Source: Haplodiscus bocki
Lineage: Eukaryota
Reading direction: 5' to 3'
DNA: 64,000 nucleotides
Assembly (NCBI GenBank): GCA_965655095.1
Contig: OZ296649.1
Coordinates: forward strand, 61,256,001 to 61,320,000
Every line of letters begins with the position of its first letter. Positions within the stretch are counted from its first letter, which is position 1. Made by a program: the position numbers and the translations under genes. The notes under the pieces are model-generated. The model was given only the letters and a program-made list of their open reading frames with translations, searched no databases and had not been told where the DNA came from. Below, in pieces: positions 1 through 64,000 of the stretch.

Positions 1-1155
1 TGGTTTTTCTCCCTCCTATGTACTCAAAATCGTTGTTCGAAGTCCATCGTGCCTTTAATTTTTTCTTCTTTTGGATATTTTTCCGCATACCTTGTGACAT
101 CTGCTAGAAACTTGGTCTTTGAGCGCTCATATCCCCGCGACTATGGTAGCTAATGGGATAAGTTTTTTGATTCAAGTCGAAACCATTCTGGGCTACATTT
201 GGCTGAAAGGAGTCTTCAAAAAATTTGTTTTTCATGGTTTTTTTGCCTAAACAGCGTGAAAAGTCGGAAAACTGTACTACTAACATGGTATTGTTGCAAC
301 TGTTGTTTCTCCCAGTAGTGACTCACAGCTCTTTAAACTGCATCAATGAGGTCTAAATTTCTCCCACTCCTTCTACTGTATCATCAGAAGTTACAAAAAT
401 TTCCGACAGTCGATAAATTGCCCGGATATCTTATTTCGTTCCCAGAGGGTCGAACTTTTACTCAAGACTTGCCTTCGTGGCTGGCTTAGCTCTAACCATT
501 GGGGAGCTTACCGAGTATCCATCGAAAGTTTTCTTTAGCGTCGAAAATGCGAATCTCTTGATTTCTTTGAACCAATAAAATGTTGAGAAAACTATTAATT
601 TCTGCCGAATTTAGTCAATTTGGAGTCTTTTTTGTTATGGCATTCGTTTCCAATTCCAGTACTATTTGCCTGCACGACCATAGAAACCCAAGAGACGTAC
701 ATAATCATTTCTGAAAAAAAGTGGCTTTTTTTGCCGTCCAGCAGGACGTTGTGCTAAAAATTTTCGGACGGCCGAAGCTTTTTTAAAGAATGAACCATAA
801 GTTTTCTGTAAACTATGTAGATATCAAATAAGGCTGACATCGCTGAAGTACCATGTTATCGTTGCAAATTCCATCAAGTCCTTTTTAGGCCCAACCATTT
901 CGAAATATTCCCAGTTTGCAGTTGTCGCAGTCTTTTCTTCTTTTCTTCAGGTGCTTCTCTCCGAGCGAGAATGGCTACAGAAGTTTATTTCTCAGCCTGA
1001 TAAAACTCCTTTTTTTAGATCAAAGTTTTCGTGTGTAGTGTTTATAATGTTTCATTTTTTGAGGGGCTGTTTTACTCGAAGCCCACGGGAAACACTAGTT
1101 GCGCCCATGTTTTTTTAGTTCTTCCTGCCCTTGATTTTGACGTCACTCTGCGTTT

Positions 1156-1355
1156 NNNNNNNNNNNNNNNNNNNNNNNNNNNNNNNNNNNNNNNNNNNNN
1201 NNNNNNNNNNNNNNNNNNNNNNNNNNNNNNNNNNNNNNNNNNNNNNNNNNNNNNNNNNNNNNNNNNNNNNNNNNNNNNNNNNNNNNNNNNNNNNNNNNNN
1301 NNNNNNNNNNNNNNNNNNNNNNNNNNNNNNNNNNNNNNNNNNNNNNNNNNNNNNN
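1156..1355. other. Assembly gap (200 N)
   Basis: Run of N. Confidence 0.99.
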
Positions 1356-1439
1356 TAAAAGTCTTGCTTCACATATCAAACTTTTTTAATGTCGAGGCAG
1401 TCTGTTGATTTTAATTGTTAATTTCGGCCTTGTTGACCG

Positions 1440-2300
1440 TGTAAATCTCTCAAGCTTTAGGCGGCAAATGGCGTAACCTAAAAAGAAATGATTGGCCAAT
1501 CAATTTTCATGTACGAGATACTGAGACAGGTACTTGTCTCAATTCGATTTTTGAATCAAACCGTTGATTGACAGCTAGTGTAATAATTCTCAAAGTGTCA
1601 ATCCGATCTCAGGTCATTGTTTCAATTATTCTTTAGGTTCTTTGATGTGCATTTTCTATTCATGATTCCAACTGACAAGTCAGAATGTGGTGCGAAGTTC
1701 TTTTGGATCTGTGTTGTAAATTGTAAACGGCTTGTCCCCAGTTTTATATCCTGTTCAAAACTTGCATTTTTTGGTGTCATCAAAGTGTCTTGTGTTCACA
1801 GTCTCAAACAAGGACAGTCTTTGAGAAATTGGGCAGGTACTTGTTAATCTTCGCGTTCTGAAATGTTCCTTTTTAAAAAAAATGTTGTGAAAAAAGTCAT
1901 CATTGTCCTATAAGGTCATGTTTGACATAGCAACGTTTTGAGTGTGATGCACAGCATGGGCAGTGAATTGTTCATTTTCGCGTTCTTTTTTGTGCGGGTC
2001 TCTCAAACATTGGGCTGTAAAGTGGCGTAACCTAAAACATTATTGGCACATCAAATGTTTGAGTATGAGATAGTGTACTGTGGCAGGCACTTATATCAAT
2101 TGACTAATTTCGAAAAAACTTTTGATGCACAGCTGGTTTAGTATATTTTTAGAAGTATCAATGTCCATGCGATCATGGTTTACATAATCTCTCTGGATCT
2201 TTGATGTGTACTTTCTTTTCTTGATTTCAACTGACAATTCAGAATGTGTTTTTGGATTTTGTTCAAACAAGCTAGTTTCAAAAATTTTTGTTCCCAAAAA
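1440..2300. repeat. Diverged direct duplication, ~555 bp period
   Basis: TGGCGTAACCTAAAA at ~1469 and ~2023, followed by alignable sequence (caggtacttgtctcaatt / caggcacttatatcaatt; caactgacaagtcagaatgtg / caactgacaattcagaatgtg). Confidence 0.7.
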
Positions 2301-2739
2301 ATTTGAAGAATTTCATCGTTTCAGTGATATAATTTGACTGTGAAAAGATCAATGAATTACAAAATTAACGAAATTAACTTATCGTAAGGCATGTGGAATC
2401 AAATTTGTTTCATTTCAAACATTGAATATTTTTGTGTTTCGATATATTATAGAAATCAAATCATATCAGTGGCCCTAGCTTTCAGGTGAATCGTTAGGAC
2501 ACAAATATTTCAAAAAAGTGCGTTTTTTATCACTACGGCTTGTCCTAAAAGGCGTTCTCATCAGTTTACTTTATAGAAACTGGACAGTAAATTGTTTAGG
2601 AATGTAAATTGTTCACTACTCACAGATTTCATTCTCAATAATTGAGGTTATACTAAATTGTAGGTTATTAATCACTTGCTTATGATAGATCAGTAACATC
2701 TTCCGAGTGCTGTGGAGTGACCTCTATTGTGTTGCACAT

Positions 2740-3900
2740 TGACACCCTCACTCAGACTTGACCATTTTTGACATCCGGATGACTTCCATTCCATCTTGAA
2801 CCTCGAAAAGAAGTTCAATTTCAGTCAATTAACCGCTTCTCGACTCTTACTGACACCGATTATGCACCCGCCCAAAACTTCCTTTTGATTGAAGATTTCT
2901 TCCCACAACATCCTCAGTTTTGTTACAGTTTTAGCCGGTATGATTTAGGTCGGCAAATTAAATTGTTCAATGCGAACAAATCTTTTTCCGGTTTCAGCAT
3001 CCAAAATTTTATGGAAAAAACAGTTTCAACATCAAGTTGCTGAACTGAGATGTTTCTGAGCTGCAAGTTGTAGAGAACTAGTCTTTAGTTTTATGAAAAA
3101 CTTCCGGTGCAAAATTTTTGCTTAGTTTAATGCTTCCTTTGAGGCGAACCCTTTGTGACATCTACTCTTCAAAATCCAGTGTTCGTCTCTAACCCTTCAT
3201 TTTACTGACGCCTTTTTCAGGTATAACACTTCTGCCTGTTGGCTTTTCTATCAACAACTAGGTGCTTTTTCTTTTTGAAACTAAAAACTTTTTACTCCCT
3301 GGATTCTCTTTATTTTTCTGCGCCAACTTTTTGGCATCTCTTGAGTAGCTTAGATTGTAGGCCTCTCGAGTTTCAATATAAACTGTGCTGAAGGTATTCC
3401 TCGCATTTTGCAGTTTTCTCAGGTTCCTTTTGTATCTTTTGGACTGAAATTTGGCTTTTTCTCCTAGTTGTCAAGACTCTCAAATAGCTCGTTCCAGGTG
3501 CTCATTTGCTCCGATTACTTGCTTTTATGGAGACTTGGCTTGTTAGGAATCATGCTTTCTTAGATTGCTCGGATTATGCAATAACTTCCATTTCTGAGTC
3601 ACTGTGATTGGAGCCAAAGTTCACATCCACTTAATATTGGGCAAATTTGCCCTGATGATGCTTTTTAGGGTCTCTTTTAAATTGGGTTAAAATGCTTATC
3701 TGAGTCTTTTACGGCTGGGATTGGCCTTAGTTGATTTACATGAGATATTGTGGAAGCTTATTCGACAAATGCAGTAAAACTGACTTTCAAATAGAGAACT
3801 TATACGAGGACTGAGCATCCTTGGAAAGAAACACCAAAGTGCTGAAGCAAAAATGCTCCTTGAAATCCATGAATGATTTTTCCTATATTGTTTCACTTAA
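2740..3900 (-). pseudogene. Possible decayed non-LTR retrotransposon (LINE) ORF2 fragment
   Basis: Minus-strand SREAVN*LKIELLFEVQDGMEVIRMSK near 2770-2850 resembles the EV..AI..LK..KS.G.DG motif preceding LINE RT; many stops. Confidence 0.3.
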
Positions 3901-4144
3901 ATATAACTGAAAAAGGTGTTTTACGCGTTTTTAAATACAAATTTGCGCTAATGAACTGTTTGCAGACCTTACAATAGCCATAACTATAATGATATTCTAC
4001 TATCGCGATATTATTGCAACTGCATTTCTTTTAAAAATTCCTTACTCTACAAATTATTGTTAGGTAAATTAAAAATGACAGCAATTAATTTACAGTTAAC
4101 AGAATTTAGAAGAAGAATCCAAAACAAGTTTTTCTTTTCTACAG

Positions 4145-4260
4145 ATACAATTGCTTTGGAAAAGATATCAGAGATGGTTTCAACTGGTCATGTGTGGCTA
4201 CGATATGTTTTCTCTATTTCACCATGCTCATTCCTGAACTCACCTTCGGAGCTTCACTGT
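4145..4260 (+). CDS. SLC4 family anion/bicarbonate transporter, exon (TM1)
   Basis: ttttctacag acceptor, gtaagt donor; encodes (R)YNCFGKDIRDGFNWSCVATICFLYFTMLIPELTFGASL, aligning to AE1 [39 protein letters not shown]. Its last T joins AT of the next exon to give Tyr. Confidence 0.9.
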
Positions 4261-4851
4261 GTAAGTGCCTTCGTATTTTTTAAAAACTACCGACTATTGA
4301 TATAAATTATTTCTTTTTCAAAACTGTTCTAACATCGACTGGAACTTTTTTAAAGCTTTTCTTAGAAGTTTTTCCATCTCCTAAAGTTACCTTGGAACAC
4401 GAAAAACAAAACTGACCAAAAGTTTTTATTGCAAAATCTGTTTCGTGGGGAGAAAATAAAGAAATTATGTTACCCCATTGACTTATTTTCAAAAATGTTT
4501 TCAATGTAAGCACCAGAAAAGTCATGCACTTCATTGATATCATTTTTTAAGCGCCAGGCAGAAGCAGTCAAATTTATCCCAAAACGCATGTTTTTTTATC
4601 CTGGATCACCAGCTAATAATACAGCAACATTAATCGGGTTTGGTTTTTTAAACACGCCCGGTTAAGGAAAAACTCGGTTCTAGAGCTATTTCAAAACTTT
4701 GACTAGCTATTTGGAAAACCTTATTGAAAAGCGACCTTACGGCATGCGAACTTGTTGCACTTTAATTCGTCGGTGAGATAGCGCAAGCAAAATTGGCGAC
4801 TAGTTGCTGCATTGACTTTGCCAGGTTTGCAAAATGGTTGCCAACAAACTG

Positions 4852-5011
4852 NNNNNNNNNNNNNNNNNNNNNNNNNNNNNNNNNNNNNNNNNNNNNNNNN
4901 NNNNNNNNNNNNNNNNNNNNNNNNNNNNNNNNNNNNNNNNNNNNNNNNNNNNNNNNNNNNNNNNNNNNNNNNNNNNNNNNNNNNNNNNNNNNNNNNNNNN
5001 NNNNNNNNNNN
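4852..5011. other. Assembly gap (160 N)
   Basis: Run of N. Confidence 0.99.
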
Positions 5012-7115
5012 TTATTTTTCAATGTCACACTCAATTTCCTCTTCTTGTTGCTTTCAGTGTTTGCGTTTTTGGCGCTCAGCCTTGGTCGGTTTCAAGTCCG
5101 TATGTATGAACGTTTCTGATTATTTATCAAGTAAAGGACGAGTTGATAAAAGTTATGAAGATCTGATTGTTTTAATTTGGATGACTGACGATGCAAGAGA
5201 TATACATACATTATTGAGCGAATTACAGTAAAGCGGCAAGTTTTTCATACAATTTCACAATGCATTTATTTATCGGCTGATTGTGTCAAAGTTGCATTAC
5301 AACTATGCGGAGTTTTATGGTCGCGTGACTGATGGTCAGAAGGTATTCCTACCATTGGTGAGCTCTCAATGGCTCACCTCTAGTTTCATTAGTTGAATTT
5401 GTTGAGGTGTGAACGCAAATCCGACGCTAGAGTGCTTTTAAAACTTGCCGTTAGAATAAAATTTGTATAATCAACGCTGAGTTGAAAAAAAAAAACTAGT
5501 TTTGGCGACTGAATTTTGATATCCAAAATAGAATTACTTTTAAATTTAAAAAATCTGGTGCTTAATCAAGATTTCAACATACGGCGAAGGAGAAGCATCG
5601 TTATTGGGATTTTGTGTTTAATACAAACAGAGTCCTGTGAACTTCAAAACTATTTTACAATTTTAGCATTTGAATGCTCTGTACTGTGAAGTAGCTGAAG
5701 ATAGTCGATATAGTAGCTGTAATGCATTGGTGAGTTGTGTAGAAGGCTAGTTCAGCGAGTTATGCTGGTTTCCGCTGTAGTTCGATGTTTTGATGGATAC
5801 TAAGTGAAATACAATGAAAATCAATTTTTCATCGCTTTCTATCGGAGCCGATGGTAACCAATGTTGCTTTGAAAGAACTTCAACCGGAAAATCGGAGATC
5901 ACCAATTATTTTGCGAAAGAATGACAACCGATGTTTCTCCGAAAGAGTTATCGGAACAAAAAGATGTTTTATCATTTTCCATCTACATTGATGACAACGA
6001 TGATGTATAATGTTCACTGGACAATCTATACTGCTTTAAACATCGTTTCCGTCAGCACAAAGTGCAGGCCATGGAAACCGATGTTTAGTTTTGCTAGTAG
6101 CTGTCATGTCGTTCAATCACGAGAACCGATGTCTCGTGCGAAATATATTGAACCAAAGAAATCAACAAACAGAACATTTCCCGATAAAGTGGCGATTCCG
6201 CTCGTTTGGTGATATCAGTCAAATAGTCATTTGGATTTTTAGAGAGGACACTTGTAATGTATCGTTTGTTTTCGGGCTGAAACGTACTGGTGTCTTTTGA
6301 TTTCTTCAAAACTTTTTATGCAGCATTGAACTTCACTTCGATTTCAGCATCCTTCTGAGAAGACCTGAACTCCAGTGCTTTATTGGAGAAACTGCCAATT
6401 AAATGCTCAGCAATACTAGATGTATGTATAGTGTATATCACGTTCATATCAGTGAAAGAAAACAAGTAGCATGACATAGCAGCCTATATCAGCAGTTAAT
6501 ATTTCATCCATTTTTCAGTTCCACGACATAATTGACATGTTACGTATATAAATCATGAAAATATGCTTGCAGAATATCATCAAAGACAACGAATCACGTT
6601 TGAGTCTTTTGTTTTTCTGAAATGGCGTCACCTGGGTGATTCATCATTGAAATGTTATTCAAACTCAACTTGTTTTCAACTGGCAGTATAATAGGGAGTT
6701 CTTAGATCGGTTTGGAATCTTTCTTGAGTTGAAAGTTACCATGGAGTTAAAGTCATGAAAGCACTACGAGAATAGCATTGCAAAGTGAACCCGCGGTGGT
6801 GCATCCGTGGTTGCTTTGGCACCATGTAGGCTTAGGACTTCATTGAAAATCATTTTTTCACTCATTCCCATCATAACGCAGTTTTCAAAACAGATTGAAC
6901 GTTTGCTTTCAGAATTTTCTCAAGGTGAATGAATTATCAGACAAACAGAGAATTTCGATCCGTGTTGTTCTGGATATGCACGTCACAATGCACAGGGATT
7001 TACATTTCCTCTTTTGCTCAAGTGTTACTGACCATAAAATGTTGAATTAATTTTTGCTAAAACGTTACTACATCGTGAACTGTTGACCATTCTCTGCAAT
7101 GATAGTTGTTCCAAA

Positions 7116-7700
7116 TCAGCGGCTGTCTCGACGACTGTGATGAGTGTGTGGTTGCCGGTCAAAGCGTGTTTCTGGGACCGACAATTCACTTACCTCGTCC
7201 GGAATGTATAGCCGAGTCTCATCGCTCACATTTGGAACACGTAGTGTGTTGTTGTTTTCAGATGCGTTTTCAAAAGAGGCGTTAATCCCTACACGTTCCC
7301 CACGTTCTGAGTTTGCAGTTACACTAGTCACATCCCGTCCCGAAGATGCATTTATTGACCTGATAGCTAACTCGATTTTAGGAGCGATAATGTTATCAAT
7401 CGCGGCCAATATTGCATTTTGTATCCTGTCTTCAACTGTATCAACAATATTGTTCATTTCTCTGTCAATCCTTTCATTAAAACACCTTTCCAAAGTTTTC
7501 ACACTCATCGCATTCCCATTAACAGTTGAACTATCGTAAGAAGTACCGACGGTAAATTCCTGGTCATTGATACCTTCGTTGACCGCAACATTTTCTTGTC
7601 TTTTACTTGCGGTATTGCCGATAAACACGTCTTGCTCAAAGTCGTCTAACTGGCTAAGTAGCCTTTTGTTTGACTGTCTTTTCTTCCTAGTAGAAACCAT
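7116..7700 (-). CDS. LTR-encoded ORF, probably the N-terminus of a gag-like ORF1 (194 aa as it stands)
   Basis: Uninterrupted ORF MVSTRKKRQSNKRLL...RQPHTHH; 188 codons lie inside the LTR and the last 6 (SRRDSR) plus stop come from flanking DNA. Basic N-terminus, coiled-coil-like middle. Confidence 0.6.
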   Translation of the reverse strand: MVSTRKKRQSNKRLLSQLDDFEQDVFIGNTASKRQENVAVNEGINDQEFTVGTSYDSSTVNGNAMSVKTLERCFNERIDREMNNIVDTVEDRIQNAILAAIDNIIAPKIELAIRSINASSGRDVTSVTANSERGERVGINASFENASENNNTLRVPNVSDETRLYIPDEVSELSVPETRFDRQPHTHHSRRDSR

Positions 7701-8890
7701 GTTTGTTTAATAACTGAATTGTATTATAAGTGGGCAATTAACAAAACATGAAATCAGATGGATATTTAAATCACAAGATTAGTAAAGTTACAATAATCAC
7801 GAAAGGGAAACACCAGTTTTCGAAAAGTTTCAGCAGACTGCGTCTTGAGATCACAGTTTTTTCTTCTGATTTTTTCTCCTTTGCTCGGGTGTTACCTTAT
7901 TCTCACCTTCCTTTTGATTCGTCCACCAATAGGGTGCTGCGGACCGTTGATGTCATACTGTCGACTCTATTTATAAATAAAACATCAAAGGGTTAATCCG
8001 AATTACATGTCGTCATCGTTACATCACTCTAATAATAGAATCAAAGCGAACTTAAAAGGGGGGAATGCCGAATAAATCATGACAATCAAGTTATGGTTAT
8101 GGAAGCTGGATAAATATTCAGGGTTAAGAAAATCATGTTTACATGCGTAGTTTATATCATTAGTGGTCAATCATGGTTATAATATGGTAGATATAATAAG
8201 AATATCGATATTAAAGTTCGTGCACAGGTTTTAACTTTGATCTAAAATATGGTGGTCAAACGTGGGCTCTATGACCGTCTTTTGACCAGGTAATATTTTC
8301 ACTTGGGATTATGGTAATAAATAGCACTAAGCAATTTAATATCACGTAATTGATAATTAAGTACTTATATAAATAAGTAGCAACGTCTTTTAATTGTATA
8401 TGGTTATACATTTGCTTTTCTGACTTCATTTGGCCGTATTTCGCCTTTTGTTTAAAAGCGACCACTCGCTTTGAGCAGAGTGGTCAAAATTAGGTCCTTG
8501 TGACCGAATTTTGACCACGCTTGAGCGGCGCTTTCGCTTGGTCAGACTTTGGCAAGAATACTTGTTTTGACCAATCAAATTTAAGTATAAGACTACAGAT
8601 GAATTGAGCACTGTAAACATTTGTCTAAGACCTTTCTTTCATGATACAAGCTACTTTGATATTTGTATGGATTTTGCACTTAAATAGATAAATATTCATA
8701 GGATCATATATGTATCTATATATTAGTATATAAATATATATAAGAATATAACTTCAAAATGGTGGGGGTTTTATCCCGCGGTTTATTAAAGGGTAGTTTT
8801 ATTATATTAGTCTTCAAATAAGGGCAAAGCGTAGTCCTGTGTGACTGAGTTTTGCCCGTTACGGTTGATGGAGTATACCATGCCGTCACA
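7136..8890 (-). mobile_element. Solo LTR (~1.75 kb) of an LTR retrotransposon
   Basis: Bounded by TGTGA (7136) and TCACA (8890), the TG...CA inverted ends typical of LTRs; no internal retroelement genes adjacent; TSD not clean. Confidence 0.65.
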
Positions 8891-11089
8891 GGCGGCAGCC
8901 TGCGACAACGACAAAATTATCCATAAAAAATTGACTCAAAATCTACATTCAGTTTTCACGGATGCATAGCAATGCGGAAGGAAAATCTTTATATGCCGAA
9001 GTTAACTGGAAAAAAAATGAGGCGTTCAAAAACTTTGGAAACTGCTGCACAGTTCAATCCAATTTGTTTGAATTGCATGCTATTACGCAGTTGATTAGAG
9101 CGACAAATTAAGAAGTTTTGCCGAGAATCATGCCAAAACATCAAAACATCAAAGAAATAAATCTTATAGTGAACATTGACAGCAAGTGATCATGACAACC
9201 ATGACAACAAAGGAAAACACTACTTTCTTTAGAGCATTACAAATTCTAATAAGGTCAAATTTTCCCCTGACTGCAAAAGGAATGCACATTTCCGAGCTCG
9301 TATGGAAAATTTTTGTCGGTGAAATTGCACCAATGGTGAAGTTGCACCAATCAAAGTGCTTTTCAGAAAAATTACCTAGAAAAAGAATACAATCAAAGCA
9401 TCTCTTTTTCAAGCGACAGTCTCAAAAATGAAGTATTGTATCTGATCACAGCTGAAATTACTGATTCCCAAGGTTGAGAGCTTCTCGCTTTTTTGGCAGG
9501 CAAGTTGAAATTAAAGTTATTCAGTCCTAGTTGATTGGAATTGAAGGAGCTCGAAAAAAACCGATCTTGCGTCAGTCATCCAGACAATTGTTAAAACAAT
9601 GTCATTGGTTCAAGACGGACGGCAATCCTTAAATCCCGTTTATTACTTGCAGTTTCCGATTTCTGGTGCAGGCAATCACAAAAGTTGACATTTGCTTGTC
9701 ATTGGTTGAGTCCGTTGAAATAATATAAAACGTTCAAAATAGTTTGGGTGAAGATTGTGTCAGGGATTATCATACAAAAATCCAGAGAATCTTGAGACCT
9801 TGTCCATCAAACTGTGTATAACATTGCTGATATTTCATCTGAGACATCAGATGAAAGCTATCAACTCAATGTAACTGCTGTTGTTAAATCAAAGTTTGTT
9901 ATGCTCGTGGAGAAATTGTTCCAGGTCTTCTTGACCCCCAAAAAGAACAACTGACTGTCGAACACTTGAAGTTCATTTGCATCTCACATTTATTGAATGG
10001 TGATGAGTGAACCGTGGAACATTCGATAACTCAATTTTTCACTCATTTTTTGTATGTTTTTTCTCAATTCGTTGTTCAGTTTCTGGATTTTTAAACCCAA
10101 TAAAGTTCGAACCCTTGCAAAATGCCAAACTAACTATTAAATGTATTAGTTTTATCACTCAATGTTTAGATTTTTTCATCATGGAGATTGTGGCCTTAGT
10201 GTCATCTGTAGGACTAAATAACCCACCCATACTGATTTGATATGCTTAAGATTGATGTATGAAATTCGTTGTCTATGCATACCTACACCTTATGTTTAGG
10301 ATGTGATTGACTCTGCAACAAAACAGTCAATTCAATTCCTTCTTTATTAGTTTGCTTAGTTGAAAGTGCCAGATTTTGATCAGTTTTACATACAGGTAAA
10401 CTGAAAAACTACTTTGCTGCAAGACCCCTTGTGTTGTATATTTAATATTGTTTTTGCAGTTCAATGAATGTTACCGGAAAACTTCGGAATTCGATGACTA
10501 TTGCAGAGCCTATCAATTAAGGAAAACTTTTTCATCAAAATGAGGTTGCAATCTTTTCCGCTAATGAAATACAAATTTGTCCTGTTATCACATTGTTGAA
10601 GGAAAATAGATACCTTCTTGGCGTATACCTGTGAAATTGCTGTGAACTTTACTCAGGCATTACCAAGTCACTGCGTGTTAACTTTGCCAATCCGATCAAA
10701 TTAGAATACTGAGCTACAACTGCTCTTCTATTCTCCGCACTTTAACTAAATGAAAACTTCAAAAATGCTATAGACTACAAAAGATACGGGTTGGTCATCT
10801 TTATAGCTCTAAGAGGCGCAATCGTTTTAGTTCACCGCCTTTGACAAAAATTCGCAAATTCTTTGGAGGTGTAATTTTAACTGCGTGGGAGTTTCTTTAC
10901 TTTTTATCTGTTTTCAGGAATCCGTTTGAGTTTTTGGGGCTTGTTATGGCCCTTTTTTAGTCTTTTTTTACTGGGATAAGCGCAGAAAAAATTGCTTTTA
11001 CTGGTTGTGGTAGTTTTGTTCCTTCGACTCAAAATCAGGAAAAAAATGATATGAAATCTTTCAAGCACTTCTTGATCTTCTCTCAACAG

Positions 11090-11244
11090 ATGAGGCAACA
11101 AATCAATCAATGCGCATTGAGATGACTATGATTGGATCAGGTGTATGTTGTTTCGTGTTCAGCATGCTTGGGGGACAGCCTATTCTCATTGTGGGCACAA
11201 CAGGACCTGTGGTTCTTTTCGAAAAAGTTCTCTACATGTTCTCC
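11090..11244 (+). CDS. SLC4 family transporter, exon (TM2-TM3)
   Basis: tctcaacag acceptor, gtaagt donor; encodes EATNQSMRIEMTMIGSGVCCFVFSMLGGQPILIVGTTGPVVLFEKVLYMFS with the SLC4 GQP...GP..FE signature; phases fit both neighbours. Confidence 0.95.
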
Positions 11245-13318
11245 GTAAGTTGATTCTTGAACATTATGGAAACAACAAACAAATTGTAAGCGAGGAAACC
11301 TTCGTGCGAAGGATTTCAGTTCTTTCTACTTATTTAAAAGTATATATTTTTATGTTCGTTTTCATGGTCATAATTTCATTTGAAATATGCATTTTCTGTT
11401 GTAGATTTCCTAATAGTTTTCACCGTCGTTGATGTTTCAAAACGTTGCAAAAGCTGAGTACGGTAAACCTTTGTTTGATTTACGATGCCGGGTTTTGCGC
11501 CCAGGCTGATCATACTTGGACCAAAGTACGGCACCATACTAATCATACAAAACTTCATATATGATCTTGATAAAATCTGTCTGGGATCATATATGGTCAC
11601 GACTATGGCCAACTAAATATCATAAATGACTTTAGTATGATCAGACCGGAATCATGGAATTCTTTTCACAGGTTTCAATTTTTCAATTTAGTCACTCTGG
11701 CAGGTGATGTGACAATTCGGACCAAATACCAAATTCGGACCAGAGACAGATTCGGACCGAAGACAAATTCGGCCCAAACTTTTAATTACCTCTAATTAGT
11801 GGTAATTAGCAGCTTTTATAAAATTTTGGACGATTGTAGCTCATCATAGTAATTATCGCCAATTAGATTTGTGAATGAATACAAAAAAAATATTACACAG
11901 GCGCCTTGATCTTATAACTTCCAAAACTTTGGCATTTCGCAATGCCCTGAAATCTACCAAAAACTTCCGTTTTCCAATTTTTTTTTAAAATGCGTTAAAA
12001 ACAAATTAAAACAAGCTACCTCACGGACATTGTTTCCTTCTAGCTTTGTTAAAAGTACGTTTTGGAGGGAAAATGGATTCTGTTTTTTCATCCCATTTGG
12101 AAGATTTTCAAAAAAACAAATTGCGTCCAGAAAAAAGTTTCGAAACAATTGTACTTTAATTTTTCCGAGTTAAAGTTGCACAAATTTGCCCTGAAATTTC
12201 ACCTATTATTTAACGTTTTCCAATTTTGCCAAAATGCATTAACGACATAACCTTCGTGAGAAGTGCATTTTTGAAGAAAAAATCTACTCCGCAGAATTTT
12301 TTTACTTCTTCCCTCATAGAAAAAATAACAAAACTTGCCAGAATCGTGCCGTTGACTAGTTACGTAAGAGAATGCCTGTGATGAGTGAATTATTTTTCTT
12401 CCATGTTGAACAATAGGCGAAAAATACTAATCCTCAACATCGTCATACCCCCTTTGGAATTTCGAAAATAAATTTCTCAGAGAAACTTTATATAAGTCGC
12501 GTTATAGTTAACGCTTAAACAGATATGATATATTCCATAAATACGTGAAGTAAGCTATTAAACAGGAAATGACTAATGTTTAACAAGAAAACTGCAGACG
12601 CTATTGACTAACCTTGCAGCTAGTGGACAATAAAAAATACTATGCTGTATAAAAGAAAGCTGAAGGATTGGAATTGCACAAAAGGAAAGAAAAGGAAAAT
12701 TTCTAAACGCGTTAGAATGTGGTTCAACGCGATTGGATCAATATTCAAATTTAGCCATGCACCATGGTTGCATGATCACGTGGTACGATAGCGAGTATAA
12801 AAACCCCGTACAATCTCATTTCTCAGAGATTTTATCCACCGTCAACTAGCCATTTCCCCGAGGCGAAACTCTCTTCCACTTTCCTCTCATCATAATTCTG
12901 GAATTCAATCCTATTTCCAAAATTATTCTACGACAATCTCAAAATTTGTCTGAGCCAAATTTACTCATCCCCTCGACAAAATTATTCTAAGACAGTTTCA
13001 AAATTTGTCTTAGCCACAAATTCTGCAGAGCCGACCTACTCGCTCTCAGTTTCTCACCAAATGATCCTATTGGCTCTCGCTCAGCACGTGACCAAACGAG
13101 TATAAATACCCATTGCACAGCCATAATATTCACTCGCTTGCTACCGTCAACTACCCTACTTCCCCGACGCGAAACTCTCTTCCACCTTCCTCCCATCAAT
13201 ATTCTGGAAATATTCAAAGACTTTCCATCGACCACCCGGAAATATTCAAAGACTTTTTCGCCTGCAGAATTGTCTTAGCCGCAAATCACCAATATCCCGG
13301 AATTATTCAAAGACTTTC

Positions 13319-13580
13319 CCAGCAGCAGCAACCGGCAGCAGCAACCCGCAGCAGGAACCAGCAGCAGCAACCAGCTACAGCAATCAGCAGCAGCAACCAG
13401 CTACAGCAATCAGCAGCAGCAACCAGCAGCAGCAACCCGCAGAAGCAACCCGCAGAAACAACCAGCAGCAGCAAACAACTACAGCAATCAGCAGTAGCAA
13501 CCAGCAGCAGCGGTCAACAGCAGCAATCAACAGCAGCAACCGGCATCAGCAATCAGCCTTCATCCTACCAGCAGCACCTA
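13319..13580 (+). repeat. Degenerate CAG/CAA-rich minisatellite
   Basis: Repeated CAGCAGCAACCAG / CAGCAATCAG units; produces the low-complexity ORF 13113-13649. Confidence 0.85.
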
Positions 13581-14341
13581 CACAATCAACGCCGACCTCC
13601 CTTAGTTATCACTACGGTTCCAAGCAGAGAATATCCCGCTAGCAGTTGACCTAGGACTAGCTGCCCGGTAGCAGAGTGTAATCACCGCACCGAGGCTCAT
13701 TTTTGTTACTTTTCCATTTTTCTAAAAATCTCTGTTTGTGATTTTTTCTCTTTTTTGCTAAGACTTAATTTTAATTTTTAATTGGTAAAAGTAAAACACA
13801 TATTATTCACGACCAGTTGACAGTCCTTATGACTTATGTCCTGGTCGCCGATAAAAGAGAATAAAATTCATTGCTGGTGTCCTGTGAGACCGGACTGTTA
13901 ATCGGCAGGTGACAAAAACCCAGCTTAAGGTTACGACCGGACTAGTGGAATATCCATACGGTGGTCATTTTTTATACTAAAATTAGTGTAAAATGCATGT
14001 AATGTAAAATGCATGTAATTTGAACCCCGTTTCCCTACAGTCTGGCCTATCCAACCTGGGACTAAAACAGGAGCTAGTTTTTTTGACCCGTCAGCCTAGT
14101 AATCTAGAGACAGACGTGGTAAAGCTAAATGTAAAACAAACTTTAAAATGACGGGCTAAAAAAGCCGACTAGATGAGACGGGACTTGTTCGTCACCCGCA
14201 TTAGTCAAAAAGTAAAATGGTGTATGTTTATCCTATTCGCTCTATTCACAGATTTCCAGTTTCAACAGCAGCTATTGTGGATGTGGATCGGCGTTAAATT
14301 TGATGTCTTAGAAGTTTGATTTATAATTTTAAAATTTATTG

Positions 14342-14588
14342 GGACTAAATTTGAATAGTCCAAGAGTCTAACTGCGATTTTTCTATTTATAAATCAAATT
14401 GGACTGAATTTAACGAGTCCAATTTCTATTCATGATTTTATAGTTTCTTAATTAAATTCAATCCAATAAATTAAACGGTTATATTTAATTTTATAATTTC
14501 AATTCAGACTAAACTGAAGTAGTCTGAATTGGTCGATGGCAATTTCATTTTATACTTTAATTTGGACTAAATTAAAGTGGTCTGAATT
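14342..14588 (+). repeat. Array of related stem-loops with conserved 8-nt loop
   Basis: GGACTA-AATTTGAA-TAGTCC (14342); AATTGGACTg-AATTTAAC-gAGTCCAATT (14397); AATTCAGACTA-AACTGAAG-TAGTCTGAATT (14501); AATTTGGACTA-AATTAAAG-TGGTCTGAATT (14559); a degenerate unit near 14455. Confidence 0.75.
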
Positions 14589-15713
14589 AGTTAATTACAT
14601 TTTCAATCCTAAAGTGAGTTTACTTTGATGTTAATCAAATTTCATAATATGTGTGGCATCCACTTTTTAACCCCTTTTTCAATCTTCTGACTTCTTGCTG
14701 CATAAATCGTTGCCCTTTCACTAAGTTCATGGGTTAAATTTAAATAAAAGTTGAAGACTGAGCTGCTAAAAATTCCCAAATTGTTATATTAAAGTTGATA
14801 AAAATTAAAAGAGAGGAAGTAGAATATATGTGATGTAACTGTATTTCGTAAAATTTTAGACCATGTGGTGATTTTCCCTGTGCTATCCGACGTTTAAAGC
14901 TGAGTAATTTCCCTTTACGTACGTGCAGTCATTTCCATTTCAGCAATATAACTTATTGAAATACTTTCGCTAATAATTTAACTTTTCTTTGTACCATCCT
15001 CCACTATAGCTCGAAAGTCCTTGCTTGAATTCACGCAATTTTTGTTCGCTGAGCCTGCAAGGCGACGGAATAGAGAGATAAGAGCTCTAGAGACTCGTTT
15101 TGGTTATTAACGAAATAATTGAAGTGCGATGGCATCTTCCTGAGTGGTGCCTGGTCACGCACCATTTTAAGCCAGAAAGAAATTAGAACCAAATAATATT
15201 ACCAATTTAAACCTCTATCTCTCCTTTTCTAACTACCATGCTCTGCGACTTATAACACAAAAAATCCACCACAAGTCTTTTTAGATTTACGGGCAGGACC
15301 GATTTTGGCCTTTCTCAGTTTGTTGCTTCAAAAGTTATTCGAGTTCAAGTTTTTGGGATATTTTTTGAGATATCTAGCGCCGCCAAAGAACAAAGTTAAT
15401 GCCCCCCGGTTAATTTATATCAGAACTGGTTGCAAAATTGGTATACTTTCAGAAAATAAATTGAGTTAAGCTTATATACTAATTAAGTAATTAGGTTAAT
15501 TAGGGAAATAATTTGGGCCGAATTTCAAAATTGGGTCCGAATTTGTCTATGGTCCGAATTTACGTAGAACCACTCTGGCAATATATTGAAAATAGAAAAT
15601 AAGGCACTCTCACTAAGAAGACATACTCCTCGTTGCTCACAAATCTCAAGGGAATGTCCCTGTGACTTTTCCTAAAGCTTCACCATAGCTCGTGAAATTC
15701 GGACTTTTTCCAG

Positions 15714-15914
15714 ATGAAAATTTGGCCAGATGATCAGCAGAGTTACGTTCAACTGCGACTGTGGACAGCCATTTGGACAGCTTTGATGTGCTTCCTCATT
15801 GCGATGTTGGACCTCAGCTTTCTCATCAAATACTTCACCAGGTTCATGGAAGACATTTTTGCCACCCTTGTTGCTGGTATATTTGTCTATGAAACGTTCC
15901 ACTGGTTGTTTCAG
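15714..15914 (+). CDS. SLC4 family transporter, exon (TM4-TM5)
   Basis: ttttccag acceptor, gtgagc donor, 67 codons; MKIWPDDQQSYVQLRLWTAIWTALMCFLIAMLDLSFLIKYFTRFMEDIFATLVAGIFVYETFHWLFQ matches AE1 YIVGRVWIGFW...[28 protein letters not shown]. Confidence 0.95.
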
Positions 15915-16079
15915 GTGAGCTTGTTGGTCCTAATTTCAACCAGTTCCGCCATATTTAAAAACAAATTGTTAAACTAAGGTTTTTTGTTACTAATGTGCTT
16001 ATTGTATTGAATACAATAAATATGCCAATTTCTAATGAAACTTCTCAAAATTTTATTACTTTCCGCCATATTTCAATAT

Positions 16080-16540
16080 CACTGGAAAATCATGCATTTA
16101 AAGCGTGCCTTTTTAACGTTTACTTGACAATCGCACGATTCCAGTAAAATAGCAAAAGTTGCAGGATTTTGAATTTGAAAATTTTTCATCACCAAAAAAA
16201 GCAACTTTACTGCGGAATGCAATTGAAATAGTAACATTTCTCGGAAGCAAAGTGGAGTTTTTTGAAAAAAAGTTGATTTTTTTTCGACAAAAATCGATTT
16301 TGCTAAAAAAAATGGGAAAAAATGGCAAACTTGCTGTAGAATTCGAATAGAATAGTAACACATCCTTAAACCTCTTTTTTTGGTCAAAAATTTGGGTTTT
16401 ATTGAAAAAAAAATTAAATGCAAAATTCGGTAAGTGTAAAATTTGCTGTTGAAAACATAAAAGTGTAACTTTTCTGAGAGTATTTTTTTTCTAAAAGCTT
16501 CAAAGTGGAAAATATCGCTGTGGTAGCCGGGGTCTTGTAT
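16080..16540 (+). repeat. Dispersed interspersed repeat (copy also at ~28505-29052; partial inverted copy ~11990-12350)
   Basis: Shared blocks ttgaatttg(a/g)aaatttttcatcaccaaa and 3' end aaaatat...gtggt(a/g)gc..g..gtcttgt. Possibly a non-autonomous Helitron/Helentron-type element (inference). Confidence 0.7.
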
Positions 16541-16603
16541 GAGTTATCTTCAAAATTATTCGTCACTATCCTTCAACCGATTCTGAAAAACTGTACGTTG
16601 CAG

Positions 16604-16703
16604 CTTCTTCAGACAACTCTCTGTACATTTGAGGATTGTTACATCTCAACGAGCTACAAAATTTTTTATCAAAACTGCACCCCAAGATCAAGCTCCAAAT
16701 CAA
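16604..16703 (+). CDS. SLC4 family transporter, exon (start of extracellular loop 3)
   Basis: ttgcag acceptor (in-frame alternative at 16613), gtgagt donor; 33 codons + 1 nt, LLQTTLCTFEDCYISTSYKIFYQNCTPRSSSKS. Supplies exactly the phase change needed between the 15714 and 29374 exons. Confidence 0.75.
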
Positions 16704-16815
16704 GTGAGTTGTAGAATGGGATCATTTTCAAATTCCCACTGTTCGTAGTTTTACGCATCATTATTCTCCACTCAAATTTATAAAATGGAGGGAAAATCAC
16801 CAGTGGTATGCAGAG

Positions 16816-17118
16816 CTCGATTTGAGATCACGCATCTTTGGGACCTAAATTATTCATACTTTTATCTCCATAGATTACGGACTTTCCGAAAAGCGTAACA
16901 AATTATTAAAAACTTTACATAAACCTTCCAAAACATTAAAATCTAACGAAATGTCAAAATATATATCTATACACTTTATACACATATACTAGTATAAGTA
17001 TAAGAATGTGTATGTAAAGTTTTTATTCAGTTTGTTAAGCTTTTTCACAACGCCCCCAACTTATGGAGAAAAAGTGTAAATAATTTAGGTCCCATGGATG
17101 CGTGATCTCAAATCGAAA
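16816..17118. mobile_element. Foldback MITE (~300 bp), Mutator-like
   Basis: Long imperfect inverted repeat (cgatttgagatcacgcatc..tgggacctaaattatt / aataatttaggtccca..gatgcgtgatctcaaatcg); 9-bp direct repeat TATGCAGAG at 16807-16815 and 17119-17127. Confidence 0.8.
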
Positions 17119-17416
17119 TATGCAGAGTACTAATTGATTATTTGTCTGAAGGCTTATATACACACACGCGCCTTATGACAAGGGTAAAATAGAACAAACT
17201 TTTTATAGCTCGAAAGGCTCTATAAAAGTGTATGTACCAAAATTACAATAGACCATTTTTCATTCAGTGAAAGACTGCATATACACACTTTGAACCTAAA
17301 ATGGTTGTTTATATTGCTACATTTATTCTTCATCCGATTTTGTCTCCTACAGCGTAGTAGTAATGTCACAGACAAAAGTTTTCTTAAAAAGATTTGAAGG
17401 ATTTTTGATATAGTAA

Positions 17417-20400
17417 ATGACAGCGACAGTTGAAACAGCTGTTGGTGAACATTTTACGATAATTGAAGCCAAATTAAATGTTAAATTTCGTAATATATGC
17501 AATAGGCATTTCCATAGAACTGCTCACTACAGAGATATAAAATCAAATACACACTTAGCTGCGCTATATAAAAGTTTTTTCAAAAAATATTCTCCATAAT
17601 GAACGAAGGAAGTGTCTAAAACAACTATGAATATGAAATAGTGTCCTCCTTTTGAAAAATACCTCCAAAAACAAATTTCCAAACTGCCTAAAATCTAAAA
17701 CCCATTGAATTATTACAGGTGTAAAAGTATTATGCTGAATCTGTAAAAAGTTATACAATTCGCAAAATAAAGAAGCTCATATTTAATCCAAAAAATTTTC
17801 TGAAAAGACAATCAACACGTTGTACTGTTTGTAAAAAAAGTTAAGGGATATAACCAAACACGATAACACAATAAAATGAAAAATGTATCCAAAAGAAAAG
17901 ACCCGTAGAGAGTTTTTGGAATATTTGTTTTATGTAAATAAACGGAAAGGAGTTTGAAAAACATGAGAAATTGAGAAAACATCGTAGGACTAAAAATAAA
18001 CATTAAAAATTCAAATAGCTAAAACAAATAATCAATTTACTCTTTCCCGTGATTGCCGAAAAGAAAATGAAACAGAAAAACTATCATTTTCAACTAAAAT
18101 TAATAGAACCTCTGATCAGATAGAAAATATTAGAATAGAAAGAAGATTCGTGGAAATTGATAAAAATCTATTAGTCAGACAAGTATGCACAAAGATTTCT
18201 ACTTTAGAAAAGCAAACTATTTTGAGATTTCAAGTTTCTTTTTATGCAGTCTTTGATGAAACCTTTATTGATTTTAATGAAAATGGTGATGTAAGAAGTA
18301 GTTATGAATACACCAATGACGCTTTCTATTTTTGAAATTGAAACAAAAAGTCGCACTAAAAAACCTACGTGAAGTAGATACAGAATCTGGATTCAATAAT
18401 CCAGTTGAAGACTTAGAATTACAAGGATATTGTCGGTTATGTCGTATTTTTGGGAAAACCATCGACCTTTATAAAAATGCGACGAAAAGTGGAAGTAGTT
18501 ACATTGAACTCTCGATAAAATGTTTATCTCTTTTAAACAAACAAAACAAAAACGATGATAAATGTGGGAATTTGTGTATAACTGCACATATACACCCAGC
18601 GAAAACAAATGCATGTAGGACAAAAATTTATCAAAAACTGTTTGAGACAATAATAACAACTGGTATATGTCTAGAAAGTGGAATATTTGTGAAAGATATT
18701 CACAAATGAGATAAAGTAAATAACTTAAAAAAGTGTTTTACAATTAGAATAAAATCGAACCTTTCCACCTGTATTTTGAACTTTACGTTCTTCAAGCATC
18801 AGGAAAAAATGAAAAGAAAGGAAAAGTAGATTTTTTACAAAATAAACTTAAATTGTTCAGTGAAAAATATACACATCTACATAGGTCCTACTCATTGCGA
18901 TAAATTATGTGGAAATTGTTGAACCACTTACTCAACTAATAACGAAATAAAAAGCTATGAAAACTTTGTTTCGAGCATAAACCAAGTTTTATGAATTTTT
19001 TAAGAGGAACTTCCTTTAGCTTCTGTAAAGATTTTTTCAAAATTCTTCTTCATTCCTGGGATCTGCAGATTTTGACGCAAAGATTGAAGAAAAACATAAA
19101 AAAAAGAACAACGGGAAAGAGTATTTATGAACAAGTCTGTTAGTGTTCATTTTTACACGACGACAGATACAGGGAATTATTGTTCTGTTGAGAGCTTTGG
19201 TAAAAAATGTGTGAAAGATTTTGTAGATTGAATACAATATTTAATTTTTTTTGTTCGACAACGTTTTTGAGAATATGGATAAAAAATCTATCGAAATATT
19301 AATCACCGAAGAAAGTGAAAGTGAAAGAAAAATAATGGAGGTTAAAATTTGTTGGTTTTGTGAGAGTCCATTTTATGAAGAAGAAGACACAATGAAAGAA
19401 AAAAGTAGAGATCTTTGCCATATGACACGAGAACATCGTGGAACTGCACATACTCATTGCCATTTAAATGTAAAACAGAGTTATTCTTAAATTATACCAA
19501 TTACGATTCCCATTCATTTTGAAAAGAACTAAAAAGTCGAAAAATTTCTTATGTAATTTGTAAAATTTTTCCGAAAACAATTGAACGATTTTTACCCACC
19601 ACTTATGGTCGCTGTAGAATCATTGATTTAATGAACTTCTTGGAAATGAGCTTTGATGCAATAGTTAAAGCATTAGCTATAGATACAAAATCACTTTAGG
19701 AAACTTTCATTCATACCAATCAAATACGTCGAGTTGAATAAAAATTTTTTCATAAAAAACTAGCTCATCCATAGGAAAAGTTTGAAAAAACTGAAGTACT
19801 ATAAAAAGCATTCACACAACTCAAGAGAGGAAACCTTCACAAAAATACTAGGAAAAATTTCAAGTGATGAAATATTAGGTAGACACAAATAAATTTACAA
19901 GAGATCAATAAAAATTGGTGAGATCTCAAAATCGCTTGTTTTGAGTCAGATACCGTTTTTTCAACAGACGCCTTGTCAAAATAAAAAAAGGATTCTATCA
20001 AAACGTATGATTTAGATCTTTTCTTTTCTGTTTCTGTATCTGGTTATACAGATGAATGTAATTTTGATGGAGTAAACAAAAGGTCGAATACATCCGTGCT
20101 AAAACTATTTGTCTCTTAGTTGAAAGTAGATTACGAAGAGGATAATCTGTTATGCATTGACTAAAGTTTTTTGAATCCGTTGGAGAAAAAGCACTTACAC
20201 ATGAAGATGTTGATATTTTTTTTGTAATAAAAATGTCACAACCCTTAGCATATGCATACATTGAATTTTTTAAAGTTACATCTTTGGCAACTATAATTGC
20301 AACACCAGATAAAATAGATGTTTGGTATATTGTACATTTAGATTTAAACTAGCCCGATGAAAAAAAAAACAAAACAGAAAAAGTCTTCCACGTTGTCCAG

Positions 20401-21430
20401 AATCTAAATAATTCGCGTATCACTTTTCACACACTTATTGAAAAATTTTTTGCCACGTTTTCACAAACTTGTGAAACGATTAACTTGTGATCAGACTCAA
20501 AAAAAAATTTTCTTTGTCTCCATTGGAACCAAAACTTTGGGTAAGAATGGATATGGAAGTACAGAAACAAAGAAAAGTAATTGGATAATAATGAAAAACA
20601 TGGATGAAAAACTATATAGACAAAAACGATAAGTTAAGGGCAAAAAGAGAATAAGAAGTTGGTAAATTTTTTTTTGAAAATGTGAATTGTAGTGAAAATG
20701 AAAAACAAATGGAACATGTAAGAAAAAGAAAACCAAGAGGAATTGTATGTAATCAAAAAAGAAGACCAATCTAAAGTTAGCTTCGATGGGTTCAAGAAAT
20801 ATTAGGCAAGCAGTGGTGATCTTTTTTTCATGAAAAAAATTAGAAAAAGAGCACTTGATGAATCAATATACCTAGCATTTATGATTTTAGAAGTATCAAA
20901 ACTTAATATGTATGAACTTTGTGAGGGTATATTACGACCGTCTTGTCGCCAAAACAACTGAAACTCACTCTATATGGACGCTGACTCTCTTATATACAGC
21001 CTAAACGAGGAAGAACCTTTGCTGACATGAAAGTTTTTAGAGGAAAATATTTTTTTGGTTTTTATATTTTAAAAGATTCTCCGGAATTTTTTTCTGAAGT
21101 TTGTGAGAATGTACTGGGTAAACTAGAAAAGGAAAATCCTCCAGAATTAGCACAAGTTGTTTTTGGTGCACAAAAGTCAAAAAGATATTCATACAAAACT
21201 AAAACCCAAAGAAAAAAAACTTGAACGAATAACTAAAGAAGCTGTTAGTAACATAAGAATTGATAAACTTTTTGACTGTCTATTTATTGTACTTATACAA
21301 CTCGAAGAGTCTTGAAACACTTATGTCAGTAGAAATCCTAAACATACGATGAAATTACCAGAAATGAAGAGCGAAAATTTTGAAAAGTCTCGAAGCCAAA
21401 AAAATATGAATGCGGATGAATTTGAACCTT
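17417..21430 (+). pseudogene. Protein-primed family B DNA polymerase (Polinton type), frameshifted
   Basis: GSSYIEL...NKNDDKC...AHIHPAK (18490-18610); CWFC...RDLCHMTREHRGTAHTHCHLN endonuclease VII-like motif (19350-19470); ILEVSKLNMYE and YMDADS (20885-20990); LGKLEKE...KSKRYSYK (21110-21200). Confidence 0.85.
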
Positions 21431-21459
21431 GAGGAATTAAAAAAATGTGGATTCAGTTT

Positions 21460-22260
21460 CCCTAATGAAATTGAAGCCAACACTCCAGAAAAGAAATTTG
21501 CCACCAGGTAACTGATGTATATTACAAAGATGATACCTGGTGTATGGATTTATTAGGCTTAAAGCATTCTCGTCCTTGAAAATATATTCATCTAGGTAAT
21601 AATTGATATTTTTGTAAATGTTGCATGGAGAGTTTAACTGAAAAAAGCCTCTCAAACAAGAAACGACTCATTCGAAAATTTCCATCCAATTTCAAACCGA
21701 AAGCCGAAGTGAATTGAAACAGATGATAGAAAGAATTTCCCAGCAAAATTTTCCTTGATGCCTAACGGAAACCATATTAGAAGATGTAGGCGCTATACAT
21801 CAAAAGGAGCAGTATCTGCTGAAAAATTGAAAAGATTTTTTGGAGAATTCCTTAAAAGCCTCTTTTTGAAAAATGTAATGCAAACTGGATAGATCAAATA
21901 AATTCAGTAAGAAAGCAAAATATTACTACAAAAGATTCTTCCACTAATATAACACCAATCCATGGATCTTCCGAAGAGGATGAAGTTCATGTACACACAA
22001 GTTTAATACACAAAAGAAAGAAAAAAAGCAAAAAAAAATGGAGATTTAGTTAGGGCTGCAGACAAGAAAAACTTTTTCAAATAGTGACGCCACAAATTTG
22101 AGTCATAAGATGTATGCTCTTACAGAAACTAAACATGATACCTTACCATTTTACCATATCAAAAGTTTACATGAACTACACAACGAAGTCTTTTCCAAAA
22201 AAAACCGAAATAACAATGAAAGAAAATGAGAATGTTTCCAATTGCTTAGTAATATATTGA
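21460..22260 (+). pseudogene. Retroviral-like (rve) integrase of Polinton 1
   Basis: Fragments WCMDL, VIIDIF, AWRV, RKPK*IETDDRKNF, and C-terminal GDLVRAADKKNFF...ATNLSHKMYALTE. Confidence 0.75.
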
Positions 22261-22261
22261 A

Positions 22262-23678
22262 TCGAAACTTCTTTGTCCATGACATTGATATTATTTTGTT
22301 AGTTAGTATTAAAGCGCAACAAATTTTACCAGCTGGAATGTTACGTCCAGCTGGAGTATGAAATCCAAATCCTTTCTTAAAGTTTTAAAGACTAGAAAAA
22401 AGTTTCTGATGACGTATATCAAATACATATAAAGTAAATGTTTCGTCTCTTCTCAAATGATGTGGGGATATATACGGTTGAAGGTGTCTTCTTTTGATAA
22501 GTGACTAAAACATGAAACAAGCTCACCATAAGTTTGAGTTTATTTAGTTTTAGTATAATCCGTACTTGTGCTTGTTTCAGGGTACCTTTCAGTCTCAATT
22601 ATACATTGTGCAATGATAACATGAGGTCTATTGAATACATCATTACACTGAGCTGCAGCATCTAATCTAGTTCTACTTTGGAACCCTACTACAAAATATA
22701 TTGGTACATCAAAACCGCTTCTTACTCTTAAATCAAAAAACTTAAAATTTCATGCAACCAAATCCTTTGCAGCATCAGAACTTGCGATGTATGATGATTC
22801 TGTCGGAGATCTAGAAAAACTATGTTCTTTTAAGAATGTGTAGTGAGGAGTTTTAGGAGTATAACGCGTACATAGCAACTAATATCACGTATGGATGGAT
22901 GTTTTTGCACTATTCTCTTTTCCCACCAGTGGGCGCATAAGTATATTTCTATCGTTTAACTTTTTCATTTTTAATTTATAGCCCAGCCCGTAAGCAACAT
23001 GTTTTTGATGTTCTGCGAACCCAAATACATCTTGTGAACAAATCCTCACATAACACTTTCTCCTGGTATTTTTGTTTAAACAATCACGAAATTCACTTAA
23101 TGTTTCAGCATATCATGATAAGAACCAACAGAAAAATCATTTCCACTTTTTTCCGCTTGTTATGAATAAATACAGTAAACAATTTTTAGAAGCTCTAATA
23201 ATAGTTTCTAATTCTTCTCCACTAATAGTGGTTTTTTTAAATTGACTAAATTTAGCATTTGGGCCTAAATAGAACCAAAAAAATTTATTGCGCATCTCCA
23301 TATCCATCCCCAGTGCTTTTTGAAAAATCAAAACCTATTGCTGAAAAACTATCGTTTAAAGATATCACTGAATTTTTCCTTGGTATATCAGAACAAATTT
23401 CAGATTAACATTCAATTTTAATAGCTGAAGAGAGTGGAGTGTAATGAATACAATCACGTTGAAGAATCCGTTTTTTTCTTTCAAGTTTTTTATTTGAAAA
23501 AAACACTATCATTTGTTTTAGGTTGGAAATTTCTAAAAATTTTTTGTTTTGGGTGAAAATATTTTATTTCTATTTTAATATCTCATCAATTTTAACATCA
23601 TTTTCGTCATCGAACCTAATAAAATCATCTCCACTCTGATTTTCGGAAAATTGAATGTAATCTATCACATTTGCCATC
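22262..23678 (-). pseudogene. Major capsid protein-like gene of Polinton 1
   Basis: Minus-strand fragments FDLRVRSGFDVPIYFVVGFQSRTRLD...NDVFNRPHVIIAQCIIETERYPE, LQPYISP, LYVFDIRHQK and IPAGKICCALILTNKIISM, recalled as typical of adintovirus double-jelly-roll capsid C-termini. Confidence 0.65.
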
Positions 23679-23729
23679 TGGATTTTCTGGAAGATTGCTA
23701 AATTTTCATATCACAACTATAATAATAAT

Positions 23730-24430
23730 AATAATAAACATCATGAATTTCATCTTTACTCTCCGGGTCATCAAATTTTTCTCGTTCTCGGCTAAAAAGA
23801 TAGACGTTTTGTTTTTTAAATAAAACATACCAGTTTTATCTCCAGTACTTCCCTTTTGAAGAAAGAGATTCAAACCTTTTTCAAAAGAAAGACAATATAA
23901 AATTTCACTGTCTGTAGAACTTTTACTTTAAATATCACATCAGTCATCGTACCTAAGAGATCGACTCTGAAGTCATTTTTTTTCAGTTTCACTTTATGGA
24001 GATTTCTAAGGATAATTTTTTGTCTCTCAATTTTAACAACGACGACGTTTCAAAAGTAAGGATTTTTTTTCACCTGATGCACTAGAATAAGTAACGATTT
24101 TCAATGCAAATTGGGCTTTACTGAAGGAAGATTTTTTTCTACCTCTTTTATCTCTCAAATCATCTTTTATTGAATCTTTAGGATAATTTGATTTATAACC
24201 TGTCAATGATTTATCGAAAGCTTTTTTTGTATTTGCTACAGGTTTAGTGATTCCCCGAAAATTATTTTTAATTTCTCCAACTGTTTCAGTTGTGGTCTTG
24301 GTTTGCTACGGTAATTCATCACTTGTATCTGTAACAACTTTTGCAATCGGCTCGAAGGGTTCTATCACAACGTAAAGAAAATCTCGTTCACGTTACTTTT
24401 CTGGTAAATGAACTCGTTGTACTTTAGATT
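23730..24430 (-). pseudogene. Conserved hypothetical gene of Polinton 1
   Basis: Protein-like fragment IEPFEPIAKVVTDTSDELP*QTKTTTETVGEIK between capsid and ATPase; broken frame. Confidence 0.4.
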
Positions 24431-24529
24431 CTAGTTCTCTTAATCTTTTCAAAGCTTCTATCTGTTATTTTTTTCTGATTATGATTTTCTTCACGCCCTC
24501 CACCCAGAAAGATCAAGTTTCTGTTGTAC

Positions 24530-25085
24530 ATTGTAAACTTTTTCCTGGATTTCTTCGTTACAAATATGCATTGTATCTCAAACTTCCTTTTAGATCTATC
24601 AATAAAAAGATAAATGAATCCTTCAACTTCCCATGCTCCTCTCCACAGATCCTTAAAGTCAGCACAACTCATGTCAAATTCATCATTATCTCCGTAATTT
24701 TCTTCCACAACATCTGTTCAAATTAAATATTGTGGTACTATTGATTTATATTGTTTTTTTGTTCAATCAGAATAGGATTAGAACAATTTTTGTACATATA
24801 AATTTTTATGTTGTTCCCATGTATAAAAGGTAAAATGTTTTTTGTTTGAAATCTAACATATCTTCAATAACTACAAAACCACATTCATGTTCACCTATTT
24901 CTCCTTTTTCAGGTTCGGTAAGAAATTCATCGTTGTATTTTCCAAGAGAGCTGAACATAGCAAAAAAATTAATTGAAACGTTGCCTCCGCCAACTATCCG
25001 CGAAGCGGACACATTTTTCAAATTTTTCAAAAAAGAATAGATTTTACCAGAAAACCAAAGGACTCCAAAAAAGTTCTAGTATTTT
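24530..25085 (-). pseudogene. A32/FtsK-like genome packaging ATPase of Polinton 1
   Basis: Eroded Walker A (FSGKIY, ~25040-25057), Walker B (FVVIEDML) and C-terminal DMSCADFKDLWRGAWE...YLFIDRSK. Confidence 0.7.
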
Positions 25086-25499
25086 TAATTTCATCCCTTT
25101 CACAGTTACGCTTTGGTAACCAGTTTTCACTTTAAAAAGTTCCGCAAAACTAGCATTGGATTTTACTATTTACACAATCTTTAAATCCTTTTTTCCTAAT
25201 TTAAATTTCGTAATCATCTAAGTTTTCATTACAACATTTTCTATTTAGAAATGCCCGATTAATTAGTAGGATAAATAGAGTTCTCGGAAAACTTCTCGGA
25301 AAAAGTTCTCGAAAACTCTTCGGAAGGTCTTCGAATCCTGTGTTTATGGTCGCTGACATGTTTGATCTACTGCTATTGAAAAAATTTATGTTATAGTTTT
25401 CGTTGCAGAAAAGAATCATTCTCTTTTTCAAAAAGTCTTTCGTGTAAAAATTTACATACAGATTCATGCTGTTTTCTATCAATTACTTTATCATATTAA

Positions 25500-25932
25500 C
25501 ATTTTTTTATAATACATCAAAAAAAAATTTATCTGTTGTGCTCCCTTATGGTTTTTTATGTTTCTTATACTTCTTTATACCTATTCCATGCTTATTCCAA
25601 AACTTTATGACTTAATGTTAGTCCACAAGCAACACCGGTGGAAGTTGGTATCCTCAGCAAACCAAAACCAGTAACAGATGAGGTTTCAGAAGTGCAACTT
25701 TTAGCAAGAAAAACAAAAGCATCAAATGTTTTTAATATAATAGATAAAATTTTAACTTTTTTATACTTGTTCTCGATTTATGATTTTCATCTATGAAGTA
25801 GATAATCGTATCCTTGAGACGTTTAAGAAAATTTTTGAGACTGAAAATGTCTTTTATAATTTCTTCTAATCTTTCCTCATCATTATTAATTGGTTTTAGT
25901 GGTGCAGATGCATATAACTTTGTAGTGCTCAT
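25500..25932 (-). pseudogene. Hypothetical coiled-coil plus hydrophobic-segment gene of Polinton 1
   Basis: MSTTKLYASAPL...ERLEEIIKDIFS...IIYFIDENHKS followed, after a frameshift, by hydrophobic SVTGFGLLRIPTSTGVACGL. Confidence 0.5.
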
Positions 25933-25934
25933 TT

Positions 25935-26320
25935 ATCTACACAAATTTTCCAATTTACAAACCTTCGCCAATATGGTAAATTTTTATCATCTGGGCTAGT
26001 AGACAAAGCAGCTGTAGCATTTCTGGGTACTGTTGCAGTACCAATTTTTGCGCCATTTTTTAATGCTTTTCCAGGTTTTTTATGACATTTTGTGCTGGGA
26101 TTTCACCTGCTTTGTCAGAACTTTTCTTCAAGTTTTTAAATAGTCTGCCTGATACTTCAGCTTGTAAAGAAAATCATTAACAGTCATCTAGTTTTTTCTA
26201 TTACATTGGACACATTGGACACAATTTACGACCTGTTTTAGATATATGAGCTTCAATACTTGGTGTTGCTGAATTATAACGTCCTGCAACGCAATAAGAA
26301 TTAATTTTATACTTTTCATA
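25935..26320 (-). pseudogene. Small basic/amphipathic structural protein gene(s) of Polinton 1
   Basis: Fragments YCVAGRYNSAT...CPM and LQAEVSGRLFKNLKKSSDKAG...NVIKNPGKALKNGAKIGTA...AALST. Confidence 0.45.
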
Positions 26321-28372
26321 GCTCAATTATATTTTAAACGCTTGGATCACTGCTGGTTTTTTTTGCCATGTGGCTAGCTTGAATACTTCATGTTTAAGGT
26401 TATTCATGAAATTTATGAATACTTAAACGTTGAAAATCAGTATCTACAGAAGTTTTAATTGTTTTATTAGAAGCGAATAAAATTCTAATTGATAAGGTAA
26501 CTCAACAAAGATGATTGTTCTCAATCGCATGTCTTTCGATGAAATTCCAAATGTTCAAGAGTACGGCTACAAAAACGATTGTAATCTCTCCGATGAATAC
26601 CGGTGAGTTTCTGAACGATGCTATACAAGAGCAAAGATGGTCTTTATCAGTCGGATGATAACCGATGAAATTTCAACTAGTATATTCTTTGTAGTAATGC
26701 GTTCAGTGTCTTTTTTTAATGGGATGCAAACAAATAGACTACGGATTTCGTGTTAAGTGCGTTACTAACCCTTACATTAATTTTTGTTTCCAATCTTCAA
26801 TACTTTAATGAAGTTTGTGAAAGTGGGTATTTGATCGGTTGGAAACCGATGCAGTTACATATGTCTGTTAGTCCATTTTCTTTGTGTCAATATTAGTATG
26901 TGTATTCTTTCCTTAAACGAGAGTTGGTGTTCTTTTCTGGAGATTGTACTAATAAGTGAAAACATCGAACGGGTTTTCGGAGGAAAATGCATTTCCGCCC
27001 ATTTGGGTCTTTGAATATTTTTAGTTAGCGGACCACTACAAAAGGCACTTGTAGTGGTTCTTGGTGTTTTGATCCGAGCTTACTGGTATCTTTCAGTGTT
27101 TTAGTATGTGTATAATTTCACGTTTGAGCTACCATCAGAATACGCTATTTTCATAATTGGTTTTTTGAGCTTTTTGGTGTTCTGTGGATGAATATGCTTG
27201 CTATTTTAAGCTTGTTAAATGTTTGCATTACATAATGCGTTTGGTTTTTGATATATAATACATAGTCTCGTTCATATCAGGGGAAGAAAAATAATAGGAA
27301 ATAGGTGCATTTATACCTTTATCCGATTTGTGACTCAGAACTTGCAGTAAGATCTTGGTACTTTCTTTAACAGCTTTATACATATTTAACCTAAAGGATA
27401 TGAAGATGTTTTACATTTTCCTCTTGCGGGCATGATAACTGGCATTACACTGATTCCAGTGGATTGGCAAGAATTAGATAGTACAGTAAGACAAGGAGAC
27501 CAAACGATGCAATGAATAAGAGCCGTACTGTAAGGTTGTCTAACAGGAGCTTCAAAGCCCGCAAAATGAGATAAAGTGGAGATAGAAAAGCGACAGCTAG
27601 TCTGAGGCAAGAATGGCAAACGCGGTTGATTCATGATTTCTTCAACAGTTCAAGTGTTTTTGAAATGGTCCATGATCGCTATTGTTGATGAATGACCCCT
27701 TTTGGGTTTTATCAAGCTGCGGATTAATAATTCACCTGTTGTGGGTACAGAACTGTGATTTCTTTGCTACGCTTTGCATATATGCGAGTGCATTCAATAG
27801 CTTATTGGTGATTTGGTTCAAACAGAATATGTAGTTTCTTGAGCTGACAGTCGTCGTATTGGGTGCATCTTTTCCTTTCTTAATTGAACCTGTTTTTCCA
27901 ACGTTAGGATCTCCCTCAGCCCGTCCTCCTGAAAAAAATCTTTTCCGTGGTTTGAAATCGACATCGACGTATCTAGATAGAAGAAATTGGAGGAACAATA
28001 ACGATGACAAAAAAGCGCTGGAAGTCTCGGTAGCCACAGCTTGAAAATTAAGGCAGGTTTCTCGACCAAAAGCAAATCGTTTGCAGTTGTTTTTCATCAC
28101 TTAGCTAGTCTTGAGGAGCAAAGTCTTCCGTATTTTTTTGTGGCTTTCATAACTGAACTTTGATGACAAAAAAATACTCAAGCATGGTTAACTCATCATA
28201 ATATGACTGATTTTTGCGAAGACGTTTGAATTTTTCGTGGGCTATCCAAATCACTTCCAACTTTTTCAAGATTGGTATTTTCAGAACTATTATTTCCGCG
28301 TCTCCGGCAAAGAGAATCAAATGGGAAGTATTGAAAGCGGAGCAGAATTTCTTCCCAAAATTCCTTAAAGCA

Positions 28373-28417
28373 GAAGAAGAAGAAGAAGAAGAAGAAGAAG
28401 AAGAAGAAGAAGAAGAA
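28373..28417 (+). repeat. (GAA)15 microsatellite
   Basis: Perfect trinucleotide run. Confidence 0.97.
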
Positions 28418-28504
28418 ATTGAAGAATATTTAATTGTTCAATTTCAGCAATGCATAGAAAAAACCAAGCGCCTTGAGCCAAGGAAGAACCTTAGCAAAAT
28501 TACT

Positions 28505-29052
28505 TAAAACAAAGCAACAGTGCACTGAAAATGAAATGTTTATTATTTTCCGGCCATATTTAAATATGGAACGAAAGAAATCCACTTGCCGTGCCGTGTG
28601 CTTTTTTGAACGTTTTCTTGTCAATTGCACTTCGCAAAATTGCACAATTCTGAATTTGGAAATTTTTCATCACCAAATTATAACCAATTTGCCCTAGAAT
28701 GCAAATGAAATAGTAAGACTTCTTAAATACGTACAAAATTTGGGTTTTCCTTAAAAAAGGTGGGTTTTTTGAAAAATTCATTTTTTTCAAAATTTGGAAG
28801 AAGGTAGAAAATTCGCTGTAAAATGCGTATAAGATGGAAAGATGGTATTGTTTCTTAAAAATGTCTTTTTCCAACAAAATTCACGTTTTCTTTTTGCAAA
28901 AAATAGAAAAATTTAAAAATAGGAAAATTTAGCAAATTTTCTGAAGAAAATGTTTTTTTTTTCGAAAAAAAAAGCAGAACTTCATTTTAGAAGGCATCTT
29001 TAACAAAGTTGGAAGACGGAAAATATGCCAGTGGTGGCGGGCCGTCTTGTTT
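28505..29052 (+). repeat. Second copy of the dispersed repeat at 16080-16540
   Basis: Alignable blocks and shared 3' end gtggtggcgggccgtcttgt. Confidence 0.7.
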
Positions 29053-29373
29053 TTCATAAAGTTGACTGCCAGGTAATGGAAAGGTTATTGAATAATTTCA
29101 CCATAAACACTATAAATGTTTCACTGGATAAACTCCGAAAGCAAAGGGATGGAAAATTTCTAGGGTTCCAATCTTGAATCTAGGATCTTTGCGCTTATGT
29201 TTTATTTTGAAATCCAATGATTAAAATGAGCTTAGAATAGCCATCAGTCACACACTTGTTTCACAGTGCAAATAATGACAGGAAAAATAATTCTAGAAGC
29301 AGATGGATATAGTCATGAAGGATATAGTCGAGACAACTGTCAAAATAATTCTGCATCCTTTTCTTTTTTTTAG

Positions 29374-29597
29374 GTCTCGCACTTCGTGGCGACTTTAATA
29401 AACCCAACCCCCATCCAACCGATATGACTTTGCCCAACATGGGGGTGTGCCCAGCTAAGAATACCTCTTATGTGTGTTGTTCGACGGAAAACTTTCACCC
29501 TGGAGAGGCGTGGTTTAGCTGTGTAATCTTTCTCGTTGTACTTAGTGTTGCTTTTGGGATGAAATGTTTCAGACACAGCTGTTACTTGCCCTTGCGG
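29374..29597 (+). CDS. SLC4 family transporter, exon (rest of loop 3, TM6)
   Basis: ttttttag acceptor, gtaagt donor; 2 nt + 74 codons ending FHPGEAWFSCVIFLVVLSVAFGMKCFRHSCYLPLR, matching AE1 [33 protein letters not shown]. Confidence 0.9.
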
Positions 29598-30726
29598 GTA
29601 AGTGTTTTTCCACTATGATCAACTAAAGTAAACAGTGAGGTTTCAAAATGCGCATACAAAAAAATAATTCCAGTACGCTAAAAACGCACATACCGCCGAT
29701 GGGATGTCACCGACATGCTGTATGCACCGATTTTAGTGCTCCCGCTGAACTCAACTTTTTTGACGCAAAACAATTATTTTTGTTGACAAACAGATAAACT
29801 GACACGTCAGATAATAAAACAAATGCATGACCGTTTTAAGTAAAAGAGCTTTTGACCTCAAAAAACTAAGTTCTTCCGTCGGCTCCCTATAGCTTACTGT
29901 TTTTTTTTTGCAAAAAAAATCTTCATTTTTCGAAACTAAGGTGTTTGTTTCGGTTTTCGAAAAGAAAACATTGACTAGTTTTGTTAGTTTTCCTAAGTGA
30001 AATTAGTAAAGTCATCAGTAAAGCCTTCAAAATTTTCTTGATCAAATAAAATTTTGCTTTTTCTGCTTTTTTTTCAACTACTTCTTTTAAAATTTGTACC
30101 ACAAAATACCACACCTAGCCTGAGCCTGAATTAAGTAACATTTCGTCCTGAGTTTTCCCCAAAAATATCCCTCCAAAGGTATTCAAAATAGGAAGAAATT
30201 ACGCTGACATTTTTGTCAAAATTCACCATCTTCACCTCACAATTTTTTCACCCAGATCCCATTTTGAAAATTTTCTGGTGCAAAGTCCTTTCAAAGGAAA
30301 TTACTTTTGCGATGTTATATCGTTTCCGACAGATCTCTCAAGAAAAGTGAGGAAAAAGCAATAGTTGATTTTTTTTGTCGAATTTCAAACGTTATGATTG
30401 TGTAAATTGTAGCGCTCAGAACCGTTTTAAGCTATTACTTCTTTTTTGAAATTTTGATTATTAATGATGTAAAATATTCCAATGATTTCTGCTTTTGCTT
30501 TATATTGGAAGTGACTTTTTGTCAATAAATGTTTATGCCTTTTCTTCGCCGGGGCCTTGCTCGGAATCCTTTTAAATGTTTGCCTTTCAAATGTTTGCCT
30601 TTTAAAAGCCTTTTAAAAATGAAAAAGTGATTTTGAATTGATGTTTGAAAAATGCAGAAAATAACGCTTTGCTGGTTATAGGTTTCGACAAGGAAGCTAA
30701 ACTCTTTGTCACCTTTCTTTGTTTAG

Positions 30727-30819
30727 GCTCGGAGTTTATTGGGAGATTTTGGACTGACATTGGCCCTTCTTATAGGAACTTCGTTATCCTGGATATTCCG
30801 AGAATCCGTTTATGTAGCT
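30727..30819 (+). CDS. SLC4 family transporter, exon (TM7)
   Basis: tttgtttag acceptor, gtaagt donor; 31 codons ARSLLGDFGLTLALLIGTSLSWIFRESVYVA matching AE1 [28 protein letters not shown]. Confidence 0.93.
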
Positions 30820-30964
30820 GTAAGTTAAATTTCAAGTGAACATTTTCCCCTATTTTTAAACATGCGCTTCAACAAGTACAGTAGCAAGTTACTTCCTTCA
30901 TTCTCTACTTGAATTACTGGACACTCATTTGTTTATTTTCTCTTACTAACGAACACTCAGAAAG

Positions 30965-31038
30965 TTCCAGCCCAAAATACTCACATCCAAAACACCCGAG
31001 TCCACAATACCCACAGCCAAAATACCCACGAGTGAATC
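30965..31038. repeat. Short tandem repeats (AAAATACCCAC-like, ~15 bp), probably subterminal repeats of a DNA transposon end
   Basis: ccaaaatactcac, ccaaaacacccga, ccacaatacccac, ccaaaatacccac. Confidence 0.55.
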
Positions 31039-31242
31039 AACCACACTAAAAGAATTAAAAGCAATGCGTAATTACTTAAGTGATGCCGTAATTATGATTC
31101 CAAATAATATTTTTTTTCCGTCATAATAAATTAGAAAAAGACAATCATTCCCTCAGTTTGTAGATTTTTTCACTGTTCCTTTGTCCATTTTGGCTATGTC
31201 AATATATGAACTGCGTCAACTCAACTGAAATCTAACCTGGAT

Positions 31243-31322
31243 TCCAAAGAGTAGTGGTTAACTTAAAGACTCGACACTGATGTCAGACAACGACGATAAC
31301 GGTTCGATCCCCCTTAGGACTC
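31243..31322 (+). repeat. tRNA-derived (SINE-head-like) relic
   Basis: GTAGTGGTTAA (D-arm/A-box-like) and GGTTCGATCCC (B-box) at tRNA-like spacing; cloverleaf incomplete. Confidence 0.4.
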
Positions 31323-32449
31323 AACTTTTTATTAGTACTGCGAATTCAAGAACGTCTACCATCAAAAAATAACAAGTTTGGAAATACCTGGAAGTTTTAT
31401 TTTATGCTTTTGAAAGTTTTTTTCTGGTTTTTTTCCCGAAACACTTCTCCAAATTGAAAAATTTTCGGCAAAAATTAACAGTTTGACTTGAGCTCTAAAA
31501 AGTTCCAAAATTTTCCGAAAAAACCGAGTTTTTTAATCAATAACTTTATAATTAACAAATTGTTTTTGATTATAATAATCGAACAACAAAATGTTGGAAA
31601 AAATATTTGACGAAAACTTGAATGCAATTAAGAACTGTAACGTGGTCTTTTGTCAGCTGGAATATTTTTATGCGTAATCCTTACTAATTTTGGTCCAAAA
31701 ACGTCGACGAAACAGTATTGACTTTTCTTGTTGCACAAACCTTTCCCGCGAAACTACCCGCAGGATTTCTACTACCAATGTCTCGATCGACATTTTCTAA
31801 TCTCCATGAGGGTAATCAACACTTAACACTCGGATTCTATTCATTTCATCGGAAGGCTGATGGACTGAAGACGACAATAACTGTAATTAAGTCAAACAAC
31901 TACCTTCTTTTTTCAAATTCTTACTATCTCAAACACAACTGGCTGGATATCTCTATGCTGGCCTCGATCGACAGTTTTTTGTTTGTGCAAAAGCAATCAA
32001 CTCCAGGAAGTTTAGTTTTGATCTTGCATTAGAATGCTGATAGGTTGAACACGGCGCAAAATTCCTTTAGTACTACCTTTTCTCGGCTTCCAAACTCAAT
32101 GCTCACCAAAACCATTGGTTTGACTGATTCTATCAATGTCGTAGCCGACAGTTTCAAACTTGTTGACAGTGAGTCAAACTTTCAAATCTGGATTTTTTTC
32201 ATTGTAATTGAATTCTCGGAGACCAAAAACTTCGAGAAAGTTCGATTGAAAAGTATTCTTCCTGACCTTTCCTCTGCAACAACGGGCTTGACTTGTTCTT
32301 CGAAGATCTCAAAGAAAAGTTTGCTATTTGTTTTCAACACAAAAATTTTAGGTTCTGATCATTTGAATGAAGCCCTGCGTTGCCCAAAAACCAAGAGTTG
32401 CTATCGGCACTGTTTTCGTTTGATTTTAAATTAAAACTTTGTCCAAAAA

Positions 32450-33130
32450 AATTCTGTTGGTTTCTTCCGGCAATGTTTTAACCGACTGTTTCAGCTAGTA
32501 AAATGTCATTCAGTACACAAATTTTGGATTTCGCTCATTGCATTGGATTATTAAGCGACCAAAAAGCCATAAAAATCATTTAAGTTTTGTTTTTCTCCAT
32601 CCTGTAATTCATGTTCTTCCGAGACTAGCGGCATGTTTTTTCTTCCAAGGCGTTTGTTGTTAGTTAGACGTTGTACACTTGTAGAAGAGCAAACAACCCA
32701 AGAAATGTCCATTGAAACCCTGTTATGTTGAAAAAGCCAAAGTAACTGCCATCAACCTCGGCATTCATACGTTTGCAAATTGAAACTTCTCCAAAACTAA
32801 TGGCCGTGTTTTTTCCACCGTCACATTATTGAAGCAGTTCTCAGTTTCCAAAGCGCAGCCGGCGATAAAATCCGGAGGTTGGTTCATAGCATGGGAATTC
32901 TCAGGGAGTGAAGAAGTTGAAAGTTGCAATGTGTTGCTGTTTCGACCTTGACATTTCATTTTGTCCACAACCACTGCCTTGATTTCTTCTACCGATGTTT
33001 GGACAGTTGTCATCTTGCAGAAAGGCGTTCAAGACTAAGTATTTGGACTTCTTTCATTACATCGAGTTTTTGAGAGACAAAGCTATCAGAAATACCGCTG
33101 GCGTCGACATTTTGCGTCCTTCAAACTGGA
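32450..33130 (-). pseudogene. Possible packaging ATPase relic of element 2
   Basis: ENCFNNVTVEK resembles ENCLLVFDDSCEE (Walker B); downstream FQHN and LGR fragments. Confidence 0.3.
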
Positions 33131-36100
33131 ATTGATCCTTTTCTCCTGACTGATGTCTTCCAGCAAACTTTTAGTTGACAATTTTCACGTTCCAGAGGTA
33201 CACCAATCATTTTTAGAGTCGGTTTTGTTCGTTCAGTCGATTTTTCATGGACCCATATACTCAATTTTTGCAGTCTCTTTTGATTTGCTCAAACTCAACA
33301 TCCTCAGAAACTACTAGTGGGTTTTTTCCGTCCAAATCCGATCCATCAGTTCGTAATTTGATGGAAATTTGTACAAAGATACTCTACGGTTTATTTTGGC
33401 GTTGAAAACATGTTAGGCCAAAACTCCAAAGGTGTGAAAACTAATGATAATCGCTGGTTTTAATTTTCAGTTTGTTACATAACTACTGGCTTGATTTCTT
33501 CAATCATTGCGTCAATCGACAGTTTTTTAATAATCAAGGTGTATTCTTCCCCAAAATCTTTAAAATTTTCAACTGCATCGGGATTTTGATAAACTTGGGA
33601 GCCCTAAAATGTCCATAGTAACATTTCTGTTGATATTACGACTCAATTTTCTTGAAAAGAAAACGTCTTCACTTCATGTATCAAGGATCAATTGCCTGCA
33701 TTCCACTTCTCAAGTCTTTGGAAGCTATTATTTTGCGTTTGTTTTTTTACCCAGAACAGAAATTTGCTAAAGAAAAAATTGCAACCTCAAACAATTCTTC
33801 GCAAAATCAGCATTTTTCTCCACAGAACTTTTCGCTGTCTCTGCATTGAGGTGTCTTTCGACAGTTCTGTCACGTATAAAGTCAAATGGTAAAGTTGATT
33901 TTCGGTTTTGTTCCTTGCGTGGGAACATTGATAAGCCGAAAAATCCAAAAGCCGCTGCTTTTTGGAGAACTGAGTTTGGACAAAAATTTTGTGATGTCTT
34001 TTTGATCGTTCAGTTCTTTGACCATGTCGATGGAAAATTTTCAGCGCCTCTCATTATTCCTTGCAATGACACCTTGCACAGAATCACTACCACGTCTGCC
34101 CTTTACTGTGCAGAACTCTTTTTTGTGGAATTTCAAAGTTCCAAAAGCCCGGGAACTTTCAGTTAATTTTTTTGGGGAAAAGAATATTTGGATCATCTAT
34201 CCAGAAAAACACATACAAATGTGATTGAGACAATCAAAGCTCCAACTCGGTGCTGTATCCTAATTTATTGCAAAAAATAGGTTTTAAAATAGCATGTGGC
34301 AAATTTTATGGTGGCCACTTAATGGTTTTCGAAAATACCAAGTTTATTTTAAAGGAAATTGAAACTCTAAAATTTAAATGTTTAGATGGCAGCAAAAAAA
34401 CTGACAATTGAGAATTAGTAGCTCCAAAAAATCCAAAACTAAAATGTCAGAATATTGTTTTTGTAAAAAATTCTGACAAGAATTATGGAATTTTGGAAAT
34501 GGTAGGTTTCAATTTTTTTCAGCAAAAAATATTTGAAACCGTGTTTGAAAAAATCGACACTGTATGAGAAAAACTTGTCAGCACCCAATTTTTTGTGCTC
34601 CATTTGTTTTTTCTCCGGGTAATTTTAAGTATTTTTACCGGTGTAATTCTGATCTGAAACCAATATCTTGAAACATCAGAAAAACCAGATATTAGGAACG
34701 TCCTGAAGCTTTAGCGTTAATATGCTGTGATCAATTTAATTAGAATGACCATTTCAATCCTGCGTGATTTGGGATTTTCGGTATTTCGCGTATCGTTACT
34801 TTGAGCGTGACTAAATCAGGTTCAGGTATTTTATCATGCCACCGCCTCAGAGAAGTATCTGGGTCTCGGCCCCCACCTCCTTCGAAGATATTTTGGCCAG
34901 AAAAGCAAAAACGTTGCCTGAATAAGAACAACAAAATGTTTAGTCATTATGCTAACGCAAGGAAAAATGATATAGCTCATCTTGGAATCATGAGTAAGAC
35001 GGAATCATTTGAGTTAGCTTTGAGATCGGAGATAATTGAGACAACTCGGAGATCGGCCAAAACGGCACTGGTCGTTAGGCTCAAAAGACTCGAAGAAAAG
35101 TTTCTCTGCTGCTTTGAAAACGACGGAGATATCAGAGAAAAGTTTTGGCAGAGAGTTTCATTTTTTTGGGAAAGATACGTTGGAGAAACTGAAAAGTTTT
35201 GGTAAATGGGTCCTTAAAATACTGTGCACCGGGGCATGAGATAATTTTTCAATGTTACGAAGAAGTGAATCACGAAATTTTGGCACCTGTTTCATGGAAA
35301 TCCCAGGAGGTGTTTTGATGGTTTTACTGAACGTATACCGTTCGCTGCCTGTAGTAGTGAGTTCTTAGTTACATGTAGTAAAACAATGGTGTGCAGTCTG
35401 TCATCGTTGAAAAGTACCATTGCCTTCGGACAGTTGCTTTATGGCAAAAGTAGACAGTTTCCCGAATATGCCAAAATTTTCGCAATATGCTTTCAATGTG
35501 AAATTCATAGCTGCTTTCGCAAACTAATACAAGATAAAACCACAAAAAAAACACTAAAAACTTTTGGAAATCACTCACAGTTGTTTTTTTAGGAAACATA
35601 AATGGCGTTATTGATGCTATATAGTAGTCCAGAAAAAACTAATATGGCAACTTTTCCTGGAGTAAACGCAAAACTGCTTTCCAACTCGATTTTCTAGCCC
35701 CAAGGCTAAAGTTTTACGTTGCGAAAGCATATACATAGTTCACATCAAAAAGAATTTCATCTGTTGTTCAATATTGAGTTTCTTCGGTGATTGAAAACAA
35801 ACGATGAAAAGCAGTTTTTCGATTCTTGCGGAGTTTTTGCTCGTTTGCCTCCTTTTTCAAATTTCTACACAACCGTGAACTAAAAACAAATATGAGAGAA
35901 CAGAGGATCAATATTTTGATTGGAAAATTGACGTTTTCTGGCGTTTTTAGAAGGGAAGAACTGGCAAAAAAATTTCTGTAAGTTTTGCAGTTTTGATTTT
36001 TAATTCAACTTTGGGACTAGGCAATCAACTTCATTTGACAGAGTCTTCAATTTTGAGATTTCCGAATTTCTCGTAGAAATGGTACCCCTGGTGCTCCAGA

Positions 36101-36249
36101 ATTAACCTGGAACTGCTATACTTAGCGTTTTTTCATACCAATCTTCTCCCCAAAACAGGTTTCTCGTACTATTACATCACATAGGGCTAAAAGGCACGTG
36201 CTATTGCTTTCAGCCTGCTCTTTAAGCTTCATGCTTTTAAAGAAATAAT

Positions 36250-36900
36250 TTCTTTAACTGTCGAGCAGATATCTTTGCGCCTGTGTCTCGTATAGTTTTC
36301 GAAGATGACCTAAGTATAACAAATGTCATGAAATTTGAGTTTTTCTGGGACATCGTTCAACTTTTAGCAGTCAGAAAAGAACTTTGCAGCTTCTGTCAAA
36401 AGCACTAAAAACACTTTTTTGAGCACAGTACCGAAAAATGAAAAATTTGGGTTTCTTCATGAAAGTAAAACACAGTTTGTATCGTTTCATAAACTTTGCT
36501 ACTCCTCTTGACCTTGTTTTTCGGGATATTCTTGGGCTGTGCAAAAACAATATCTTGAAAACTCAAACGATTTTGTTTTTCCGCTCTGAAGAGCACCGAC
36601 TGGTCTCTGTTATGCACATGCACAAGCAATTTTTACCTCACAGCTTTCGGAAGACTTTTTTTCTGATCCATTCAAAACTAACAAGAGTCTCGAAATCTTG
36701 TTTGACAAAAAGGTGTGATGGGTGCGGAGCTCCCATCTGGAACCTGTTGCACTGAAGTCTGATACCGTACCGGCTTGCTATTTCTGTTCGCGAATTGACA
36801 GTTATATTTCTAGTAAATAATCAGTTAACTGCTTCACATGATTCTGACCTGGTAAACTGCAGTTTATTCGGTTAATGTGCGGTTTTTGTGTAATCATGAT
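36250..36900 (+). pseudogene. Possible minor capsid (penton-like) relic of element 2
   Basis: RDILGL, then DGCGAPIWN and FAN*Q resembling the ILGF...VGD..APLLR...FSNLQ pattern. Confidence 0.3.
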
Positions 36901-39900
36901 CACAATTTGCACCTGATTAGAAGGATTTTTTTTAAAACTGCCCAATCAGGTTTTTTATGTAGTTATTAATAAAGATCACGATGTTCACTGACTTTTCGTT
37001 CGAATCCTTACTTTTTTCTCGAAACCTCTTACTTTTTTCGTAGCGTTTGGACTGCAAGCTTGCATCCGCAGTTCTATAAATTGGAGTAATATTTCATCAA
37101 ATAAAGACAAGGACAGCTTATTCAATTATACGCTGTCATAAAGTAGCCAAGAAATTGTAATAGATATTGATTTAGCGTCTTGAAAAGGCAAAGAAAAAGC
37201 TAAGGGGCATCTACGTTCTGCTTTTTGAGCCGAACGAACAGCAACCAGCAAATTTGACGAAAAATGCAAAACTTAAAAAAAAAACGGAGAAAAAAACAGT
37301 GCGAAGGACTAGACAGAACAACTTTCGAATAAGGAATAAGGAAGTTCCTAAAATACATGAAATAGGAAACGAAGAGCCGCAGTCGTACTGCGATATTTTC
37401 CGTCAAAATGCTTGTCGAAAAGATTGATCGAACATACAAGAAGTGATTCTCTATTGAGACATTGTAGGAAGAAGTTGTTTATCTAATATCTTGCTCGATT
37501 CTCCAGTTTGTAAGATTCCGAAAATAATAGTATATGATGAAAATTATAGCATACTTGCGCAAGCAGTGTTCTATCGCGAAAAAAGTACAGAATTTCAAAA
37601 ATTTGAAACTCGAGAAGATAACAATAACTGTTGGGTTTCACGGCATTTTCTGGCTATGCTGAAAGTTTCAATGTTTGAAAAAAAAATCAACGAATATAAA
37701 TTGAGGACACTTTCACGCCTGAAAACTATCAAATATTACATCGATAGAAAAAACGAAGCCAATAATTTCTAAAAAATAAAAATTTCTAAACATGATTTAC
37801 TCGAAATTAATAAATTTTTTTGACTTTTTTGGACTATCAGGATTCCGATTCAAAGATCAAGATCCATAATCTTCAATTCAGTGGTCCTCTTCAAATTGAC
37901 AGCTGTTGTTTGAGCACTTGATGCAAGAAATTGAGTTCGTTTGCTGTAAAAAAAATCACCTCGAAAACCTACATTTATCTAATGATAAAACTCTTTCCAT
38001 TCTCGGGCGGTAACGAATAGCAAAATGATAAAAATCATCTGCACCTGGGACTCAGTGGTAGCTTCAAAGGCAAAAAGTCTTAAAAAACAAGGAAATCATG
38101 CCATCATTTTTTCAAACGAAACCTCAATGCTTCACGGCTCTGACACAAAGCTAAGTTTCAAGAAAGTGTTCAAAAATGAACGAATTCAATTCTCTTCCGA
38201 GAAAACCAGACTAAAAGTAATGCTGACTGCCATTAAAACACATTGTATTGCACGTCGAAGTGTCTTTGTTACTGCAGTGCCGACTTAGATTCATCTTCAG
38301 TCTTTGATTCTAGATTGAAGGTCTACAATTTTACAAAACTCAACTGGCAAACAAATCACTATCTATAAGTTTGTTTCCTTGAAGGCATGTTGAAAATTTT
38401 TCTGACCCTAAAACAACACGTACACAATTAGCTACTCTTGGTTAAACGGTTGAGGAAACTTAATGAGTTCCAGACGTAACCGCCACAAAATGAGGAAAAT
38501 TGATGACAATTTCAAATTATCAAAATCAATTCCTTTATCACGGTCTGTCTCCAAAAAATTCCGCAAAAAAAGACCTCAAACACAAAGTAATTCAATTAAA
38601 AAAATGAGTCTTCTTGTTATCTTAATGATGGACTTTTGTCTTTATCAGGCTGCTCCTTCAAACTGTTGTACTCACAAGGACGAGAAAGGATCAAAAAATG
38701 CGAAAAAAGCTCGATTTTCAAGTTTCTCGGTGAAACACCTATCGAAAAGTTCTATGTTCTGTGATCGCAACCAAACCGTAAGAAAACGACTTACTTCCTC
38801 CTTTAGGACCCGCAAAACAGATTCGTTTTGAAGACATTTCCAGTATAGACGAGTTCAAATTTATATAATAAAAACCGGAAAAACAGGATTTTTGAAAGTA
38901 AATTGCACAAAAATTTTATGAAGGAACGTTGCTTCCGAAACAAGAACAATTGTCTCATAAATGCTCGCCATGATGCAAATTATACAAAAATCAAGTAACT
39001 TGCGGACCTAGGTTCGAAATAGAGGACTTCAAGTCGACAATTTTTTTTCAGAACACCAAAAAGAGGTCATTTTTCAAGGTCATAAACGCCCTACGAAAAA
39101 AATTCCGTCAGCAATCAAATTCTTTAACATTAAAAATTTGTGACTTTTTTCAACGCCATAACAAACAAACGTTTTTTTACGGATTTGCCTCCAGTACAAA
39201 GGACTAAAATTTGATAAGACCTGTTAAAAATTGATAGATTTTCAAGATTTGCTCCCATAAGCACCCTCCGCAAAATGTCACTGCTAGTAAAATTGACTAA
39301 TTAAAAGATTTGAGTTTTTCTGAATCGTTAGTGGAAATTATAGTAAACTGATTGAATAGATCTAAAATAAAAAATGTGTGTCTTCAGAAAACCTTCGAAA
39401 TTCCGGAACAAATTGTCGATTTTCGTGTCTGAAAAAAAGTCCGAGAGAGTGTCGGACCAGCACTGATATTTGATATGTGTTAAAGAGGAGTCCCATTGTG
39501 AAATTCATTTCAGATTCAGTCTATTCGGAGACCTAAATGAGGGAATAAAACTTTTTACCATGACAGTTATCGTCTAAGCAGTTCAAATTAGATCGAATCT
39601 TGAATATCTTTCGCAAAAAAATTCCAAACTTGGGGACCACAAACAAAAAATAATATGCTACAGAACCGACTTCTATTTCAACACTGGTCAAGTTTCAGGT
39701 CCTTCGGAACCCTACAAGAGTGAACAATTGATTTGTATTATGACAATAATTGTCAAAGTTGACAAGAGTAGCCCAATTTTCAAGCTTCCTTCTTAGGAGA
39801 AAAATCTGAAAAAGCCGTTCTACAACCATAAATCAGTTCGTGATAGAACAGAGTCCTCTCATTCAGCCCATTGCAACTTTTAGGGACCTTAGAGGCCCAC

Positions 39901-40869
39901 ATGTGTGAATAAATGACATATAATCTGACAAATTTGGTCACTTTGGTCTAACTTAACTCGATTTTCAAAATCATCTCGTGAAGAAAACTATCGAAACATT
40001 ATCGGACTTCAACTCAAAATCAATTTGTATCAGGCTATAGTCTTGTTGTATCCTTTCTTACAAGATCAAAAAATTCTGTCAAACAGGTTGACAAATATTG
40101 CACTTTGAACAAAAAATCTTGAATTTAAAAATGAGTGGAGAACTTTTGCCTCCGGAACCTCCAGTGTAGGTATCTGGAAAAATTTACTTTTGATTTCATT
40201 ACGCTGGTCCAAAACAAACGAGATTTTGAAAATTTTTCAGTTAGTTGACTGTGATCTCTGCGGGAGGATTGAAGCACGTGGTGTTTAAAATTTATCAACT
40301 TCAATATTGAGTTTTGTCACTATTATGAGCACTTTTTGCCATTTCCCGAGTGTCAAGATTCTGAGAGGACAGAGCAGTCATCTCTTGTTGTTTAAAGGTT
40401 CTGCAAGTAGAAAACTGCTGGTTGAGACGTTGATAGAAGAAGTGACGCCAATAGTTATTCGAAATTGTCATTTTGCAGATCAGGTTTTGTCAAACGTTGT
40501 AGCGTTTTCTGCCGTCTTTGCAAACTCAGGAATCCAACAGAAGAAACAAAAATGATTCTTCGTCTATTGATTAGTCTTTCGCAAGCAAAGAACTGTTGAT
40601 TGAAAACTCGAAACCAAAAATAAGAAGCTGGTGGCTTTGGATAGTTAAGAGTTTGAAAACCGAGATGTGCAGTTGTTCATAGCTTTCTCGATACTTTTGG
40701 CCTGTCAAGATTCGGACCCAAAAGAAATAGCTAATGATCTTTTTTTCAAAGTCCTCCTGAAGTACAAGGTTGTCGACTGAGACCCTGGTTAAGGAGTTGA
40801 ACTTTGTGTTGATGGAGATGAGTGATTTTCAACATTCGACAATTTCAAAACTCAAGATAATCAATATAC

Positions 40870-41460
40870 AGGAAGTTTTTGGGAAAAAAATATTCGACAA
40901 ATGTTTTTTTTTAAATCAGAACGTTTTGCGGGCGATGAGCAAAAAGTTTTTCCAATCCAAGCAAATTGTTTTTGATAGGGTTGTCGAAACTGCATTCTAC
41001 GTGTCCAGACGGTCATTTTGGGAGAAACACACTTTTGAAAAAATTGATAACTTTTTTTTCGGATTCTAACGAAAAAAGTGTGGGCAAGATTGTCAAAATT
41101 GCATTATATTTGTCCGTAAGACCAATTTGCGAGGAAGAAAATGGAAACGATTTATAAATTCATAATTTTTTCCGAACCTTCAGCAGAAAGTTTTCGAATC
41201 GGAACGTAAAAATTTTGACAGAGTTGGAAAAACTGCATTCTACCTGTCAAGAGGGTGTTTCCGGGAAAAAAAAGTTTTTTGAAGAAATTTATAGCTTTTC
41301 TCGGACTATTAGGGGGAAGTTTTCGGACTTTGCGTACGAAATGTTTGGCAGGTTTGTGAAAAATGCATTCTACGTGTCCACGAGAACATTTTGACTTTCG
41401 AAAAAATGTGAACATGTTCACTCCGAATTGTTGAATTCCGGAGAAAAAACTCTGCGTACT
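40870..41460 (+). repeat. Tandemly repeated ~120-130 bp unit (MITE/satellite-like)
   Basis: Recurring aaactgcattctacgtgtcc-like core at ~40988, ~41098, ~41230 and ~41361. Confidence 0.8.
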
Positions 41461-41639
41461 GAAAGAAAGAGACTGATTTTTTTTTTCGTCATACGTTATG
41501 ACGGAAAATAATCATGGTGTTTCATTCTCTGTGTATTTTATCTCCAAAAACAGGACTGTCTGACTGTTATTCTTTTAGGTATCAGTTTTTGTATGCAATG
41601 GTTCATTTGCAAATAAAGTAATATTTTGGCTCTAGATTC

Positions 41640-42130
41640 TGTACGTGATAGACTACCCCATCTCCATATTGCTCCAATCTGTACAAAACAAAACATCAAC
41701 CTATCCAATTTCTCTTAATTATCCAATCCATTGGATCATTAGTCTCTATCTTCGATTCTCCATTTCAATATTTCCACAATTGATCAAACTTAGCAGTTCT
41801 GACCAATTTGATATCACATTGTTCTCTTTTAAATTTCCGATTCACACATTTTACCTTTCTTCAAGATGACAGTTCTCTATATTTCGTCAATTTGCTTCAA
41901 TTCGTCAATTTTCTCCAAATCCTCAATTTTCTTTCAGTTAGTAAATTTTCTGCAATTCGTCAATATTTTCAGTTCGTCAAATTACGTAAACAGTCTTCAA
42001 AACTTCTACTCGTACCATTTTTTTTCATCCTTTATTTCTCATAATTCTCAAATCTTTTCAACCCAACAATTCTGTAAAGTCAATTTTCTTCAATCTTGTA
42101 AATTGCACTCCTGCTTTTTGACCACAAACT
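41640..42130 (+). repeat. Pyrimidine-rich low-complexity repeat
   Basis: Repeated TTCGTCAATTTT-like units. Confidence 0.7.
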
Positions 42131-44649
42131 GTTCGCCCCTTGAGAAAGATGTGTGGCAGCTTGTTGAATTTTCAGGTGGGATTTGGTGTCTGCGGTCTCG
42201 TAGGAAGGCCCTTTGGAATTTCCTTTAGACTTTGTTTTTGCAACCTATTTTTCTATATACAAAAACAAGCACCGATTAAGTTAAGGTAGAAGAAAAAAAT
42301 GGATTCTAATTTCACCCGTGAGCCCGTTAAAAGAAAGAAATACTTCAGCAAATCTTCAATTTTACTACTCTTCCTCTCAAAACTTGCGTTTGGAAAAAAA
42401 AGATTACTCAAGACTGTCCGAGCATTATTCTAGCTTGCCACAAAAGTTTCAAAAAATTGGAAGTTTCGTTAACATTTTTCTTGTTCCAAAATGTTCCCTC
42501 AAATTTGAGAAGCCCTTCTGTTGTTGATGATGTATCTTCGTGTCATTTCAGGTAATGATAAAAAAACATATTCCAACTTTCATCAGTTTTTCTTTGAACA
42601 TTTCGGCGTATCATCTTACATCAATTTTCGAGCAGCGCAACTTTTGTCAGTCAAAAATGCCAAAAACTAACTGTGCAGTTTGCGAGGTTTCAAAGATGGT
42701 CTGACAGTTTTCAATGGCTTTCCGACTACGGAAATTTAGAAGCATAAAGAATTGTATTTGCTGTTCAATAAAGTGTTTCTCAGTCAAAGTGTACAATCTA
42801 TTGCAAATTTTGAAACAGAAAATCAACTACGGTGAATTCGGTTGTTTTTTTAGGTTTTTGTGAGGATGTGGCAGTTTTTCTTGAATGTTTGAAAGTAAAA
42901 GAAATCCCAAGACACTCCTTTTGATGAAGTTTGTTTTAATTTCTTACCTTCAAATCCATATATCTTCCAACGTAGATCTGTGACCCACTAAAATTTTGTC
43001 TGCACAAAATCGAAGCACTCGATTGTGAGATTTTACAGGTGTCATAGTTGATTTGAAAGATTTTTCTTGCTTTTCTACTGAGTAAAACTAGAAAAAAATC
43101 GTTTTTTGCAGTTATTCTACTGCTGTCAGTACAATGTTTTTGGTGAGTCTTCAATTGATCTAAACTTTACCTTAGCAATGAAACTATATAAGTGAAATCT
43201 TTGCGTTTCTTTGTGGTTGCAACATCTTCCTTGAAGCTTCTCCGGAGAAAAAGTACAAAAAGCAACTTTACTGGTGAAAGTTTGCTGTCTTTGCAACTCT
43301 ACGTTACCCCTCAATTTCATTTCCAATAAACTCGAAAAATACAGTAGTTTTTACAATTTAGGATTTTCGTGGAGCTTCAGCAGCTTTTCATTCAACTTGT
43401 TAAGAGAAAAATATTTGAAAAATTGTACGACGTCAATTTACTACGGAATTCATTCCGATTTCGATCTGGATAAACCGCTGAGAGACCATATGTTCTATTG
43501 GCTGTAAATAGTGAACTGATAAATTTGTGTTGCTTTTGGACTTTAGAAAACTAAGGAGTTCAAAGCTCACGAGAACTTTGAAACCAGGATATCTTAACTT
43601 GTAAATATTCAGTCAACTTCAGTTCTAGTGAGAAAAATACTCCAGTTTTTTGACTGCCATTTTTTAGGGTTTCTGTAAAGTTGCAGTAGTTTTCATTGAA
43701 CTCGTTCTTTGAAATATTTGCGGCAAACTGCTTTCAGAGAAGTTTTCTTGCTGTTTTTAAGCAGTTTTAGCTGCAAAAGGTTCAATTCTACTGCGCCTTT
43801 TGTTCTGTAAAACATTCATTTTTTGCCAGTCGAACTTAAAACCATAATTGTTTGCTAAAATAAAATGACTCAAATTTCCATTTTGAAAATTGTGTCTTCA
43901 AATAGTTGAGGATTTACAAAAGGCTATTTCTGACCATTTTTTGGCCATTTGATGTATTTTTTATTTTTGAGCCTGAAAGAAAAAAAAACAAGACAGCGGG
44001 CTAGCACCGGCATATTTTTTGCCCAATTACAAGTTTTTAAACAATTTTTGCAAACAGTCAAAAAACGAGACTACTGTTCTGAGTATGGCTGTCAAGGTTT
44101 TCCTTAAACATCAATTCCACCACTCATCTCAGAAATTTTTTCGAATTATCGACCTATCAAGCCTTCGAAGCAATGTACTAAAAAATTACTGAAGAAAGAG
44201 ATATTTTCCTGATTCACCTTCTGAAAGTTTGAAACGATCTGATGAGATCTTGATTTCGAAAATCCGGCCATTAATTTGAACAAAATGAGTTTGACTATAA
44301 GGAAAAGCCACTACAAGTTCCACTCGTGCCAATTTCAGTCGACAAGGTTACGGAGTCAGGGAACACATTTCGGAACATGTTTATCGATTAACCTTATACA
44401 CAAATGAAATAGTCTATTGAGATTTTGGTGGAAGAAGTTCATCCCTACTTTGATGCAAGTTTTGGAAGTATCAACCAATCTAGTTGCTGCGGAGAGCAAT
44501 AAAACTCAAGGTTTCCACATTTCAGAACTATTCAGTATTGAAAACTGATCTTGATAAGGAAATGCAGCTGGTCGCTCTGTAAAAAATTGGTTCTAATACA
44601 AAGAAGCATCATACATACACATAACTTTTCGAAATGTAAGGCTTTCAAA

Positions 44650-45050
44650 CTTTCCAAAAAAGGATGAAAAAGAAGATATAAAATGATTCATCTTGAACAA
44701 AAATACAATTGCTGATTGAGGCCATAACAACGGAAACCTTGACAGTTCCTCTGAGGGAAATCAAATTTGAATAGCAAGGCGAATCAGATCACTAGTCAAT
44801 TTTTGGTTAGTTCCTCCAATCAGTTTTCAGTTGCACAAATTAATTGAATCATTTAGCATTCAAGTAAGTTTTTACGTGTAGAATAAAATCGATTGATACC
44901 CTAATGGACGGAACGCATTCAGTAGTTTTCGAGAGCAAAAGATTACGTCGCAAAAAATTGAAATCTTTTGGTTTTACATGATTTTTCGGTCCTCAAAGTT
45001 TCTGATGTACGAAATTTTTCAAGAAAGCTTCTATTGAATGATTCTCTGCA
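44650..45050 (-). pseudogene. Possible adenain-like cysteine protease relic of element 2
   Basis: Fragments LLLSK and AFRPLGYQ resemble HW.LL...FADPLG; very weak. Confidence 0.22.
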
Positions 45051-45359
45051 ATTGCAAGCTGGTTGATTGGGATCTCACAGTGAGAAATGCAGCAAGTTTT
45101 TTCGAATTCGTTTATCCGGACAGTTCATACGGATATGCAACTATTGGCTTTTCCGCTATTCAAAAATGCGTTGCCAGGAACTAAGAACAGCAATTGACAT
45201 TTCCGTATACTAGACAGGTAATAAAAGAGTCAACTGATACTTCCATGAAAGAAATGCAGCCACTGGTTTCGAGAAAGGCAGGTTCGTTTTCCAGGAAGAA
45301 TCAGACCAGTTCCAAATTTTGGCTACATTGATCCTTTAGGTTTGCAATGCAGGGACATT

Positions 45360-46450
45360 TATCAGAAATATAATCTCAAAGCGATTTTCTGCAGATGGAG
45401 AAGTGTTGGTTGAGACCATGATAGTAGGAATCGAGAAGGCTGTTTTGAAAATAATTGAGTCTCTTTATCAAGACTATTCATACAAATAAGCAGATACTGA
45501 CAATTTCTGCGTATCAGGTTTTCCTCCTGAGGAACCAATGACAATCTTGGACAGCAGAGTGGCATTTAAGAAGTAGAAAAACGTTGACTGAGGCATTGCT
45601 GGAAGAAATGTAGCTAATTTTTCTGGAAGAAATTTAGCTTGGAATTCCGAAAAGATCATGACTGTCTGCACGTTTTGATTAAATCTGCATCCCTGAAGTT
45701 TCCAACGGAAGAACGGCATTGAAAACATTGTTGCTGAGGAACGTTTTGCAAGCAGGAAAAATTGATTGAGACTATGACGGCAGGGTTACAGCTGGTAGTT
45801 TTGAAGAAAAAATGAGTATGACTTTCATGGTTGGTCATTCGTGAAATAGTTCTTGCTTACAGTAGTTTCTCTTGGAATGGTCCAATCGCAACAGACAATA
45901 GTCGAGTGGGACGCTGATGGATGAAAATCAGCACGCTGTTTCGAAGAAAATTTGATTTTTTTTCGCTTTGGAAAATTATCTGTCTAATGTTTCTGGCTTG
46001 ATTGATCTTCGTTTCAAATGCCGGCCTTTTAAGCCGAAGTACTTCCACAAGTACTTTAAGCCGAACAACCTTCTACAAATGGAAAATTGTTGATTGTGGT
46101 TGTACTGGCAAAAGTCCATTCGGCCGTTTTACAGGTTAATAACTTTGAGTATCTAGAAGAATAAATACCATGTTTTTTGGGCCTGGTTTGACTTTACGGA
46201 TTATACAACGTACACAACGACATGCTCCAGATAAAAGGTTTTCGAATTTACAATTTTTGGTAAAGGTACTCGAGGAATCTTTCCAGGGACAACAACAAAT
46301 TTTTAAAGCGGAATTCATGTTATAAAAATCAGATACTAATTTCGCATAGCTGAAAACTTTTATTAGATCCAGATTTTGACAATTTATCTCAAATCCGGAA
46401 CAACTTTAGTTGATTCACATTTGTGGAAAAAAACCTTGTGGGAAAACGGA
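45360..46450 (-). pseudogene. rve integrase relic of element 2
   Basis: SGF...FSYAK, FIWSMSL, VLVEVLRLK...AFE and C-terminal IGSSGGK...QKL follow the Maverick integrase layout. Confidence 0.5.
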
Positions 46451-47148
46451 AAAGCCTTAAACTATGTTGAAACCTAGTGTGCAAAAGAAACAATCGAACA
46501 TGTACAAATTTTTCAGGAAAGATAAAACAAGCTTGTAAGAGAATTGGCGGGTTCTAACTTGGGGCTACCTATCTGCGTTGATGCCACATATTTGCATCAA
46601 ACAAAAGGCTAATGAATCCGCAATAGGAAGTCTGTGTGAGCTTCGCAAATTCTGGATTCAAAAAAATGCTTTACTGTATTGACTATTTTCCTTTTGGGAA
46701 ATTTATGGACGGAAACTAAGACAATTTGAGAACAGGTCATAGTCGACGCTGCTCATCTGTCCGGCGCAAAAGCTCCGGTAAACCATCGGAGGGTCTCATC
46801 AAAAATTGTCGAAAACTTTTTGTCTCACAGTACCGAAAAATTAGTAATGGGCCATTTTTGTTTTTCTGGAATTTTCTATTGTTTCCGGTGCTGGCTACTT
46901 GTCCTGTGCCAAATTTCTGGTGAACCATAAAAGAGGTATCACAAAAAGATGTCGAAAACTTTTTTTGCCAGGAAAAATTCGTTATAATAACAATGCAGAA
47001 AAAACAAAGTACCTACTAAAGTTAGCATTTTATTTCATAAAGTACCGACAAAAATATAGCGGAAACATTAATTTTGATGGGTGTAGAATAAACAATCCTC
47101 GTATTTGGAAATTGTTATAATAAAATAAAAAATTATATGTATGTAAAT

Positions 47149-47215
47149 GCTGGAATTCGAACCCGTATCTATCGCTTCAGAACCCTGTTGTCCTACCGAC
47201 TGTGCCATGCGAACA
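47149..47215 (-). repeat. tRNA-like unit 1 of a tandem pair (tRNA pseudogene / SINE head)
   Basis: Minus strand TGGCACAGTCGGTAGGACAACAGGGTTCTGAAGCGATAGATACGGGTTCGAATTCCAGC has A and B boxes; stems imperfect. Confidence 0.6.
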
Positions 47216-47256
47216 ACTGGAAATTCTGACAAAAGTCAGAGAAATCATAAAATGTA

Positions 47257-47333
47257 TGGCACGACAGTGACTCGAACCCCGAACCTACTGCTTGAGAACC
47301 TTGTTGTCCTAAGCCTACCGCTGCCATTTATCT
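47257..47333 (-). repeat. tRNA-like unit 2 (Glu-CTC-like, ends in CCA)
   Basis: Minus strand TGGCAGCGGTAGGCTTAGGACAACAAGGTTCTCAAGCAGTAGGTTCGGGGTTCGAGTCACTGTCGTGCCA; acceptor stem unpaired. Confidence 0.6.
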
Positions 47334-48556
47334 TTGAACAAAAAGAGTTGAAAAATTTTGTCTGAAAAAAAAAGAAAAACGACCTCACTGAATGAATAAT
47401 TTTTCTTACATATTTAAAAGTATGTGGCGAAAAGTAACAATTTAAAAAAACGCCCACAGAACGCCTTTAGATCTCCTGAATGCTGTGGTTTTCTCTGAGT
47501 CATTTTTTTCATTTTTTTGCTGTTCTGAGGAAAAATCCAGTTTGGATGAGGACACGCCTCGTTTTTCTGTCTTAAAACAAGTAAAATGTCTTTTTCGAAT
47601 GAAACTCTTGCCAACATTCTTAGGCATAACTCTATAAAAAAAACTGATGTCGACCAATCATGGCTCTAATCAAGTAGTAGCATATAAGTGGTAGTATCAG
47701 GTAATATATAGCGAAATCAGATCGAACTTTCAGCTTATCGTACTAGATTCTGACTAGCAGCTAACACTAACCAAACTCCTCTGTGGTATCTCTTCGCAGA
47801 ACAGTCAGATTGTTGTTGTTTGACCCAGCCCAACTGTTCGGTAGCTCATCAGTGATATAATCCCAAAAAATTGTAAAGATTTTTGATAGGAATCAGGCTG
47901 CCTAGCTATGTCCAACCGTTCAGTTGTTGATGTGGCCGCCGTCTTGTTCACCGTCCCCAGTGTGTGTGTTTGCTTTAGACAACCACCTACACATTAGTCA
48001 TACTACCGTGCTATCTTTCAAATATGTTTTCCGAGCGGTTTTTTGCTCTTGCATCCTATAGACGAGAATATAATGTGCCTTCAAAATGCTTTGGTACCAG
48101 AAATTGTTACCATTACCGTTTTATTGTTTCCGCATCAACTGTTCAATTGAAATATTTCTTTTTGTCAAACACTGCAATATTTCATTGAAAGAAATATTTT
48201 CAGAGTAAAATATAGCCGAATTATAAAACTATTAGTGCAATCGAAATCTTTCACTCTAGACGTTCCTGGGATGCTTTTTGTTTAGAGTTTTTTTCACGAT
48301 TATTTTTTCAAGCAGCGTCCAAGGAACACAAATTTTTTCAATTTTCCGGGTCTGAAACCGCATACATACTTTCTGCTACCGAATAAAAGTTACCACGCAA
48401 ATGCAGTGGGTAATATTGGGGTGACATTTGGATGAGAACTACTTTCAGAGATTGAACCCAATCAAATATGCATGAAACGAACATGTACACGCAAAACAAG
48501 GTTCGGTGATTTTTTATTATTATCGCGTTACACATAACGCTCGAACGGTAATTAAT

Positions 48557-60099: not shown

Positions 60100-61743
60100 T
60101 TACTAATTTACAACCTAATCAAAGTTTTTTTCAAGAAAAAACTATCCTAGTGATATAATAACAATTTATAAAGATTACATACTCGAAGAGCAATGAAATA
60201 ACAGTTGGCTTCGTTTTCAGATTTGCTATGACTCGATGTATGTCAAAATTGGCGGACAAATAAAAGTAAGGAAAAAAATCGAACTGACGTTCGATTCAAC
60301 GACCATTCTATTGCATATTGAAACTGAAACAGGGAAAGAAGCGGTGTATAAATGCCCTTCTGAGTCACCTAACTATTATCAATTGCGCAGACTCCTTTCA
60401 TCAGATTTCTATTTTCCTGGCGACATCGTTTGTGGAAACGGAAATTTCAATATCCAGATGACACTTACTCTTCTGAATATTGACAATCAACACTAAATAA
60501 TTGTGAGCATCTTCTTCAACAACATCACTAATGATTATAGAGTGATTACGGAATCAACCAACGATGAACAAAAACAGCTTTCATTTGTACTCCTGGGTCA
60601 TAACATTATTCGTTCATTGAAGCTCTTTCCAAGAACTCACTTCCAGTGTTGATCAAGAGCCAAGACGGAAAGTTTTAGATCACAATTTTTTTCCTCGAGA
60701 AAAACGACGAAATCTACACTTCCGAAGAGCTTAACGCACAACATTACAACTAAAAGTTACAAAATCGACACGGAAAAACACAAAAATTGGGGAAAAGCTA
60801 CTTTTTCTTGTCCTCCAGAATCTGCAAACTTTGTTTTTATTGAAACTTTCTGCAAGAATCCTCCTCCAACGAAAATTGTGAGCATGTACCAAAGGATTTG
60901 ATTAATTGACACCTCACTGAAAGAACCCAATAGAAATTACCTTAAATCGATCTGGTGACAACAAGACGCATCTGAGAGCTGACATTCGCTGCAAGTGGAC
61001 ACCACTTTCTCCGCAAGGAGAACACTTCATAACTACGATTTTCTGGATACCGGACGGAAGTCCTTTACAAGTCAGATTGCGGGTTACTGAGAATCTACTC
61101 GCGATAATACTTATTCCCATAACAGTCCGAACAGAAGAGTTCGCCAACCTCTTTGTGACTCTCAAAATTTCCAGGACGCTGGATAAGAGGGAAAACTACT
61201 GCTTGGACGATCTTCTGGATTATATGGACAAGAACCTGCTGAGATTTAAGGAGATGTCACACGTCAATGTTCTGCACGCTCTTGTTGACATTTGAACTTA
61301 ACGTCAAGTGCCTCTGGCCGCACCTTGCTACGATTAATCACTTGGAGATCACAAAGATCGAGTGGAGCCAAGTATCTGACCCAATTGTTATAACAGTCCA
61401 CAGTTTGGGGCAACTGCAACCTGGCAAGTGGAAAATTCCCATTAAACCGGGGACTGAAGTGTTAAAAAATCTACGCTTTGCCCTACAAGATTTCACGAAA
61501 CTTCCGCTTTTCAAAAACACTCATGCTCTGACCAGACACTTAGTCAAAGAACTCATTCGTCAGTGTCAATCTTCAGTCTCTGACGACCAGGCCACGAGAC
61601 CAAAACGAAACAAAACAAACTACAACTACACTCTTTCAATGGTCCAGGGGAGTTCTCTTCAAATTTTGATTTGGCACTTTTTTGGTGATACCCGTTCTAT
61701 TCCAGCACCCTTTATAAAACTCTTGACGTCGTTGTATTATTAG
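60100..61743 (+). pseudogene. Accessory ORF C (~500 aa, frameshifted), unknown function
   Basis: Protein-like fragments 60236-60496, 60740-61295 and 61267-61743 on the same strand. Confidence 0.55.
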
Positions 61744-61931
61744 TGAAGCTACTACTACAAAATTTTAGCTCCCACTTTGTGTTAGTGCCCACAAAGCGCC
61801 TGTTTGATTTTAAGGCATTTTTCAAAAGCTGTTCCCCTGAAAAAATAGAGTGAACTTCCACTGGAAAACCCCCCAAGACGCTATTTTTCTATGCTTCTAA
61901 TAGTTAATCCCTCTGAAGCAAACTTCCAGAG

Positions 61932-63814
61932 ATGGAAATTCCGCTGAAAAGCCCAGCGAAGACGCTATTTCTTTTTCAAATCCTCGTGTTTTATTCCGAG
62001 GTTGGTTACACTTTAGTTCCAGTTGCAGACCAGGTTGCCAAGAAATTTAAAGTGTCTCATTTTGACTGCGGCGCAATGACTGAAAACACTCTCTATGCTC
62101 TCAACCAGGTACGACAATGCCACATTACACCGGAGCAATTGGAAATTAGCCAAATGAAAATCATTCTCTAAACTAAGCATTTCCGGAAAGAACTTAACGC
62201 AACAAAATGTCGAATACAACATCCACGCGAGAAGTGGCACTGTGGACATAACGACCACAGCAGTAATGACCACACATTAGCCGGAATCACTAGCGACCTA
62301 GTGATCTCACCAGAACAATGCCGATCGCTTGCAAAGAGAAAAATGATCTATTTGGCTGATCAATTTTTGGGAGTTGAGTATGATACAAAGAATCCTATTG
62401 TAATCACAGACGGTTCACGAGCGATACTAATAGAAGTCACTGCACGGCACGTGGTTGGATTACCTGTGATACTTTCCTGCTTCATATGCACCGGACAATA
62501 CCAAAATCAGAATTTCAACTGGGAAAGTCCTATCCGACTAAGCTCAAGTACTGCAATGTGCACTGGAAGAGTTAGGTTGTGAGCCAACTTCATTGAACCC
62601 CTACGCCTACATATGGGACTACCCTGATAACTGTGTTTTATCGGTCCTCCGAACTGAAGAAGTTAACATGGTGAAACAAGGAACAAAATATTATATAATC
62701 AGTGGACCTGATTCAACAACAATGTTTGTCTTCGAAGTTAAAAACAATCCCCAAAAACATTGTGGAAAGCGGACAGATAGTTATGTGACTAATTACGATT
62801 CACTCTATGTAGCAACCATCAGTGGAGCTTTTGACCTGAGATCTGGACTGAATCTTGGCAAGGAACGGAATGGTGTCACTCAACTCCTACAGTACATAGC
62901 ACCCACTCAAAACAACGGATTTGCCCAACTCTATGCATACGACCCAAAAGACACGTCCCACCAGTCAAGCCATGAAAATATGTACCTGAATATGGACTAA
63001 GAAATGCACAGGGGAACAAAATTGGGTTACATCTTTTTCCAGAGCTCACGATTACTTCAAGCTTCTGAGATACAACTCTTGAAAAATCAATGTGAGTAAG
63101 AACGAACACAAATCCTCACTTTTCTGATGCTATCTCTCGAAAACCCACGGTTCGCAGGCTATATGCTCACCGGGAACCGTTCGATGTTTCTGGAAACTGA
63201 TGGCAGCTTAGCCTCTTCGTATCATTGCCCACTAGTTCTTTCACCACTTCATACAATGACCGAATGTTACGACCGGATCACGATACTCCTGCAATGCTTT
63301 GAAAAAGTTCTCGCAGAAACTCAATGTCTTTTCAAACAACAACAAGAATCCAGACAGTTTTCCTTATTATGCTCCTCGAACAGACTTCTATGTGGACAAC
63401 ATAATCTTACCCGGCTACTTCAAAGATCGGTTCTTGGACACATTTGGACCAGTTGCATACGTTCTTGAACACTGCGGAATCTATTTCCCCATGTTTTTTT
63501 TCAAACTTATAATAGATGTTGTGGTTATGGTAATACGCCACTTGGAAATAGCTAAAATGACTGGCGCGTCACCCGGATTAGGTAAGACCCTTCTAAGCGC
63601 CTCATATAATATTTTTCTCATGTCAGTTCTGAATTCAATGTATGATCCACGCGCGCCTACTCTCGCCAAGGTAGAAGAAGAGAAAAAAACTCTCTGTACT
63701 GAGGAAGAGTTACATGTTATGAGAGATGATACTAAGAAAAAGGAAGAGCAATTTTATCCAGTCATGAGTCCGGCTCAGGTTAACCAAGCCGTGACTCCAA
63801 TTTCCCCTGTTTAA
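61932..63814 (+). pseudogene. env: env-like glycoprotein of chuvirus / herpesvirus gB (class III) type
   Basis: Signal peptide; FDCG...YALNQVRQC...KCRIQ..REKWHCGH.DHSS...ISPEQCRSL cysteine pattern; C-terminal TM (CGIYFPMFFFKLIIDVVVMVI); apparent internal deletion near 63290. Confidence 0.8.
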
Positions 63815-64000
63815 AATTGTTTTATTTCTTTTTCTAGGCCGCATTACACTCAATCTTTCCTCACTGTGACGATTGCCTTTCAGTCCTTTCGGACCCACAA
63901 GAAGACTTCCAGCCCCTTAATCCTTCTGGTTTGGAATTCCCCACTAACTCTGTCGTCACTTTCCTATCTCCTATCTCCTCTCCTTCGAAGAAAACCTCCT

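Follow-up and report, generated by a model that had tools for sequence, protein, structure and literature searches.

Organization of the element at the locus

At the locus lies a ~20-kb element of the Ty3/gypsy class, three sister copies of which span 19.5-20.4 kb; it begins within the window, that is the whole 64-kb stretch of DNA that was analysed, and runs past its end (Table 1). Downstream of gag and pol, after ~3.3 kb with several intervening ORFs, env follows as a separate ORF. The preliminary description had taken this gene for the env of a Gypsy element, and so it proved: it is bounded by LTRs and has gag and a gypsy-type pol upstream, the Pfam matches of the element being RVT_1, RT_RNaseH, RT_RNaseH_2, Integrase_H2C2, rve, Integrase_p58_C, SH3_Tf2-1 and Retrotrans_gag. 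In the sisters the C-terminus of the integrase is p58/SH3-like. None of the Pfam families that we take to be of the Pao type was listed at E <= 1 in the element, families that we take to be of the gypsy type being matched instead.

Table 1. Features of the element within the window (positions are those of the window)
Feature	Positions	Strand	Remarks
5' LTR (~2.4 kb)	48521..50942	+	Small deletion at 3' end
Primer-binding site (PBS)	50943..50959	+	Complements 3' end of a host tRNA-like sequence, anticodon CAU (Met)
ORF0, ~113-aa accessory gene	51346..51681	+	After PBS, before gag; dN/dS 0.09; probable paralog of orfB and orfC
gag, broken	51688..53139	+	Retrotrans_gag; tblastn with sister gag
pol, broken	53109..58622	+	Protease - macrodomain - RT - RNase H - integrase (H2C2, rve)
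TARG1/OARD1-type macrodomain inside Pol	54053..54466	+	Sister frame matches human TARG1/OARD1 (PDB 4j5q, E 7e-27); dN/dS 0.11
orfA, ~140-aa accessory ORF	58719..59159	+	Broken in window; no family match; dN/dS 0.06
orfB, ~127-aa accessory ORF	60924..61292	+	dN/dS 0.27
orfC, ~114-aa accessory ORF	61285..61626	+	dN/dS 0.19
Candidate splice acceptor (pyrimidine tract + TAG)	61881..61903	+	28 nt before env ATG; use putative
env pseudogene, class III (gB/chuvirus-G-like) family	61932..63814	+	Three stops, frame changes, ~290-nt deletion near 63288
orfD start	63838..64000	+	~200-aa frame, without Met in the sister examined; runs beyond window

In insects, solo insertions of chuvirus glycoproteins with Gypsy fragments on either side have been described (in the available text of PMC10084718), which would suit the view that a glycoprotein gene endogenised from an RNA virus, or a host gene that had been domesticated, came to stand beside a Gypsy element by chance. 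Here, however, env lies inside the LTRs of a single element and occupies the same place between them in every sister examined in full. A DNA search of the 1.5-Gb animal-type assembly yielded 2677 candidates, and the 40 scored comprised the window copy and 39 further copies at 84-87% identity; moreover, the window copy is itself broken. Such an LTR-bounded, multi-copy arrangement refutes chance adjacency, which we regard as scarcely credible.

The 5' LTR in the window and the partial 3' LTR beyond it are 93.4% identical over 1256 bp (K2P 0.068), as against K2P values of 0.004-0.005 for the LTRs of the sisters, which measure 2.1-2.6 kb, start with TATC and end with GACA; this makes the window copy roughly 15 times older than those sisters. 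A 4-bp target-site duplication is exact in all three sisters with both ends read; in the window copy, three of the four bases agree. The LTR termini are TA..CA instead of TG..CA, both at window position 48521 and in the sisters, with internal ends AGT|TATC and GACA|AAC|TGG. Identity with Troyka was considered and rejected, as the 3-bp duplication and CG..CG termini given for that element in the available text of PMC12440569 do not fit. The tRNA pattern complementary to the PBS had 9 genomic matches, versus 2 for a control pattern, and at the 4 loci scanned the Rfam tRNA model matched one and ARAGORN none.

Starting ~430 nt past the window end, an ~18-kb Polinton-like insertion splits orfD from the TRAF ORF (see below) and the partial 3' LTR. 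This Polinton/Maverick-like insertion in orfD (L021:1432 to L053:1626) has terminal inverted repeats and a 6-bp duplication, along with weak rve, adenoviral-protease and A32-ATPase matches, all under the curated cut-offs. Elsewhere in the window, this clade has left LTR-like remnants at 12850-13600 and 14970-15250, which contain a 13-nt tandem array, and a 196-aa frame on the minus strand at 7116-7706, perhaps acoel-like, resembles the start of another repeat element.

A decayed copy of env

The env copy opens with an ATG at 61932 and closes with a stop codon at 63812-63814. The cysteine pattern FDC..RQC..TKC..KWHCGHNDHSS..PEQC can be read in it, with a hydrophobic leader at its start and a hydrophobic stretch at its C-terminus, and the TAG of the candidate acceptor occupies 61901-61903; the signal peptide, cysteine spacing, C-terminal TM and upstream acceptor-like tract of the preliminary description were all found where it had placed them. 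Tracts of the latter kind, in which 14-17 of 17 nt are pyrimidines and aaTAG or taTAG follows, occur at 18 of 20 loci, among them that of the window. Three runs of contigs of unrecorded type contained no joint informative on this acceptor, which speaks neither for nor against its use. A profile of the env family built from 25 relatives matched seven separate frame pieces of the copy, in order (E 3e-73 to 1e-5), with no other match in the 64-kb window and none in the reversed window, so that these features go beyond chance.

The interval had also been presented as an env gene, and in this respect the claim needs amendment: the gene is real and its features are present, but its frame is interrupted. 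In-frame stops stand at 62169-62171, 62998-63000 and 63097-63099, the frame changes near 62420 and 62500-62530, and near 63288 a ~290-nt deletion is accompanied by an additional frame change; the deletion-bearing copy covers 634 of the 726 residues of a sister frame. Because of these stops, frame changes and the deletion, the window env is a pseudogene, a dead copy that cannot encode a working protein.

The env family

Five families of the element were compared, namely that of the window (W), three others of the same genome (B, C and D), and E, which is element L073 of another assembly. In searches and folding, a naturally uninterrupted sister frame of 726 aa (P0001), 83-84% identical to the main pieces of the window env, was used as a stand-in for the latter. 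Among the 19 sisters closest to the window copy, only one keeps its env frame uninterrupted, the other 18 having stops or frame changes, which counts against the explanation proposed below; uninterrupted frames exist both in the window's family and in its relatives. A search of the genome with the Pfam family PF24664 (Monjiviricetes_fusion) returned 4114 candidates, with 121 matches among the 68 scored, many of them 721-aa frames that are stop-free within the match. A 721-aa env frame of this kind, stop-free within the match in many copies, is found in family C (L067-L069 and others); one family-C copy has 1809-bp LTRs without a mismatch, which marks it as a very recent insertion.

The preliminary description had assigned env to the class III (gB/chuvirus-like) family, and both Pfam and the predicted fold described below uphold this. 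P0001 scores 101.9 bits against PF24664 (curated cut-off 27) and the related families 136-168 bits, while a single piece of the window env reaches 18.1 bits, under the cut-off. PF24664 was the sole Pfam match in all 23 relatives scanned. A word-indexed search recovered 206 relatives of P0001, those listed being all unnamed, and a profile search gave 1904 representatives at E <= 0.001. Sequence searches of the PDB gave no match with the sister protein and two chance-level matches with the profile, and no gB was found; hence, the link to gB rests on Pfam and on predicted folds.

The sister frame has the layout of a type I membrane glycoprotein, with a leader, an ectodomain and one C-terminal TM helix; hydropathy peaks at residues 7-30 and 609-639, and there are four sequons. 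Fourteen cysteines are kept in 84-97% of the covering alignment rows, a YPx-hydrophobic motif is present in the env tail of most relatives, and no furin motif was found in the env alignment. Purifying selection acts on env among the sisters, four pairs of which gave dN/dS values of 0.06, 0.08, 0.18 and 0.25.

Predicted structure of Env

The AlphaFold2 model of P0001 (139 alignment rows, pLDDT 78, pTM 0.53) has helices at residues 8-28 and 605-646 and, as a monomer, a 46-residue helix at 357-402. Its predicted layout is gB-like, with a fusion module nested in a PH-like domain, a long central helix, a crown, one TM helix and a short tail; the β-rich fusion domain inside the PH-like domain, the central helix and the crown are all present in the predicted models, at modest Z scores. 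The structural check that the preliminary description had proposed turned out in its favour. In a Foldseek search of the PDB with this model all listed rows were herpes gB (best E 6e-14, TM ~0.25), and superposition on herpes gB with VIA gave Z 12.0 with an rmsd of 17.2 over 444 aligned residues. In the BFVD the top rows were chu-, xinmo- and qin-like glycoproteins (E 3e-33 to 3e-28), the 50 rows listed being 9-16% identical to P0001.

When modelled alone, the fusion module (residues 62-345) attained a pLDDT of 88.9 and a pTM of 0.73. A class I/II or non-fusogen fold had been named beforehand as the outcome that would speak against a class III protein; instead, in a comparison of this module with 48,161 chains made without Foldseek, ranks 1-11 were all class III fusogens (gB, rabies G, Chandipura G, and Bourbon and Thogoto GP; Z 8.3-5.0), while GP64 came 13th and most of the remaining rows were PH-fold domains. 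The BFVD results agree with this ranking. The best superposition of the module in the wide search (Z 8.3) has an rmsd of 10.7 over 228 residues, and those of the full model are loose (TM 0.25-0.45, rmsd mostly > 12 A). Thus, the superpositions are loose and prediction-based, yet the ranking as class III is consistent.

The two loops at the expected fusion-loop sites, which were placed from the secondary structure, are mostly polar: in the window's family loop 1 has H-N-D-H at its tip, and nowhere in positions 160-170 of the alignment does the share of hydrophobic residues exceed 28%. This bears on the entry of gB-type errantiviruses, the mechanism of which is stated to be unknown in the available text of Chary & Hayashi (PMC13524379), where it is also noted that HSV gB requires gD/gH/gL. 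Both points lend some weight to a reading in which the class III fold has been kept by a protein that is not a self-sufficient fusogen, and which has its role in budding, in attachment or in receptor interference, or else depends on a partner. We think this improbable, given that the whole ectodomain, the 14 cysteines, the TM and the tail are under purifying selection in recently inserted elements, and that 39% of relatives have a hydrophobic residue at loop position 106. We accordingly retain a predicted class III fusogen as the preferred reading of the unbroken Env.

Accessory genes and the TRAF ORF

The element carries additional cargo in the form of the macrodomain, the small ORFs and a TRAF ORF, and this cargo is under selection. 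From one pair each, dN/dS is 0.10 for the MATH domain of TRAF and 0.44 for the N-terminal part of TRAF; the macrodomain has a value of 0.11, and those of four small ORFs span 0.06-0.27. ORF0, orfB and orfC (~110-130 aa) have in common the pattern C-x-W...I....W; they are linked via a family-C ORF (z 29, 9.1 and 5.0), the direct pairs being weak (z 1.1-3.1). A search of the ESM Atlas with orfB gave no usable match.

The TRAF ORF follows env at L053:1664-2776, ~18.7 kb beyond the window end, and is found in sisters at L043:2895-4235 and L049:5882-7279. Its ~447 aa comprise a coiled-coil-like part and a TRAF-C/MATH domain, with no RING and no zinc fingers, and its N-terminus presumably starts with a PAM2-like motif; in the window copy it is cut inside the MATH domain. 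The best matches in the PDB are TRAF4-like (E 2e-13 to 3e-12). A genome-wide search for TRAF domains gave 2967 candidates, of which 150 were scored, and 25 of the 30 fetched adjoin env or orfD. Two further frames (L075:1519-2715 and L076:1504-2682) are probable host TRAF exons, with AG before the frame and GT at the same late-MATH codon. The MATH domains of these exons and of the element ORFs are 35-38% identical, and one coiled-coil segment of the host TRAF matches family B (z 4.9, 1 of 500 shuffles) and not family W. As the element ORF reads through the position of the host intron, its shortened TRAF is likely to derive from a captured, spliced host mRNA. The product may act as a decoy or an adaptor.

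TRAF-binding motifs have the consensus (P/S/A/T)x(Q/E)E. Binding of the element TRAF to the tail of its own Env was considered and rejected, because this motif occurs in some family-W tails and in family D, which has no TRAF, and is absent in the TRAF-bearing families B and C.

History of env within the clade

Family E is represented by a 13-kb contig with gag-pol-env. Identity to family W in env is ~73% for B, ~57% for C, ~41% for D and ~40% for E; the corresponding values are ~82%, ~53%, ~39% and ~38% in gag, and ~94%, ~81%, ~61% and ~75% in RT. Across seven elements the pairwise identities rank together (Spearman 0.85 for gag-env and 0.80 for RT-env, these pairs not being independent), and the trees of env and of gag agree in how they arrange families B, C, D and E. 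The RT tree disagrees for family D, which it puts on a very long branch among near-identical family-W copies, and in view of this misplacement the congruence of env and RT is one of rank, not of topology.

The co-divergence of env, gag and RT over five families indicates that env has been in the clade since before the families split, and a search for relatives of env on viral contigs gave 162 pattern matches, none of which was confirmed. Both results count against the idea, put forward in the preliminary description, of a capture special to this Gypsy lineage. On these sequence comparisons such a lineage-specific capture is disfavoured, and env would have been inherited with gag-pol rather than captured by the window's family.

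The same evidence also touches on an older event, in which the ancestor of the clade captured a chu- or mononega-like viral glycoprotein independently of other gB-type errantiviruses. The best structural neighbours of Env are indeed RNA-virus glycoproteins rather than herpes gB, neither three short motifs of the family nor its PBS string turned up in the searched supplements of PMC13524379, which hold part of the sequences, and a separate capture by Pao elements is described in the available text of Dezordi et al. (PMC7642597). Nevertheless, the viral proteins are 10-17% identical, as opposed to 39-42% between the most distant Gypsy families here, the viral contigs yielded nothing confirmed, and Chary & Hayashi argue, in the available text of PMC13524379, for an ancient acquisition of env with rare exchange. 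We therefore rate a separate ancestral capture as rather unlikely, and prefer long inheritance of env together with gag-pol.

The accessory genes are distributed differently. In families W, B and C the macrodomain lies within Pol, after the protease and before RT; in D it stands at the end of Gag, and E has none. Besides the window copy, a macrodomain is located at L062:4110-4529. The TRAF ORF is found in W, B and C only (three of the five families). On a short metagenome contig (L074), matches to env, orfD and the TRAF ORF occur together. The family is hence more informative than the single copy: env travels with gag-pol over five families, and accessory genes come and go.

Proposed explanation and significance

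In our judgement, the locus very likely holds the broken env of a ~20-kb Ty3/gypsy element, the unbroken members of which encode a predicted class III fusogen that was inherited of old within the clade along with gag-pol, and which likely serves the passage of particles from cell to cell. The env product would be made from a spliced message with its acceptor at 61903. Guided by its leader into the secretory route, the product would be glycosylated at the four sequons, form seven disulfides from the 14 conserved cysteines, trimerise without furin cleavage and be sorted through the conserved YPx-hydrophobic motif of its tail. After uptake it would fuse membranes, perhaps on acidification, given the histidine-rich loop, and would let Gag-Pol particles pass between host cells, as is described for the errantiviruses of Drosophila in the available text of PMC13524379. 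Whereas env would have come down with gag-pol from an old ancestor of the clade, and not through capture by the window's family, the macrodomain, the small ORFs and the TRAF ORF are likely to have been acquired at different times in the history of the clade, and they probably counter host defences.

A bolder extension, which we put forward tentatively as a possibility, is that the clade is a complex and still spreading invertebrate retrovirus with a counter-defence kit assembled around an ancient gB-type env. This kit might include a TARG1-like ADP-ribose eraser, packaged together with Pol or Gag, and the three small proteins that arose by duplication. Its remaining part might be a TRAF without RING, derived from a host mRNA after splicing and by now among up to ~3,000 TRAF-domain candidates in the genome, which could act as a dominant-negative brake on TNF-receptor/innate signalling in the cells that release or receive particles. 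If the TRAF and macrodomain proteins do blunt host signalling and ADP-ribosylation, the element would offer a tractable parallel to complex retroviruses and their accessory genes, and its cargo would point to anti-retroelement defences in an invertebrate.

Comparison with known systems

The pairing of Gypsy elements with a gB-type env, including chuvirus-like forms, is already published. HSV/gB-type env genes across metazoan Gypsy elements ('ancient errantiviruses') are described by Chary & Hayashi (eLife 2026, PMC13524379), who found 114 Gypsy elements with a chuvirus-like BEL/Pao glycoprotein as bait; for non-insect genomes the first prefilter given in the available text of that paper set an upper limit of 1 kb between pol and env, and its later steps reached 3-5 kb downstream. 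A bridge formed by RNase H plus a 'mini' domain is also described there for the ancient errantiviruses. The present case is in this respect one further example of a published kind, and the window copy a fossil, which, being broken in gag, pol and env, falls outside the intact-ORF inclusion rule set out there. As far as the available text of that study goes, the element has in common with the ancient errantiviruses a Ty3/gypsy pol, the order gag-pol-env, LTRs and a tRNA PBS, a gB-like ectodomain between leader and TM with cysteine bridges and a dispensable furin site, the divergence of env along with pol, and a recent multi-copy expansion. It differs from the forms described there in its length of ~20 kb, in the ~3.3 kb with several ORFs between pol and env, and in the possession of a macrodomain, small paralogous ORFs and a TRAF ORF. 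The string 'macro' does not occur in the main text of PMC13524379, and its matches shown in the supplements are species names or sequence strings; six acoel-related names are absent from seven supplements, and three from the main text. In the mainly open-access literature covered, we found no publication of a macrodomain in a gypsy element or of the present gene order.

The Anakin BEL/Pao elements of mosquitoes, as described in the available text of Dezordi et al. 2020 (PMC7642597), where nematode captures are also cited, resemble the element in being LTR retroelements with a chuvirus-like glycoprotein downstream of pol. In contrast to Anakin, the Pfam matches here are of the Ty3/gypsy type and the glycoprotein is without a close viral relative. 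No clear capture by Gypsy is reported for insects in the available text of Dezordi et al. 2023 (PMC10084718). With regard to the class III fusogens themselves (gB, PDB 2gum and 6vn1; rhabdovirus G; thogotovirus GP; GP64; chuvirus G, PF24664), Env is similar in its predicted layout, nesting, long central helix and type I topology; it is unlike them in being 7-17% identical and in the polar tips of its predicted fusion loops.

In its cargo the element can be set beside the planarian giants Burro/GYPSM1, which have an env like mononegaviral fusion glycoproteins together with MATH/TRAF-C (Arkhipova & Yushenova 2019, in the available text of PMC6431247). Unlike Burro, the element gave no match to BIR, BCL2, ankyrin or dUTPase, and has a TARG1-like macrodomain instead. 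The env of Burro is in frame between gag and pol, whereas here it is a separate ORF after pol; likewise, TRAF here is an ORF of its own after env, lacking RING and zinc fingers, and in Burro it resides in the polyprotein or in an accessory ORF. Both are nonetheless giant gypsy-like elements that combine a mononegaviral-like env with TRAF/MATH. What is less ordinary about the present element is thus its extra cargo, including the shortened TRAF gene, which makes it a large, cargo-rich form.
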